Part shown: piece after piece, positions 1 to 64,000 of the stretch
How the letters are laid out: every line of letters begins with the position of its first letter
Numbering within the stretch: position 1 is the stretch's first letter
Assembly: GCA_964549615.1 (NCBI GenBank)
Contig: CAZJVP010000020.1
Location: 1 to 64,000, forward strand
DNA from: an uncultured Thermococci archaeon
GTDB lineage: Archaea; CAYQAE01; CAYVLA01
Direction of reading: 5' to 3'
Length of the DNA stretch: 64,000 nt
Program-made: the position numbers and the translations under genes
The notes under the pieces: model-generated
The model's input: only the letters and a program-made list of their open reading frames with translations
What the model was told of the DNA's origin: nothing
Database searches by the model: none

Positions 1-1
1 C

Positions 2-259
2 ACCCCCGCAGCTAGACCAGCGGCTCCACCCCAGAGACCGCCCACGCCACCTACGAGGCTACAGACCCCGGCCGCGACACCGACGGTGCCAACGGCCAGG
101 CCACCGGTGCCGGGCCGGCGCCCGACCATCGAGGAAGGTGCGGCAAGACCCTACCCGCCCGAGAAGCCAGGTCCCTCAAAGAAACCGGAGAGACCGCCGG
201 CCGAAAGCATCTCCGACAAGGTGAAGAGGATCTTCAGGCGCCGGCGCGGCGGGCTGTGA
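2..259 (+). CDS. 3' end of a Pro/Thr-rich protein (partial, runs off the window start)
   Basis: Frame open from position 2 to TGA at 257-259: TPAARPAAPPQRPPTPP...ISDKVKRIFRRRRGGL*. Confidence 0.6.
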   Translation, partial: TPAARPAAPPQRPPTPPTRLQTPAATPTVPTARPPVPGRRPTIEEGAARPYPPEKPGPSKKPERPPAESISDKVKRIFRRRRGGL

Positions 260-350
260 GCAAACCCCGCGGGCCGGGTCTGACCCCGTTACTGGCAGGC
301 CGTAGCTGGCTGTGATATTCCCTTATTTCGCCTCGGTCAGCCGCATACGA

Positions 351-358
351 TATATATT
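351..358 (+). promoter_or_regulatory. Putative TATA box for the large surface protein gene
   Basis: TATATATT about 25 nt upstream of ATG 383 in a GC-rich background; consistent with a leaderless transcript. Confidence 0.5.
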
Positions 359-382
359 CGAAATTTGAGGAACCTTCGCCGA

Positions 383-3300
383 ATGGACCGGGCGCGGGCT
401 CTCTTCGCGGTTTGCATCGTGGTCGCAATGGGCCTTTCCTCTGCCTTGACAGCTCTAGCCCCCCCGGTCCCGATCACCCCGCCTCCAGACTACCACGTTG
501 AGGAGGGGATATGGATCAAGGACCACGCATCGCCTGCAACGAGCTGGAACCAGTATACCTCGGTGGCGAGTTGCCTCAACCTCTCAAGCTCAACATCGAC
601 CCTAGACATCGCATACGTCATCAGAAGTCCGAACCCAGACCTAACGCTGGCGGTGACCTTCGCCCTTTACCGCAACTCCGATACCAGGGAGAGGTTTTTG
701 GACAACGGAACCCTCCTCACGCGGGCGCGAATGAAAGGCGGCGCCATGGGGATGGAAACGGATGAGCCCGTCAGGCCTTTTTGGGTTAGCTCCCTGACGA
801 AGACGGAACCGGAGCGGTTCGAGGGCCATTGGTACTATCTCGTCCTGACGACCTTCGATGCTGCGGGGCATTCAGGCGTCTACCAGCTCAGGGTCAACGT
901 TTCCGGGATCTCAGGGGGTTCCTCATGGGACGAGCCAACCGGCAACCCGAGAGTGCCCTGGATCTTCTTCCGCGTCCCATCGGGAGCCGAAACCTCGGTA
1001 TCGGCCTCCAAGCCAGGGCCGTTGCGCGCGGCCTGCTTGTGCAACGTAGTCGGATCCGGGTTCCCAACGAACGGATCGGATCCATACCCCTGCGAGATCT
1101 TCATCGACTCCGTGAGTTGGCTGAACGGAAGCTGCTACGGAGGCCGCTTCGTCCGGCGGAACGTCCAGATCTGGAGGTGGCTGGAACCCGGCGTCCACAT
1201 CCTCAGGACCGTCTGCGCCGAAACCGAAGCCTTCGCAGAGTTCCAGACCCATCAGTGGGACGCCGAGTTGGAGGTCACCCCAAACGCCACGGTGCCTGGC
1301 GGGAGGGCCATCTGCATCGTGGGGCGCGGCTTCCCCGTCAACGAATCCTATTCCATCTACGTGGGCGAAATCTCCGTGAACTCGACCCCGATCCTTTCCG
1401 GTGCGATCTCGGCCTTCGGGAACTTCTCGGCTTGCTACCAGTTCCCGCGGAACAGCCCACTTGGCCCGCAGGAGATAACCGCAACCGCACCCCAGGTCTC
1501 CGGCCCTCCGTCAGCGACGGCCGTAGTCGTCCTTGACCCATGGTCGGTGAACCTCACGGTGACGCCGCTCAAGTTCCGTCAGGGGGGCTGGCTGGACATC
1601 AATGGAAGCGATTACCCTTCCGGGTGCATCTTCGAGATATCGGTCGACAACGTGAGGATATACCAAGGCGTCGCGGATGAGAACGGGACCTTCTACCATC
1701 GCGCCTACACGCTGGACCCCCTCTTTTGCCCAGGCCTGCACATCATCTCGGCCAACGCCACCGACTATGCTGGCTCCGCGTGCGGGCGGGTTGAGATTCA
1801 GGTGCTGCAATACGACGCTATGATATCCGTCCATCCTGCGACCACGCACCCGGGCACCTTTGTCACCATCGACGGCGAAGGATTCCCGCCTAACGACTTC
1901 ATCCACATCCGGCTTGACGGCCATCTCCTCAGCCAACTGGTTAGCACCTCGAACGGGTCGTTCCACGTGATCTGCAGCCTGCCAAGCAACTGCTCCCTGG
2001 GCCCACATGCCCTGACGGCCATTGCACCCAGGTTCGGCGGCCCCCCATGTGGGAAGGCCACGCTCGACCTAGTCCAGTGGCCGTTGCAGGTGACGCTGGA
2101 TCCCGCAGCTCCCCACCCCGGGGGTTGGATCCGAATTGCTGGGCGCGGGCTGCCTCCCCAAGCTACCTACGAAGTCCGCTTGAACGGTTCGCTCATACTG
2201 AACGCCACGACGGGACTTGGTGGCGAGTTCGATCGGGCCCCGTCCTTGCCACTCGACATTTCGCTGGGGACAGGCCTTCTAGACCTGGTGGTCCCGGGCT
2301 ACACAGGGCCACCAAAGGCAAGCTTCATGCTACAGATCGTGGACTGGTCGCCTTCGATCCAGCTTCTCCCAACCAGCCCGCGTCCGGGCGAGGCGCTACA
2401 GGTTCTTGGAAGGGGGTACCCGAGAAACTCGCCGTATGCTATAAGCCTGGACGGCGCATTGGGGTGTGAAGGGACTTCCCTGGCCGACGGAACATTTGGG
2501 GTATACATCTTGCTTCGCAGCAACCTCAGCATCGGGACCCACCAACTGAACATAACCTTCGCCTTCCCAGGGTTCCCTCCCACGGCCGTCGATTTCCCCG
2601 TGGAGCCTTGGAGCCTCTCGCTCAGCGTCTCCCCACAGTCTGGGCCACGCGGGACTGCGGTCAACCTCCAGGTTGAAGGATGCCCCCCGCTCTGCCAAGC
2701 CTCGATCTTGTGGGATGGCAACGAGGTCAAGCGCGGCAATTGCACGATATGGGGGACTCTCGCAGAGAGCATGGTGCTCGACTTCCAGGCAGATGAGACC
2801 TACCACACGATCGTGGTCAGATGCGAAGGCGATTGGGCCGAGCCGCCCGAGGCATACGCCTACTTCTGGTTCGGCAGCCTTGTGCCAACGATCAGCATAT
2901 CTGCCTGCGACGATGAAGGAACGCCCAGATCAACTTTCTTCGTGGGCGAAACCGTCTACGTGAAGGGGATCGGCCTTCCGCGCTTCGTCGATGCCTGGCT
3001 CTACCTTCTGAACGGATCCCAACCTTCCGGGCAGCAGGAAGCTGTGGTCGTGCACACCGACTCCCTGGGATGCTTCGCGGTCAAAATTCTGGACAGCGCG
3101 CCGCTACGTGGAGAGTTCGGTCTCTGGTTGGATGTCAACCGCAACCGTCATTTTGATGCAAACGATGTCTGGCTTCAGCCCGCGTTCATGTGCAGACCCC
3201 GGCCCCAGCTCGCCATCGCCCGGTTCGAGCCTTCCAAGGCTCTCGTCACGCAGGGCGAGACCGCAAGCATGCTCATCACAGTCCAGAATAGGGGTTTGGA

Positions 3301-4516
3301 AACCGACGACGCATTGATCCACGTGCTCTACGGGTCCCTCGAGATAGCGACGCTCCAGGTTTCCTCGCTGGCAGCGGGATCGGAGAGGTCCATCAGCGTA
3401 GACTGGGACACCGCATCCACAGCGCCAGGCAGGTCGGCCCTGGTCGCCAAGATCGATCCTGCGCCGGGTGAGATCGAAATCTTAGACAACGAGTTCGATT
3501 TCGGGCCCTTCACCATAAGACCGGCCCCTGACATCAGCGTTCTCTCGCTGGAGCCTAGCACCCGGCGGGCCAAGGCAGGCTCGGTCATAACCTTCAGTGC
3601 GGCCGTGAGAAACTCGGGCGGTGGCTTCGAGACATTTGAGCTCCAAGTCCTTTGGGGGGAGGAGGTGGTTGCATCGCGAACCTTGAAGCTGCCGGCTGGA
3701 GCGACGGTGATGGAGGAGTTGGAGTGGAACACCATCGACGTCAAGCCGGGCGAGAGGAGGATACGCCTGAGGACGGCACCCATCCCCTACGAGAAGAACC
3801 CATCGGACAACGACCTAGTGTCCGGCACGATCGCGATCCTGCCACCCAACACGCCACCCCAGCCGCGGCCGGGCGAAGAGTACCGGGGCATATGCGGCAT
3901 ACCGCTCAAGTTCGACGCTTCGGCCAGCACCGACGACGAGGGCGTCGTAACCTTCGTGTGGGACTTCGGGGACGGGTCTTCGGGGACGGGAATGGTCGCC
4001 ACACATACGTATGCGAAGGCAGGCAGATACCTCGTCCAACTGAGCGTCACCGACAGTGAGGGAGCGGCATCATCTGCCTCCACGATCGCGAACGTATTCG
4101 AACCGTCGGAAGTCAAGGTCTGGTCGGCGGACGCCTCCGGGAGGGCCAAGAACCAGTTCTACTTAAGCGAGGAAGTGTACGCAACGGTCTGCAGCCCCGC
4201 CCCCTACAACGCTTCCCTGTACATCGTGATCCGGGAGTCCCTGCAAGAGGGGCAGGCCCTGGAAGATGTCTCCGGCGCTCCTGAGTGCCTAGTGATGGCC
4301 GGCAACGTGACAGTGCTTGCGTGGGGCGGAGGCCTGTGTGAGGGACGGTACGAAATCGTGCTTGACCTGAATGCGAACAAGAGATTCGAGCCCATGTTCG
4401 ACCCCGAATGCTCTTTCCTCGTCGTACCGCAGAATGGTTTGGGGGTTGCATTCGTCCTTGCATTGGTGCTCCTCACGAGGGCATGGGCGCGAGTCGGTTC
4501 AGGTGTCCGGCGATGA
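383..4516 (+). CDS. Large secreted cell-surface protein: about 7 Ig-like repeats, 2 CARDB-like domains, PKD domain, C-terminal TM anchor
   Basis: Signal peptide; repeated 'P..pG..i.i.G.GFP' units; 'V.V.N.G...E....DN' CARDB pattern twice; PKD 'FDASASTD...WDFGDG...HTY..G.Y.V.L.VTD'; FLVVPQ+TM+RR tail. ATG 383 preferred over TTG 365. Confidence 0.8.
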   Translation: MDRARALFAVCIVVAMGLSSALTALAPPVPITPPPDYHVEEGIWIKDHASPATSWNQYTSVASCLNLSSSTSTLDIAYVIRSPNPDLTLAVTFALYRNSDTRERFLDNGTLLTRARMKGGAMGMETDEPVRPFWVSSLTKTEPERFEGHWYYLVLTTFDAAGHSGVYQLRVNVSGISGGSSWDEPTGNPRVPWIFFRVPSGAETSVSASKPGPLRAACLCNVVGSGFPTNGSDPYPCEIFIDSVSWLNGSCYGGRFVRRNVQIWRWLEPGVHILRTVCAETEAFAEFQTHQWDAELEVTPNATVPGGRAICIVGRGFPVNESYSIYVGEISVNSTPILSGAISAFGNFSACYQFPRNSPLGPQEITATAPQVSGPPSATAVVVLDPWSVNLTVTPLKFRQGGWLDINGSDYPSGCIFEISVDNVRIYQGVADENGTFYHRAYTLDPLFCPGLHIISANATDYAGSACGRVEIQVLQYDAMISVHPATTHPGTFVTIDGEGFPPNDFIHIRLDGHLLSQLVSTSNGSFHVICSLPSNCSLGPHALTAIAPRFGGPPCGKATLDLVQWPLQVTLDPAAPHPGGWIRIAGRGLPPQATYEVRLNGSLILNATTGLGGEFDRAPSLPLDISLGTGLLDLVVPGYTGPPKASFMLQIVDWSPSIQLLPTSPRPGEALQVLGRGYPRNSPYAISLDGALGCEGTSLADGTFGVYILLRSNLSIGTHQLNITFAFPGFPPTAVDFPVEPWSLSLSVSPQSGPRGTAVNLQVEGCPPLCQASILWDGNEVKRGNCTIWGTLAESMVLDFQADETYHTIVVRCEGDWAEPPEAYAYFWFGSLVPTISISACDDEGTPRSTFFVGETVYVKGIGLPRFVDAWLYLLNGSQPSGQQEAVVVHTDSLGCFAVKILDSAPLRGEFGLWLDVNRNRHFDANDVWLQPAFMCRPRPQLAIARFEPSKALVTQGETASMLITVQNRGLETDDALIHVLYGSLEIATLQVSSLAAGSERSISVDWDTASTAPGRSALVAKIDPAPGEIEILDNEFDFGPFTIRPAPDISVLSLEPSTRRAKAGSVITFSAAVRNSGGGFETFELQVLWGEEVVASRTLKLPAGATVMEELEWNTIDVKPGERRIRLRTAPIPYEKNPSDNDLVSGTIAILPPNTPPQPRPGEEYRGICGIPLKFDASASTDDEGVVTFVWDFGDGSSGTGMVATHTYAKAGRYLVQLSVTDSEGAASSASTIANVFEPSEVKVWSADASGRAKNQFYLSEEVYATVCSPAPYNASLYIVIRESLQEGQALEDVSGAPECLVMAGNVTVLAWGGGLCEGRYEIVLDLNANKRFEPMFDPECSFLVVPQNGLGVAFVLALVLLTRAWARVGSGVRR

Positions 4517-4611
4517 TCGATCGAAGCGCGGTGCCATTTTGCGCGGAGACGATCTTTCCCATCCAGAGGCCGCACTTGCTCCCTTTCGTGCCGGTTGATA
4601 CCAGATAGAGG

Positions 4612-6522
4612 TTGGTCCGTATGCCCGCACGAACTGCCAGGAGATTCGCGATTCCCTCTGCCCTTTCAGCCGCCTTTCTGCTCGCTCTGGCACTGCAACT
4701 TGGCCGGGGCGGCGGGGGGCAGGCAACCACCTCACTCTCCGTGACGGACCAGTTGGGCCGCCCGACGCCTTTCTTCCTTTGCGGCCAGAACTCAACGAGG
4801 CGCATCACAGCGAGGCTGATGATAACGTTGCCGGAAGGATCCTATATGCCGGTCCAGTATGCCACCTTCAAGTGGCGCACCCACGACGGGAGGACGGTGG
4901 AAGAGGTCAACAGGAGCCTGACGTTCATCGTCCCCCGAAGCTTCATCAGCGAAACGACGATCGATGCAAACCTGTCAAGTTTCCCGCCCCTCGAGCGTTC
5001 GTACTCGGTGACCGCCCAGGCGGGGCCGTATCAAGCATCGATGGAGTTCCACGTCTGCTCAAAGCCCGACCGGCTTGTGATGCAGCAGGACTTCCAAGAG
5101 TGGCCGCAGAGCCTCCTTCCCCCGGACTGGATCGTCGAGGCTCCTGGCTACCCGGGCGGCCAATGGATCGAGGAGCTCGCTTTCGAAGGCGGCAACCGAG
5201 TGCTCAGGATGACCAGCTACAGGCTCCATGAGGCCCGCCTGGCCCATCGTGTCAACATATCCTCGGATCATATCCAGTTCAGCTTCAGGGTTAAAGTCTG
5301 GGAGGAAGTTGACCTCAACGCATCGGAGCCAGCCGTGATGGCCTTCGGAATCGTTGCCGGCGGGAAGGCCTGCCCGCTGCTTAGGCTCGGCAAGGAGGAG
5401 GTCCTCCCCTTCGGGCTCCCTTACTACCAACGGAAATGGACGGACATCGACGTGTTTCTGGATCTCGGAACCGCCAACTCAAGCTCCAGCTGTTACATCG
5501 ATGGCGTCAGAGCGGGCATGACGAGGTTGGCGCCGATCAAACCGGAGGAGATCGACCGAGTCTACTTCCTTCTGGAGGGCACGAGCTACTACGTCGCCCA
5601 GATCGACGACCTCCTTTTCCAAGAATACCGCCTAGCCACGGGCTCGCCGTACCACCCGGCGTCCACGACGATGGACGTTTGGCCCTCGCACGGGCAGTGG
5701 TTTGACCCGAGCAGCTTCGTGGTCAGGTACCGTATCGAGGTCACGCCGAGGATGCCTTCGAACCCTTATCTGGAGGTTGAGAAGCTGCGGATCGAGCTGT
5801 GGAACTCCACGTCCCGGCTCGGCATCCTCGGAACAACGAGCTGGAACGGCTCAACCCAGCAATCCTCTCCCTGCGAGGTCTTCACCCACAACTTCGTGTG
5901 CGCCATACCGTCAAGCCTGATCGACGCCAGGAGGATGGACGGCGGCGGTTTTCATGGGCAGTACGTGCTGAAGTCCGAGGTCGACAGCCCGTCTTTACCC
6001 CTTGCAAGAAAGACGCTGACCTTCCAAGTCGATGACCCCTTGGAGGCATACTTCTCCCTCTGGCGTGGAGGACCTAGGCTGCCCCGCACGGTCCTGGAGC
6101 GTGCCCCCATGAACATATCCCTCAACGTGGAGTTCGACCCCCGGCCTGGCCCGGGCAACATCAATGCGCCTTTCACGAACAAGACGTGCGTCTTCCGTTG
6201 GATTGATCCGGAGGGACGAACCATAAGGACAGCAAGCTCGCCGATGAAAACCGACCCCACATACCCCTCCAACAGGTCATGGGCGTTCGATTCGCTCCGG
6301 ATCGACGGCAACTCAACCCTTGGCACATACTCGTGCCTGGTGGAGGCAACGTGCAACTCGGGGTACGCCGTTCGGGAGCGCTACAGCTTCATCTTGGTCG
6401 TGAGGGAAGGGCCGCTGCTCGGCCTGGGCGTCCTTGCGTGCTCTGCGTCAGCGCTCGTCCTGCGAAGGCGCAGAGGCACGGGTCAAGCCGACGGCAAGAG
6501 CTCAACCGAAAAGAAAAGATAG
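4612..6522 (+). CDS. Secreted beta-rich surface protein with C-terminal TM anchor
   Basis: N-terminal hydrophobic signal, beta-rich body, C-terminal FILVVREG+TM+RRRR. Confidence 0.7.
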   Translation: MVRMPARTARRFAIPSALSAAFLLALALQLGRGGGGQATTSLSVTDQLGRPTPFFLCGQNSTRRITARLMITLPEGSYMPVQYATFKWRTHDGRTVEEVNRSLTFIVPRSFISETTIDANLSSFPPLERSYSVTAQAGPYQASMEFHVCSKPDRLVMQQDFQEWPQSLLPPDWIVEAPGYPGGQWIEELAFEGGNRVLRMTSYRLHEARLAHRVNISSDHIQFSFRVKVWEEVDLNASEPAVMAFGIVAGGKACPLLRLGKEEVLPFGLPYYQRKWTDIDVFLDLGTANSSSSCYIDGVRAGMTRLAPIKPEEIDRVYFLLEGTSYYVAQIDDLLFQEYRLATGSPYHPASTTMDVWPSHGQWFDPSSFVVRYRIEVTPRMPSNPYLEVEKLRIELWNSTSRLGILGTTSWNGSTQQSSPCEVFTHNFVCAIPSSLIDARRMDGGGFHGQYVLKSEVDSPSLPLARKTLTFQVDDPLEAYFSLWRGGPRLPRTVLERAPMNISLNVEFDPRPGPGNINAPFTNKTCVFRWIDPEGRTIRTASSPMKTDPTYPSNRSWAFDSLRIDGNSTLGTYSCLVEATCNSGYAVRERYSFILVVREGPLLGLGVLACSASALVLRRRRGTGQADGKSSTEKKR

Positions 6523-6548
6523 TTGAGCTTCTACGCCGCGAAGCGTCC

Positions 6549-7457
6549 GTGAGTTACCCGTCACACAGGCCGCGTCCCCAGTGCTGGCCGTGCATCATGG
6601 ACATCTCCCTAGCAGCTCTCGACAGGGCCACGAATGATGAGAAGACCAAGTTTGACGCAATGCGCGAGATTGCGGTAGCGATGGCCCGCAATCTTTCGCA
6701 GGAGAGCAACCTTCCGGTCGTGAGCACCAGGCTGTTCAGGATGATCGCGGAGCGCACGGGGAACCCGGATCCCTTCCGGGAGGAGAAGTTGAGCTGCAAC
6801 CGCGTCGCGCTGCCCATGGCGGAGCGGCTCTCAAGAGAAATCCTGCAGATCGACGACCCCGTCGAGAGGTTGAGGTCAGCTGCGCTGGCCTCGATCGCCG
6901 GCAACACCATGGACCTTGGAACAAGCGGCCACTCCTTCGACCTTAAGCACCTCGACGAGGAGTACCGCAGGACGGTCGAACAGGGCCTCGCAATCGACAA
7001 CACGCCGGATCTGCTTTTCGAAGTTGACCGCTGTGAGGATGTGCTCTATCTTGCTGACAACGCCGGGGAGATCGCATTCGACAAGATCCTCGTCCAGGTC
7101 ATCTCGCGGCTCGGGCCGGCAGTGACGGTAGCAGTCAAGGGGGGCCCAATCTCAAACGATGCAACCCTTGAGGATGCCGCGTACGTCAAGATGGACGAGG
7201 TAGCGAGCGTGATCACCACGGGGACCGCGCATCTCGGAATAAATCTTGGTGAGTCGTCCGATGAGTTCATTCGCGCCTTCAGGTCCGCGGATCTCATCTT
7301 GAGCAAGGGCCAGAGCAATCTCGAGACGATCTGCCACGACGGTCCATCAACGCAGCCCGTCGCTTTCGTGCTCAAGGTCAAGTGTCAGCCCATAGCCATG
7401 GCTCTCGGTGCCAAGCTAGGGGACAACGTCCTGAAGATCGCTCGCCCCCCAGGCTGA
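6549..7457 (+). CDS. DUF89/ARMT1-like damage-control phosphatase
   Basis: CxxC near N-terminus, DPF..EK, AGN.MD, LADNAGEIAFD, PISNDAT, SKGQSNLE, LKVKC. Probable GTG start at 6549 rather than 6279. Confidence 0.9.
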   Translation: MSYPSHRPRPQCWPCIMDISLAALDRATNDEKTKFDAMREIAVAMARNLSQESNLPVVSTRLFRMIAERTGNPDPFREEKLSCNRVALPMAERLSREILQIDDPVERLRSAALASIAGNTMDLGTSGHSFDLKHLDEEYRRTVEQGLAIDNTPDLLFEVDRCEDVLYLADNAGEIAFDKILVQVISRLGPAVTVAVKGGPISNDATLEDAAYVKMDEVASVITTGTAHLGINLGESSDEFIRAFRSADLILSKGQSNLETICHDGPSTQPVAFVLKVKCQPIAMALGAKLGDNVLKIARPPG

Positions 7458-7497
7458 CCGCGGCCCGAGCCCGGATTCAGACCGGAGGTGCGCTTCG

Positions 7498-8346
7498 TCA
7501 GGCCTTCATTCTGTCGAGAAGGGCGATGTAGACCTCGCCGACTTTGCGCCCCGTCCCTGTGAGCGCATACTTGTTCTCGCCCGGGACCGGGACTATCAGG
7601 TACTTCCTGACGAGGCTCTGTATTATGTGTCCGAAGTATCGGATCTTCTTGCCTATGCCGTCCTCTATGTCGCCCCTGGACAAAGGCTTTTTGGCCCTGG
7701 TTATGTAGGCCAGCACCTCTCTCTTCAAGAAGGTCCTTCCGCCGTATTCAAGCTTGGGGGAGATGAGTTCGATCGACCAGCTCTTCTGGCTCTCCCCCAG
7801 CGTGAACCGGCTCGAGACCTTTATGCGGGTTGATGACACCTCGACGTCGACGTTCTCATATTCGTATTGGTTTATCTGGTCTATCGTCTCCTCGCACGCG
7901 CTCTCGAGCTCGGCCAACTCGGCAGGGTCCGCCTCCCCGGATCGCCCGGCCTCTATGAGGAGGCTCCTAAGCCTTCTGACGTAGGATGAAGGGTATTTGG
8001 GGAAGTGGTTCCTCCTCATCCCATTCTGGACCTCTGCGATGATGGCGTCTATGTCGTCCTTCACATCCGCATAGCTGCGCGCCGTGAGGCGGGTGGTCAG
8101 GATCGTCAGGAGCCTGAAATAGTCGGGCCGATAGTAGGAGGGACGGTACGCCATCATCTGGGACCTCATCCTGTCGAGCTCCGCCCTGAACTCGTCTCGA
8201 TCCTTCTTCCGGAGACGCTTGGCCTTCTCCAGAACCTCCCTCTGGATCTCCAGGTACGAGGCGCTGCCGGGGGGAGTCCTCTGAAGCTGCTTGAGCAGGG
8301 AGATGATCTCCCCCTTCTCTGTGACCATCACCACCCTATTAGACAT
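7498..8346 (-). CDS. Hypothetical helical protein with C-terminal winged-helix-like domain
   Basis: 282-aa ORF; C-terminal 'VLAYI...LSRGDI...IQSLVRKYLI...YALTGTGRKV' wHTH pattern. Confidence 0.65.
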   Translation of the reverse strand: MSNRVVMVTEKGEIISLLKQLQRTPPGSASYLEIQREVLEKAKRLRKKDRDEFRAELDRMRSQMMAYRPSYYRPDYFRLLTILTTRLTARSYADVKDDIDAIIAEVQNGMRRNHFPKYPSSYVRRLRSLLIEAGRSGEADPAELAELESACEETIDQINQYEYENVDVEVSSTRIKVSSRFTLGESQKSWSIELISPKLEYGGRTFLKREVLAYITRAKKPLSRGDIEDGIGKKIRYFGHIIQSLVRKYLIVPVPGENKYALTGTGRKVGEVYIALLDRMKA

Positions 8347-8394
8347 GGCCCTTTTTTAGTATTGGTGCTCAAAAAACGCGCCATCTGAGGTGCG

Positions 8395-8997
8395 ATGAGC
8401 CCGCCCACGGCATTCTTCCACGATGGCTTGTACTTCGAGGTATCCGAAGGAACCTATGAGCCGGCCGAGGATAGCCTCATGCTGCTTCAATCGGCCCTCT
8501 CCCTAACCCCAAGGCCCAAGCGGGCATTGGAGATCGGAACCGGCTGCGGCCTGGTCGCCATAATGCTCGCCCGGTCGGGCTGTCCCTTCGTCGTGGCAAC
8601 CGACGTCTCGCCCCGCTCAATCCGATGCGCGAAGGCAAACGCCAAGAGGCTAGCCCCCGGCGTCCACCTGATCGCCTGCGATATGTTCTCGGCAATCAAG
8701 GGATCATTCGACATGGTCCTCTTTAACCCGCCCTACCTGCCAGTGGAGAGGGGTGCGGGAGAGGATGCGGCCTGGGCAGGAGGAAGGACGGGGCGCGAAC
8801 TCATCGACCTTTTCATCGCCGGAGTGAACCCCCACCTTAACAGAGACGGGTCTGCCCTGCTCGTGCAGTCATCCCTAGACGGCCTAGGCCGCAGCCGAGC
8901 GATGGCCGTCCGCAGCGGCCTTGGCTTCGAGGTCCTACAGACCCAGAGCTTCTTCTTCGAATCCCTGTACGTCGTCCGGCTCGCTAGGCCACGATGA
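8395..8997 (+). CDS. prmC: HemK2/MTQ2-family N5-glutamine protein methyltransferase
   Basis: YEPAEDS, LEIGTGCG SAM motif, FNPPY, W.GG..GR. Confidence 0.9.
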   Translation: MSPPTAFFHDGLYFEVSEGTYEPAEDSLMLLQSALSLTPRPKRALEIGTGCGLVAIMLARSGCPFVVATDVSPRSIRCAKANAKRLAPGVHLIACDMFSAIKGSFDMVLFNPPYLPVERGAGEDAAWAGGRTGRELIDLFIAGVNPHLNRDGSALLVQSSLDGLGRSRAMAVRSGLGFEVLQTQSFFFESLYVVRLARPR

Positions 8998-9674
8998 GGC
9001 CAAGCATCTTCTTCCCGGTCGCGCGCTTCATCTCGAGGGCCATCCTCTTGCCCATCGACAACCCAGCCTGGTTGTAGAGGGTGTTCCCGTACTGTCCTCC
9101 TATCCCGATCGCGCAGTTGGTGCCACCCCCCAAGGCGCGTCTCGATGTCCTGACAGACGAACTCAAAGTCCGTCGCCTTCTTGCCCTCTGCAACGTCGTA
9201 CACGCCCACGCTCGCGCCCTGCAGGATCGGTTTCTCCCTGAAAGTGATTAGGGTTTGAATGCAGTACGCTCCGATCATCGGCTCGTTGTAGATCTCCAGG
9301 CAAGCCTTCTCGAATTTGTCTGCGATCGGGTAGATCAACCTGAGCAGAGATTCGCGCAGGCTTTCCAAACCGTGCGCAAAGGTCTCGCGGTACCTGCTTT
9401 GCGACCAGTCGCACTTGATCTGGTCCTTGGCGTGCATCCTAGAGATCCCGTCGTAGGTCGTCTCGTAGCGGATGTCCACCGAGATGAACTGGGTTCCCAA
9501 GGACCCGGTGTAATACCTGCTCAGCTTCCCCATGTCGGCAGCGTAGACCAGCCTTCTCATTCCGAAGGCCCTAGCACCATCCATTATGTCCAAGGCCGAG
9601 TGGCCGCCCAGAACGAGGCGCAGAGGCTCGGAGCAGTGCCTAGTGATCTCCTGCATCTCCTCTCTTCGAATCAT
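8984..9674 (-). pseudogene. purP: PurP-like (DUF1246/DUF1297 ATP-grasp) pseudogene
   Basis: GGHSALDIMDGAR N-terminus; RYET, LRESLL, IGAYCIQ; RLGG-GTN split by a +1 frameshift in the G6 run at 9126-9131; SMGKRMALEMKRA C-terminus in another frame; central region missing. Confidence 0.8.
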
Positions 9675-9681
9675 CTCTTGC

Positions 9682-10257
9682 CTACTCCTTCACTACTCTT
9701 ACGAACTCCATGGGTGGTCTCGCCTACCACGGTGCCGTCGTGATCGATGACCCAGATGCCCGAGACTCCCTCCTAGAAGATCTTTCTCGCGACCTCGAAT
9801 ATCGAGTCTTGCGACCCGACCGTGATCGGACTCGTCATATACTCTGAAATGGCTCTGGGTTTCTGGGTGGAGATGAGATCAGCGACGCTCCTAAGGAGGT
9901 CCATCACCGTTATCGTCCCGACCAGCCTCTTCCCATCGAAGACCGGCATCCTCCTCACCCCGCGGCAGACGAGCGAGAACGCCTTGCCCAAATCGTCATC
10001 AACGCAAAGCGTATGGCGCACCTTTGTGGACAACCTGAACGCCTTTAGCGAGGTGATGGAGCCCAGCCTATCCCAAAGCTGGGAACGCCTTTCGCCGATC
10101 TCCCTCCAGTACTCCATCCGCCTGCCGAGGACCCCCTCCTTGCGCAGGTGGTAGTAAATTGACTGGAAGCGAACGCCCCTCGACTGGGCGATGCGTCGGG
10201 GCTCTCGCCGGAAAGGTACCGATCTCTCATCTCGTGTATCCGGGAGGGCGACACCAC
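9682..10257 (-). pseudogene. HTH + CBS-pair protein pseudogene
   Basis: HTH (YLSGESP/RRIAQSRGVRFQSIYYHL) broken by a frameshift near 10200; TAG at 9773-9775 inside CBS2, which continues EGVSGIWVIDHDGTVVG; further frameshift near 9712 before MEFVRVVKE*. Confidence 0.75.
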
Positions 10258-10291
10258 GGATTCTGGGCCGAGCGTACGTCAATAGGGGTTT

Positions 10292-11743
10292 TCATACGGG
10301 CGTATAGACCCCGAACCTATGCGCGACCTCCTCCCTGAACAGTTCATATCTCTCACGGTAGTGAGGCACTATATCCTCTTCTGGCCATACCTCCGCGTCG
10401 ATCCTGACCATCCGACGTGCGGCCCGCGCCAAGCCAACCCTGAGGTCGGACGAGGCGGCAAGGATTGCCACTCCCATGGCGGCTTCGGGAACGGCGGGTC
10501 TAAGCACGCGTCTGGAAAGAACGTTTGCTCGGATCTGAAGCCAGACGCCGCTCTTCGCGCCTCCCCCGGCCGTGTAGATCGCCTGCCCCACGCGCGCCCC
10601 CAGAGCCTGCATGGTATCGTAGGCCATCCTTTCGAGGTACGCGACGCCTTCCAGATACGAAGCATAGCGCTCCACCTCATTCCTTGGCTGGCCCACTAGG
10701 AATCCCTCGGCTTCCGGGGCAACGAAGGGAAACCTCTCCCCCCTTCTTGCTAGGGGGTAGGCAACGAGTGGCGTTGGCACGATTTTGGCGGCCTCCCGGT
10801 CTAAGGCCTCAAGGTCCGCCCTGGGGAATGCCTTTCTCAGACATTCTCCCCCCGTATTGCTTGCGCCGCCTGGCATCCAGAGGCGCTCGGGGTGAAGATG
10901 GCTGTAGATCCTGCCCTCCGGGTCCTTCATCAGATTCTCCGTCACGCCCTTCATCACAAGAGTTGTGCCCAGCGTGGTCTCCCAATCGCCCAACCCTGCC
11001 GCGCCCGATGCTATCTGGGACGCACATCCGTCCGTGAGTCCAGCCAGAACAGGCGTTCCCTCCGCCACCCCCGTCTCACCTGAGGCCCGGGGTGTCACGT
11101 GCCCGATCACCTGCCCGGGCGGAACGACCTCCGGCATCTTCTCGGGCGGTATCCCGATCTCCTGGAGGAAATCCGGCCACCTGTAGTCGATGAGGTCGAA
11201 ACAGCTCTTCAAGGCGTTCGTGTGATCGGTGTGCCGCCATTGACCGACCAGCTTGCCCGACACGTAGTCCGCGGCATGGACGAAGGTTTCGGCCGACTCG
11301 AAAAGGGCCCTTCGGTTCCTCCTGAGCCAAACTAGCTTCGCAACCGCGAAGGAGGCGTTTATCCTGTATCCGAGTTTCCGCTCTAGGTCCCGTCCTGCCT
11401 CGGATGCGATCGCCGCCGCCTCCTTTGCCCTGCCATCGTTGTACATGATGGCGTTTCCGAGAGGCCGGCCCTTGCGATCCACAGCAAGGATAGTGCCCGA
11501 TGTTGAATCGACGCACACGGCGGCAACCTTCTCATGCACTGGACGGATGGCGGTCCGGATCGACCGCCTCACGCAGGGCCACCAACGCGCAGGGTCCTGC
11601 TCGGACCAGCCTGCAGGCAAGCCGCCCACGTCGGCGTCCAGGGGAACGCTTGACGACGAGATGACAACACCGTCCTCTCTCACCGCCATGGCACGGCATC
11701 CCTGCGTGCCCAGATCGATTCCCAGATAGACTGCCATTCGCAT
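10292..11743 (-). CDS. FGGY-family carbohydrate kinase (xylulokinase-like)
   Basis: YLGIDLGTQG, EQDP..WW, MYND.R, TDG.A, TLGTTLV, GERFP, GGGAKS..W.QI.A. Confidence 0.92.
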   Translation of the reverse strand: MRMAVYLGIDLGTQGCRAMAVREDGVVISSSSVPLDADVGGLPAGWSEQDPARWWPCVRRSIRTAIRPVHEKVAAVCVDSTSGTILAVDRKGRPLGNAIMYNDGRAKEAAAIASEAGRDLERKLGYRINASFAVAKLVWLRRNRRALFESAETFVHAADYVSGKLVGQWRHTDHTNALKSCFDLIDYRWPDFLQEIGIPPEKMPEVVPPGQVIGHVTPRASGETGVAEGTPVLAGLTDGCASQIASGAAGLGDWETTLGTTLVMKGVTENLMKDPEGRIYSHLHPERLWMPGGASNTGGECLRKAFPRADLEALDREAAKIVPTPLVAYPLARRGERFPFVAPEAEGFLVGQPRNEVERYASYLEGVAYLERMAYDTMQALGARVGQAIYTAGGGAKSGVWLQIRANVLSRRVLRPAVPEAAMGVAILAASSDLRVGLARAARRMVRIDAEVWPEEDIVPHYRERYELFREEVAHRFGVYTPV

Positions 11744-11867
11744 CCCCAGGGGGGCCTCCGGAAATATTAGGTTTACCTGGGGTCAAAGCTGAGAGTGTCG
11801 AGCTGCCGATGCCGCCCGGGCAGAGAGGCAGAGAGCACCGTGCCTCCAGACGGAGCGGCAAGCTTGC

Positions 11868-11880
11868 GGGAAAAAAGAGG
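11868..11880 (-). terminator. Possible oligo-T terminator
   Basis: CCTCTTTTTTCCC on the minus strand about 35-45 nt after the stop at 11913. Confidence 0.35.
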
Positions 11881-11912
11881 GGGAACCGTGAGGTTCGCCC
11901 CTGTGCGGCCCC

Positions 11913-12440
11913 CTAGGTGGTCGTCTTGTCGGAGCTGACCCCTAGGATGCCGATCTCGTTGCACAGCGACAGGTTCGCGTTCACGACCTCGAGGGGATCG
12001 CAGATCGTGATGGTCGATACGTAGGACACGGCAAGGAGGGATCGTTTGATCGGTGACGTGCTCGTGTTACCATTTTGATAGATGAGGACGCCGATCTTGT
12101 AGCGCTGGCCGGGCTGCAGGTTCGATGTGTCCAAGGCCAGATTCAGCAACCTGCGGTCTCCGGAGTTGATCGTGGCGGTCATGCTGGCACTCTCGCCTAA
12201 GGGCTCGGCTGGTACGAGTGAGCCTGGCCTGACTGCCACGAGCTCTGCGATGATCTTGTGCTGACGGTTGTCCCTATTGGTCAGGGTGACGTTCACCTCA
12301 TCCAGCATCCCGCGGGCGAAAAGGTTGCCATCCGTCTGGACGTCAATTCCAATGCCCCTCTGGGCGCTCAGCGCAACCAGTACCAACCCGGATACGACAA
12401 GGAGGGCAAGAAGCTTCTCGATTTTTCCCAGAAAAAGCAC
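11913..12440 (-). CDS. Small secreted/membrane-anchored Ig-like hypothetical protein
   Basis: Hydrophobic N-terminus (LLALLVVSGLVLVAL) followed by a beta-rich domain; divergent from leuS; GGAGGTG at 12438-12444. The upstream part of the 459-aa track ORF is antisense to leuS. Confidence 0.65.
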   Translation of the reverse strand: MLFLGKIEKLLALLVVSGLVLVALSAQRGIGIDVQTDGNLFARGMLDEVNVTLTNRDNRQHKIIAELVAVRPGSLVPAEPLGESASMTATINSGDRRLLNLALDTSNLQPGQRYKIGVLIYQNGNTSTSPIKRSLLAVSYVSTITICDPLEVVNANLSLCNEIGILGVSSDKTTT

Positions 12441-12500
12441 CTCCGGTCTCTGTTGAGCGAAAAAGACGAAATCGGTATCGCGCTGCTTCCCGGAAAGATA

Positions 12501-12508
12501 TTTAAAAA
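12501..12508. promoter_or_regulatory. TATA box in the leuS divergent intergenic region
   Basis: TTTAAAAA between two divergent genes. Confidence 0.5.
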
Positions 12509-12572
12509 AGTTCAAGGAGCCCGTCTCAAGAGGGCTTGTAGGGATCCTGTCTGCTTCTCCGGAGGGCCCTTC

Positions 12573-15455
12573 TTGGCCGACTTTAGGAAAATCGAGGCGA
12601 AGTGGCACGAACGCTGGAAGGATGCGAGGATCTACGAGGTTGACCTCCCAAGGAGGCCCAAGCTGTTCGTCACCGCGGCGTATCCCTACCCCAACGGCTT
12701 GATGCACCTTGGACATCTGGCCACGTACCTTCCAGCGGACTTCACCGCCAGGTACTACAGGATGAAGGGCCGCGACGTCCTGTTTCCCATGGGGTTCCAC
12801 GTCACGGGACCCGCAACCACGGGTTTTGCGCGCGCGATCCAGAGGGGGGACAGGGACGTGGTGGAGGATTATCACAAGGTTCACAGGGTCTCCTACGAGG
12901 ACATCGAGAGCTTCAAGAACCCGGAGAGGATCGTTGAGTACTTCAGCGAGAAGATCAGGGGCAACTTCGAGGACATCGGCCTGTCGATAGACTGGCGCAG
13001 ATCCTTCATGACCAAGGACAAGCCCTACACGAAGTTCATCGAGTGGCAGTTCTCCAAGCTTAACGCGGCCGGGCACCTCTCCAAAGGATCCCATCCCGTC
13101 ATCTGGTGCGACTCCTGCGGAAACGCCGTGGGCGAGGCAGATAGGGTTGAAGGCGACGAGGCGGACATCGTCCAGTTCATCGTCATGAAGTTCAGGCTCC
13201 CGGACGGAACCATCCTTCCCGCGGCGACCCTGAGGCCGGAGACCATCTTCGGCGTGACGAACATGTGGCTCAAGCCCGACGGGGAATACCACAGGATCGC
13301 CATCCAGGGAGAGGAATGGATCGTCGGCAAGGAAGCCGTCGGAAAGCTAGAGAGGCAGAAGAAGGCCGTGAGGGATCTTGGCCCGGTCGACCCCAGAGAC
13401 CTGATCGGCAGCGCGTGCACAAACCCCTTGACGGGCAAGGCTGTGCCCATCCTCCCTGCAACCTTCGTCGATACGTGCAACGCGACCGGGGTCGTGATGA
13501 GCGTGCCGGCCCACGCACCGCTGGACTACCAAGCATTGGTCGATCTCAGACGCGACCCGCGACGCATGTCCGGCACCAAGGTGGATCCGTCCGTCGTGGA
13601 ATCCATCCGTCCGATCGGCCTCATACAGGTGAAGGGCTTGTCGGAGTGGCCAGCCGTTGAAATCGTGAATAAGATGGGGATCTCGTCGCAGGAAGAGGCG
13701 GAGAAGCTCGAGAAGGCCACCCAGATAGTATACAAGAAAGAGTTCTACGAAGGCGTCCTCGGACCCATCACCGGGGCTTACGCCGGGCAGTCCGTGTCGA
13801 GGGCAAAGGAGGCCCTCTCAAGCGACCTCATCTCGATGGGCATTGCGGACGTGATGTACGAGACGACTGCCAGGGTAGTGTGCCGGTGCCGCACTCCCTG
13901 CTTCATCAAGGTCGTCGAGGACCAGTGGTTCATAGATTACGGGGATCGGGCCTGGAAGGAAACCACAAGGCGGCTTTTGTCCGGGATGAGGGTCGTTCCG
14001 GAGAAGCTCAGGAAGAGCTTCGAGTATTACGTTGACTGGATGAAGGAAAAACCGTGCGCCCGCAAGATCGGCTTCGGCACCCCCTTCATACTTGATCCGG
14101 CTTGGATAATCGAGCCTCTTTCAGACAGCACGATCTACATGGCGTACTACACGATAGCCAGGATAATAAACCAGAAGAAGATCGAGCCGGCCAAGCTGAC
14201 CAAGGAGCTCTTCGACTTCGTCTTTCTTGGAATCGGGCGTGCGGAGGAGGTTGCTAAAGCGAGCGGGTTGGACCGGGGCACGATAGAGGAAATGAGGCAC
14301 GAGTTCTTGAGTTGGTACCCCAACGACATCCGTTTCGTAGGTCCGGACCTCATCGGAAACCATGCGACCTTCTTCCTGTTCAACCACGCGGCCATCTTCC
14401 CCGAGGAGCTCTGGCCCAAGGGGATTGCCTGCAGCGGCATCGTTCTCAACGAGGGGGAGAAGATGAGCAAGTCGAAGGGCAACTCGATCCCCATCGCGGA
14501 CTCCCTTGACGAGTGGGGGGCCGACATAGTCAGGCTCTGGTTCGCCGCATGTGCCGAGTTCGGCCAGGACATCAACTACGAGGCTAGCCTACGCAACTCG
14601 GTCGCAAGGAGGCTTGCATGGTTCGAGGAGAGGATAAAGGAAGTGGCCGAAAGCAAGATTACGGAAAGTGCAGGCAAGAGAACCATAGACCTGTGGCTGG
14701 CCCAGAGGATGTCCAGGCGGGCGTTGGCCGTCGAAAGACACATCCAGAACATCTCGCCCAGGAAGGCGATCCAGGAGCTGATGTTCGAGACGTACAACGA
14801 CATCCAACATTACCTGAAACGGGCGGGCGACCACCCCGACCCCAACACGCTGACCGAGGTTTTCGATGCATGGATCAGGATGATGGCTCCCTTCGCCCCT
14901 CACTTCTGCGAGGAGATGTGGGAGAAGCTTGGCAGAAAGCCATTCGTGGTTCTTGAGCGCTGGCCCGAGGCTAGGGAGGACGAGTTGGGACGCATGGCTG
15001 AGGTCGCGGAGGGCCTCGTTAAGAACACGGTGGAGGATGTTAAGGAGATCGTCGCGGCAACCAACCTCAAGTATGCCCGCCTCAACCTCTACGTCGCCGA
15101 GGCCTGGAAGCGTTCGCTTCATGAAAGGGCCGTGAGAGCAGCCCTTGCGGGGAAGTCCGTCTCCGAGGTCATCTCCGAGGCCATGGAGGACCCCGAGATG
15201 AAGAAGCTGGGAAAGAAGGCCGTCTCATTCCTCCAGCACACGTTCGCGGATATCTCGAGGCGTCCCAGGGACGAACTCAGATCCATGGCCGAGGTTTCCG
15301 TCGACGAGTTCGACGTTCTTTCCCAGGCAGCGCCGTTCATCTCGAGCGAGACGGGCATGGAGGTCAGGGTACAGAAAGCCGAAAAGCCAGAACATGACCC
15401 CGAGGGAAAGGCAGCCAGGGCAGCCCCGTTTAAGCCAGCCATATACTTGGAATAG
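12573..15455 (+). CDS. leuS: Leucyl-tRNA synthetase (archaeal type)
   Basis: AYPYPNGLMHLGH (HIGH), ATLRPET editing domain, GVVMSVPAHAP, KMSKSKGN, C-terminal PFKPAIYLE; TTG start at 12573 after GGAGG. Confidence 0.97.
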   Translation: MADFRKIEAKWHERWKDARIYEVDLPRRPKLFVTAAYPYPNGLMHLGHLATYLPADFTARYYRMKGRDVLFPMGFHVTGPATTGFARAIQRGDRDVVEDYHKVHRVSYEDIESFKNPERIVEYFSEKIRGNFEDIGLSIDWRRSFMTKDKPYTKFIEWQFSKLNAAGHLSKGSHPVIWCDSCGNAVGEADRVEGDEADIVQFIVMKFRLPDGTILPAATLRPETIFGVTNMWLKPDGEYHRIAIQGEEWIVGKEAVGKLERQKKAVRDLGPVDPRDLIGSACTNPLTGKAVPILPATFVDTCNATGVVMSVPAHAPLDYQALVDLRRDPRRMSGTKVDPSVVESIRPIGLIQVKGLSEWPAVEIVNKMGISSQEEAEKLEKATQIVYKKEFYEGVLGPITGAYAGQSVSRAKEALSSDLISMGIADVMYETTARVVCRCRTPCFIKVVEDQWFIDYGDRAWKETTRRLLSGMRVVPEKLRKSFEYYVDWMKEKPCARKIGFGTPFILDPAWIIEPLSDSTIYMAYYTIARIINQKKIEPAKLTKELFDFVFLGIGRAEEVAKASGLDRGTIEEMRHEFLSWYPNDIRFVGPDLIGNHATFFLFNHAAIFPEELWPKGIACSGIVLNEGEKMSKSKGNSIPIADSLDEWGADIVRLWFAACAEFGQDINYEASLRNSVARRLAWFEERIKEVAESKITESAGKRTIDLWLAQRMSRRALAVERHIQNISPRKAIQELMFETYNDIQHYLKRAGDHPDPNTLTEVFDAWIRMMAPFAPHFCEEMWEKLGRKPFVVLERWPEAREDELGRMAEVAEGLVKNTVEDVKEIVAATNLKYARLNLYVAEAWKRSLHERAVRAALAGKSVSEVISEAMEDPEMKKLGKKAVSFLQHTFADISRRPRDELRSMAEVSVDEFDVLSQAAPFISSETGMEVRVQKAEKPEHDPEGKAARAAPFKPAIYLE

Positions 15456-15463
15456 GTGCGACA

Positions 15464-16894
15464 GTGTACCTCGTACTGGGATGCGGGAAGATCGGAGTCG
15501 TCCTCAGCAACGCGTTGAGGAGAAGAGGCAAGCAGGTCTCGGTAGTGGACAGGGACCGCAAGCTGGTCAAGTTTCTCCGGGAGAGCGGATTCAGGGCCAT
15601 GAAGCAGGACATCTCCAAACCGTGGAAGTTCGAGGGGCTGATCAAGCAGGCTCTGGTCGTTTTCATCCTCTCTGAGAATCCGGAGGCGAACATGGTCGCG
15701 TTGCAGCACGTCCAGAGGATCAACCCGACCTGCAGGACGTTCCTGGCCGTGCCGAATGAGATGACGGAGGACGAACGCAGGAACACGAAGGCCGATTACG
15801 TCTTCTCACCGGAGGCCACGGTGGCCGACAGGCTCACGTCGATTCTGGTCGAGAAGGGATTCCTCGAGGCCGAAGAGAGCCTGAGAAAGGCGAGGGGGCT
15901 TGAGAAGCTGGTCCGCGATGCCTTCAGCGAGGAGATGCTCATCGTCATGCACAACGATCCGGACCCCGACAGCATCGCGAGCGCGATAGCCATGCAGAGG
16001 ATCGCAGCGCATTACGGAAAGGCGGGGGTAATCACCTACGGAGGCGAGATAGGTCACAGGGAGAACCGTGCCATGGTCAATCTCCTAGACGCCCGCATCT
16101 TCAGGACGGACGAGCTGGAGAAGCCGATCGGTGACTACACGTTGGTCGCGTTGGTCGACTCCGCCATTCCCGGATCGAACAATCCGCTGCCGCGCGACTT
16201 TAGGCCCGAGATCGTGATCGACCACCATGATGTCAACGTGGACCTGATCAGGTGCGACTTCCTGGATGTGCGTCCGGACGTCGGCGCCACTTCGACCTTG
16301 ATGTACGAGTACCTTGACCTTCTCAGGATCCCGGTTACCCAGTCGCTCGCATCCGCCCTTCTTCACGGCATAATGACGGACACGGCGGATCTGACGATGA
16401 GGGCGAGCAAGAAGGACAAGGAGACCGTTGCCCAGCTGCACGCCAAAGCCGACCACGACATGCTGCTGAGGATCAAGACTCCAGACATGTCCAACGAGGC
16501 CATCGAGATCATCGCCCGTGCCGTGGAGAACAAGAGGATCAGGGGCGCCTATCTGATCTCGAACGTGGGTTACGTCAAGGAGAAGGAATCCATCTCGCAG
16601 GCTGCCGACCTCTTGGTGATGCTCGAGGGCATAAACACCGTGCTAGTATTCGGGGTGGTGGGGGAGGACGTTGTCATATCCGGCCGGAACCGCGACGTTG
16701 GCCTGAACATGGGAGAGATAATGCAGAAGGCCTTCGGCAAGGACGGCCCGGCGGGAGGCCGGGTGACGTCCGGAGCAGCGAGGATCCCCCTGGGGCTCTT
16801 CAAGGATCTGACGTCTGAGAAGAAGGTCCTCATAGAGATGATCGGATCCTCGATAGCCTCCAGGTTCTATGAGCAGCTGAACATCGCACCCTGA
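15464..16894 (+). CDS. TrkA-N (RCK) + DHH/DHHA1 phosphoesterase
   Basis: LGCGKIG Rossmann motif; HNDPDPDSIASA, IDHH, GATST, GI.TDT, SGR; GG.H is replaced by GGRV. Confidence 0.9.
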   Translation: MYLVLGCGKIGVVLSNALRRRGKQVSVVDRDRKLVKFLRESGFRAMKQDISKPWKFEGLIKQALVVFILSENPEANMVALQHVQRINPTCRTFLAVPNEMTEDERRNTKADYVFSPEATVADRLTSILVEKGFLEAEESLRKARGLEKLVRDAFSEEMLIVMHNDPDPDSIASAIAMQRIAAHYGKAGVITYGGEIGHRENRAMVNLLDARIFRTDELEKPIGDYTLVALVDSAIPGSNNPLPRDFRPEIVIDHHDVNVDLIRCDFLDVRPDVGATSTLMYEYLDLLRIPVTQSLASALLHGIMTDTADLTMRASKKDKETVAQLHAKADHDMLLRIKTPDMSNEAIEIIARAVENKRIRGAYLISNVGYVKEKESISQAADLLVMLEGINTVLVFGVVGEDVVISGRNRDVGLNMGEIMQKAFGKDGPAGGRVTSGAARIPLGLFKDLTSEKKVLIEMIGSSIASRFYEQLNIAP

Positions 16895-17238
16895 TCGTGC
16901 AGCGATCGATGGGAGCAGCTGGAGGTGCAAAGGCCCCTGTACGGGACAAGCCCACCGAATTTCCCTCGGAGTTGAGCGTCGGCCAGAGTGCTTGACAAAC
17001 GAATTGAGCGCGAGCACGATTGCGCAACCCTTGAGCCAACAACAGCCAGGGAGGTGCCTAAGCAACCCGTGGAGCCATTTAAGAGACGGCCGGGTGTTAG
17101 GGCGGCCTTGCCCTTGGAATTTCCCCTCCGGGGGTAGGAAGCCACCGCATGTTAATCAAGGTCACCCTAAGAACACAGAGGATTCTAGACGTCGTCCCTC
17201 GCCAAGGATAGGGGCGCGGCATCCTAAGGTGATCCAAG

Positions 17239-18708
17239 ATGGGTTCAGCAATTTCTAAGAGCAAAACCTTTCGCCTGCTCGGCCTTTGGGCTGGGATCAG
17301 CCTCTGCTGCCTCCTGATCTACGGCCTGTACCCACACGCCGTTCCGATTACGGGCGGGGCGACGAAGGACGAGCTGGAGTACAAGGCGGGCAAGACCCTC
17401 TACGGCCTTGAGGGGGCTTCCAAGATAACTGAGATCCGCGGACTGTCCGACGGCGCGGAGAAGACCTTCATGGAGAACGTGGACTTCAAGCTGTCCAAGG
17501 GATCGGTCGAGTGGCTGAGGGGCGGGCAGCACCCTGACCACGGCACTTACTTCACGGTGAGGTACATCAAACGGGGCTTGACCGCACCGCAGCTGGTCGG
17601 AATTCTGGCCGGCATTCTGGCGATTGCCGAGATCTTGATGAGCCTGACGCGGCTCGTGTTGGCCCGCAAAGGCAAGCCGGCCGCCGAGGCAGCCATGATA
17701 GGTCGCCTCTACAGGCTTGGGGCCGTCCTGGCCATCATAATGGGGATCGCGTGGGGCTTTGGAGCCCTTTTCATGGTCGGAACGCTCTTCACGTTGTTCG
17801 GCGGAATGATATTAGGGTGGTCGTTACAGGCGCCCGTAAGCGGGTTCGCCGCCTGGGCTCTGGTTTCGCTGAAGCGTCCTTTCAGGCCCGGCGACCGCAT
17901 CCAGTTTCCGAACCTTGGCCTGACGGGGGACGTGAAGGACGTCGGGATCATGTACACCATGTTGGATCAGGTTGGAGGTAGCATCGGTAGCGAAGAGGCC
18001 GTGGGAAGGTACGTCCTGGTGCCCAATGCCATGCTGTTCAGCCAGGTGGTGATCAACTACACCGTGATGCAGGAGGCGGCGTATATGCTGGACGAGGTCG
18101 TCATAAGGATAACCTACGATTCGGACTGGAAGAAAGCCGAGAAGATACTGCTGGACGCCGCCACGGAGGTGACGAAGGACATCATCGAGGCCACCAAGCA
18201 GAAGCCGTACATCCGCTCGGACTATTACGACTATGGCGTCTACCTGCGCCTCAGATACCAGACGCGGGTGAAGGACCGAGTGGAGATAGCGTATGAGATC
18301 AACAAGAGGATCTTCAACGAGATCCAGAAGGAGCCCTCGGTTGACCTCGCGATCCCCTACGTCTACTCCTACAGGGCGGGCGCTGACAGGAAGGAGGATT
18401 TCGCCCAAGAGCAGAGAGGAGGCAAGGAGGTCCGGGAGATCGAGATCGACCGCATCGTCTCCACGGCCGAGACGAATCTCCAGGATGTTGAGCGGTTGGC
18501 AAAGAGCATTGCGGCCCAAGGCCTGCTGCAGCCGATCCTAGTGGTCAGGAGGCCGCAAGGCGGGCTGTACGACATAGTGGCAGGCCATCTTCGATTCGAA
18601 GCCTGTAAGCGGCTGGGCTGGAAGACGATTCCGGCCGTGGTCCAGGAGGCGCATCCCACACCATCCACGTCGACCTGGCGGACTAGCCAGGAAAGTCTTT
18701 CAGCGTGA
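17239..18708 (+). CDS. MscS-family mechanosensitive channel with C-terminal ParB/Srx-like domain
   Basis: TM helices, PFRPGDRI, G.V..VG.MYT, VPN..LF...V.NYT, I.YDSD; C-terminal LAKSI...GLLQPILV...YDIVAGHLRFEACKRLG. Confidence 0.88.
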   Translation: MGSAISKSKTFRLLGLWAGISLCCLLIYGLYPHAVPITGGATKDELEYKAGKTLYGLEGASKITEIRGLSDGAEKTFMENVDFKLSKGSVEWLRGGQHPDHGTYFTVRYIKRGLTAPQLVGILAGILAIAEILMSLTRLVLARKGKPAAEAAMIGRLYRLGAVLAIIMGIAWGFGALFMVGTLFTLFGGMILGWSLQAPVSGFAAWALVSLKRPFRPGDRIQFPNLGLTGDVKDVGIMYTMLDQVGGSIGSEEAVGRYVLVPNAMLFSQVVINYTVMQEAAYMLDEVVIRITYDSDWKKAEKILLDAATEVTKDIIEATKQKPYIRSDYYDYGVYLRLRYQTRVKDRVEIAYEINKRIFNEIQKEPSVDLAIPYVYSYRAGADRKEDFAQEQRGGKEVREIEIDRIVSTAETNLQDVERLAKSIAAQGLLQPILVVRRPQGGLYDIVAGHLRFEACKRLGWKTIPAVVQEAHPTPSTSTWRTSQESLSA

Positions 18709-19030
18709 TCATGTACGTCCTGCCCAGCTTGCGCCGTTGGATGATGTTCCGCTGCTCGAGCCTGGACAGAACCCTCGTCACCTTCGGCTTCGAGAACGAT
18801 AGCAGTTCCGAGACGTGTCTCTGCCTCACGGCCTTCTTCTCGAGCAGAAGCCTCACCATCTTGCGCTCGTCCTTCGAGAGCAGGCTGAGGAAGAGCTGGG
18901 TGAAACGGTTCATCGGGGCGATGTCCACCACGATCTTCGCCTTGCGATGCTTCAGGATCTCGTCCGTGTCTATGAGGGCATGGACCTCAACTTCATCGTT
19001 GAAGCTGCCAGTCGTCATCCCGTCGATCAC
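18683..19030 (-). CDS. Winged-helix (MarR-like) putative transcription regulator
   Basis: LSKDERKMV...VRQ..VSELLSFSKPKVTRVLSRLEQRNII.R.K.GRT. Confidence 0.75.
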   Translation of the reverse strand: MIDGMTTGSFNDEVEVHALIDTDEILKHRKAKIVVDIAPMNRFTQLFLSLLSKDERKMVRLLLEKKAVRQRHVSELLSFSKPKVTRVLSRLEQRNIIQRRKLGRTYMITLKDFPG

Positions 19031-19266
19031 GCGCCGTCACCGCGCCCCCGACTATGTGAAACAAAATAAAAGGATTGTCGCCCGAAAGAGGAGCAATTCA
19101 CCATCTTGGGAAAACTAGCCTGAAAAGGAAGCGCCTGAGCCTGCCGAGCAGCGCCGCCAATCTGGGCTCTGGGCCCGATCGCCGAGTGGCCGACGCCAAA
19201 CCATACGCGTCCGAAAGCGTTATCAGGCTCAAGCCAAGCCCGGCTCAGTTCGGTACGGTGCAGCCC

Positions 19267-20250
19267 ATGAGGCCGGACATGGAGAAGCTTGAGGATTGGG
19301 CACGCCTCGCGCTCCAATGGGCCTCCCAAGTCCTAGACGCGAATCCCCCCGGCAGCCCCAACGGCAAGGCGCGAAGAGATGCGCTGCTCGCCATCGATGA
19401 TGTCCTTCACATCGGGGCTGCAGCGGATCTTCGGCCCGTTCAGCAGTTCTACCGATCACGCATCGCCCGCGCGGTGCGCGAGGTGCGGGCGGAGCAGGTG
19501 AGCTCCGGAGCCATGATATGGAAGATGTACAATCACGGGTTCATCGTAAAGACGTCGCGGGCAACGATCGGGCTGGACCTGGTGCGTGGCTACGGCGGCA
19601 CGACCATGCCCGACGATGCTGCGGCTGAACTGGCCCGGACGGTTCAGGTCGCGACTATCAGCCACTGGCACGAAGACCATGCCGATCTGGAGCTCTGCCG
19701 AAGCATCTCGGCCTGCGGTGGGCAGATCCTAGTGCCGCCGGACCTTTTTAAGAGGTGGTCGTCGGAAGGAGGGCTGGATCTGGTCGAGATGGTCCCGGGA
19801 AGATCCCACCACGGCCGGGGCGTGATGTTCGAAGCTGTTGAAGGACACCACGACGGGCCCCCAGACAGTTGTGACCTGAACATGTACTACGCCGTAACCG
19901 GGGACGGGGTGTCGCTGCTGCACACGGGCGATCACTGGATCAATCGTCGAATGCCCCTTTCTGCCAGTGACGAGTCCTTTCTTGACAGCGTCTGCCAGGA
20001 CTACCGAGTGGACATCTTGCTGGTTAACCGCAGCCCGTACCAGTTCCGCACGATCGTCGAGAAGTTCAAGCCACAGATTGCGATCTCGTCCCATGAGAAC
20101 GAGTTGAGCCACGACATAGCTGCCAGGGCAACCTACGCTGCGAGCTTGGAGCAGTTGGCCAAGGTCCAAGTCCCCTCATTCACGTTGGCGTGGGGCGAGA
20201 AGCTGGCCTACGGCCGGGGGTATTTGGGCCCAAACGACAAGCTGGGCTGA
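19267..20250 (+). CDS. MBL-fold metallo-hydrolase (UlaG-like)
   Basis: KMYNHGFIVKT, SHWHEDH (HxHxDH), H.GD, SHENEL.H; start at ATG 19267 or 19279. Confidence 0.8.
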   Translation: MRPDMEKLEDWARLALQWASQVLDANPPGSPNGKARRDALLAIDDVLHIGAAADLRPVQQFYRSRIARAVREVRAEQVSSGAMIWKMYNHGFIVKTSRATIGLDLVRGYGGTTMPDDAAAELARTVQVATISHWHEDHADLELCRSISACGGQILVPPDLFKRWSSEGGLDLVEMVPGRSHHGRGVMFEAVEGHHDGPPDSCDLNMYYAVTGDGVSLLHTGDHWINRRMPLSASDESFLDSVCQDYRVDILLVNRSPYQFRTIVEKFKPQIAISSHENELSHDIAARATYAASLEQLAKVQVPSFTLAWGEKLAYGRGYLGPNDKLG

Positions 20251-20419
20251 CTCCAAGGCCTTTCTTCCACCTCCGAGGCCAAGGCGGGTGGCTCGTCTGA
20301 TCTAGGCCCAAACATTATTAGACCGGCCCACGGGTTGCATCGGCTCGGACTCTGGGCGAGAGGTAGGGAGAGCAATGGGTGCGATCCCAGCCGCTGGCCG
20401 TGATGGAAGGTGCTGATCT

Positions 20420-23400
20420 ATGTCGCAGGTCTCACTCGAGGATGCATACAGGCAAATCGCACGCTACCGAAGGCTCGCCAACTGGCGAACGGCGAAAGGG
20501 GAGTTCCCCGAGGCAAAAGGCGCGGAATTCGATGATTCCTCTTGGGAGGAGTTCAGCCCCGGCTATGGATGGAGCCGGAAGGAGGGGGAGCGCTGGTTTC
20601 GACGCGAAATCGTGATCCCGGAGCAGATCCATGGTGTGCCCGTAGAGGGCTCGCGCGTGGAAGTCCGCCTGGTTCTCCTCGCCGGGGCCGAGCTGTACAT
20701 CGATGGAAGATTCGTCGCAAGCGACGGCTACTGGTTTGACTCAATCCAGACGCTATGCGAGCACGCCACGCCCGGCAAGCTCCATACCATCGCCATCCGC
20801 AGTCCCCCCGCTGACACCTGGGGGTCTTTCGGCCTGGCTGAGTGGTACATCGACTCGGTCGAACGGATGCTCTTTGACGTTGGCGTCGTGGTCGCTCGAG
20901 CTCGCGTCATCCGCGATCTTGCCTCTCTGGGTCAGATCAACAGAAAGACCCCCGGGGCCAGGGCGGCCCTCGGAGGCCTAAGCCTGCAGCTCGGTGAAGA
21001 GCAGGACCTAAGAGCGCTTTCCAGGGCGGCCGCAGCGTACAACGCCAAGCTCCTTCGCGCGTCCTCCGCACTCGACAGGCTTACATCGTTCTTGGTCGGG
21101 CATGCCCACATCGACATGAATTGGCTGTGGCCTTACGAGGAGACCGTGGAGACCTGCAGACGCACCTTCCTTTCGGTGGACAGGCTCATGGACGAATTCC
21201 CGGACTTCGTCTTCTCTCAGAGCCAGGCTGCCGTCTACCAGATGATGGAGGAGTTTCACCCGGAGGTCTTCCGTGCCATCCAAAGACGCGTCAAGGAGGG
21301 GCGTTGGGATGTCACGGCTTCCACCTGGGTCGAGAACGACCTGAATATGGCCAGCGGGGAGAGCCTGGTTCGACAGACGACCTGTGCACTGAATTACATC
21401 GAGGACAGGTTTGGCGTCACGCCGCGCGTGTGCTGGTGCCCCGATACCTTCGGCCATCCCTGGACATACCCGCAGATACTCAGGAAGTGCGGGCTGAACT
21501 ACTACTATGCCCATCGTTGCCCACGCCAGGAGAAGGAGCACCTGATGTGGTGGGAGGCGCCAGACGGCTCGAGGGTCCTCGTGTTCAATGAGGGCGAAAC
21601 CTACAATAACTCAGTCTCCCCTGAACTCGTCAGGTATTTCCCGAAGATGCTGCGGAATTACGGGCTGCCCGCACACCTCGTGGTGTTCGGGGTAGGGGAC
21701 CACGGCGGTGGCCCGACGCGCAGAGACCTCATCAACGCGGAACTAGTCAACAGACAGAAGGGGTTTCCCCGGTTCCGTCATGCCCGGGCCGACGAGTTCT
21801 TTCGGGCCGTCGAGGACTGCCCGCGCATACCGGTGGTCCGCAACGAGCTGAACTTCACCTTCGAAGGCTGCTACACGACCCACGGGGATATCAAGTGGAT
21901 GAACCGGCGGGGAGAGTCCATGCTGCACGAAGCCGAGGTCATTGCCTCGCTGGCGGCCACCGAGGGCGCAAGGTACCCCCTTGCAAGCCTTGAGAAAGCA
22001 TGGCGCAAAGTCCTGTTCAACCAGTTCCACGACCTTCTAGACGGCTCCGCAATCCATGCCGCATACGAACACTCGCGGAAGATCTTCAAAGAGGCCAGCA
22101 AGACGTGTGCGCGCGTCGCCGCCCAGGCTGAGTCCGTCCTTGTGGATCGGAACCCCGGAAAGCAAGGGGCAAGGGTTGTAACCGTCTTCAACCCGCTCGG
22201 TTGGGAGAGCACCGAGACGGTCAGCGTCGGGCGCAGGGAGGAGTGCCCAGACGTAACCGTGGTGGATGTTGCCACGGGCCAACGGGTTCCCTCCCAGGTG
22301 CAGGAGTCGGAGATTCTGTTCACGGCGAACGTGCCGGCCATCGGCACGACGAGCTACAGGATAGCGCGGGACAGAAGAGCGAAGCAGAGTGGACAGGACC
22401 CGGATGCCCCTCGAGCGATCGCCTCGGAAAGGCCGGGGCGGCCCCACATCCTTGAGAACAGGTACTTCCGCTTGGCGATCTCACCGGCCTCCGGAACGGT
22501 GGTGTCCCTCTTCGACAAGCGACTGAACAGGGAGCTTGTGAGCGCCTCGGAACCGGCGAACCTCCTGCAGCTGTGTTACGAGAAGCCCCATGGAATGTCG
22601 GCGTGGACGATAGGCCCGATATCCAGGATTGAGAACCTCCTCGACAACGCAAAGACACAGGTGGCCTACCAGGGACCCGTGAAGGCAGCGATCAGGGTGG
22701 AGAGGGACTTCGGGAGATCCTACCTCAAACAGGACATCGTTGTGCACCGCGACGTCCCAAGGATCGACTTCGTCACGGAGATCGACTGGCAGGAGGTTGG
22801 CGGGCCGCAAACCGATTCGCCCATGCTCAAGGTTGCTTTCCCGTGGGCCCATTCATCGCCCGTGTGCGTTCGGGAGATCCCGTTCGGACATATCGAATCT
22901 CCAACGAATGGGTCGGAGATCCCGTCCCTCACCTTCCTTGAGCTGCCCGGAGAGGGCTTCGGCATCGCCCTCATCAATGACTGCAAGTACGGCCACGACG
23001 TGAAGGGAAATACGGTTCGTCTCACCCTACTTCGTTCCGCTTACGACCCAGATCCGATGCCAGACGTCGGTCGCCACCTCATCACATACTCGGTTTTTCC
23101 CCACGCCGGGGACTGGAAGGAATCCGAGGTATGGAAACGGGGCCACGAGCTCAACTCCCCGATGCGCATAATCGATGGAGCGTCGTCGAAGAGGAGATCC
23201 TGGATGTCCGTTGACGCCTGCGGCGTTGACGTTTCCGCCTTGAAGGGCGCGGACGACGGGAACGGCTTGGTCGTCCGTCTGGTTGAGATGAACGGCAGGC
23301 GAGTCAAGTTCGGCATCAACTTCGGCTTCAAGGCCAAAGGATTGCGCAAGTGCGACCTGCGGGAGCGTCCCATCCGAGGAAAACCCATCAAGGTGGTGAA

Positions 23401-23482
23401 GGGACGAGCGACCCTTGAGCTTGCGCCCCACGAGATAGGCACATGGAGGATCGAGATACCGCTGGCGGCAAGTCGTGCCTAG
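20420..23482 (+). CDS. Glycoside hydrolase family 38 alpha-mannosidase
   Basis: GHAHIDMNWLW, SQ, GESLVRQ, W.PDTFGH, G.GDHGGG, NQFHD.L.GS, LTLLRS. Confidence 0.95.
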   Translation: MSQVSLEDAYRQIARYRRLANWRTAKGEFPEAKGAEFDDSSWEEFSPGYGWSRKEGERWFRREIVIPEQIHGVPVEGSRVEVRLVLLAGAELYIDGRFVASDGYWFDSIQTLCEHATPGKLHTIAIRSPPADTWGSFGLAEWYIDSVERMLFDVGVVVARARVIRDLASLGQINRKTPGARAALGGLSLQLGEEQDLRALSRAAAAYNAKLLRASSALDRLTSFLVGHAHIDMNWLWPYEETVETCRRTFLSVDRLMDEFPDFVFSQSQAAVYQMMEEFHPEVFRAIQRRVKEGRWDVTASTWVENDLNMASGESLVRQTTCALNYIEDRFGVTPRVCWCPDTFGHPWTYPQILRKCGLNYYYAHRCPRQEKEHLMWWEAPDGSRVLVFNEGETYNNSVSPELVRYFPKMLRNYGLPAHLVVFGVGDHGGGPTRRDLINAELVNRQKGFPRFRHARADEFFRAVEDCPRIPVVRNELNFTFEGCYTTHGDIKWMNRRGESMLHEAEVIASLAATEGARYPLASLEKAWRKVLFNQFHDLLDGSAIHAAYEHSRKIFKEASKTCARVAAQAESVLVDRNPGKQGARVVTVFNPLGWESTETVSVGRREECPDVTVVDVATGQRVPSQVQESEILFTANVPAIGTTSYRIARDRRAKQSGQDPDAPRAIASERPGRPHILENRYFRLAISPASGTVVSLFDKRLNRELVSASEPANLLQLCYEKPHGMSAWTIGPISRIENLLDNAKTQVAYQGPVKAAIRVERDFGRSYLKQDIVVHRDVPRIDFVTEIDWQEVGGPQTDSPMLKVAFPWAHSSPVCVREIPFGHIESPTNGSEIPSLTFLELPGEGFGIALINDCKYGHDVKGNTVRLTLLRSAYDPDPMPDVGRHLITYSVFPHAGDWKESEVWKRGHELNSPMRIIDGASSKRRSWMSVDACGVDVSALKGADDGNGLVVRLVEMNGRRVKFGINFGFKAKGLRKCDLRERPIRGKPIKVVKGRATLELAPHEIGTWRIEIPLAASRA

Positions 23483-23513
23483 CTGGCTGGGGCTTGAGCT
23501 CGGGCCACCAACA

Positions 23514-24719
23514 TCATCGCTGGAATCTGGTTTGCTGAACCTGGCGGTACAGCTTTCTTCTCACCATCAAGCCCCAGAGCAAGGTTCCACCGATTGCGAA
23601 GGTCGCCGTCACCACCGACCACTCGATCAAGTAGATCCAGGTCATCGCCTGATCCTTCAGCCGAATGACCCTCGCCGAAGCCCTCCTTAGAGCATTTAGG
23701 GCTTCCTCCAACAACGCTATGCTGCCCTCAAAATCCATGCCGATGTACAGATCCGTCGATTCCACGTGCTTCGCATCCGCCTCGGCGATCATGCCGTTGA
23801 CGACTCCCGTGTTGGCGCCCAGCTTTTCAGCAAAATCCATCAGCGAGAAGATGTAGGCCCGTTCAGACCTGTAGGTAAGATACATGCCCCTTGCTCTGTG
23901 AACGGTCTCAAGATCGGACGGGATCGGGCTTTCTGAAAGGTACATCATCAGATTGACCGCGAAATCCCCGTAGTAAGGCCACCTCATGAAAACCACGCCG
24001 CCGGCCGGGGTCCAGTCGCCGGTCATCGCGAAGCACCTGCCCTCCCCTATGTCCCATGTGGCCCAGAAAGGATTCCGCTTTCCCGCGACGTAGACCATCT
24101 CGGCTAGGAGCCGGGCCTCCTCCTTGAGGATAACCTCATTCCCATCGTACCAGGCCATCCAAGGCCATCTCTGCCCGAGGGGGAGGGTGGAAAGCAACTC
24201 ATCCTCCGGCGTCAGGATCTCGATGCGGCCTTGGGTCCAACCGCCACTGATGCACCAAACGGGCAGGATGTCTTGGACCACCGTGGCTCCCCACGAGGGA
24301 TTGGGCCTGCCACCGAAGCCCGCGTTCCCGCCGATCATCACCAGCCCGGAACCATCCTTGATTACGGCATCCTTGAACCACTGGTAATGCTGGTGCTCGA
24401 AGATGAAAACGTCGGCGTCGCTTATGATGATCGCGTCGTTCTCGCACAACCTAGCGTAGCTGCGCGGGATGTATTGCCTGAACATCCGCCTAGCGACATC
24501 CGGGCCGACACCTTCCATCGAACTCGGCCAAGCGAAGCGCAAGGAGATCGTCGGCTCTGCCTCCATCGCCGGGTATGGGCTCGAAGCGCTATAGTCGCCG
24601 ATATACAGCACCCTGACCTTTCCCGTCTCCGCGTCCCGTCTTGAGCTCGAGGAGCTCGAGCATGCGATGAGACAAACCGAGACTGCCCAGGCGGCCGCAA
24701 CAACGCTGTTTCGGGACAA
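23514..24719 (-). CDS. Secreted class-I GATase-like (DUF1355-like) protein with helical stalk and C-terminal TM
   Basis: Signal peptide, RVLYIGD, DAIIISD, GLVMIGG..GFGG, ILPV, G.GR.F; C-terminal TM+RR. Confidence 0.7.
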   Translation of the reverse strand: MSRNSVVAAAWAVSVCLIACSSSSSSRRDAETGKVRVLYIGDYSASSPYPAMEAEPTISLRFAWPSSMEGVGPDVARRMFRQYIPRSYARLCENDAIIISDADVFIFEHQHYQWFKDAVIKDGSGLVMIGGNAGFGGRPNPSWGATVVQDILPVWCISGGWTQGRIEILTPEDELLSTLPLGQRWPWMAWYDGNEVILKEEARLLAEMVYVAGKRNPFWATWDIGEGRCFAMTGDWTPAGGVVFMRWPYYGDFAVNLMMYLSESPIPSDLETVHRARGMYLTYRSERAYIFSLMDFAEKLGANTGVVNGMIAEADAKHVESTDLYIGMDFEGSIALLEEALNALRRASARVIRLKDQAMTWIYLIEWSVVTATFAIGGTLLWGLMVRRKLYRQVQQTRFQR

Positions 24720-24916
24720 CTTGCTCGGTGCCGTCGGCTGGTCCTTAAATTTCTATTTAGGTGCCCAGAGGGGGGAGGCCGGTGAACGGCTCGTCGCCAG
24801 ACCATCTCCCTAGGCGCGCATGCCTCCGGCGATCAGGACGCATGCACTGTCAAGATGACACCTCGGTGCCTTGCCCACTCAGAGGAATTTAACTACCCAG
24901 CGTCATTCGACGAGAC

Positions 24917-25684
24917 ATGGAAGATCTGCGGTTGGCCCGAGTTCTTAGGAACTGGGGTCCCTTCGGAAGGACCGAGAACCATGTGGGGGTATTCACCGTC
25001 GGGAACCCCTGCGAGGGGCATGGACCGGCCCTGCCAAGAGATATCGATGATAGGGTGGTCAAGGCCCTTGCCTTCAGGGCCTGCGATGCGACGGGCGCCT
25101 ACTATTGCGGCCATGTTCCCTTCACCTCCGACCGCGTCGGGAGCATAGCCACCGCATGGTCCCCCTTGTGGATTCCCGAGAGCGAGATGATCACGAGAAC
25201 CGCGGAGTTCATAAGGACCTATCTTGGCATGACGAGACTGGACTTCCAGCGGGTCTGCCTGCTCAACGGCCATGGGGGCAACAACTTCATTGCCTCGCGC
25301 CAAGACGAGCTGTCCGAGAAGGCAGGGCGGCCAATAGAGTTCATAATCCCTTTTGAAGGCGTTGAGACGGGGCACGCCGACACCTTGGAGCACTCGGTCG
25401 CCGCATACCTGGGCCTGGTCGACGCGGGAAAGCTCGCGAGGATGAATGCTCTCATTCGGAAGGATCCCAAGGAAGCCCTGAGAAGATGGCCCCCTATCGG
25501 TGGCCTAGGCGGGTACCTGATCTTCGGTGGAAAAAAGTTCGCGGAGCTTAGAAGGCCCGAGTACGGCCTCACCGAATGCTTAGAAGGTTTCCTCGCGGAT
25601 CGGGAAATCAGGGCCGACATGATCCTCGGCAGAAAACTGTTCGACGACATGCTGAGCGCGGCATGCAGGGCGCTCAAGGTCTAG
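24917..25684 (+). CDS. Creatininase-family amidohydrolase, ArfB-like deformylase
   Basis: EGHGPALPRDID, NGHGGN, HADTLE metal-binding motifs. Confidence 0.75.
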   Translation: MEDLRLARVLRNWGPFGRTENHVGVFTVGNPCEGHGPALPRDIDDRVVKALAFRACDATGAYYCGHVPFTSDRVGSIATAWSPLWIPESEMITRTAEFIRTYLGMTRLDFQRVCLLNGHGGNNFIASRQDELSEKAGRPIEFIIPFEGVETGHADTLEHSVAAYLGLVDAGKLARMNALIRKDPKEALRRWPPIGGLGGYLIFGGKKFAELRRPEYGLTECLEGFLADREIRADMILGRKLFDDMLSAACRALKV

Positions 25685-25716
25685 TTGGCGGACCCAGAAA
25701 GCCCTGGAACGACCCG

Positions 25717-26211
25717 CTACCTTGCCACCCTAACATCGACCGTCACGTTCTCCCCCCGTCTTCCGACCACGAAGAACCTTGCCGTAGACAGGCCGTTAGG
25801 GATCTTCGAACGATCCAACATGACTCTTACTACGTCCTTCTCGGTGCTGACGATGCCCGAGCTGGGCGCGACCGTGAGCCAGACTGGGTTACCCTGGACC
25901 TCCCACCTTATGGTCCCTGTGCCGTTGTTGGCTATGACGATCTCTGCCTCGCTCTGCTGAGGCCCGAATTCCAAGAGCCGGGGTTCCACAGAGAGGATGT
26001 GCTTCATGGTTGCGATCTGCACCAGGATCAGAACGGCTAGCACGATCCAGAAGCCATACCAGACCACCCACTTCCTCCGCGGAATCTTGAGCCCGTACCT
26101 GCGCGTGAAGAGGGGAAGCAGGAGGGGGATAAGCAGGGTGGCGAAAAGACCCACCACGTTCGGGTTCATGAGAACGAGCCAAAAGCCTACCAATAAAAAT
26201 GAACTTGGCAA
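25717..26211 (-). CDS. Small membrane protein with C-terminal BACON-like Ig domain
   Basis: About 3 TM helices, then 'L.F...I.N.G.G.I.W.V....WLTV.P.SG' pattern. Confidence 0.7.
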   Translation of the reverse strand: MPSSFLLVGFWLVLMNPNVVGLFATLLIPLLLPLFTRRYGLKIPRRKWVVWYGFWIVLAVLILVQIATMKHILSVEPRLLEFGPQQSEAEIVIANNGTGTIRWEVQGNPVWLTVAPSSGIVSTEKDVVRVMLDRSKIPNGLSTARFFVVGRRGENVTVDVRVAR

Positions 26212-26212
26212 C

Positions 26213-28963
26213 CTACGCGGGACCCGGGATCCGAAGCTCCCCTATCACTTTTCGTGCTGCAGCAAGGCCGTCGGCCAACCTATCTGGCTTCCCCGCGCCT
26301 CGTCCGATCTTCTCAGAACCGCCTCCCCCGCCTTCCATCGCCCTGGCCACCTCCCTTGCCGCTCGGCCTGCGTTGAAGCCTCTCGAAACGGCCAGGTCGC
26401 CGGACAAAACCGCAACGGGAGCCCTCCCCTCCTTATCTCCGCCTCCCAGGAGGATAAGTATGCGGTCTTGACGTTCCAGCCTTTGCCCGATTTTCATGAG
26501 AACATCTGCCCCAACCCCCTCGACGACCTCCACCATGACCTGGAACTCTCCCAGGTTCTGGAGCTTGGACTCAAGCCCGCTAGCCAAGACGCGTGAAAGC
26601 AAGTCCTCCAGACGTTCGATGGCCTTCCCGCGCTCCTTCCACTCCGAGAAGAACCTCTGCACCGCTGCTGGGAGCTTCTCGTCCTCAACCCTCAGGACCT
26701 GCGATGCCTTCGCAAGGAGATCGCGCTTCTCTCGCAGCTTGGCGAATGCGGCTTGGCCGGCCACGAACTCTATCCTGCAGATCCCATCCTGTATCCTCTC
26801 GCTGCCCAGAATCGCGAGCACCCCTACGTCCCTCGTGTTGTCCAGATGCGTTCCCCCGCACGCCTCAACGTCCACCCCCTCGATGTTAACCACGCGGATG
26901 AGCCCGCCGGGCGGCGCTCCGCCCTGGTAGAGCCTGAAGCCGAACTTCGCCTCAGCATCCCTCCTGGCCATGAAGACTTTTTGGATGGGCACTTCCCTCC
27001 GAATGATCTCGTTGGCCAAGTCTTCGATCTTCCGAAGCTCCTCGGGCTCTATCCTCTCATAATGCGTGACGTCTAGCCTGGCAAAGTCGACATCCTTGTG
27101 TGCCCCGGCCTGCCATATGTGCTCCCCGAGCACCTTCCTAGCTGCGGCATTGATGATGTGGGTGGCCGTATGGTGGATCGTGAGTTGGCGCCTCCTCTGG
27201 GCATCCACTATGCACTTCACCCTCTGGCCCTCCGAGAAGGGGACGCTCTCCAGCTTGTGCACCACGATGTCCTTGGCCTTGTCGATGTCCAAGACCCTTG
27301 CCCCACCCAGCAGACCACCATCAGGCTCCTCGCCCCCCGACCTTGGATAGAAATAGGTGCGGTCTAAGACCACCAAGTTGCCCGGGATGATCCTCAGAAC
27401 TTTCGCTGTAAACTCCAGCTTCTTGTCATCCTCATAGAAACCCAGCTTCGTCTTCGGCAGCCCCTCCAATCCCAGGACCTGCTTCTCGGGCGGTGCCTCC
27501 TCGCCGGCCATGTGCTTCTCGGTGGTCTGAAGGTAGAAGTCCTTGGGTAGGCTGATTGACTTTCCCTCCCTTCTAGCCGCCTCCTCGATCAACTCGGGAG
27601 TTATGCCTTCCGATTCGTAGAGCCTCGTCAGCTCAGATATCCCAAAATGAGAGGTGCGGGAAATCAGGGAGGAGACCCTTGCCTTGGCACGGCCGAGGGC
27701 AGCCTCGTACCTGCGTTCCTCCACCTCCAGTATCCGGAGGATCTCGGGCATCCGTTCCAGCAACTCCGGACTCATCCGCTTCATGGTCTCAGCGTACCGC
27801 TCCGCAACCGCCTGCAGGCCGAACGGGAACTGGAACTCGTCGATGAAGGAGAGCGCCCTCCTCAGTATGACCCGCAGGTTGTAACCACCGCCAACGTTGC
27901 TGGGCAGGCCGCCATCAGCGATGGCAAAAGTCAGAGACCCGACGTGGTCGGCGACGGCGTATATGGCCTCGAAGGGCCTGATGAGGGACTCCATCTCGGA
28001 AGCCGAAATCCCTAGCTTCGCCGCGATATCGACCTTCGCCTTGGACATGTCCGGAACCTCGGTGGAGTCCACCGACCCAGCCAGCTTAGAGTAGGAAAGG
28101 AAAAGCCCCTCATCATACTTCAGCCCGGACTGGACCTTCATCCAGTCCGTCAGCTCCCCGAAGACGGCCTCGTACCCTGATGGCGTTCCCTGGGACAGCC
28201 ACGCGAACCTTTCCAACCCGGCCCCCATGTCTATGACGGGCTGCTTCATCCTAGTGAAGTTATCTGGTGTGCCCAGAAACTCGGTGAACACCGCATTGCC
28301 CAGCTCCAGCCCATCCACGAAGTACTCGAGCGAAGGGCCAAACGCGCTGGGGCCGACCCAGACGTCCTCAACCCAGACGATCTTCTCCTCCGGTATCCCG
28401 AAGGCCTCCACGAGCAGCCTCTGGTCGTACTCCACGCACTCGTCTTTCCAGTACCCCTGCTTCCCATCGTGTATGGAATGCTGTCCAACCATCACAAAGC
28501 CGGTGTAGTGCCTGCCCGTAACTCCGACGTTTGGAATGTCCCCAAACCTCAAGCACCGTTGCGGGATGATGAGGGGATTTGCCGGCATCTCGAAAGAGAC
28601 GTTGCCCAGCTCTTCCCTGTAGAAGGCCACTATGCTTGCGGCCGTGAAATATAGGGATGGGAACCAGCGGCAAAGCACGGGGTAACGCTTGACGGAGGTG
28701 TGTCCCTCCTTTACGAAGAACTTCTCGATCGTCTTCCAGGACTCGTAAAACCCCAGCCTCCTCTTGGTTGGCGGATTGCCTAGAAAGTCATAGTTCTGGC
28801 AGGGGGAATCGGGGCAGCTGAGCCTATCGGGGTCGGCGGTCCAAAACCACTTCCCACAGGTACACCTTCTCCGTTCGTATCCCCTCTCCTTGAACAGGTC
28901 GACCATGTAGTGCTTGCGGGGATCCGCGGAGAACCGGGCCCTGAGGAGTTCCTTGGTCTTCAA
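26213..28963 (-). CDS. alaS: Alanyl-tRNA synthetase (archaeal type)
   Basis: CxCG..FW, GRHYTGF, GLELGN.VF, DMGAGLER, GGGYNLR, HTATH editing motif, ACGGTH, GGGG DHHA1. Confidence 0.97.
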   Translation of the reverse strand: MKTKELLRARFSADPRKHYMVDLFKERGYERRRCTCGKWFWTADPDRLSCPDSPCQNYDFLGNPPTKRRLGFYESWKTIEKFFVKEGHTSVKRYPVLCRWFPSLYFTAASIVAFYREELGNVSFEMPANPLIIPQRCLRFGDIPNVGVTGRHYTGFVMVGQHSIHDGKQGYWKDECVEYDQRLLVEAFGIPEEKIVWVEDVWVGPSAFGPSLEYFVDGLELGNAVFTEFLGTPDNFTRMKQPVIDMGAGLERFAWLSQGTPSGYEAVFGELTDWMKVQSGLKYDEGLFLSYSKLAGSVDSTEVPDMSKAKVDIAAKLGISASEMESLIRPFEAIYAVADHVGSLTFAIADGGLPSNVGGGYNLRVILRRALSFIDEFQFPFGLQAVAERYAETMKRMSPELLERMPEILRILEVEERRYEAALGRAKARVSSLISRTSHFGISELTRLYESEGITPELIEEAARREGKSISLPKDFYLQTTEKHMAGEEAPPEKQVLGLEGLPKTKLGFYEDDKKLEFTAKVLRIIPGNLVVLDRTYFYPRSGGEEPDGGLLGGARVLDIDKAKDIVVHKLESVPFSEGQRVKCIVDAQRRRQLTIHHTATHIINAAARKVLGEHIWQAGAHKDVDFARLDVTHYERIEPEELRKIEDLANEIIRREVPIQKVFMARRDAEAKFGFRLYQGGAPPGGLIRVVNIEGVDVEACGGTHLDNTRDVGVLAILGSERIQDGICRIEFVAGQAAFAKLREKRDLLAKASQVLRVEDEKLPAAVQRFFSEWKERGKAIERLEDLLSRVLASGLESKLQNLGEFQVMVEVVEGVGADVLMKIGQRLERQDRILILLGGGDKEGRAPVAVLSGDLAVSRGFNAGRAAREVARAMEGGGGGSEKIGRGAGKPDRLADGLAAARKVIGELRIPGPA

Positions 28964-29036
28964 GCCCTTTCACCCCGCCGTAGCTAGCCCTTGGACTGCC
29001 TCGGTCCTGTCGGGCCCACGCAGAGGGTATTGGTGC

Positions 29037-29354
29037 TCAGCCGAATAGAGCGCCCAGGCCAGCAAGGCTCTCCTCTTCTTTCTTCTCCTCCTCTTTCGCC
29101 TTCTCCTCCTTCTTTGCAGCCTGCTCGGCGGCCGGGGCCTCTGCCTGTGGGGCCGCAGCTGGAGCGGCGGGAATCAGAGCAACCGACTTGGCTATTGCCT
29201 CGTCGATGTTGACTCCTTCCAAGGTGGCGACGAGAGCCTTGACCCTTGTCTCATCAACCTGTACGCCTGCCGACTTCAGAACCGCGGTTACATCCTTCTC
29301 GGTTATCTGCTTCCCAGCCGAGTGCAGGAGCAGCGCCGCGTACACATATTCCAT
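29037..29354 (-). CDS. rpl12: 50S ribosomal protein P1 (L12)
   Basis: [11 protein letters not shown]..., acidic tail, GLGALFG. Confidence 0.97.
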
Positions 29355-29374
29355 CCCTTGACACCTCCGTAAGT

Positions 29375-30382
29375 CTAACCGAACAGGGCGCCCAGCCCGG
29401 GGCCCTCCTCCTCTTTCTGTTCCTTTCCCTGAGGAGCTTCAGACTTGACATCCTCGCGCCGGCCCTCCCGAGGCTGCGCCGGTTCGGGCTTCCGGCCCGC
29501 CCCAACCATGCGTTTCAGTTCCTCGTCCACGGATTCAGGGTTCCTCTGTAGGAGGACGGCTGCGAGACTGACCAATCGCAGGTGCGCCTGTCCAAGAAGG
29601 TCACCGATCGTATCCTTGGTCGGGATCCATGCTCCGAGGGACAGAGCCCTAGCCTTTCTGTGGCAGTCCTGCAGAAGCGGGACGATCGTCGCCCGCGTGA
29701 CATACCCGGCGTTGAAGGCGAGGTTGAATGCCTGACCCGCAGCGAGGGTGACCTCACGCAAGATGCCGGCCTGGTCGACGTCGAGGACCGGCCTGCTGAA
29801 AACCATGCGGTCCTGATAGATGGCTTTGACGTCAAGTCCCACTTTCATGGGTTCGATCCCGAGAGCGGAAAGTATCTCTGCCTTCAACCTGTCGATCGGC
29901 TGCCCTGCCTTCACGAGAAGCGTGTCCTCAAGGATCACCACCTTGCCCCTTTCGATGCGCGCCGGGATGCCCGCCTTCTGAAGCCTGGCAACCATCGGGC
30001 CTGGGGCGAAGGGCGTTATCCCCTTTGGAACCCACACGTCGTTAGGCGGCCTATGGCCCGGCTTGGCCTTGGACTTCACCTTGCGGTCCTCAAGGTACCT
30101 GAAGAGCTTGAAGGGGTTCATCTCCGTAAATAGGAGAGCCACTTCCCCCTCCATGAATTCCTTGAGGTTCTCGATCTTCTCCTTTCCTGACTTCGCAAGG
30201 GCCTGGAGGATGAGCGTCTTCTTGGAGACTCGGATGCGCACCTTGCCTTTCAGATCCCGCCGGATGGACTGAAACAAGTTGGCCGGGATCTCGTGGATGG
30301 AGGCGACGCCGACGACCGGGCTCTCCCTCGCGAGGGCCGCAATCGATTCGAGCTCTGACTTCTTCCAATCAACGCCTCGCAT
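29375..30382 (-). CDS. rpl10: 50S ribosomal protein L10 (P0)
   Basis: [19 protein letters not shown] tail. Confidence 0.96.
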
Positions 30383-30390
30383 ACGGTCAC

Positions 30391-31038
30391 CTACAGGGCC
30401 TTGACCGGCTTGCCCATCGTCGTCTTGACGATTATCGAGCCGATGTTTTGTTCCCCGCGGGGCAGGGTTGATTCGACTGACTCCACCACCGCGGCAAAGT
30501 TCGCGGCGAGATCCCTATCGCTCATCGCTTCCGTTCCTATCACGGCGTTTATGATCGGCTGTTCCCTCTGGGTTCGAACCGTCACGGTCTTCGTGAGACG
30601 AGCAACGACCGCTGCCACGTCCGCGTTCGGCGGAATGGGCTTCGGCATCTTGCCTCGTGGACCGAGCACGCCGCCGAGCGTCTTGCCAACCAGCGGCATC
30701 ATGTCCGCCTGGGCGACGAAGAAATCGTACTTCCGAGCCAGTTCCTTGGCCCTCTTCTTATCGCTGCCTATCGTCGCGATGTCCTCCCTAGTCAACACGT
30801 CTACGCCCGTCTCTTTGGCCCTTAGGGCGAGGTCGCCGGCAGCAATCACGCAGATCTTGACGGGTCGTCCCCTGCCACTGGGAAGAACAACATCGCCGCC
30901 GATCTTCTTGCCCTGCTCCTTGAGGTCAACATCCTTCAAGGTTAAGATGAGATCCACGGTCTGCTGAAAGTTCCTCCCCTTGCCCTTCTCCTTGGCCTCC
31001 CTGATGATTCTCTCCGCAGCCTCGACCTCGAATGGCAT
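30391..31038 (-). CDS. rpl1: 50S ribosomal protein L1
   Basis: RNFQQTVDL, LGPRGKMP, KTTMG; start ATG 31038. Confidence 0.97.
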   Translation of the reverse strand: MPFEVEAAERIIREAKEKGKGRNFQQTVDLILTLKDVDLKEQGKKIGGDVVLPSGRGRPVKICVIAAGDLALRAKETGVDVLTREDIATIGSDKKRAKELARKYDFFVAQADMMPLVGKTLGGVLGPRGKMPKPIPPNADVAAVVARLTKTVTVRTQREQPIINAVIGTEAMSDRDLAANFAAVVESVESTLPRGEQNIGSIIVKTTMGKPVKAL

Positions 31039-31042
31039 CCGA

Positions 31043-31531
31043 TCACCACTGCTCCGACATGAGGTCCTTGTAAAGGCCCTGCTCGATCTCCTTCTGGACA
31101 TCCTTCGGGTGCTTGCCCTCGACCGTGACTCCCATGCTCATGCAGGTTCCCAGCACCTCCCTGACCGCCGCCGCGACGTCGTAGGAGAGCATGGAGCCCT
31201 TCTTCATCCGAGCGATCTTGACCACCTCGGACAGGGGCAGGTTCCCTATCCCTTCGACCCCGGGTCTTGCCGAGCCCTTCTCAGCCGAGAGGGTCTTCTT
31301 GATCAGCGCGCTGACTGAAGGCGCACCGACCTCGATCTCAAATTCCCTCGTCTCCGGATCAGCGATGATCTTGACCGGGACCGACATCCCAGAGTAGTCG
31401 GCGGTCTTTCTGTTTATCTCCGCCACGACTTGCATCAGGTTAAGCCCAAGCGGGCCCAGCGCGGGCCCAAGCGGGGGACCCGGAGTGGCCTTGCCGCCCG
31501 GCACTAGAACTTGCACGGTCTTCTTTGGCAT
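31043..31531 (-). CDS. rpl11: 50S ribosomal protein L11
   Basis: GGKATPGPPLGPALG, GTC.SMG. Confidence 0.97.
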   Translation of the reverse strand: MPKKTVQVLVPGGKATPGPPLGPALGPLGLNLMQVVAEINRKTADYSGMSVPVKIIADPETREFEIEVGAPSVSALIKKTLSAEKGSARPGVEGIGNLPLSEVVKIARMKKGSMLSYDVAAAVREVLGTCMSMGVTVEGKHPKDVQKEIEQGLYKDLMSEQW

Positions 31532-31545
31532 GATCGTTCGCCAGC

Positions 31546-32022
31546 CTAGGTTTCCTCTTCCTCGCGTTCCTCCTTTTCTATGATCCGCACCGAGCTGCCC
31601 GGGACGGTAACCGGAATGGGTACAGACGCCTCGAGCAGCTCAAGAGTAGCCTCCTCCTTGTGCTCATCCACCCTTATGACCTTCGCCTTCTCACCCTTGA
31701 AGGGGCCGGAGACGAGCTCAACTATGTCACCCACGTTGAGGTCGACGACAGCGCCCCTAGGCACAAGGAGGTGCTCGATTTCCGCCATGTCCACGACGCC
31801 GTCCAGAACTCCTCGTATGTGTGGAACCCCCCTGCAGATCTTCTCAACGTTCTCCACGTTCGAGGACTCCGCCAGTATGTACCCTTTCAGAGCGTCGGAA
31901 ACCATTATGGAGTAGACCTCGCTCCCCTCGACCGAGGCCTTAGCCTCCAATATCCTAAGGGAGGTCTTCTCCTGCCCCACCGTCGTCCTAATCGCGAATA
32001 GCTTCATCTCGCATCCCGACAA
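31546..32022 (-). CDS. spt5: Transcription elongation factor Spt5 (NusG)
   Basis: AIRTTVGQE, LKGYI, KOW GDIVEL.SGPFKGE; start TTG 32022 or ATG 32007. Confidence 0.96.
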   Translation of the reverse strand: MSGCEMKLFAIRTTVGQEKTSLRILEAKASVEGSEVYSIMVSDALKGYILAESSNVENVEKICRGVPHIRGVLDGVVDMAEIEHLLVPRGAVVDLNVGDIVELVSGPFKGEKAKVIRVDEHKEEATLELLEASVPIPVTVPGSSVRIIEKEEREEEET

Positions 32023-32026
32023 CCCG

Positions 32027-32197
32027 CTAACCCGCTCTCCAGGACTGGGTCACCAACCAGATCAAGAAACCGACTAATCCGATCAGGAAGATGCCCAACC
32101 CGGTTATCTTCGCAGTCTGCCTGAACTCCTTCGCAGACGGCTTCCTAGATACTAGGAACACCCTCTTGCATTGCGAAAGGAACTTCTTTATATCCAT
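32027..32197 (-). CDS. secE: Protein translocase subunit SecE/Sec61 gamma
   Basis: RV..VSRKP...EF..TAKITGLGI..IG.VGF. Confidence 0.93.
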   Translation of the reverse strand: MDIKKFLSQCKRVFLVSRKPSAKEFRQTAKITGLGIFLIGLVGFLIWLVTQSWRAG

Positions 32198-32234
32198 CAA
32201 TAGGACCTTGCGTGCGCTGGCCTGGCAAACGCTC

Positions 32235-32246
32235 ATAATAAATATT
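32235..32246 (-). promoter_or_regulatory. TATA box upstream of the secE-spt5-ribosomal protein operon
   Basis: AT-rich AATATTTATTAT about 40 nt upstream of the secE ATG. Confidence 0.5.
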
Positions 32247-32392
32247 ACTTCACGGACGGACGGCGGCTGCTGCTCACGTTGCACCCTGACCTCGTTCGGG
32301 TAAGCCGTGGCCCGTCACAGCCGTAGGTCGGCCGAGCCCGGGTTACATCTCAGACGTCCCGACGTACGTGCCGACCACACACCGCTAGCGAG

Positions 32393-32414
32393 CCGAATAA
32401 GGCCCGAATAAGGC
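32393..32414. repeat. Tandem 11-bp duplication CCGAATAAGGC x2
   Basis: Directly visible in the ftsZ-secE spacer. Confidence 0.8.
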
Positions 32415-32444
32415 CTGCTGTGCGCCGCGGGCAGTTCCAACTCC

Positions 32445-33590
32445 CTACAGGGATGAGATGCCGAGGTCCTCGAGCCTGAGCTTCCCTATCTCCTTGCTCG
32501 GCTCGGCCTCGAGCAGCTGCGCAGCTGGCTTCTCAGCGGCCTTCCCAACGATGTAGGGGGAACTGACGCCGGAGATGATCACGAGAACCCTCATGGTATT
32601 CTTGATCTCCTCGTCTATCTGGGCCCCCCAGATGATCTGAGCATCTGCGCTCAGCTTCGAGGAGACCATCTCGACGACCTTCTCCACCTCCTGCAGCTCG
32701 ACGTCCGGCCCAGCAACGATGTTGATCAGCGCACCGGTCGCACCGCCGATGTCCACATCCAGCAGTGGGCTTTGCAGCGCGTCCTCAGCTGCCTCGATCG
32801 CCCTGTTGTCGGTATCGCTCTCCCCAAGCCCGATCATGGCGACGCCGCCGCCCCTCATGACCGTCCTGACGTCGGCGAAGTCAAGGTTGACCAACCCAGG
32901 CTTGTTGATGAGCTCCGTTATGCCCATCACTGCGCCCATCAGCGTCTCGTCTGAGACCTTGAACGCGGCGTTTATCGGGAGGCCGGGCGCCAACTCAAGA
33001 AGCTTGTCGTTGGGAATGACTATGACGGTATCCGAGGCCTCCTTCAGTTTCTCCAAGCCCATCCGGGCGTTCTGCATCCTGACCTGGCCCTCAACGGTGA
33101 AGGGCAGGGTCACGACCGCAACCGTCAGGGCGCCTGCCTTCTTCGCAAGGTCGGCACAGACCGGAGCGGCGCCGGTGCCAGTGCCTCCGCCAAGGCCGCA
33201 CGTCACGAAGACGAGATCCGCGTCCGAAACGACGTCCTTGATCTCGCTTTCGCTTTCCCTCGCGGCCTCCTCACCGACCGTGGGATCGTTGCCGGCTCCA
33301 AGCCCGCCAGTGACGCCGCGGCCAAGCAACACCTTCTTGTGGGCCTGGGTGTAAAGAAGGTCCTGCGCATCCGTGTTCAGCGCCACGACCGTACACCCGG
33401 TAACGCCCACCTCCATGAGGCGTTGAACCGTATTCGAGCCAGCCCCACCGACGCCCAGGACGGCGATCTTAGCCCTAGCCTCCTTGAGTATCTCCTCAAG
33501 CTCCTCATCGATCATCTTCTCGATGCTGGCTTGGGTAGACGATTTCTCCTCCTTCTTCAACTTGTCTAAGACGTCTTCGACAGTGCTCAA
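32445..33590 (-). CDS. ftsZ: Cell division protein FtsZ
   Basis: [28 protein letters not shown]. Confidence 0.98.
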
Positions 33591-33656
33591 GTGGACGACC
33601 TCCGAGAGCTATGACCTACAGCGGTCGACTTTGGCTCCACCCCCGTTTTTTCTTTC

Positions 33657-33668
33657 CATTAATATATG
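33657..33668 (-). promoter_or_regulatory. TATA box upstream of ftsZ
   Basis: ATATATTAAT on the minus strand upstream of the TTG start. Confidence 0.45.
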
Positions 33669-33731
33669 TGACGCCGCCGGAAACCGAAACGCCGGGAGGA
33701 CCCGGAATGACGCGGCCGCGCCAGGCAACGG

Positions 33732-34574
33732 CTACCGGCTGGCTGGCACCCTTCCGCGCAGACAGTCCCTGAGCCTGAAATGCTTCAGCCCGACCCTGCC
33801 CATGCTAGCCACCAGCCGCCTCCTTTCCTCACCTCCGATGCCTTTCCAGTCCAACACCGCGAAGCCGGGCCTCGGCACGCTCCTTTCAAGCAGCATCCCC
33901 AGCATGACGTCATCCACCTCCCCAATTTGGTGCTTCGGCACCAGGTGCGACACTGAGACCCGAGTCTCGGTGACAAGCTGCGTGAAACCCGAGGAGTAGT
34001 GAGGTCCACCGAAGGCGACCGCAACGGGCGCATCATCCCGCGCCACGATGGGCTCGTTGATGACGCGCGATATCGCCATGGCCAACACCTCCCCGGCTGC
34101 GTGATCGCGCCAGCGCGACGAGTCGCTGCCGATCTCGATGAAGAAGCTGGGAACATCCGTTAGCGGGCCGTGGTGGGTTGCCTCGAGGGTCACCCCGAAG
34201 CTCGGATCTGCATTCAGCGCCTTCAATGCGCGGAGCGCCTGTTGCATCTCGAGCGGGGATGCCATCGAAAGACGGCGAGCCTGCCCACCGTGAAACATGT
34301 CACCGACGTTCCCGGGAGGATGAACGGTGAGACAGGGCTGCCCGGATTCACTCTCATGGCGCGACGCAAAGATGACAAGATCTGGCCTCGGGGATAGGGT
34401 TTCCGGGAATCCGTCGAGGGAAACCAGCTCACCATCCAAGAGAAGGAGCCTCGCATTCGTTGCAGAGTCGTCCTGCCGGGGGGAACGAGGCGTTACCTTG
34501 GGCAATAGGCAAGAGGCTATGTTGGTACCGGCTGGATCATCCTTTGACGCCAAGACGACGATGGATCTCGCCAA
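33732..34574 (-). CDS. dtdA: Archaeal D-aminoacyl-tRNA deacylase (DTD2)
   Basis: S..DPAG.NI, SRH.S, LTVH..GN, EATHHGP, F.EIGS, GG.HY; TTG start at 34574. Confidence 0.93.
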   Translation of the reverse strand: MARSIVVLASKDDPAGTNIASCLLPKVTPRSPRQDDSATNARLLLLDGELVSLDGFPETLSPRPDLVIFASRHESESGQPCLTVHPPGNVGDMFHGGQARRLSMASPLEMQQALRALKALNADPSFGVTLEATHHGPLTDVPSFFIEIGSDSSRWRDHAAGEVLAMAISRVINEPIVARDDAPVAVAFGGPHYSSGFTQLVTETRVSVSHLVPKHQIGEVDDVMLGMLLERSVPRPGFAVLDWKGIGGEERRRLVASMGRVGLKHFRLRDCLRGRVPASR

Positions 34575-34704
34575 CTTTCCAAACCCCAGATGCGCCCACG
34601 AACGGCGGGGCGATGGTTCGGTTTCTTCCCGTGCCCCGCGCTTCATTTTAATAGTGTGCAGGGAAGTTAGAAAGCCACCACCCGTCATCCGGACATGATC
34701 GGCC

Positions 34705-36294
34705 TTGAGGCTTCCCTTTCCGAGAAAAATCAGAAAGCCATCCGTGCTGCTGCTCCTCGGACTGCTCGTAGGTTTCCATCCAGTGTTGCGTCACGGTCTT
34801 CCCCGGAGCTCCGAAGCGTGGTCACACCTAGAGAACCTGCGAAGGATACCCAGCGGATGGGACGCCTTGAAGTTCGGCAAGATGCTCGAACTCTTCGAGA
34901 ATCGCCAACACTACACGAAGTACCCATTGTTCTACGTCATGGGTAAGCTTCTTCGCATCGACTCCCCCTTCAAAGCCGCAGCGTTCTCCGCCGCGGTGTT
35001 CGCACTCCTTCCGCTCCTCATGTTCTTCCTTGCCGGGTCGGTCCTACAAGAACAGGAGGCGTTCGCCGCCGGTCTCGCAGTTGCAGTGACGTCCGCCTTC
35101 GTGTACACGATGAATTTCTTCTCGGGGGGTGAGCCGCTTGCCGTCGCCCTACTGCTGGCGGGCCTAGTCCTGCACCTAAGACGCGGGCCCATCTTCAGCC
35201 TTCCGATCTATGCGGCGATAGTCTTCCTTCATCCTTTCACATCACTCTTCCTTTGGGCCCTGCTGCTTGTGATGCCGTTCTTTCTCAAGCCCGATTCCAA
35301 AAGACGCTTGATCGAGCAGTGCATCTGCACCGGGATATTCTCATCGACCTTCCTTGGGTGGATCGTGTTACAAATCTCACGTGGCCTTCCGCTTGGCGAT
35401 TACATCCTTTCCAGCCTCAAGGAATGGGTGCTCCTGACGGCATTCGTCTGCCTGACCGGAGGGAGCCTAGCTGTCCAAGCTATGGGGGTGAGATTCGATC
35501 AGGTCGGCCGCCTGTTTGACTTCGTTTCCTGCATGATGCGTCTGCACCTGAGGACATTGATCTTGGTCCTTGAACTTGGGTTTCTTGGCCTCTTTGTCTG
35601 CAGCGGCGTCCCCGGCACCGAACAGGTCGTGCAGCCCGCCACGGCCCTTTTCTACCTTCCCTTGCTTGCAGCGATCGGGATGGTCTTGCTGCGGAGGCGC
35701 GAGGTTGAGCCATTCAGCGTCACCTTTGTCGCATCCGGGATAGGCCTGTTCATGGCCGGCACGTTGATCGTACCCAGGGCAATACCTGCATACAGGCTGG
35801 CCCCGTATGGAGCCATGGGACTGTCTCTTCTCCTTGGGCCATGCGTCGCGCACCCCAAAGGTAGGCTGGTTCTTCCCATGGTCCTAGCGGCGCTTGCAGC
35901 AACGACATATCCGGGGCCTTCGTTCTACTTCGGTTTTGACGAGCAGTACTACCCCGCCGAGATGGCAGCGGTTTCCAGGATTCCGGATCTCACGGCGAAG
36001 GCATGTGTGCTGTCCGATGTGAGGGTGGAGGATCTGTTAAGGTACGAAACAGGGCTTTCGGCCAAGACGGCAGCCGGCGAGCTCTTGGAAGTCGACATTG
36101 GCTGCGTCGTGCTGTTGAATAACCAGATGCGCAAGCATGGATTCTACCCGCCCGGCCATGAGTGGTTTAGGCGCCCGTTCAAGCTGGATGTCATGGGGCT
36201 TGAGAAGGGGTCGACGACCATCTACGACAACGGCTGGGCGCAGATCCTCGTCGTCACCGAGAACGGGGTGAGCCTGGGGTTGGTTTCACGTTGA
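34705..36294 (+). CDS. Polytopic membrane protein, GT-C-like topology
   Basis: More than 10 TM helices, 'E.W.H...YPLF' first loop, soluble C-terminal domain ending IYDNG; overlaps the GT2 gene. Confidence 0.65.
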   Translation: MRLPFPRKIRKPSVLLLLGLLVGFHPVLRHGLPRSSEAWSHLENLRRIPSGWDALKFGKMLELFENRQHYTKYPLFYVMGKLLRIDSPFKAAAFSAAVFALLPLLMFFLAGSVLQEQEAFAAGLAVAVTSAFVYTMNFFSGGEPLAVALLLAGLVLHLRRGPIFSLPIYAAIVFLHPFTSLFLWALLLVMPFFLKPDSKRRLIEQCICTGIFSSTFLGWIVLQISRGLPLGDYILSSLKEWVLLTAFVCLTGGSLAVQAMGVRFDQVGRLFDFVSCMMRLHLRTLILVLELGFLGLFVCSGVPGTEQVVQPATALFYLPLLAAIGMVLLRRREVEPFSVTFVASGIGLFMAGTLIVPRAIPAYRLAPYGAMGLSLLLGPCVAHPKGRLVLPMVLAALAATTYPGPSFYFGFDEQYYPAEMAAVSRIPDLTAKACVLSDVRVEDLLRYETGLSAKTAAGELLEVDIGCVVLLNNQMRKHGFYPPGHEWFRRPFKLDVMGLEKGSTTIYDNGWAQILVVTENGVSLGLVSR

Positions 36295-37358
36295 TAATCC
36301 AAATCGTGTCTTGCGCCATGAGCTTAGCCGTCCTCGTTCTGCATGCCATCGTATCGGCCCTGGCGGCCGGCAAGACCAAATCTTCAGCCCCGGCTTCTGG
36401 CGAGATCAACGTCATCGTGCCTACCTACAACGAGGGTGAGACCATAGGCGAGTGCCTCGGATCGCTCGGTCGGATGGATCCGACGAACCCGCCACACTCA
36501 ACATACGTCGTGGACGACAGTTCCTCCGACGGAACGCAGCAGATAGCGTCAACCTACCCCGGAGTGTCCTTGGTGAAAAGGCCGAAGCGAACGTCCAAGG
36601 CCGACGCGCTGAACTTTGCCGTCCGCAACATCAGGGGGGACATCTTCGCGATCGTCGATGGCGATTGCGTGGTCGCTCCGGATTGGTTGGGCCGACTGGT
36701 CTCGCCACTATCTGACGATTCCGTGGGGATATCAACCGGTTCGGTCCTCGTGCTGAATCGGAATGACTCCCTGCTAACCCGGATGCAAAGCTGCGAGATG
36801 GCTCTCCTGTGTCATGAACTCCTCAGGCCCGTCGAGAGGGTGGGAATGCTGTACTCCATCAACGGAAACAACTTCGCCTTCACCAGAAGGTGCTGGGAGA
36901 AGGTGGGAGGCTTCGATCCTTCCAAGCTGACTGAGGATACCGATTTTGCCATCAGGACAAGGGCGGCCGGCCTTCACGTCAGGTCCGCAGACTGCAGGGT
37001 GTTCACCCATGTTCCCTCGAGGTTCCGCGAGCTGCTTCGGCAGCGCAGAAGGTGGTACGTGGGCTGGTATCAGAAGCTCTCAAGCACAAACCTCCTGATC
37101 GGTGCACTGTTCATACTTCTCTTCTACTACGCGTTCTTCTTCTTCGTGGCCTGCTTCTCGCCGATCTCGCTCGCGTTCTTCCTGGCATATTACCTTGAAC
37201 TGGGCGCGACGTATCGGAGGGCCTACGGGCGAATCAGCCTTCTTGATCCTCTCGTGTTCATCGTTCTAACGCCTTTCGTTACGACCGCCGTCATAGCGGC
37301 CGCGATCCCCCTTGCTTTGAGGGGCAAGGATCGTCTCATGGTGCAGCAACACTGGTGA
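36291..37358 (+). CDS. GT2 glycosyltransferase (processive-type motifs)
   Basis: IVPTYNE, VDD.S.D, KA.ALN, DGD, TED, QR.RW, C-terminal TMs. Confidence 0.92.
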   Translation: MIIQIVSCAMSLAVLVLHAIVSALAAGKTKSSAPASGEINVIVPTYNEGETIGECLGSLGRMDPTNPPHSTYVVDDSSSDGTQQIASTYPGVSLVKRPKRTSKADALNFAVRNIRGDIFAIVDGDCVVAPDWLGRLVSPLSDDSVGISTGSVLVLNRNDSLLTRMQSCEMALLCHELLRPVERVGMLYSINGNNFAFTRRCWEKVGGFDPSKLTEDTDFAIRTRAAGLHVRSADCRVFTHVPSRFRELLRQRRRWYVGWYQKLSSTNLLIGALFILLFYYAFFFFVACFSPISLAFFLAYYLELGATYRRAYGRISLLDPLVFIVLTPFVTTAVIAAAIPLALRGKDRLMVQQHW

Positions 37359-37501
37359 CCGCGCCCCGTTCCTTGGCTCGCTGAATCAGCCTGACCGCCG
37401 CCCCCGCCCCCCACGGGGTTACATATTTAATTCTGGATCAACGATCCTAGTCGAGAGGTCGCGGACCTCGCTTATCCCCTTTCCCGACCAGGTCGATTTG
37501 C

Positions 37502-38056
37502 ATGGAGTACCTTCGAATACCTCTAGACCGAGTGGGCGTTCTGGTGGGCAAGGAAGGATCCTTCAAGAAATTTCTTGAGCAAGCCACGGGAACGAGGGTC
37601 GATCTCAACAGTGCGACCGGCGAGGTCACGATCACCAAGGTCAAGGATACGGGAGATCCCCTTTCCGTGTGGGTGGCGCGCGACATCGTCAGAGCCATAG
37701 GAAGGGGCTTTTCTCCAGAGAAGGCATGCCGGCTTCTCGATGAGGGTCAGACGCTCAAGATAATCGACCTGGGATCCGAACTTGGAAAGTCCGACAGGGT
37801 CCTTCAAAGGCAGAGATCCAGGCTGATAGGCAAGGGGGGCAGGACGAGAGAGATAATGGAGCAAACGACGCGATGCGACATTTCCATCATGGGCAGGACC
37901 GTTTCCATCATAGGCGACGATGAGCAGGTCGCCGCGGCCCAAGAGGCAGTCGAGATGATCATCAGGGGTGTTCCACACAGCATCGTCTACCGTTTCTTGG
38001 AAAGAAAGAGCAACGAACTGAAACAGAGAGAAAAGGAGATCTGGCGGAAGGCCTAG
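37502..38056 (+). CDS. KH-domain rRNA-processing protein (Dim2/Pno1)
   Basis: IP.DRVGVLVGK.G, AIGRGF, R.IGKGG.TR, G..H..VY. Confidence 0.92.
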   Translation: MEYLRIPLDRVGVLVGKEGSFKKFLEQATGTRVDLNSATGEVTITKVKDTGDPLSVWVARDIVRAIGRGFSPEKACRLLDEGQTLKIIDLGSELGKSDRVLQRQRSRLIGKGGRTREIMEQTTRCDISIMGRTVSIIGDDEQVAAAQEAVEMIIRGVPHSIVYRFLERKSNELKQREKEIWRKA

Positions 38057-38070
38057 GATGGTGCGCGTGC

Positions 38071-39804
38071 GTGGCCTCCTCTGGAGAACTGCACAAACAA
38101 GGCGGCGAAGCCCAAGGCGCCTCGACCGCGGATGAGATCTTCAAGGACTTCAAGTCGCTAAGCCTCTCGGAATTCTTCCGAAAAAACCCGGCGATGCTTG
38201 GCCTGACGGGGAAGATGAAGTCCCTGTCCATGATAGTCCACGAGGCCGTCACCAACTCGCTTGACGCGGCAGAGGAAGCCGGCTCCCTCCCGGACGTGTA
38301 CGTAGTCATCGAGAAGTTGGACGGTGACTACCACTACAGGGTTGCCGTGGAGGATAATGGACCGGGCATTCCCGAGCAATTCATCCCGGACGTCTTCGGC
38401 AAGATGCTGGCGGGCACGAAGCACCGGTACGTTCAGAGGCGGGGCCAGCAGGGCATCGGCATCTCGGGGGCTACCATGTTCGCCCAGATAACCTCGGGGA
38501 ATCCGATCCGCGTCTACACGAGCACGGGGAAGAAGATAGTCGGTGCAGAGCTGAAGATAGACGTCAAGCGAAACGAGGGCAGGATTTTGAGCAAGACCGA
38601 GATCCCGACGGATGACTTCCGGGGAACGCGCGTGGAGCTTGAGGTTAAGGGGGTCCTCTACACGAAGGCCAAGCAAAGCCCTCTCGGATACATGAGGATG
38701 ACCGCGATTGCGAACCCTCACGCGAACATCACGATGCTTTCGCCCGACGGCGAGTTCTTCCGGTGGCAGAGGAGCACGAATGAGCTTCCAAGACGTCCCC
38801 AGGAGATCAAGCCCCATCCGTATGGAATCACGCCGGACGATCTGCTCAACCTCGCCCGAGGATCGGAAAACCGAAACGTCTCGGGGATGCTTGCGCAAGG
38901 CCTGTGCCGCGTGTCCTCTTCCAAGATTGGGGAGATCCGACTCGGAATGGCGTTCCGAGAGCTGCTCAAGCGCTACCAGGAGTACGTCACCGACGAAGTG
39001 AGAAACTCCATTGCGGAGGCCAAGAACATCGAGGACAAGGTGACGTGCTTCGGCAAGGTGCTCTCACGGCACAGGGCCAAGTGGGAGCACGTCCTCCGGG
39101 AGGAGGTGAAGAACGCAGACCGCATCCTGAGAAAGCGAGCGGCTCAGCTCAAGTTCGAGGAGGCCGAGGCAATCGTTGAGTCGTTCAAGCACGTAAGATT
39201 CCTAGCTCCGCCCACAAACGCCCTCTCCCCAATAGGCATGGAGAACATAATGAAAGGACTCAACGAGATCCTCAAGCCCGAGTTCGTCTATGCCTGCACG
39301 CGAGACCCGGCGACCTACAGAGGCGGCATCCCCTTCATAGTCGAAGTCGGGATCGCGTACGGGGGTTATTGCCCCCCTGGGATCGACGTCATCAGGTTCG
39401 CCAACAGAGCTCCCTTGATGTTCGACTCCGGAGGGTGCGTCATAACGGAGGCGGCAAAGAGCATAGACTGGAAGCGCTATGGGGTCTACGACATCGACAC
39501 CGCGCCGCTCACCGTATTCGTCAACCTCGTCTCGACCTTCGTGCCCTACACATCCACCGGAAAGCAGACCATAGCGGCGGAGGAGGAGATCCTTAGCGAG
39601 ATCAGGATGGGACTCATGGACGCCGCTAGGAACCTGAAAAGGCACCTCACCCACAAGAGGAGGATCTACGAAAGGGCATCGCGGAGGAGCTCGCTCCTCA
39701 AGTACGTGGATGAGACGGCGGCCGCAATAGCCAAGCTCTCAAAGAAAGACCAGTCGGAGATAAAGAAGAAGCTGGAGATGCTCATAGACAAGAAGTTCGT
39801 CTGA
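38071..39804 (+). CDS. top6B: DNA topoisomerase VI subunit B
   Basis: SEFFRKN, E..TNSLDA, EDNGPGI, RGQQGIG, PHP.G, RFANR.PL, VPY.STGK. Confidence 0.96.
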   Translation: MASSGELHKQGGEAQGASTADEIFKDFKSLSLSEFFRKNPAMLGLTGKMKSLSMIVHEAVTNSLDAAEEAGSLPDVYVVIEKLDGDYHYRVAVEDNGPGIPEQFIPDVFGKMLAGTKHRYVQRRGQQGIGISGATMFAQITSGNPIRVYTSTGKKIVGAELKIDVKRNEGRILSKTEIPTDDFRGTRVELEVKGVLYTKAKQSPLGYMRMTAIANPHANITMLSPDGEFFRWQRSTNELPRRPQEIKPHPYGITPDDLLNLARGSENRNVSGMLAQGLCRVSSSKIGEIRLGMAFRELLKRYQEYVTDEVRNSIAEAKNIEDKVTCFGKVLSRHRAKWEHVLREEVKNADRILRKRAAQLKFEEAEAIVESFKHVRFLAPPTNALSPIGMENIMKGLNEILKPEFVYACTRDPATYRGGIPFIVEVGIAYGGYCPPGIDVIRFANRAPLMFDSGGCVITEAAKSIDWKRYGVYDIDTAPLTVFVNLVSTFVPYTSTGKQTIAAEEEILSEIRMGLMDAARNLKRHLTHKRRIYERASRRSSLLKYVDETAAAIAKLSKKDQSEIKKKLEMLIDKKFV

Positions 39805-39813
39805 GCCGGTCCA

Positions 39814-41679
39814 TTAACCCCTGAAGCTCGGCCTACTGGACAGGTTGCGTGAAAGGCCCAGAGGCCTTTTCGGGTACCCTTTGGTCGCCTCCAAGATGTG
39901 GGAGCCAAGCTCTGAGGTCGTCATCTGCTTGATCTCCCTGGGCCGCCTGAGCCTCACCGAAAGGTTCCCGGATTCGTTTTCCTTCTGGCCGAAGACCACC
40001 ACATACGGGATCCATTCCGTCTCAGCGTCCCTCACTTTCCTGCTTACGGAGTGCGGCCTGTCATCGATGTCCACCCTGACGCCTCGGGACTCAAGCTCGT
40101 CGGCAATCTTGCCCGCCTGCGGAAGAAGTTCATCGCTGACCGGACATATCCTGACCTGCACCGGGGAAAGCCACAGTGGAAAGCACGGCGCGATTCCTTT
40201 CTGTTGATCCAGGTACGCCTTCTCCAGGAGCGCGTAGAGGTTCCTGTCGATGCCGCCGCTTATGCTCGCATGCAACATCACAGGATGCTTCCTCCGCCCT
40301 TCCTTGTCCACGTAGGTGATGTCGAACCTCTCGGGGTTCTCTATGTCGATCTGCACGGTGGAAAGCGCCGAGGCCTTTCCCAACGCGTCGACAAAGTTGA
40401 ACTCAAACTTCATGACGAAGTAGAAGCTCCTTTCGTCCCACATCTCCACGAGGACCGGCTTTCCGACCCTCTTCACCAGCTTGACGGCGAAGTCCCTGTT
40501 CTGCTCGTAGAAGTCCCTGACGAAGCGGACCCCGACCTCGTAGTCGACATCCAAGCACCTCATCCAATCCATGCACAGGTCGTACTGCTTGGCGAACTCC
40601 TCGATTGCCCCGTTCATGTCCGCCGCCAGGGTGTGCATGTCGGGCATCGTGAAGGCCCGAAGCCTGCGCAGCCCGACGACCTCTCCGCTTTGCTCACGCC
40701 GGAAACTGAAGTGGGTGAGCTCGTACAGACGGAGAGGAAGATTCCTGTAGGAGATCGACATGTCATGCTTCATCAGATACTGCCCGAAGCATGCGGAGAA
40801 CCTCAGAAAGAACTCCCTCTCCTCGGACCTTAGCGTGTACTGCCGCGCCGGGAACCTGTCAAGGTACTTGGAGAGGCTCGGGTGGGAGATGTCGTACATG
40901 ATGGGCGTCTCCACCTCCATTGCGCCCGCCGATCGAACCATATCGGTAACGTGTTCCTCCAAGAGGCGCTTCATCAAAGTGCCCTTCGGATACCAGCGCA
41001 GGTTCCCCGTGTCGCTGCCTGGCTCGTAGTCGACGAGCTCCAACTTCTGCATAAGCTTGACGTGGGGCGGCACCTGGTCGACGGCCCGGGATTTGTACAT
41101 CTCATGATGCGCGAACTTCTGCAGGTTGGGGTAGGGGGTGAAGTCGAACTGCGAGACCTCGACGAGGTCTCCATCGGGGGTCAGGATGTACCAATGCGAA
41201 CGAATCTTCTGTTCCTTCTCAACCGCGAGCGGAACAGCTTGTGCCGCCGGGCCCTTGCCAGCGGCCCTGATCTCGCGGCTGAGCTCCGAGAGCGGATGCC
41301 CCTTGCACTTGAGCTCAAAGGCCTTATAGAAGCCAAAGGGTGCCCTCTTGACCTGCAGCTCCTTGGGAAGCCTCGACTCCAGATCCCTGAGGATCTTGAC
41401 TGCAGAATGCGGGGACGCCAGCTGGGAGGAGAGGTGGGCATAGGGGTACAACAGCACGCGCTCAGGGTTGACCTGTTTCGCGACCGCGCAGATCTCCGAA
41501 GCCGCCCTCTCCACGATCTCCTCGGCCGCCTGTTCGTCGGAGGATTCGACCGCAGTGAAGACGACGAGGACCTCCTTCATCTCGTCGCCGGTAAAGCCTG
41601 CTGGCACGGGCTCGGCGACCTTGGTCTTGCTCTTGATCTCGTACTTCATCGAGTCCGCATGGATGAAGAGGACTCTCAC
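39814..41679 (-). CDS. thrS: Threonyl-tRNA synthetase (archaeal type, N-terminal editing domain)
   Basis: MRVLFIH, YPYAHLS, PFG.YK.F...CKGHPLSELSR, RF.ACFG, RAFTMPD.H. Confidence 0.97.
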   Translation of the reverse strand: MRVLFIHADSMKYEIKSKTKVAEPVPAGFTGDEMKEVLVVFTAVESSDEQAAEEIVERAASEICAVAKQVNPERVLLYPYAHLSSQLASPHSAVKILRDLESRLPKELQVKRAPFGFYKAFELKCKGHPLSELSREIRAAGKGPAAQAVPLAVEKEQKIRSHWYILTPDGDLVEVSQFDFTPYPNLQKFAHHEMYKSRAVDQVPPHVKLMQKLELVDYEPGSDTGNLRWYPKGTLMKRLLEEHVTDMVRSAGAMEVETPIMYDISHPSLSKYLDRFPARQYTLRSEEREFFLRFSACFGQYLMKHDMSISYRNLPLRLYELTHFSFRREQSGEVVGLRRLRAFTMPDMHTLAADMNGAIEEFAKQYDLCMDWMRCLDVDYEVGVRFVRDFYEQNRDFAVKLVKRVGKPVLVEMWDERSFYFVMKFEFNFVDALGKASALSTVQIDIENPERFDITYVDKEGRRKHPVMLHASISGGIDRNLYALLEKAYLDQQKGIAPCFPLWLSPVQVRICPVSDELLPQAGKIADELESRGVRVDIDDRPHSVSRKVRDAETEWIPYVVVFGQKENESGNLSVRLRRPREIKQMTTSELGSHILEATKGYPKRPLGLSRNLSSRPSFRG

Positions 41680-41729
41680 GCAAAACCCGGCTGCCCGGTT
41701 AACAACACCTCTATTAAATGATCCCCAGG

Positions 41730-44700
41730 CTATAGGAACTCGGCCAAGGTCATCTGGGGGACCTCGCGTTGACGGACCGGTTGAAAGTTGGACCTGATAA
41801 TCGCGATCTGCACCTCCATCGCATCGGTGCTGACGGACTGAGGCACGCAGTCCAAGAGCTCAAGAAGGGATGCAACATCAACTTCCACCGAGGATGGGAC
41901 GACTTGGCCCGAACACTCGCAGAGCCCGCTTAGGGGTATCCTGCGATACGAGGCGCCGCACTTGCCGCAGACGAACCCCCGCTTGCCGCCCTGCAAAGCG
42001 GCCCTCTCCGCAAGTTCAACGACCTCGGCGAGGACCCCCTGGCAGCAATCTTCCTCCAGTTCCTCGCCGCAATCAGGGCAGCGGAAGTCGGACAGATCCA
42101 TGACAGTGAAGGAGCCGCCGCACCTCGTGCACAGCAGTTCCCTCAAGTCGTGGCCGAGGACCGGACCATGTTCCTTGACCCTGACGCGGGCCCGCCTCGT
42201 GGCCTCCGGGGCACGGCCGCCCTTGCCATCGTAACTGTCCAAGAGGGTTCGCTGCTGGCTATCCGCCACCAACTCGTCTATCCGCAGGCCCAAGGCCTCG
42301 AATATGCGCCGAACGGGAGGAAGGATCTGCCTATGGATGTAGTAGTCGTGATCGATCCTCAACCCCTTTACTTTGACGAAGCTTGGATCTTCGGCCCTCT
42401 CGACCAGAAGCCCCTTGCCCTGCGTTATCACGAATGGGACCCTGTCCCCGATCTGCGGAGCGGCCCCGGGATCCCTCTTCTTGATCTTGTTGTACAGCTC
42501 AAGATGCGGCTGCCTACCCTTGTACTCCTGCGGCCGCTTGCTCAACGTCCTAGTCTGAACGAGCTTCTCGAGCGGCGTGACGTTGTCCCTGAGGTCGTGG
42601 ATCTGTTTCTTCATGTACTCGCAGGCGGCTTCCACATCGCCCTTCCTCAGCAGAAGGTCCAAGATGGTTTTCATCGTCTCGGTCGCCAGGTCGCACCACT
42701 CGCGTCTCACGGTCTCCAGACCCTTGACTTTGACGACCGGCTGCTTTCCCTCCATGTAGAGCGCGTACCTCTTCTTCGTGACGAAGAGGGCGCGCCTCGC
42801 GAAAGCCTCGTACTGGAGCTCCATCGGTGGTGGGAGGAGCCTCGTCAGAACGTCGCCGAGCCTGAGGCCCAGGGCGGCCGCATCCGCGGGGTCGATCTCC
42901 CTTGGGGCCTCCCCGGCCGGCTGAAGCTTGACGAACACGCTGTCCGTATCTCCATACACCACCTCGAGCGAAACGATGCAAGACCCTGGGGGGCTCCTCT
43001 CGATCTCGCTCCCGACAAAGGCCCTGCCGTCCTTCAGAGCGGCCCTGCCTATCTCCTTCTCAATTATCTCCTTCGTCCTCGAGATGTTATCCCGTCCGGT
43101 GCGCGTCACGGCGTTGGCGACGGTCAGCTCGTACATCCTCGACCTCGAGTATCCGAAGTAGCCATAGAAGCTGTTCAGGAGTATCTTGACCGCCCACTGG
43201 GTCATGTCGAGGATCCTGAATTCCTCCTCCCTAGCGTTTTTGGCCTTCTCCCTGAGAAGCAGCCTCTTTTCCAGAAGCCCCTCGAGTATCCGCGGAACGA
43301 TGCCCTTGTACGTCTCCGCAGGGACGAACCTCTCCCCAACGAGGGTCGAAAAGCAGATGTTGTTGGCTATCATTATGGTTGGGTACAGGGACTTGTAGTC
43401 CATTATGAGGATGTTCTCCTGAAGCCCGGCCTTGGGCTCCAGCACGTAGCCACCTTTGAGCCCCGCCTTGTCCCGTAGCTCCCTCCGCCGGGCCGTTTCC
43501 TCCGCATCCGGCTTACAGGGCATCACCCGCTCGTAACGCCGGAGCTCCCTTAGCAGGAGGGTGTCCACCATTATGGACTGCCCCCCCTCTATCAGGTCCT
43601 GCAGCGATGTCCCGCTGGCCTGGGCCAGCGCGATGTATCGGTCAAGGAGCCTCTTCGTCAGGAGGAGCTCTAGGGTAAGCTGGGCGTCCCTTCTTGAGTA
43701 CTCAACCAGCCTCTCCAGTCCGTTCTCTCGGCTCTTCCACAGGCCGGGGATCTCGGTGTGCGATACGTCGAGCTTGTCCTTTCCCAGGATCTCCCGCGCA
43801 ACTGCGCCCAAGCTGTAGCTCTTTAGCGGGAAGTCTTTCTTGACCAAGGGCAGAACGTCCACCACCACCCTTCCCGGAACCGTGATTCTCGTCTTGCTGC
43901 CGAACCGACGGTAGTAACAGTTCTTGTCTGCCCTTCCCAGCTTGGGCTTTATTCCGATCATCGACATCCTGTCGATGAGATAGGGGAGGTCGAACTCGTC
44001 GCTGTTGTACCCAAGCACGATGTCGGGGTCGTAGCGCCGGAGCACCTCGACGAATCTCCCCAACATCTCCTCCTCGCTGCCCAGGCCCTGAACTCCCTCG
44101 GCGCTGGCTGGCCGGCTCACCAGGACTAGGTCGGTCCTGCCTTCAAACGGCTCGCTGAAGGCCATGCTTATCATGATTATTGGATCCGACTCCGCTCGCG
44201 GAAGGCCGTTGCCGGACTCAGCTAGACACTCGATGTCGACGCACAGGTACCGCATCTCGGGGTGTTCGTCAAGCTGTATCGGCTCCACGTGCTTTGCCAG
44301 CGTCTCCACCTTAAGCTCGGTGAAGACCGTGTTGGTCTGGGTTGTCCGGTAGTTCAGGACACGGAACCAGCTGTTGCCGCTGAGGCCCTTGTCGATCATA
44401 AACCTGTTTTTGAAAAGGATGTCCGCCTCGAAGACTGCCCCGTAGCGGCGCAGGTCGTCCCTTATGTCCCGCACGTGCTTTGGATCCTTCGTTACGATCA
44501 AGAGCATCTTCTTCTTATGCTCTTGATAGCCGAAAGGCAGGAACCTCTCGACGACCTCGACATCGACGATCTGGGAGAACTTCTGCTTAAGGCCCTCGGC
44601 GAGGACCCTGATCCCGTCGTCGGATTGCTCCTCGGGATAGAGGTATAGGTAAGGCTTGAACCCCCGAACGAAACAGGTGACGGTTCTTCCTTGAGCATCC

Positions 44701-44792
44701 TTGCAGAACAGCCTGATGACCGGATCCCCGTTGCTCTCATACGAGTAGTCAGCTGCCAAGAGATAGAGGGATAGGGGATCAGGCATGGCCAT
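41730..44792 (-). CDS. polB: Family B DNA polymerase (PolB3-like) with Cys-rich C-terminal extension
   Basis: Exo motifs DIE, YN...FD.PYL, Y...D; pol motifs DYKSLYP, K...NSFYG, YGDTDS, KKRY; C-terminal CxxC/CxxC and CxxC/CxC; PIP-like QMTLAEFL. Confidence 0.96.
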   Translation of the reverse strand: MAMPDPLSLYLLAADYSYESNGDPVIRLFCKDAQGRTVTCFVRGFKPYLYLYPEEQSDDGIRVLAEGLKQKFSQIVDVEVVERFLPFGYQEHKKKMLLIVTKDPKHVRDIRDDLRRYGAVFEADILFKNRFMIDKGLSGNSWFRVLNYRTTQTNTVFTELKVETLAKHVEPIQLDEHPEMRYLCVDIECLAESGNGLPRAESDPIIMISMAFSEPFEGRTDLVLVSRPASAEGVQGLGSEEEMLGRFVEVLRRYDPDIVLGYNSDEFDLPYLIDRMSMIGIKPKLGRADKNCYYRRFGSKTRITVPGRVVVDVLPLVKKDFPLKSYSLGAVAREILGKDKLDVSHTEIPGLWKSRENGLERLVEYSRRDAQLTLELLLTKRLLDRYIALAQASGTSLQDLIEGGQSIMVDTLLLRELRRYERVMPCKPDAEETARRRELRDKAGLKGGYVLEPKAGLQENILIMDYKSLYPTIMIANNICFSTLVGERFVPAETYKGIVPRILEGLLEKRLLLREKAKNAREEEFRILDMTQWAVKILLNSFYGYFGYSRSRMYELTVANAVTRTGRDNISRTKEIIEKEIGRAALKDGRAFVGSEIERSPPGSCIVSLEVVYGDTDSVFVKLQPAGEAPREIDPADAAALGLRLGDVLTRLLPPPMELQYEAFARRALFVTKKRYALYMEGKQPVVKVKGLETVRREWCDLATETMKTILDLLLRKGDVEAACEYMKKQIHDLRDNVTPLEKLVQTRTLSKRPQEYKGRQPHLELYNKIKKRDPGAAPQIGDRVPFVITQGKGLLVERAEDPSFVKVKGLRIDHDYYIHRQILPPVRRIFEALGLRIDELVADSQQRTLLDSYDGKGGRAPEATRRARVRVKEHGPVLGHDLRELLCTRCGGSFTVMDLSDFRCPDCGEELEEDCCQGVLAEVVELAERAALQGGKRGFVCGKCGASYRRIPLSGLCECSGQVVPSSVEVDVASLLELLDCVPQSVSTDAMEVQIAIIRSNFQPVRQREVPQMTLAEFL

Positions 44793-44857
44793 GCCAGCGC
44801 GCCGCAGGTTCTAATAAATCATTTCCCGCGACGATGAACGTCAGGACCAGCACATGC

Positions 44858-45391
44858 CTACTGCGGTGCCTGTTCCCTCTCCTCCCCGGACGGCGTGGGA
44901 GCCTCCTCGACCTTCTCCTCAGCCACGCTCTCGGCTGGGGCTTCGGCTCCCTGCGACTCCTCGCCTTTCTTGCGCCTTCCAACGAAGAAGAGCACTGCCG
45001 CAGCCGCAAGCATGATTATCCCGACGGGCAGCATCCACCGCAGGATGAAGATATCGACGTCGCTCGTGGGCTCCTCCCCGTACTTCTTCTGGGTCGCGTA
45101 CCAGTTTTCCATGATTACTCCAACGAAAAGCATGATCACGCCCAGGACCACTAGGGCCCGGACGAAAGCGAAAGAGCCCTCCGTTGCCTCGGTCACGATC
45201 TCGATCTTCGGCAGCCCAGCGATGGCTTGTTTGACGTGCTCCTTGGTGACCAGGGTCGCGCCTGCATTGGACGCGGCCTTCTCGGAGTCCTTCCTGATTC
45301 GTTCAATGGCAGAGTCTATCTCCGCGGCCTTCCCAGGCAGTTTCGCGCGCCTTGACTCCAGAAACTCCTGGGCTTCTTTGCTCCATTCCAT
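44858..45391 (-). CDS. Small membrane protein: PCP_red-like N-terminal domain, 2 TM, acidic tail
   Basis: MEWSKEA...L...E.AA...G...VT.EHV..A pattern, two hydrophobic helices, Glu-rich C-terminus. Confidence 0.65.
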   Translation of the reverse strand: MEWSKEAQEFLESRRAKLPGKAAEIDSAIERIRKDSEKAASNAGATLVTKEHVKQAIAGLPKIEIVTEATEGSFAFVRALVVLGVIMLFVGVIMENWYATQKKYGEEPTSDVDIFILRWMLPVGIIMLAAAAVLFFVGRRKKGEESQGAEAPAESVAEEKVEEAPTPSGEEREQAPQ

Positions 45392-45478
45392 AGCGATTCC
45401 CTGCCCGCCTCGACATCTTTGCTTGACAGAGCAGACTCGATATCGATATAAATCTGTTGCGAGGGAATTCCCCGGAAT

Positions 45479-46243
45479 TCAGCTTCCGAGGCCCGCCTGG
45501 CCGGAAGCGTGAGCGCAATCCGGTTGTTGGACGATGCGCTGATCGTTGGCGTAGATGTTCATCCTTTCCTCCCTTGCAAAGCCTATCAAAGTCACGCCGA
45601 CCCTCCTAGCGAGCTTCACCGCCAACGCCGTGGTCGCCCCTCGCGAGGCAAGGATTGGGATGCCGGCTCCATAGCACTTCGCAACGATCGTCGAGTTCGT
45701 CCTCCCCGTCAACGCGGCCATGCATCTGCCAAGGTCGAATCCCTCAAGCAGGGCAGCCCCCACGGCCTTATCGAAGGCGTTATGTCGACCGATATCGTCA
45801 CACAAACTGGCCATCACGGGCAGACCCCCTTCGTCCGGAAGCTGGAACAATCCGCAGGTGTGAACGCCACCCGTCAGGCGATGGGTGCAGGAGGAACCCA
45901 CATGGTCCAGCGCGGCCAGTACCTGGCTCGGACTTGCCTTGACCTTTGATTCCAGCGCCTTGAAGCCCTTGATGGCGAGCATCCCGTGCCCGTCTAGCGA
46001 GCGCGCCCCGAACCGAGTCGTACTTGCGGCGATCTTTGGCCGGGCTGTTCGAATCTCCACCCTTGCCCAACCGCTCCCGCGGGCGAAGGTTTTGATGTCC
46101 CCGGGGACCTCTATCAACCCTTCGCAGATCAGGTGGCCCACGACCAGTTCTTTCACCCGGCCCGGTGACATCCTGACATCGATTGCGTGCTTGCCGTTGA
46201 CATGTATTGCCAAGGATACTTCTAAGGGCACCGGATCGCGCAA
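45479..46243 (-). CDS. fdhD: FdhD/NarQ-family sulfurtransferase-like protein
   Basis: E..L.I.VNG, L.VG.L..EG, TGGVH, DIGRHNA.DK.VG, TGR, L.GF.R. Confidence 0.88.
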   Translation of the reverse strand: MRDPVPLEVSLAIHVNGKHAIDVRMSPGRVKELVVGHLICEGLIEVPGDIKTFARGSGWARVEIRTARPKIAASTTRFGARSLDGHGMLAIKGFKALESKVKASPSQVLAALDHVGSSCTHRLTGGVHTCGLFQLPDEGGLPVMASLCDDIGRHNAFDKAVGAALLEGFDLGRCMAALTGRTNSTIVAKCYGAGIPILASRGATTALAVKLARRVGVTLIGFAREERMNIYANDQRIVQQPDCAHASGQAGLGS

Positions 46244-46501
46244 TCGCAGCGTCCGCCCTTCAGCGACTTGCGCACAGCTAAGGTATGAGAAGGCACGCGG
46301 TTGGTTCTTGGCCGCTGCTCGCGATCTCCTCTGCCCACGACCGCCACGTTCACCCGGGCCTATGCGAACACCCCGCCTCCGCTCACTTCACCTCGGTGTG
46401 GGCCTTCTTTATGGTATCCCGGTTCGGCTCAAAATCAACCCACTTTCAGCGAGGGAACGTGCTGACGACCTATCCACATCCATGCAACCTTCCATGGCCA
46501 A

Positions 46502-49189
46502 CTAGGCAGCGACCGAGCTGACGCGCGCGGCGTCTGGCACGCCCATCATCATCCTGTCGATCTCCGACACGAAAATGGCGGATAGATCCCTCATGTCCCT
46601 CACGAAGAACAGGCTCCCGCCCCCGATCTCCGCGAGCTGTCGAGCCAGCTCGGGATTATAGGACCGTCCAACCTGGGAGGGCTCATCCTGCTTGCCAATG
46701 CACACCACGGAGATGCCTATCCCTTGCCTTGCCGCCAGCCTAGCACACCTGCGGGCATACTCGGCTGCGAACTGTTTCGGCTTGGGATGCGTGGCATCCC
46801 CGTCCGTCAAAAGTATCATCTGTTTCCTGCGGTGCTCGCCTCGCTTCCCCTTGGCGCCATTACCCCCTTCCGGCTGGGCCTTTAGAAGGTCGATCCCCCT
46901 TCGTATCCCGGCCGCAATGTTCGTGCCGCCCCTGGGGAGGAGATTGGCGACCTTCGCAATCGTCACGTTCCTTCCCGAGCCGAACTCTGCAACCTCGGTG
47001 GACAGGTCCCTGAAACCGACCACCCCTACCCTGTTTCCGTACCTCTCGGCGATTATCGTCATGACCACAACTGCCTGTTTCGCGTACCAGAGTTTGTCCC
47101 CGTAGGCCATGCTGCCAGAAAGGTCGAGCACAACCACCACATCAAGGTTCCCTTCGATGACGAGATCCCTCCTTTCCGGCTCCCGCTCGTAGACGTAGAG
47201 GTTTTCCCGCCCGACGTTCTTCCTGCCCATCCTGATGGCATCGCGAATGGTCTCCCGAACGGCCATGTCCTTGTAGGAGTCGCCCCTTTGGTATTTTCTG
47301 ACATCCTTGACGTCGGAGCTGGGCAGCGGAGGCAGATCCTCGTGAACTACCCCCTGAAGCGCGTCATAAACCCGCCTCAGGATTCTCTCATCGAGATCCG
47401 ACATCAGAAAACGGGAAACCCTGTGGGTGAACGTGATCCCCTTCGAGCTCTTGATGAGGCCCTCCCTCACCAGGTGTTTCTTAAGCTCCTCCATCGGGCG
47501 GTTCCGGGAAACGCGACTGCCTGCGGGCAATTTCCCCAGGACGGCATAAAGCCTCGGGTACCGCTGAGGATTCCTGCTAACCTGCTCCGCTATATCGGAG
47601 AGCGACGCCTGTTCCTTGGCCTTCTCGGCGTAGAGCTCGTCCCTGGCTGCTGAGATCTCTTTCACCGCCTCGCCGAGGGCGTTCCCCTCCAGTTCCCTCG
47701 AAAGTGGGGTGACCTCCTCCGCTATGTTGCGGTAAAGCCGGGTGAGGGGCTCCCAGGAAATGCCCAACCGCCCTCTGATCTTGGCCATCAGGCGAGAGTC
47801 CCTGACGGATCTCCCAAGGTCCAGATAGTCGAACAGGAATGTCGAAAGGAAGACGATGGCGATCATCGACAGCACAAGTAGCATCGGCGGAATGCCCCTG
47901 AACGGGGATGGCATCTTGCCTGCGCCGGGCAACTGCCCTTTCGATTCGCCTTCACCAAGTAGGTAAGAGGTGTAGTTCGCAAGCGCCCAAGTTTGATTCC
48001 CGCTCGTGACGTACAGGATGTCTTCGTTAGGATCGTAAATCTTGGTGGTGGTCTCCTCCTCCAGGTCGGCCCCGATCTGCTGGCTTAACTCCTCCCAAAG
48101 CTCTTCAGGCACGGACTGGACTTCAGTGGCCTGTTCGCTGACATTTCCGAAATAGGGACTGATCGCCCCATCCAGAGCCGTTCCACCAGTCGGCGTCTGG
48201 ACCGGCGGGATCTGCCCTCGGGGCGGGGCCGCCAAGAATACGCCGAAGATCACGAGGATGACCAAGCCGGCGGCGGCCGGGATGTACCAATATCTTCTCA
48301 GCCGTCGGGCTTTCCGGGATCCTTCAGCTGGCGGCGAGCGCGCCGATAGCACCGCATCCTCGAATATGCTCTTGGCAAGCTCTCTGTTGGTCTTCCAAGA
48401 GAACGGGTTCACCTTTATCGAGTGTGCGAACGAGGCATAGCATGAGTTGTAGAGATCGTCCTCGTCAGGCTCCCTTCCTGCCAGAGCCATGCAGGCACAA
48501 ACGTTCTCGACAAACCTTATCCCTGACCTCGTGCTAGCGCCTGACTCCAAGTCAGGGTGGCTTCTGCTTCTGCTCAGGAACTTGGATGCAAGCCTCGGCA
48601 CGTAGTCCGGCAGCACGGTGTGACAGTTAGACTGGCTCGCAATGAACTTCTCCTCCTCCGACTCATTCTCCGGAAAGGAGATCGCAACGACCTGGAACCG
48701 ATCCAGCAACCTCTCGTCCACGACGCACTTGGTCGCGGTGGCAACCATTACCACGTCGACCTTTACCTCGCGTTGCCCCACGGAGACGATCCCATCGTCG
48801 AAGAAGTCGGCCAGAGCCTGGGCCACCTTCTCCGGCAGGGTGTCCAAGTCCTTTAGCAGGAGGCCTCCGCCGTCCGCCTTCTCGATGGCTCCTGCCACAT
48901 ACGATCTTGCGTCCCTGTAGCCGAACTTCCTGAGAGCCACAGGGTCCACGTCGCCGAACAGATCCTCCCTGCGCAGGCTGGCCGAGCAGGTCACCGTCTG
49001 GAACTCCAAGCCCATCGCGCGCAGGATGCTCGAGGCCACGGCCTCCTTCGGAGTCCCGGCCGGCCCGATGATGAGCAACGGCCGGCCCGTCAAGACTGCT
49101 CCGATGAGGTCGGCCTTCTCGCGCTCAGAAAGCAAGCTGCCCGAGAGATGCTCCTTGAGTCTTGCGACAATCTCCTCGCGCTCGCTCAT
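46502..49189 (-). CDS. Degenerate AAA+ / 2 TM / vWA fusion protein (ChlD-like layout)
   Basis: GPAGTPKE, LFGDVDP, LLDRF, GAS.R lid; two TM helices; R.Y..GD, LDLSGSM, GGTN, LTDG. Confidence 0.85.
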   Translation of the reverse strand: MSEREEIVARLKEHLSGSLLSEREKADLIGAVLTGRPLLIIGPAGTPKEAVASSILRAMGLEFQTVTCSASLRREDLFGDVDPVALRKFGYRDARSYVAGAIEKADGGGLLLKDLDTLPEKVAQALADFFDDGIVSVGQREVKVDVVMVATATKCVVDERLLDRFQVVAISFPENESEEEKFIASQSNCHTVLPDYVPRLASKFLSRSRSHPDLESGASTRSGIRFVENVCACMALAGREPDEDDLYNSCYASFAHSIKVNPFSWKTNRELAKSIFEDAVLSARSPPAEGSRKARRLRRYWYIPAAAGLVILVIFGVFLAAPPRGQIPPVQTPTGGTALDGAISPYFGNVSEQATEVQSVPEELWEELSQQIGADLEEETTTKIYDPNEDILYVTSGNQTWALANYTSYLLGEGESKGQLPGAGKMPSPFRGIPPMLLVLSMIAIVFLSTFLFDYLDLGRSVRDSRLMAKIRGRLGISWEPLTRLYRNIAEEVTPLSRELEGNALGEAVKEISAARDELYAEKAKEQASLSDIAEQVSRNPQRYPRLYAVLGKLPAGSRVSRNRPMEELKKHLVREGLIKSSKGITFTHRVSRFLMSDLDERILRRVYDALQGVVHEDLPPLPSSDVKDVRKYQRGDSYKDMAVRETIRDAIRMGRKNVGRENLYVYEREPERRDLVIEGNLDVVVVLDLSGSMAYGDKLWYAKQAVVVMTIIAERYGNRVGVVGFRDLSTEVAEFGSGRNVTIAKVANLLPRGGTNIAAGIRRGIDLLKAQPEGGNGAKGKRGEHRRKQMILLTDGDATHPKPKQFAAEYARRCARLAARQGIGISVVCIGKQDEPSQVGRSYNPELARQLAEIGGGSLFFVRDMRDLSAIFVSEIDRMMMGVPDAARVSSVAA

Positions 49190-50220
49190 GTGAGGTACCA
49201 TCCGAACTCGTGCAAGACTTCAAGCCCGAACTTCCTAGCATCAGCATCGGACATCCCCGTTGCGGCTGGAAGCACCGAACACAGCGCATCGTAGAGGTCC
49301 CTGGGGCTAGCGACCCTCGAGCCGCGCATGAGCGAGTACGCCTGGGTCTTCTCAAACATCTTGATGCTGGCCCTAACGCTCGCCGGCTTAGACCCCAAGT
49401 CCTCGTCCGTACGAGTTCTTTGCACCGCCCGACATATGGCCTCGACCATTTTGTCTTCGACCTGCACGCCGAGCTTGCGGGCTTCGTTGGCGATTATGGT
49501 GGATTCCTCGTGCACGGTCGCAGGATAGCTCATCTCGATCACGTCAACGCGGTCGAGCAGCACATCGATCAGCGGGACGTCGCCTGACTCTGGGGAGAGA
49601 TTGGAGGTCGCTATCATGAGGAACTCGGCCGGGTAGTCAACATCGTAGCCTGAGATCGTCGCCTTGCCCTCGTCGAGTACCTGCAGAAACGCCCCTTGCA
49701 GCCTCTGCGGCATCTTGGCTATCTCGTCGCAGAAGACGATTCCGTTGTTTCCCTTGAGCAGCTTCCCAGGGGTGAAGGCTCGATAGTCCGTCGGGGAATA
49801 CTTGAAGGCTGCGACTGGGTCGATGTCGCCCAGCAGGTCCTGGACCGTGAGATCCGGGCTGCCCTGAATCCTCACGAACCTCTCTAGTCCTGCGATGCGC
49901 CTCGTTGGAATGGACCTTCCCGCGTTTCCCGCCCTGGAGTACTTACTTGTGCAAACCGGGCACGAGATGCGATCGGGTTGACAGTTGAACTCGCATCCGT
50001 CGATCACTTCGATGGGACGAAGGAGCTTCGCCATCTCCTTTGCCATCGTCGTCTTTCCGCATCCCCTCGGACCCTTGAGGATCACGTCATGGCCCGCGAC
50101 GACCGACGCCAAGAACTGCTTCTTCGAATCCACCTGCCCAATTATCCGCGAGAGCGGGTCCTCGCCCCTCCTGACGTATTCGATCAGCGTCTCGCGCAGT
50201 TCCTCCTTGATCCCCATCAT
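49186..50220 (-). CDS. ChlI/MoxR-clade AAA+ ATPase
   Basis: GPRGCGKTT, C.FNC.P...CP.C insert, RIQGSPDLT..DLLGDIDP, FCDE, LLDR; ATGA overlap with the next gene. Confidence 0.9.
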   Translation of the reverse strand: MMGIKEELRETLIEYVRRGEDPLSRIIGQVDSKKQFLASVVAGHDVILKGPRGCGKTTMAKEMAKLLRPIEVIDGCEFNCQPDRISCPVCTSKYSRAGNAGRSIPTRRIAGLERFVRIQGSPDLTVQDLLGDIDPVAAFKYSPTDYRAFTPGKLLKGNNGIVFCDEIAKMPQRLQGAFLQVLDEGKATISGYDVDYPAEFLMIATSNLSPESGDVPLIDVLLDRVDVIEMSYPATVHEESTIIANEARKLGVQVEDKMVEAICRAVQRTRTDEDLGSKPASVRASIKMFEKTQAYSLMRGSRVASPRDLYDALCSVLPAATGMSDADARKFGLEVLHEFGWYLT

Positions 50221-50480
50221 CCCACCGGGGCATGACACCTGCGAGGCTCGCCGTTTAACTGTTTTCGAGCAGGATGAGTGGCATATCCATTCTGCCTTCA
50301 GCACGCAGGAATCCGATCCTCGATCAAGACGTGTGCAACAACCGTAACCCAGAGTTCAAGTCCGGACGATATGAAAACCGTTCGGGGCATCTGGCATCGA
50401 CAAGCGAACGGCGCTCCAATCGACCCGTCGGAGCGCCACAGCGCGGCGTAAGATTAATAAGTTAGACGAGCGGGCGCGCA

Positions 50481-51305
50481 GTGCCCGATGTCCGCTATGC
50501 TATCAGGGGGTTCCATTTGGACGAGTACATACTTTTTTCCAAGAATGGTGAGGGCTCATTCGAAGTCAAGATCCCTTTCTCGGCCGATTCGCTGAATCAA
50601 GTCTCGCATCTCTTGACGAAGGAGGGGCTCATTCTCCCGAAGACTGAGATCGAGAAGCTCTACTCGAGCTTGGAAGAACTCAAGGGCATGCTCGCCGAGA
50701 TGAAGAGGCAGAGCGAGCTCTCCAACCGCCTGATCCAAGATGTCCTCAGGAGAGGACTCAAAGAATCCGAACTCAAGGATGACCGAGCTCCTGTGTCCTC
50801 CGATGAGGTTGGGCCGGAGAGCAAGGAAGAGCCTGAGATACCGAAGGACAAGATATCCATCCTTCCCTCTCCTAAGACCAAGGCCTTTGAACTCATCAGC
50901 CGCCTCGCGAACCAGCACATGGACAAAGAGTTCACGACCGCCAACCTGACCCTATATGAGAAGCGGGTCTTCTCGTTGCTCGTGAAGAGGTACGAATTCG
51001 TGAAGAAGGTCAGGAAAGAGGGAAGGAACATCGTCTACCAGTTCACTGAGCGTGCCCTCGACTTGATATGCAAGGAGCTCGGCGGAACTACTTCCATCAC
51101 GGTTAGTTCCCGCGTCCGGTCGAAGAATCTGGAGGAGTTCATGGACAAGATGAAGGAGAGGTACCCGCACTTCTCGTACTCTTCCGTTCCCACCCGCTCG
51201 GCCTACAAGCAGTACAAGCTGTTTTTCTCGGACAAGTCGGTCAGGAAGTCGGTCGTCGATAACCTCACGCGGATGTTCGGGCCCACTGGCATCAGGATCT
51301 CCTAA
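50481..51305 (+). CDS. Hypothetical protein (coiled coil, acidic linker, possible wHTH)
   Basis: 274-aa ORF with archaeal Lys/Glu-rich composition; ATTAATAA upstream. Confidence 0.7.
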   Translation: MPDVRYAIRGFHLDEYILFSKNGEGSFEVKIPFSADSLNQVSHLLTKEGLILPKTEIEKLYSSLEELKGMLAEMKRQSELSNRLIQDVLRRGLKESELKDDRAPVSSDEVGPESKEEPEIPKDKISILPSPKTKAFELISRLANQHMDKEFTTANLTLYEKRVFSLLVKRYEFVKKVRKEGRNIVYQFTERALDLICKELGGTTSITVSSRVRSKNLEEFMDKMKERYPHFSYSSVPTRSAYKQYKLFFSDKSVRKSVVDNLTRMFGPTGIRIS

Positions 51306-52216
51306 GTCGGGCCCAGCTCGCCCGAATCCAAACCCTCGATGACCCTGAAGATCACATCCCCTAGGGCCTTGAGGCTGCGCGCGTCGATCTTGTCCAGGTC
51401 GTCCTTCGCCGTGTGCCAGTATGAATTGAGCGGCCCATAACGAAAATCGATGAGCAGGCACGAGGGAACGCCAATTGCCATGAACGGCACGTGGTCGTCC
51501 ATAACGGCGATCTGGGATAGCTTGAAGTGCCGACCGTATCCTAGATCCTTCGCCTTCCGCCACACGTACTCCACGAGATCTTGGTCCGAGTTCCGGTCTT
51601 TCCGGATGCCGAGATGCCTGTCGCCGATCATGTCAGCAACGATGAGCCACTCGGGCTTCTGCTCGTCGGCGCCGAGTTTCTCGGCAAGATGCCTGCTGCC
51701 GAAAAACATCGTGGCTAGGTCGTCGCCCACATCCTCGCCGTCGAAGAATACGATCCACACAGTGTGGTTGAGGGCCGTTGAAGCCAGCACCCTTGACAAC
51801 TCCAATAGCAGGCCGGAGCTGGAGCCCCCGTCATTTGCGCCCGGGATCTCCTTCGTGTCATAGTGGCCGCCGACGGCAATGATCCGCCCCGTCTTCCCCG
51901 GGATGACTCCGATGATGTTCTCCATCCGGTAAGTTGTACCTTTGTAAGTGGCCGAGAAAGCGTCGATCCAGACCTCCAGACCCAGGCTCGAGAGGTAGCC
52001 TGAGATGTACCGCCTGGCCTTGACTATCGAATCGGAGCCGATCGACCTCGGGCCGAGGCTAACCAACTCTTCGACGTGGGAGTAGGCCCGCGCACCGGAG
52101 AATGGCGTCGCGCTCTCGTTCCGCACGACGACCCTTGATCCGTTCGCGCCGATCGCGTAGAAGCTGGCGGCAGCCCCAGCAACCAGAATACAGAGAAACG
52201 CAGCCTGTTTGCGCAT
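51302..52216 (-). CDS. M28 peptidase / glutaminyl cyclase-like secreted protein
   Basis: G.R..GS, HYDT, GANDGGS, FFDGED, DMIG, DDH.PF, YWHT..D. Confidence 0.92.
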   Translation of the reverse strand: MRKQAAFLCILVAGAAASFYAIGANGSRVVVRNESATPFSGARAYSHVEELVSLGPRSIGSDSIVKARRYISGYLSSLGLEVWIDAFSATYKGTTYRMENIIGVIPGKTGRIIAVGGHYDTKEIPGANDGGSSSGLLLELSRVLASTALNHTVWIVFFDGEDVGDDLATMFFGSRHLAEKLGADEQKPEWLIVADMIGDRHLGIRKDRNSDQDLVEYVWRKAKDLGYGRHFKLSQIAVMDDHVPFMAIGVPSCLLIDFRYGPLNSYWHTAKDDLDKIDARSLKALGDVIFRVIEGLDSGELGPT

Positions 52217-52273
52217 GAGAAGATATTAATAAGACGCGGGGGCGCTTAATAAGCTTCTCCGAGATGGCCGGCG

Positions 52274-53767
52274 ATGAGAAGGCGCGCGCTGCTTCTGTGT
52301 CTCATCCTACTACCCTTCCCGGATGCGGCTTTCGCGTTCATAAGGGTCGAGAGGACGCCGTGTTCGCTCGCCGACCTGAAGGGCTTCACCTCCTACTGGA
52401 ACGACTCCTACATCTTGACGATCGATGATATGAAGCTGCGGCTGGTCACCGGGATCGCCCAGGTCTCCAGAGGCACGTCGATCGAGAAGCTCATCTGGGA
52501 TCCCGAGATCGTTTCCGTCATGATCGATGATGAAGAGATCATGCGCAGGGCTTCCATCGCGAATCGGGACTATATCGACAACGATCCTCTGACCCGCCTG
52601 CCCTTCTTGGGGATAGGAGGGCTTGCGTCGCCCTACAACTACGCGAAAGGGATACTGCCTTATTCCCCGCCTCCCGCAACCATTCGTTGGAATGATGCCG
52701 GGGAGGGCGGCCTGCTGAGCTGGAAGTCCCAATACTCCTACTCGCCTGGAGATGCAATCCTCTGGCTCAATCGCACCTTCATCCTGAATTCGAGCCTTGA
52801 TGTTGAGTGCAGTTACTGGGTCACTTCCGACTACACCGCAATTCAGCAGCAGATCAAAGTCACCAATGGCGAGCTGTCGCAATGTCTGCCTTTCCCTTTG
52901 GAAACCGCCTTCTCCCTGGGGGATGCATTGAGCGGGAAGGCCATCAGCCTGCCCAACATGACGCTGTCCCCTGAGAGGTACCTCACCTACCCCCGCGACG
53001 CCCTTCCGGAAGCATGGTACAACGAATCCTTCGGCGCGTTCATCCTGCCGGAGAAGATGTGGAAAGGTGAGGAACTGCCCGGGATGCTCTATGTTGAGTT
53101 CGACCTCGCCGACCGCGACTGGTTCGGGATGTGCGCTTTGACGAGCTATAGCTTCCAGCCGAGGATAGGCGTCGGCGTCAAGATCATCTCGACCGACATG
53201 CCCAGCGGATTCAGGCCATACTGCATCTTCGTATCCGGGGAAGATGATCATGTCATCATCGGCTTCAAGCCCTTCGATGTGCCGGGTCCGTATGGAGATT
53301 TCGTGCCAGCCACGCTGGCTCCGCGGGAGACGGTGTCGCTGGACCTTGTGTGGTTCTTCCCCCAGGCGGAAGAGGACACCATGTCCATCTCGGACTTGAC
53401 AAGGTGGGGAGACTCCGCCCTCAGCGTTCTTGCCTTCCACGCCAATAGGACGAGGGCCGAGGAACTCCTCGACCAAGCGAACGACCTTGCCCGCGAGGGG
53501 AAGGTGGACGACGCCATCGAGAAGGCCCAGGCCGCAGTCGGGATCTACCGGATCCTCGGCAACCTATCCGACGCCCTGTTTGAGGAGGCAAGAAAGGTCA
53601 ACGCAACGATAAGCACTTGGAGGAGCGCTGCCGCCAAGCGAACCCCCCACCCCGAGAAGGGCAGTCGGCTCGCGATCCTCGTCAGCACGACCCTAGTTTT
53701 GTCCTTGATCTTGGCATTGGCCGCTTGGATCTACGTGATCGAACCGCGCCGACCACGGAAGGGCTAG
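52274..53767 (+). CDS. Secreted protein with helical stalk and C-terminal TM anchor
   Basis: Signal peptide, beta-rich body, helical 'AEELLDQA...A...Y' segment, TM+RR. Confidence 0.7.
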   Translation: MRRRALLLCLILLPFPDAAFAFIRVERTPCSLADLKGFTSYWNDSYILTIDDMKLRLVTGIAQVSRGTSIEKLIWDPEIVSVMIDDEEIMRRASIANRDYIDNDPLTRLPFLGIGGLASPYNYAKGILPYSPPPATIRWNDAGEGGLLSWKSQYSYSPGDAILWLNRTFILNSSLDVECSYWVTSDYTAIQQQIKVTNGELSQCLPFPLETAFSLGDALSGKAISLPNMTLSPERYLTYPRDALPEAWYNESFGAFILPEKMWKGEELPGMLYVEFDLADRDWFGMCALTSYSFQPRIGVGVKIISTDMPSGFRPYCIFVSGEDDHVIIGFKPFDVPGPYGDFVPATLAPRETVSLDLVWFFPQAEEDTMSISDLTRWGDSALSVLAFHANRTRAEELLDQANDLAREGKVDDAIEKAQAAVGIYRILGNLSDALFEEARKVNATISTWRSAAAKRTPHPEKGSRLAILVSTTLVLSLILALAAWIYVIEPRRPRKG

Positions 53768-54228
53768 GCGACGTCATCTATCCTCGCGACCATTTCTATC
53801 GCGTCCTCGCCGTCCCTGTAGTACCCGCTCATGACCCCGACCTCCTTGTAACCCATGGAGCGGTACAGGTTTATGGCAGCGAGATTGCTCGCCCTTACTT
53901 CAAGCCTCACGAATCGCACGCCGAGCTTCCTGAACTCCGAGTTCACGGACCGGATGAGGAGTTTGGCCACGCCCTTCCTCCTCTCGTCCTCCCTGACCGC
54001 GATCGATATTATGTGCCCCTCGCTCCGATATCTGATGTCGGCGATAACGTACCCGACGATTCCCGACTGGTTCTCAGCGACGAGAAAGGTATAGGGATTG
54101 ACCTTTGCCAGGAAACGCAGATAGCCCAAGGGATACGGGTAGCGAAACGCACTCTCCTCTATCTTCAAAATCTCAGGAAGGTCGTTCTCGCGAACCGACC
54201 TTACCCTAAGCCCGAGTGGAACCTCCAT
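53764..54228 (-). CDS. rimI: RimI/Ard1-type N-acetyltransferase
   Basis: IE..AF..PY, HIISIAV...RRKGVA, LEVR.SN..A..LY, YY.DGEDA. Confidence 0.93.
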   Translation of the reverse strand: MEVPLGLRVRSVRENDLPEILKIEESAFRYPYPLGYLRFLAKVNPYTFLVAENQSGIVGYVIADIRYRSEGHIISIAVREDERRKGVAKLLIRSVNSEFRKLGVRFVRLEVRASNLAAINLYRSMGYKEVGVMSGYYRDGEDAIEMVARIDDVA

Positions 54229-54502
54229 ACCTGACTCCCAGGCGTGCAGGGCGCTTGCGGCACGGCTATAAATATGGCGACCAACCCGGGCTCGCATTCG
54301 GATCTGCATTTTGTCGCCGGCCAAGGTGTTCCTCATTCAACTCCGAATGGTCGTCCTCGATCCTTCTTAAGCCCTCTGGCCTGCCTGCCTCCGGCCGTCC
54401 GTCGACCCGTGCCCTTAACAGAAGGTTACTTCCAGAACGCTTTCAGTGTCGACTACCTAAGATATTTCAGTCCTTGCGCGCGCCTCTTCCTCTCAGGACG
54501 AT

Positions 54503-54919
54503 GTGAGCCTCTTGAGCAACAAGAGCCGTGGTTGCAGCTATGAGAGGCAGCTCGTCGACCTGTTGCACGACGCGGGTTTCGCCGCGGTTCGGGTCGCGGG
54601 CAGTGGAGCCATGGCCCTGCCGTGCCCCGACATCGTCGCATGCCGCAAGGGCACGATACTGGCCATAGAATGCAAGACCACAAGGAAGAACCAAGTCTAC
54701 ATATCGGACGAGCAGATTGATGATCTGAACAGGTACTCCCGTATTGCGGGGGCCCACCCATTCGTGGCGGTAAGATTCTCGCACCAGGAGTGGTATTTCT
54801 TCGCGCCGTCAACGATCCCGAAGACCAACCGCAGCACGTACGTCGTATCGAGACGGCTGGTGGCGGGGAACGGTCTGACGCTTGCAGACCTGGATGCCCT
54901 CGCCCACAAAGGTGCTTAG
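54503..54919 (+). CDS. hjc: Archaeal Holliday junction resolvase
   Basis: G..YEREL-like, R.AGSG, PDIVA, IECK. Confidence 0.93.
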   Translation: MSLLSNKSRGCSYERQLVDLLHDAGFAAVRVAGSGAMALPCPDIVACRKGTILAIECKTTRKNQVYISDEQIDDLNRYSRIAGAHPFVAVRFSHQEWYFFAPSTIPKTNRSTYVVSRRLVAGNGLTLADLDALAHKGA

Positions 54920-54922
54920 ATC

Positions 54923-56002
54923 TTGCAGATCCTGAAACTGGATCTGAAGAACGACACGGTCAAGCTCAGGACCGAGAACCTTGACGACCTGTGGGCGATA
55001 TACAACACCGTCCAGCCTGGCGATCTGGTCCGTGCGAGAACCCTGCGAAGAGAGAAAATACAGACCGATGATTCGCGTCCGGAAAGAGGAGTCAAGAGGC
55101 CGGTCGTCCTCACCGTCAGAGTCCAGAAGGTCGAGTTCCACAAGTATGTGAACATGGTGCGCCTGATCGGCACGATAGAGGAGGGAACCGATGTGGGCAG
55201 CCACCATTCGATCAACATCGAGGCAGGGACCGTTTTCTCGCTCGTGAGGAAGTGGAGGGACGCCGAGATAGAGCTGCTCAGGCAAGCCGTCAAGGAAGGT
55301 AACAAGCCAATGGTCCTGCTAGTCGCACTCGAGGAGGGGGACGCAAGCCTTGCCGTCGTCCGGCAGAGAGGAGTGGATTTCATCGACCAGGTCTCTGTAC
55401 ACATTCCGGGCAAGAGGGAACAGAGCGCGCGGGAGGCCGCAAGAAAGGAGTTCTACTCGATGCTGCTCAAGGCAATCGTCTCGGCCGCATCGTCCAGGGG
55501 GCTCAAACAGGCGGTCATCGTAGGCCCCGAGCTCATCCGAACGGGATTCAAGAAATTTGTGGAAGACCACCCCGAAGAGGTCGCGAAGATGAGCATCTCC
55601 TACGATACGTGTTTCAGCCCGGGAAGGACGGGCATCTACGAGGCCATTAGAAGGGGGGCGGTGGATAGGATAGTTGCGTCCAACCGGGTGTCCGCTGAGC
55701 TATCTGAGGTCGAGAGGTTCTTGGCCGAGGTTGCAAGAGAGGGCCGCGCGACGTACGGCTTGGCCGATGTCACGAACGCAGCGCGGATGGGGGCAGTCGA
55801 CACCCTGCTCATGACCGACCAGCTTTTCCGGGAAAGGAGGGATGAAGCCGATGCCCTTCTGCGCGAGGTCAAGAAGTATTCTGGGCGCCACATGATGGTG
55901 AGCACGGACCACGAGGGAGGCGCAAAGCTCCAGTCGCTGGGGGGCGTGGGGGCCTTCTTGAGGTATCAGATCGAGGCGCCAGCGGCGTCTCGCCGAAGTT
56001 AG
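54923..56002 (+). CDS. pelA: mRNA surveillance protein pelota
   Basis: ENLDDLW, G.HHS, IPGK, YG...V..A...GAV..LL, H.GG..L..LGG..A.LRY. Confidence 0.96.
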   Translation: MQILKLDLKNDTVKLRTENLDDLWAIYNTVQPGDLVRARTLRREKIQTDDSRPERGVKRPVVLTVRVQKVEFHKYVNMVRLIGTIEEGTDVGSHHSINIEAGTVFSLVRKWRDAEIELLRQAVKEGNKPMVLLVALEEGDASLAVVRQRGVDFIDQVSVHIPGKREQSAREAARKEFYSMLLKAIVSAASSRGLKQAVIVGPELIRTGFKKFVEDHPEEVAKMSISYDTCFSPGRTGIYEAIRRGAVDRIVASNRVSAELSEVERFLAEVAREGRATYGLADVTNAARMGAVDTLLMTDQLFRERRDEADALLREVKKYSGRHMMVSTDHEGGAKLQSLGGVGAFLRYQIEAPAASRRS

Positions 56003-56180
56003 GTTCGGCCCGACGCGTCGAGATCGGACGAATGCGAGGGAGGGGGAGCCTTAGCTGGACACCGGTAGATCCAACCTGGCGCAGGCGGCTGACGTGTTCT
56101 TCGCTCCACGGCAGCTGAATTTGGGTGCGCGGAGAGTGGGTTGAGAGATTTATACGGAGCACATCCCGGGCATATACCTG

Positions 56181-57380
56181 ATGAGGATCCTCATCACCAC
56201 GTGGGTCTTTCCCACCCACGGCGGCATCATCACGTTCCTAGATAGGGTAGTCCCCTGGTTCACCGCTTCCGGCCACGAATTCGATGTCGTGGCCATCGCG
56301 CCCGCTTCGGATGCATACAAACCCTTCCCCCATCTACCACCTGAGCGCATCCACGGCCTGGCTCAGATTCACCTGCCAAGGCCCTTCTCCTTCCCTCTGT
56401 TTCACTTCATCCTCAAGGTGCTCCGCACCGTAAGAAGGCGCGAATGTGAACTCATCTTCTGCCAGGACCCCTTCTTCAGCGGCATCCCCTCGCTTGTCGC
56501 CTCTAAGCTGTTGGGCATTCCTCTCATGGTCGCGGATCATGGCATGATCACGAACTTCACCGAGCGGGAGTACTGGTCCAACTTTGGATTTCGCATGGTG
56601 TCGCCGTGGCAGTGGATCTCGAGACTTGTCATGAAGGCCGTCTTGTCCGGTGCTACGCTCGTGTATGCCCCTGGCCCCGATGTTGCCCAGCGAATACGCA
56701 CGTTCTTCGGCGAAGCGGCGTCGGAGAAGGCCCGGACCTTCCCAATCGGGATAGATACCGACCGCTTTCAGCCAAGAAAGGAGGTCAGGGAGGCGGTCAG
56801 AGCCGAGCTGTCGTTGGGCCGGTCTTTGACCGCGATCTTCGTCGGACGCCTTCACGTTGAGAGCGGGCTCGAGCACCTCATAGAGGCTGTGGGGCTGCTT
56901 CGCAGCGATGAAAGGCCGGTCGTTCTCGTCGTCGGGGACGGAGTGTTGAGACCGAGGTATGTGAGCCTCGCCGAGGCCAGAGCGCCCGGCGTCTTTCGTT
57001 TTCTTGGGTACAGCGACCGCGTGCCGGAATATCTCAACGCAGCCGACATCTTCGTCTTCCCCAAGGTCTTTGCGGGCGGCTACTCGATCTCGCTGAGGGA
57101 GGCGATGGCAGTGGGCCTGCCCTGCATCGCGACGGCGGGGGTGGACTCCCATGACCTGATCATAGAGTCCGGCACGAACGGCGTGCTGGTCCCCCCCAAG
57201 GACTCGGTCTCCCTCTCAAAGGAGATCGAGCGACTTCTTTCCGATCCGGATCTCCGAGAACGCCTGGGTTCCCAAGCAAGGCGCACAATCTTGGAGCGAT
57301 TCAGCATGGAGACTTTCCGCTCGCAGATGGAGAGACTTCTCTCGGAGGCAGCAGGGCCGCGTACGCGTCCCTCAGGATAG
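56181..57380 (+). CDS. GT4 glycosyltransferase
   Basis: MRILI, GID..RF, FVGRL, FLG, ADIFV.P, EAMA.G.P. Confidence 0.9.
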   Translation: MRILITTWVFPTHGGIITFLDRVVPWFTASGHEFDVVAIAPASDAYKPFPHLPPERIHGLAQIHLPRPFSFPLFHFILKVLRTVRRRECELIFCQDPFFSGIPSLVASKLLGIPLMVADHGMITNFTEREYWSNFGFRMVSPWQWISRLVMKAVLSGATLVYAPGPDVAQRIRTFFGEAASEKARTFPIGIDTDRFQPRKEVREAVRAELSLGRSLTAIFVGRLHVESGLEHLIEAVGLLRSDERPVVLVVGDGVLRPRYVSLAEARAPGVFRFLGYSDRVPEYLNAADIFVFPKVFAGGYSISLREAMAVGLPCIATAGVDSHDLIIESGTNGVLVPPKDSVSLSKEIERLLSDPDLRERLGSQARRTILERFSMETFRSQMERLLSEAAGPRTRPSG

Positions 57381-58494
57381 CCTCCATCTTGCTCCAGCTG
57401 TATTTCTCCTGGCAACGCCTAGCGGAAGATGCCATCGCCTCGTAGACATGGCGGTCGGACCTAAGCGTTCGAATTGCCTGCGCGATCGCTCCGATGTCGC
57501 ACGGGTCTACAACGATGCCGTTTCCCTCTGTCGAAACAAGCCTACTTTTCTCACCTATGTTGGATACGATTATGGGCTTCCCGGCCGCGATGGACTCGAA
57601 CAGCTTGTTGGGAATGGTCAAGACGTTGTTGGGATCCGTTGCCTTGTACAGCGCAAGAAGCGCATCTGCAGCCGCATCGTACTTCGGAACGTCCTCCGGG
57701 TCTATCTCGCCTCCGAAGATGACCTTCTCCTCGGCCCCCAGCCTCTTCACAAGCGACCGCAGGTCCGCCTCCAACGGACCATATCCGCCCATGAACAGCT
57801 TCACCCCTTCCAGCCTAGACACGGCTTCCACGACCTCCTCCAAGCCCCGCCCGGCAAAGAGCCCCCCTACGTAGAGGACCAGCAACTCATCCGCCCTAGC
57901 AAGGGAGCGTCGGATCTCCAACGCCCCTTGCAGGTGAGCCGGCAGCGGATCGAAGCAGTTCATGACCACGATGACCTTGGCGGCGCCTGCGCGAGTGGCG
58001 ATGTCCGCTATCGCCCCGCTGGTAGCGATTACCAGGTCCGCCCTTCGGATGAGCATGGGCTCGACGAATCTCAGGAACCAGACCAAAGCCCGCGGGGCAA
58101 AAGTCGAGATGAAATCAGGATACGACTCGTGCATGTCGTACACAAGGATGGCCCGTCTGAGCCTGGAAACGAGCAGGCCGGGAACGAGGGTATCCATGTC
58201 GTGGCAATGGACGGCGTCCACGCCGATTCGCATCGACTTGAGGAGGAGATTGATGTAGAAAAGCAGGAAACCGGGCACGAGGGGCAGGAAACGCCCGTAT
58301 GGGGCCCGAACCCTGATCCTGTAAACCTTCACGCCATCAACGATCTCTTCGTGCGGAAGGCGGCATTCCCGGTCCCAGCAGATTATACGAACCTCGTATC
58401 CACTTCGTTGGAGCGAGAGAGCCTCCCTCTTTACCCGCAGGTCCGGCTTGAAGGGATTTGCCAGGAACATTGAAACGCTGGGCAACGCTGTCAC
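57301..58494 (-). CDS. GT4 glycosyltransferase
   Basis: D.RV..EA.SL, HCHD.DT, YD.HE, PNKLFE..A.GKP; 3' end overlaps the convergent GT4. Confidence 0.9.
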   Translation of the reverse strand: MTALPSVSMFLANPFKPDLRVKREALSLQRSGYEVRIICWDRECRLPHEEIVDGVKVYRIRVRAPYGRFLPLVPGFLLFYINLLLKSMRIGVDAVHCHDMDTLVPGLLVSRLRRAILVYDMHESYPDFISTFAPRALVWFLRFVEPMLIRRADLVIATSGAIADIATRAGAAKVIVVMNCFDPLPAHLQGALEIRRSLARADELLVLYVGGLFAGRGLEEVVEAVSRLEGVKLFMGGYGPLEADLRSLVKRLGAEEKVIFGGEIDPEDVPKYDAAADALLALYKATDPNNVLTIPNKLFESIAAGKPIIVSNIGEKSRLVSTEGNGIVVDPCDIGAIAQAIRTLRSDRHVYEAMASSARRCQEKYSWSKMEAILRDAYAALLPPREVSPSASGKSPC

Positions 58495-58697
58495 ACCCGT
58501 GAGGGGATCGAAAAAGCTTTCCTTGGGCGCGTCTGGACGATCCACGCACAAGAGGCCATGAAGGAGAGGTATTTTAGCATGCTCAGCCGCCCGGTCGCGC
58601 TCCGGTCAGAAGTTGGCAGCGCGGTTGACCCGAGCCGTGCAGTCCCGCTTGCCAAATGTAGTCCGGAGGATCGTCCAATAGGGAGGCACCGGCGCAC

Positions 58698-59846
58698 ATG
58701 AGGATCTTGGTCGTTCCAGCGATCGACTGGTTCACCGCCCTTGAGAATAGGGTCCATCACCTCGCGCGATCGTGGGCTGCCAGAAATGAGATCCACATCG
58801 TCCATCTCCCATTGGGGGGCGACCCGATGCGTGGGAGCGAAGGCTATGCGATACACCGCCTCTCGACGGTGAGGACCAGGAACCTTTTGACATACTACCT
58901 GATCAACTTCCTGCCCCAGATCCTCCAGATGACCCGCCTTATCAGGAGGCAAGCCATCGAGTTGGTGGTTACGACGAACCTGTCCGCGGGAACGGCCGCG
59001 ATCCTCGCTGCCAGGATCTCGGGCGTCCCCTCCATCTTCGACTACTGTGACTACCTTCCGGCCTTCTCACGTTACGCGGGAAAATCGGCTTTCCTGCAAC
59101 CTATCCTTCGGACCATAGGCGAAATGATAACGGTCCTGAACTTCAGGATGGCAGACGCCACCGTCGCAACGGGCCATCTGCTCCGAGCCCACGCCATGGA
59201 CTTCTCGCGGGCTGTGCTGGAGATACCAAACGGGGTTGACGGGTCGCGCTTCGTCGGCGTGCCGAGGTGGCAGCCGGGCGACCGCCCCGTCTTGGGCTAC
59301 GTGGGCATACTGGAGTTCTTCGTGGACCTGCGCTCGGCAATGGAGGCACTCAAAGTTCTAGAGGGCGCAAGGCTGGTGGTCGCGGGCGATGGCAGAGACC
59401 GAGCCAAACTCGTTTCGTTCGCTCGCGCCTCAGGGCTGGAGGACAGGGTGGAGTTTCTCGGCAAGGTGAGCTATGATCAGTTACCGCGCTGGATAGCCAC
59501 CATGGATGTGTGCCTGCTGCCCTTCCAAAGGAGCGAACTGACCGAATCGGCACTGCCCCTCAAGATCCACGAATATGCCGCGTGCTGCAGGCCCATAGTT
59601 TCCACGCCGCTTTTCGAGGTCGTTCGAATGTATGGCGATCTCTTGGCGTATGCGGAGGGGCCGGCTGAGATCGCCTGCAAGGCAAACTGGATCCTAGAGA
59701 ACCGAAAGGAGACCATTCGAAGGATTCGGCGCAGCTATCTCAGGGCGACCGTCACCTACAGCTGGGCGCGCTTCGGGGCCCGATACCAAGAAGCATTTCT
59801 AAGGGCATTGGGGGCGCGGGGCACAGCCAACTTAGAGGAAGGGTAG
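58698..59846 (+). CDS. GT4 glycosyltransferase
   Basis: R.HH, PNGVD, GYVG, DV.L.PF, P.K..EY.A...P.VST. Confidence 0.9.
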   Translation: MRILVVPAIDWFTALENRVHHLARSWAARNEIHIVHLPLGGDPMRGSEGYAIHRLSTVRTRNLLTYYLINFLPQILQMTRLIRRQAIELVVTTNLSAGTAAILAARISGVPSIFDYCDYLPAFSRYAGKSAFLQPILRTIGEMITVLNFRMADATVATGHLLRAHAMDFSRAVLEIPNGVDGSRFVGVPRWQPGDRPVLGYVGILEFFVDLRSAMEALKVLEGARLVVAGDGRDRAKLVSFARASGLEDRVEFLGKVSYDQLPRWIATMDVCLLPFQRSELTESALPLKIHEYAACCRPIVSTPLFEVVRMYGDLLAYAEGPAEIACKANWILENRKETIRRIRRSYLRATVTYSWARFGARYQEAFLRALGARGTANLEEG

Positions 59847-59851
59847 TTCCC

Positions 59852-61714
59852 TTGAGGGTGCAAGACCTAAGGCCCGTCGCTATCGCCGTTTTGCTACTAC
59901 TTGCCCTCTCCGCGGTTGTGAGGCTTTACTTCGCCCAGCGATGGAACGGTTTGCCGACGAGCGACGCGTACTTCTTCGTCGCCTGGGCATCGGGGATTGC
60001 CCATTCCTCCCACCTGGATTTCCCCGGATCCGACGACCCCGCGTACGGGGACTACCCGAATGGATATGCGATGTTCACCTACATGCTTTCATCGACATCC
60101 GGCCTCCCAATCCTCGCCTTAGCCGGACTTCTCCCGATGATCATTGGCAGCCTTTGCACGCTTCCAGTCTACCTTGCTCTGCGCAGGGTATGTCCTGAGC
60201 CTGCCTACGCCGCCGTGGGGACGGCCCTCGTGGCCTTCTCCTTTACCTTCATCAAATACACTTCGGTCTCAATCCCCAACATGCTGGGACTCTACTTCTT
60301 TCCCCTAGTGGCCTGGGTGGCGCTCAAGCCGTCTTTGAGATCCAAGAAGCTGCTGCTCGTTCTGGCAATGTCCGTCGCGGCGGTCGCTCGGCTACACTAC
60401 CTCTCGCTGGTCTGTGTCGGGGTACTGCTTGCCATCGTGACCTCGAGAAGGCTCATGCTCAGGGCTTCAGGCGAAGAGCTCGACGTCCGGCGAGTGGCCT
60501 TCCTGCTCATCGTTGCCCTGGTGGCCGGCGTTCTGGCTTGGACGGCAGGCTACAGGATCATGCTGTCGATCTACGGGATAGACATCACGGCCCAGCCTCC
60601 AGCCCGCCTGAGCCAAGCCACTCGCCTCCAGGGGTATCCGGTTATCTTCGGATTGGTTCAGACCGCCGCGCTGCCGATCGGGCTCCTGGGACTTGCATCG
60701 GCATACTACGCCTCCAATTTCCGCAGGAAAACAAGAAGCCGGATGGACGCATTGCTTCTCTTCGTAGCGTGGTTTGCGTTCCTAGTCTTCGCCTCAGGCT
60801 TCTTCAGGGTCGAGTACTACCCTTTCCGTTTCAATTCCTTTCTGATGCTGCCCATGGGCATGATATCCGCGGTCGGACTTCGCCATCTTGAAGAGGCGAT
60901 GGCGAAACGTTCAACGACGAGGAAGGTTGCCCGGCTCGTCCTTCCAGGGGCGCTTCTAGTCGCGGCCCTGCAGCCCGTGGCACAGTCGTTCGTCATCAAG
61001 GACCAGGGAGAGAATCTATTGCCATGGAGGCAGGAGTACGGACCCCTCGAAGTCCCAGCAATGGAGTGGTGTGAGGCAAACCTGCTTCCCGGCGTGGATG
61101 ATTTCAGGCCCCAAGACGGCCTGCGCCGGCAGATGCTGATGGCCGACTGGGTGAGGTCGAGGGCGCTGAGGGCTCTGGGTTTCCGCCGTGTGCACCTGCA
61201 TTGGTGGTTCTTCCAGGGAGTGAACGTCCTGACGGGGGAACCGAATCCGTTCAGCGGCCTCGAGATCTACTCAGCCAACATCACCAAGGCAATGCTGCTG
61301 TTGGGCAGGCTCAACCTTCGCTCGACGACCGGGCTGGAGGAGGCGTACTACTACAAGTACATCTATGCTAGCGATCGGATGGCCGATCTCATCCGAAGGG
61401 AGTTCAAGAGACAGCCTGACTTTGAGAAGTTCGACACCTACGACGGGAGGTACGCATACTTCGCCACGTCCAACCCCGAGATGGACTTCGTGGCGAACCG
61501 GAGCTACGTGCCGACGGGCTACACGGTCAAGCGCGGCCCGTGGGGGGAGATCACCCGCTACCTTAGGCCGGGGGCCATTCCTCAAACCGATATGCTAGTC
61601 TACCGTCTGAGGCCGTTCGATAAAATCTATGGGGTCAGCGGGGTGGCGGTGTATGACAGGGTGCCGCTAAGTCCCGGTTACAACATGGGCAAATCGAGAG
61701 TCTTCTCGGCCTAG
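59852..61714 (+). CDS. Polytopic membrane protein, GT-C-like topology
   Basis: SD.Y..., YP.GY, many TMs, YP.RF, soluble C-terminus ending DKIY; follows GT4 genes. Confidence 0.65.
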   Translation: MRVQDLRPVAIAVLLLLALSAVVRLYFAQRWNGLPTSDAYFFVAWASGIAHSSHLDFPGSDDPAYGDYPNGYAMFTYMLSSTSGLPILALAGLLPMIIGSLCTLPVYLALRRVCPEPAYAAVGTALVAFSFTFIKYTSVSIPNMLGLYFFPLVAWVALKPSLRSKKLLLVLAMSVAAVARLHYLSLVCVGVLLAIVTSRRLMLRASGEELDVRRVAFLLIVALVAGVLAWTAGYRIMLSIYGIDITAQPPARLSQATRLQGYPVIFGLVQTAALPIGLLGLASAYYASNFRRKTRSRMDALLLFVAWFAFLVFASGFFRVEYYPFRFNSFLMLPMGMISAVGLRHLEEAMAKRSTTRKVARLVLPGALLVAALQPVAQSFVIKDQGENLLPWRQEYGPLEVPAMEWCEANLLPGVDDFRPQDGLRRQMLMADWVRSRALRALGFRRVHLHWWFFQGVNVLTGEPNPFSGLEIYSANITKAMLLLGRLNLRSTTGLEEAYYYKYIYASDRMADLIRREFKRQPDFEKFDTYDGRYAYFATSNPEMDFVANRSYVPTGYTVKRGPWGEITRYLRPGAIPQTDMLVYRLRPFDKIYGVSGVAVYDRVPLSPGYNMGKSRVFSA

Positions 61715-61833
61715 ACCTGGCGGAGATTGGCCGCTCTCCTGGGCGTGAACCGGGCGTACAGGGGCAAAATCCAGCCCTATCTCGTCCTCTACCTTTCCCT
61801 TCTCCTCCAAGGAAAACCGGGATACCATGCGGT

Positions 61834-61989
61834 CTAGAACGATATCTTCTTGATCTCGGTGATGCCTTTGGCCTTCTTGTAGGCCTCGCAATCCCGCTTG
61901 CTACAGTTCTCAACGTACCGGTTGGTGAGGGTGCAGTAGGTGAGCCTCTGGTAGCCCTTCTGCCTCATGTACTCGCAAGAGCGTATCAT
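61834..61989 (-). CDS. 51-aa Cys4 microprotein (absent from the ORF track)
   Basis: MIRSCEYMRQKGYQRLTYCTLTNRYVENCSKRDCEAYKKAKGITEIKKISF*; GGAAGGA just upstream and TTTTAAAT about 40 nt upstream. Confidence 0.65.
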   Translation of the reverse strand: MIRSCEYMRQKGYQRLTYCTLTNRYVENCSKRDCEAYKKAKGITEIKKISF

Positions 61990-62098
61990 GCGGATCCTTC
62001 CCAGGCGCTGGCAGCAGCGCTGGGAGCATTTAAAAATGCATTTAGCCTGGGCGTCGAACCTGACGAAGGATGGAAGACGCGAAAACTAAGACGCGCCG

Positions 62099-62284
62099 CT
62101 AAGCCTTCTTGAGAATGGGGAGACCGGTTTTCTTGTTGACGATGACCTTCATCCCGGGAGGGATCTTGTCAACTGGTGCGCCACCTTTCTTCTTCGCCGC
62201 CGCCTCGTCGCCGGTAAAGTAGAATATCCGGCCCTTCTTGTACAGATAGTAGGTCTTTCCCTTCGACTGATACGAGTAGGCCAT
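62099..62284 (-). CDS. Small basic hypothetical protein
   Basis: MAYSYQSKGKTYYL...IFYF...P.G..V..N.KTGLP.LKK; GGTGG upstream and TTTATAAA at 62317-62324. Confidence 0.8.
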   Translation of the reverse strand: MAYSYQSKGKTYYLYKKGRIFYFTGDEAAAKKKGGAPVDKIPPGMKVIVNKKTGLPILKKA

Positions 62285-62394
62285 TCCAACCCACCGCTTG
62301 GCCCGCGCTGCCTGGGTTTATAAATATATTGCGGTTTGCTATTTCTTAAGCGATAAGCATTGCGATTGATTTTGCTTAACGGCTGCCAACGCAG

Positions 62395-62682
62395 TTACAC
62401 TTCGGGTCCTCGCGCTGATGCCTTGTTTTCCATGATGGCCTTGAGGACCTCATCCTTCGCCAAGCGACGCCCCGCCGAAACGAGCGCGCCCCCGACCACG
62501 ACTGCGGGCGTTGATCTCACTTGGTGCTGAAGAGCGGTCAGGAAATCTTCCTCCTTGTCGAGATCGTACTCCTTCAGTTCAATTTCGCCGGCCATCTCAT
62601 GGGCAAGCTCCGCAAGGATCTTCTTCGCATGTGGGCAGTTCGGACAGTCCTTCTTTGTGAACAGCATTACCTCAACCGGCAT
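62395..62682 (-). CDS. Thioredoxin/glutaredoxin-like (NrdH-like) redoxin
   Basis: FT..DCPNCP.AK, V.STP; directly downstream of the nrdD-like gene. Confidence 0.9.
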   Translation of the reverse strand: MPVEVMLFTKKDCPNCPHAKKILAELAHEMAGEIELKEYDLDKEEDFLTALQHQVRSTPAVVVGGALVSAGRRLAKDEVLKAIMENKASARGPEV

Positions 62683-62697
62683 TCTGCTCCAGCTCCT

Positions 62698-64000
62698 TCA
62701 GATCGCATAGCGCTTCCTGTATAAGAGTTGTCTGCGTGACCCAGCGTTCCATCCCCCGATCTCCTCGCGAATCCCGACCCTGCTTACCTCGCCGCCGATC
62801 CTTGAAATCCAGTCGACATCCTCGGAGCGGCACGAGCTGCAGGCGTAGGACAACCCGGGAGACGTGGCATTACATCCCATGCACACCGTCAGGTCCTGCG
62901 TGAAGCTGAAAAGCCCAACCCCCGTTCGAGCCATCCTGAGCGTCTGCTTCCACAAGACCTCCGGCTTTGGCACGTCGGCCAACCACACATTGAAGGCCGC
63001 GCCTCCCCGAAGGAAGGGATGGAACTCGGCCTCTATCTCAAGCCTTTCCTCAAGGGGTATGTCTGCGGATGCCCTAACCTGCGCGCCGTCGGTATACGAA
63101 AAGGACCCGTCGGAAACATCTCCGTCCCCCACAAACCGAGCCTTGAACTCCCGGCGGTCGATGCGCGCCAACCTGTTGGTGGCCTCAAGCGAGGGCGACT
63201 GACAGATCCCGTAGCGCATGCCCGTCTCCCTCGACGACTCGCGCGCGAAATCGGCCATAAACCGGAGCAGTTCCAAGGCGAGGTGCCGGGCATCATCCGA
63301 CTCGTGGAGCTCCGACCCGGTGATGGACTTCACCGCCTCGTTCACGCCAACGACTCCGAAGAGCATGTGCTGCTTGTCGATCTCGAGCCTCGCCGCTTGG
63401 CCGACCGTCTGCGCAGCAAACCCGAGTGAACCCTCCTTCATCCTCGATTGTATCAGGTCCTTCTTCAACATGAGAACCGATCTTGCTAGGTTCATTCTCT
63501 CCAGCAGGAGATCGTACAGCCTCTTCTCCCTGCCGCGAGACTCGCAGGCGATCCTAGGAAGGTTGATTGTGACTTCCCCCAGCACACCACCCCTGAGGCT
63601 TCCGGTCTGTCCCGGAGAGCCCTCCACCATGAGCAGCGACTCAACCGAACAGTGCCAGGTCAGAATGTCGGGCCGGAACATATTGAGGAAGACCGGCGAG
63701 CCAAACCTCGCGGCCAGCTCGCACGCCGCGAGGTACTCGTCTCCAGATTCGTTTACCGCCTTGGGGTCGAGTTTGATTTCGACCTGCGGGAATGGGAAGG
63801 GCTTCCCGGTGAAGTCGCCCCTGAGGAGAACCTCGATCATGCCCCGGTATATGGCGAGCGACTCGTCGACGTAATCCGAGTATGTCTCCGGGCCCAAGAC
63901 CCCGCCCGGTTTCACCGCGCGAACTTCAAGGAGCTCCTGGGGAACTCCAGGATACAGGGAAACCGAGCTAAGCACCATCTGGCCTCCCCTCGCCACATAC
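62698..64000 (-). CDS. nrdD: Class III ribonucleotide reductase NrdD-like protein, C-terminal part (runs off the window end), divergent motifs
   Basis: ARGGQ, PFPFP, VTINLPR, GV.GV.E, CxxC...CxxC Zn ribbon, GWN.G...R.RY. Confidence 0.85.
   Translation of the reverse strand, partial: YVARGGQMVLSSVSLYPGVPQELLEVRAVKPGGVLGPETYSDYVDESLAIYRGMIEVLLRGDFTGKPFPFPQVEIKLDPKAVNESGDEYLAACELAARFGSPVFLNMFRPDILTWHCSVESLLMVEGSPGQTGSLRGGVLGEVTINLPRIACESRGREKRLYDLLLERMNLARSVLMLKKDLIQSRMKEGSLGFAAQTVGQAARLEIDKQHMLFGVVGVNEAVKSITGSELHESDDARHLALELLRFMADFARESSRETGMRYGICQSPSLEATNRLARIDRREFKARFVGDGDVSDGSFSYTDGAQVRASADIPLEERLEIEAEFHPFLRGGAAFNVWLADVPKPEVLWKQTLRMARTGVGLFSFTQDLTVCMGCNATSPGLSYACSSCRSEDVDWISRIGGEVSRVGIREEIGGWNAGSRRQLLYRKRYAI

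Follow-up and report, generated by a model that had tools for sequence, protein, structure and literature searches.

What does a motor of the ChlI/ChlD kind do when its larger subunit carries a transmembrane hairpin and the genome that encodes it has no ChlH or CobN? This question is raised by two adjacent genes, here called I and D, in the window, that is, the whole 64,000-nucleotide stretch of DNA that was analysed (Table 1). The genome bearing the pair is that of an uncultured hot-spring archaeon. An earlier reading of the DNA made from the letters alone, the sequence-only reading, had described the pair as an active ChlI-like ATPase coupled to a membrane-spanning ChlD-like protein.

Table 1. 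Features of the I/D locus, in positions of the window, with the basis of each assignment
Feature	Position	Strand	Basis
Gene I, ChlI-like AAA+ ATPase, 344 aa	49186..50220	(-)	PF01078, PF07726, PDB relatives, conserved start
Walker A of I, GPRGCGKT	50050..50073	(-)	sequence motif
Four-Cys insert of I, C-x3-C ... C-x2-C	49951..49995	(-)	alignment
Walker B of I, VFCDE	49723..49737	(-)	sequence motif
ATGA overlap, stop of I (TGA) and start of D (ATG)	49186..49189	(-)	sequence
Gene D, ChlD-like membrane protein, 895 aa + stop	46502..49189	(-)	domain matches, homologues; database gene call also 895 aa
Degenerate AAA+ domain of D, residues 1-285	48335..49189	(-)	Pfam, AF2, Foldseek
GPAGTPKE in place of Walker A of D	49043..49066	(-)	sequence; states checked in 10 homologues
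LLLKD in place of Walker B of D	48848..48862	(-)	sequence; states checked in 10 homologues
TM1 of D, residues ~294-327	48209..48310	(-)	hydropathy, AF2
Acidic loop of D, ~100 aa, predicted extracellular	47906..48208	(-)	composition, sequons, AF2
TM2 of D, residues ~429-458	47816..47905	(-)	hydropathy, AF2
Helical linker/pre-vWA region of D, residues ~459-680	47150..47815	(-)	conserved in 10 homologues, predicted cytoplasmic
vWA domain of D, complete MIDAS	46544..47149	(-)	PF00092, PF13519, Foldseek
DLSGS of the D MIDAS	47111..47125	(-)	sequence
FdhD sulfurtransferase gene, variable downstream neighbour	45479..46243	(-)	PF02634 1.5e-53
Small 2-TM protein, constant downstream neighbour	44858..45391	(-)	position, weak PCP_red-like N-terminus E 0.019

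The open reading frame of gene I (49186-50304) extends to a GTG at 50304, and the ATG at 50220 is the start that is conserved among homologues, which begin there. The protein matches PF01078 with 57.7 bits (cut-off 20.3), PF07726 (AAA_3) with 49.3 (cut-off 27) and PF07728 with 48.5 (cut-off 22), and its best relatives of solved structure are ChlI (8osf, 5.7e-13) and BchI (1g8p, 2.4e-12). Both Walker motifs are intact, as had been read: G50, P51, G53, G55, K56 and T57 of Walker A are unchanged in all nine aligned sequences, and D165 and E166 of Walker B are invariant in the aligned homologues. Judged by its sequence, the product of gene I is a catalytically competent ChlI-like ATPase. The Cys-rich insert noticed earlier is present, with C76, C80, C87 and C90 kept in nine of nine aligned sequences, and it aligns to the insert region of ChlI, but it is not special to this protein: the I-type ATPase family, a widespread one, shows it throughout, and it is also found in soluble D-like relatives. 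For the I-type ATPase by itself, relatives at E<=1e-30 number at least 1991 among archaea and bacteria.

The overlap of the two genes that had been seen in the sequence recurs, as four nucleotides, at all eight loci tested (ATGA in seven, GTGA in one). The reading frame of D is open up to 49201. Its N-terminal AAA domain is a paralogue of that of I, as had been claimed (27% identity over 238 aa, BLASTP E 4e-18); it matches PF07728 (4.2e-8) and PF00158 (2.6e-8), is modelled by AF2 with a pLDDT of 85-92, and finds its best Foldseek match in NorQ (9qhd_B, 1.1e-12), NorQ and CbbQ being the closest folds. The description of its Walker motifs as broken also holds since Walker A has lost its Ser/Thr and Walker B its Glu. 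The Walker A Lys is retained, and D keeps an Arg that we take to be at the arginine-finger position of the BchI literature and an ASTR..IR stretch that is presumably the sensor 2 of the same literature. The C-terminal vWA domain matches PF00092 (3.9e-12) and PF13519 (2e-13), and its fold is closest to BatB (Foldseek, 3ibs 1.1e-10, also 4jdu). Its MIDAS had been called intact, and DLSGS, T756 and D796 are unchanged in 10/10 homologues.

Between these domains lie two hydrophobic segments with Kyte-Doolittle peaks over 19 aa of 2.6 (TM1, residues about 299-327) and 2.45 (TM2, residues about 429-458), which fall where the sequence-only reading had placed them, and the AF2 helices of the hairpin span residues 294-320 and 435-455. 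Their presence is more than chance, since both recur at the same positions in each of the ten full-length homologues (55-77% identical); TM2 is far better conserved than TM1. SRKARRLRRY precedes TM1 and GRSVRDSRLMAKIRGR comes after TM2, and within the 15 aa that flank the hairpin there are 1-6 K/R N-terminally and 2-6 C-terminally. The loop is 101-111 aa long depending on the choice of borders, contains 16 D+E against 3-5 K+R, and has three N-X-S/T sequons. Per 100 aa, sequons number 2.1-6.1 in the loop and 0.1-0.9 elsewhere in eight of eight D proteins, an approximately tenfold enrichment, and the host genome has three matches to STT3/AglB homologues. Since the number of TM helices is even, the N-terminal fold is ATP-dependent, the flanks are rich in K/R and the loop is enriched in sequons, the predicted topology with the loop outside and the AAA and vWA domains both in the cytoplasm, which had been suggested before, is supported; it is drawn from hydropathy, charge bias, sequons and AF2 helices.

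It had also been suggested that the hairpin replaces the linker of ChlD. The hairpin does lie in the linker, but it is inserted there and does not take its place: the helical pre-vWA residues ~460-680 remain, are strongly conserved in 10/10 homologues, and in their C-terminal part align with soluble relatives. In the next-best 11 relatives of D (684-805 aa, E 7.6e-62 to 7.2e-32) the hairpin is absent, Walker A is intact and the Cys insert is present. Since the nearest relatives of D are soluble AAA-linker-vWA proteins, the hairpin is, on this comparison, a lineage-specific insertion into the linker of an ancestor of that soluble type. TM helices in the linker between a ChlI-like AAA domain and a vWA/MIDAS domain are also present in a second archaeal clade (genome G209, L087:1347-3731, 794 aa), and CobN was not found in that genome either. 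Unlike the I/D pair, this is one polypeptide whose AAA domain is active (GPKGSGKS, YVDE, Cys insert), and its inter-helix loop is only a few residues long and so forms no ectodomain, unlike that of D. Because it is no close relative of D, matching a mixed D profile only at E 4.2e-27 and in the AAA part, its TM helices are probably an independent insertion.

The I/D pair shares with ChlI/ChlD (BchI/BchD) an active small AAA+ protein with an insert between Walker A and Walker B, and an adjacent gene for a larger paralogue in which an impaired AAA domain is followed by a linker and, at the C-terminus, by an integrin-I/vWA domain with MIDAS. It differs in that D has lost the Cys insert and has, in 10/10 homologues, the TM hairpin and extracellular loop in its linker, whereas ChlD is soluble with a flexible linker. 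In addition, the genome is without ChlH/CobN, and the curated models do not recognize the pair: TIGR02030, the BchI equivalog model, gives I 61 bits and does not reach its cut-off of 466.95, and TIGR02031, the ChlD/BchD model, is absent among the matches of D at E up to 0.01. CobS/CobT is likewise a two-protein AAA+/vWA motor, but CobT has neither an AAA-derived N-domain of the D type nor a TM segment, and its client CobN is absent from the I/D genome. The best structural matches of the D AAA fold point to NorQ/NorD and CbbQ/CbbO, which are described as acting on the client through vWA/MIDAS and client carboxylates, the client of NorQD being a membrane enzyme (PMC9976466). NorD, in contrast to D, is soluble and has no AAA domain, and nor and cbb genes are not near I/D. 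As in the MoxR-vWA couples NorQD, CbbQO, RavA-ViaA and CoxDE, a MoxR-class ATPase gene stands here beside a vWA/MIDAS gene. BatA/BatB (Bacteroides aerotolerance) provides the likeness of a membrane-anchored vWA protein encoded beside a MoxR ATPase. The Bat proteins have N-terminal TM anchors and no known AAA domain, and their operon includes DUF58 and TPR proteins; no Bat operon component (BatA-E) is among the neighbours of I/D, and PF01882 (DUF58) within D is sub-threshold at 20.2 bits (cut-off 23.4). FtsH offers an analogy as a hexameric AAA+ protein anchored in the membrane by two TM helices per subunit, with a small extracytoplasmic domain between them, but its hairpin is N-terminal, its output is a protease, and its homology to D is presumably limited to the AAA+ fold.

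I and D are adjacent in all nine loci. Their neighbours in the window are FdhD, the small 2-TM protein, an M28 peptidase and unknowns, and the 2-TM protein gene comes after D or FdhD in all eight loci that are long enough. However, since the flanking housekeeping genes for pelota, Hjc, PolB and ThrRS are conserved as well and the nine loci all belong to a single archaeal family, this synteny says nothing about the function of I and D. No third gene is common to the neighbourhoods of three soluble relatives, and gene context in the nine loci and these three relatives identified no client gene. The lack of ChlH/CobN, first noted for the window, extends to the genome: PF02514 has no match in the host genome (99.46% complete) and none in three sister genomes (G001-G003), while the same search was positive in five known carriers.

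We propose, with a probability of about 0.6, that I and D make up an AAA+/vWA motor of the ChlI-ChlD (MoxR-vWA) type which is tethered to the membrane and remodels a client other than a chelatase. I would form the ATP-hydrolysing ring, and D would dock on it through its dead AAA domain, keeping it at the membrane's inner face, with the glycosylated loop exposed outside the cell. The cytoplasmic vWA/MIDAS would grip an acidic residue of the client, in the manner of ChlD towards ChlH and of NorD towards NorB, and ATP hydrolysis would remodel the client, or load a cofactor into it, at the membrane; this client would not be a tetrapyrrole chelatase subunit. Related motors are described in such terms: ChlD's integrin-I domain binds ChlH in a Mg-dependent manner (PMC6604950), the NorQ pore is plugged by the NorD vWA domain and carboxylates of cNOR are needed (PMC9976466), and ATP binding repositions the vWA domain of CobT to the CobS pore (bioRxiv 10.64898/2026.10.09.757910). 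Complex prediction of I with residues 1-290 of D gave weak support, with a score of 0.46 against 0.00 for the best of three controls, and three runs agreed in at least 86% of contacts, with a partner pLDDT of at least 83. Of 157 solved complexes 116 reached the mark used, as did 2 of 215 mismatched pairs; at 0.60 or under, only 18 of the 157 did so, together with both mismatches. The pass may reflect likeness only because AAA-AAA pairs resemble solved complexes.

The loop bears on an alternative, transmembrane signalling, in which the glycosylated ectodomain would sense an external cue and the hairpin would relay it to the I/D ring, so as to gate the ATPase activity or the binding by the vWA domain (outside-in), or the motor would move the ectodomain (inside-out, as in integrins). 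In the full AF2 model the loop has a small alpha/beta core (helix 362-372, strands 382-404, pLDDT 60-76) in which D386 is invariant and YD..D.LY..GN.TW..NYT is at least 90% conserved, as are N398 and N405-Y-T407. Moreover, the loop is kept in 10/10 homologues while a bare anchor needs none, the G209 clade anchors almost without one, and the higher conservation of TM2 would be expected if TM2 does more than anchor. On the other hand, conservation within D is lowest in the loop, which has no Pfam match to a known sensor domain and no confident fold (mean pLDDT 60.5 when the hairpin region is folded alone), and the pair is linked to no output through a transcription factor or kinase; we consider signalling unlikely. 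Rather less likely still is that the pair serves, together with FdhD, in the maturation of a Mo/W enzyme, by analogy with CoxD (MoxR) and CoxE (vWA) in assembling the cluster of CO-dehydrogenase. CoxD has been described as a membrane protein in the biosynthesis of the [CuSMoO2] cluster (PMC3471820), residues 631-772 of D, in the pre-vWA region, weakly match PF05762 (VWA_CoxE; 22.9 bits, cut-off 26.4), and in six of nine loci, the window included, FdhD follows immediately downstream on the same strand. It is missing from this place in the other three, including that of the same-genus genome G001, however, the sole FdhD copy of G001 and of G002 is on another contig, and no Mo/W enzyme gene is adjacent. 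FdhD is possibly not part of the I/D system.

An ordinary class I Mg/Co/Ni chelatase motor with its large subunit encoded elsewhere would agree with the source annotations of I homologues ('Mg-chelatase subunit ChlI') and with TIGR02442, 'putative cobaltochelatase', as the best NCBIfam match of both proteins. The scores (50.7 for D, and 73.4 bits) are, however, far under the cut-off of 779.45, and the PF02514 result leaves this reading very improbable; ChlI/D-like pairs without chlH/cobN are already on record (PMC9227772). We think it just as improbable that the pair is part of a ternary MoxR-vWA system of the anti-virus or conflict type. Such systems with a MoxR-vWA core have been published (PMC7159879), and PADLOC gave weak, AAA-only matches to RtcR/DolB-type models, but nothing beyond this generic core; there is no effector and no third VMAP-like gene, and three neighbours scanned with PADLOC had no match. 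The pair also sits at a fixed site among housekeeping genes in nine loci and is found in all four genomes of its archaeal family, whereas defence islands are expected to be patchy. As for an artefact, be it a mis-assembled fusion or hydrophobic segments outside any membrane, no evidence in its favour was found and we give it almost no credence. The AAA+2TM+vWA architecture occurs in a narrow family of ten protein clusters from different sources (nine loci, one archaeal family), in which the patterns of hydropathy, charge and sequons are conserved. A single 48-kb contig covers the I/D region, and independent contigs from a second study are identical over the hairpin (0 differences, no joints, no indels), which answers the doubt about assembly raised in the sequence-only reading. 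No published description of this membrane-anchored variant was found in the literature. The pair is a real, rare and unstudied membrane-anchored variant of the known ChlI/ChlD-like motors.

A bolder form of the tethered motor is that six D subunits on an I hexamer would bring twelve TM helices and six glycosylated ectodomains into a ring, as an ATP-driven inside-out transducer or a gated membrane device. This is a long shot; if true, a chelatase-type motor would serve to shift something within or across the membrane or to alter the cell surface, and the assembly would be more than an anchored chaperone, namely an archaeal equivalent of vWA signalling in the style of integrins.

Motors that resemble ChlI/ChlD but lack a chelatase partner are widespread, and the function of such chlH/cobN-less pairs is called unclear in PMC9227772. 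A version of the motor fixed in the membrane narrows where the client must be, and an anchored, self-contained complex of two gene products is a handle for pull-downs and cryo-EM. The entry of TM helices into this AAA-vWA linker in two or more unrelated archaeal clades suggests that such a motor has repeatedly been put to use at the membrane.

The genes I, which codes for a ChlI-like AAA+ ATPase, and D, which codes for a ChlD-like AAA-TM-loop-TM-vWA membrane protein, are both on the minus strand and their ORFs overlap by ATGA at 49186-49189. The ORF of I extends up to a GTG at 50304, but the start used by its homologues corresponds to the ATG at 50220, which gives a protein of 344 aa. Pfam matched I to Mg_chelatase with 57.7 bits vs a cut-off of 20.3, and to MoxR-type AAA_3 and AAA_5 as well, and the solved structures nearest to it are ChlI (8osf, 5.7e-13) and BchI (1g8p, 2.4e-12). 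Across nine aligned sequences the Walker A (GPRGCGKT) and Walker B (VFCDE) motifs of I are invariant, as are four Cys (C-x3-C...C-x2-C). The I-type family is very large, with at least 1991 proteins at E<=1e-30 that are typically 47-52% identical, and these relatives are found in many archaea and in Dehalococcoidia, Desulfobacterales and others, annotated only as AAA, MoxR or ChlI. The last ~25 residues of I (...LHEFGWYL[RT]; 49186-49260 in the window, minus strand) are conserved within the membrane-anchored family only, and the C-terminus differs from that of the orthologue in genome G011, which is elsewhere 50% identical. This tail may be an adaptation to a membrane-bound partner.

The N-terminal AAA+ domain of D (PF07728 at 4.2e-8, PF00158 at 2.6e-8) is paralogous to I, with 27% identity over 238 aa (E 4e-18), and the C-terminal domain is a vWA domain (PF00092 at 3.9e-12). 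The 19-residue Kyte-Doolittle profile peaks at 2.6 and 2.45, at residues ~299-327 and ~429-458, and the loop of ~100 aa between these peaks has 16 D+E vs 3-5 K+R. In the family alignment the MIDAS residues D689, S691, S693, T756 and D796, which form the metal site of the vWA domain, are invariant. So is K48, the Lys of Walker A, which is always followed by Glu or Asp and not by Ser/Thr, and the Walker B Glu is changed to Leu or Ile in 10 out of 10 sequences. The Arg of LLDRF, which we take to be at the position of the BchI arginine finger, is retained in nine of the ten, and the ASTR..IR stretch, presumably sensor 2, is retained too. The coordinates and motifs that the sequence-only reading had given for I and D were all correct by ORF, motif, hydropathy and Pfam analysis.

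Coordinates of D, of the genes around the I-D pair and of the G209 fusion protein
Feature	Position	Strand	Remarks
D	46502-49189	minus	895 aa; downstream of I
FdhD sulfurtransferase	45479-46243	minus	separates D from the 2-TM gene in 6/9 loci
2-TM protein	44858-45391	minus	177 aa; after D or FdhD in 8/8 loci reaching that far
274-aa protein	50481-51305	plus	divergent from I; 56-88% identity in 8/8 loci reaching it
M28 peptidase	51302-52216	minus	constant neighbour
497-aa protein	52274-53767	plus	constant neighbour; C-terminal TM anchor; no Pfam match
G209 fusion	L087:1347-3731 (G209:C3)	minus	single chain: active ChlI-like AAA, 2-3 TM helices, vWA/MIDAS

With D as query, a word-indexed search over 5.8 billion clusters returned 11 proteins, of which 10, including that of the window, are full-length (894-921 aa, 55-100% identical). 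Exhaustive HMMER with the family profile over 1.84 billion representatives returned one full-length representative and two fragments, followed by eleven proteins of 684-805 aa with E values from 7.6e-62 to 7.2e-32. Both hydrophobic segments are at the same positions in all ten family members, and the pair is in none of the eleven next-best proteins. When the hydropathy threshold was lowered to 1.3, the AAA-TM-loop-TM-vWA pattern was not found in the other 150 matches listed, where hydrophobic stretches, judged by position, were only single or in core domains. Each of the four species genomes in the taxonomic family of the window has the I-D pair. The architecture of D is not a mis-assembled fusion because a 48-kb metagenome contig from the probable source run covers the whole region, contigs of a second study are identical to it, and no joints or indels were found in the independent contigs over the region. 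A third study has a 90-99% relative, and the three metagenome runs behind the contigs are all recorded as hot-spring. The anatomy of the membrane-anchored I-D pair is well supported and its distribution is narrow. In open-access papers and bioRxiv no description of a membrane-spanning ChlD-type or AAA-vWA protein was found, and such a protein appears to be new to that literature. Genes for ChlI and ChlD without ChlH/CobN, the large chelatase subunit, are already known; their function is called unclear in the available part of PMC9227772, in which the words 'membrane' and 'transmembrane' occur 0 times.

An ATP-dependent fold has to be cytoplasmic and therefore, with two TM segments, the AAA and vWA domains are predicted to be inside and the loop outside. 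This topology, which had been proposed in the sequence-only reading, agrees with the two TM segments, the K/R content of their flanks, the loop sequons and the AlphaFold2 helices. In D there are 6 K/R in the 15 residues preceding TM1 and 5 in the 15 following TM2, and over eight sequences these counts are 1-6 and 2-6, respectively. The loop is net acidic in seven of the eight, the exception being that of locus L020 with 11 K/R vs 9 D/E. N-X-S/T sequons per 100 aa number 2.1-6.1 in the loop vs 0.1-0.9 in the remainder of D in all eight sequences, two of the loop sequons, GN.T and NYT, reach a conservation of 90% or more in the family alignment, and the genome has three STT3/AglB-type matches. 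The AlphaFold2 model of D (mean pLDDT 74; AAA mostly 85-92, vWA mostly 80-92) has long helices at 294-320 and 435-455, and its loop is a small helix with a three-stranded sheet at pLDDT 60-76. The hairpin and loop modelled alone had a mean pLDDT of 60.5, which is too low for a search by fold. Residues 290-680 searched in Protein Atlas gave a best value of 0.83, to PF27098 Rv0959_3rd clusters; shuffled sequences score alike, which makes this match a lead at most.

Profile A2, an alignment that mixes the D family and soluble relatives, was run over 401 sampled archaeal genomes. Matches at E<=1e-25, for which the AAA part by itself can be enough, were obtained in 138 of them. The module occurs as an AAA protein of ~340 aa with a separate linker-vWA protein of ~350-430 aa, as a fused AAA-linker-vWA protein of 733-842 aa, or as I with an AAA-linker-vWA protein, as in G011. 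At L067, L068, L072-L074, L076, L078 and L080, loci of small archaeal genomes, the AAA and linker-vWA parts are separate adjacent ORFs, and where they meet the profile match crosses one to four stop codons. A frameshift in chlD is known from published work. The hairpin is present in one of the 27 best loci inspected, that of G003, a sister genome from the window's own family, and the other 26 are without it. In the soluble D-like relatives, Walker A is intact and the Cys insert is present; 7 of 11 are already without the Walker B Glu, and a helical pre-vWA region is common to them and D. From these sequence features, D is a further-decayed paralogue with a hairpin and ectodomain inserted into the linker. 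The hairpin does sit between AAA and vWA, as had been proposed, but it does not replace the ChlD linker because the helical pre-vWA part is retained.

TM helices were also found in the linker of 1 of 16 more distant ChlD-like loci, that of G209 (residues 373-455 of 794 aa), where they lie between an active AAA and the vWA domain with the loop almost absent. This archaeal clade is unrelated to the D family (4 clusters, 793-796 aa), and CobN had no match in the G209 genome. Membrane anchoring therefore probably arose in this linker more than once.

In each of the nine loci the I-D pair occupies the same place, with housekeeping genes on both sides. One flank has the order pelota, Hjc, GNAT, 497-aa membrane protein, M28 peptidase and 274-aa protein, and the other has the 2-TM protein, PolB and ThrRS. 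In such a setting synteny carries no functional signal. In three of the nine loci, including that of the same-genus genome G001, FdhD is missing between D and the 2-TM gene; the single copy of G001 is on another contig, and FdhD is also located elsewhere in the sister genome G002. This site is a mobile insertion point in an otherwise rigid gene order. The N-terminus of the 2-TM protein (MEW..EA...) weakly resembles PCP_red (PF08369; E 0.019, 15.4 bits vs a cut-off of 32.5) and can be aligned to that of a PCP_red-CGGC protein two genes past the soluble I-D pair of G011. An HMM of this domain run over the available loci, most of the other flanks being ~1.5 kb, found only the family copies and the G011 PCP_red-CGGC protein. 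The 2-TM protein could be a third component. Pfam and PADLOC gave no match for the 274-aa protein, and the N-terminus of the M28 peptidase is, by eye, hydrophobic and signal-peptide-like. Upstream of the G011 soluble pair are a M20/M28-clan peptidase and a thioredoxin-BatD protein. Gene context gave no third gene common to the soluble relatives of G011, G018 and G022.

The lack of CobN/ChlH, flagged earlier for the window, holds genome-wide because PF02514 was not found in the window's own genome (99.46% complete) nor in three sister genomes. As the same search detected PF02514 in five known carriers, it is very unlikely that the pair is the motor of a class I chelatase, and the curated BchI, BchD and cobaltochelatase models were missed by wide margins. 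A mobile defence island is also unlikely: PADLOC gave only generic AAA matches to the pair, and the fixed position among housekeeping genes counts against it. As for a sensor or transducer, the conserved, putatively glycosylated loop could have more than the role of an anchor.

The mechanism we propose for a membrane-anchored I-D machine is by analogy with three studied systems, NorQD and CobST among them. In the available part of the NorQD work, the hexamer pore is plugged by the vWA domain and client carboxylates are needed (PMC9976466), and in that of the CobST work the vWA domain is moved to the pore by ATP (bioRxiv 10.64898/2026.10.09.757910). When I and D(1-290) were modelled as two chains, the score was 0.46 vs 0.00 for the best control. 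Among solved complexes 116 of 157 attain this mark, and among mismatched pairs 2 of 215; only 18 of the 157, and both mismatches, attain it with a score of <=0.60. Contact agreement between runs was at least 86% and partner pLDDT at least 83. These models weakly suggest that I binds D(1-290), and the pass could be due to a resemblance to AAA+ rings that are already solved. In the same loci I is 75-92% identical vs 54-77% for D, which fits a conserved engine with D as an adaptable adaptor. By this analogy, I would be the ring that hydrolyses ATP, the dead AAA domain of D would bind this ring and pin it beneath the membrane, the vWA/MIDAS on its helical linker would contact an acidic residue of a client, and the client would be remodelled or metallated at the membrane.
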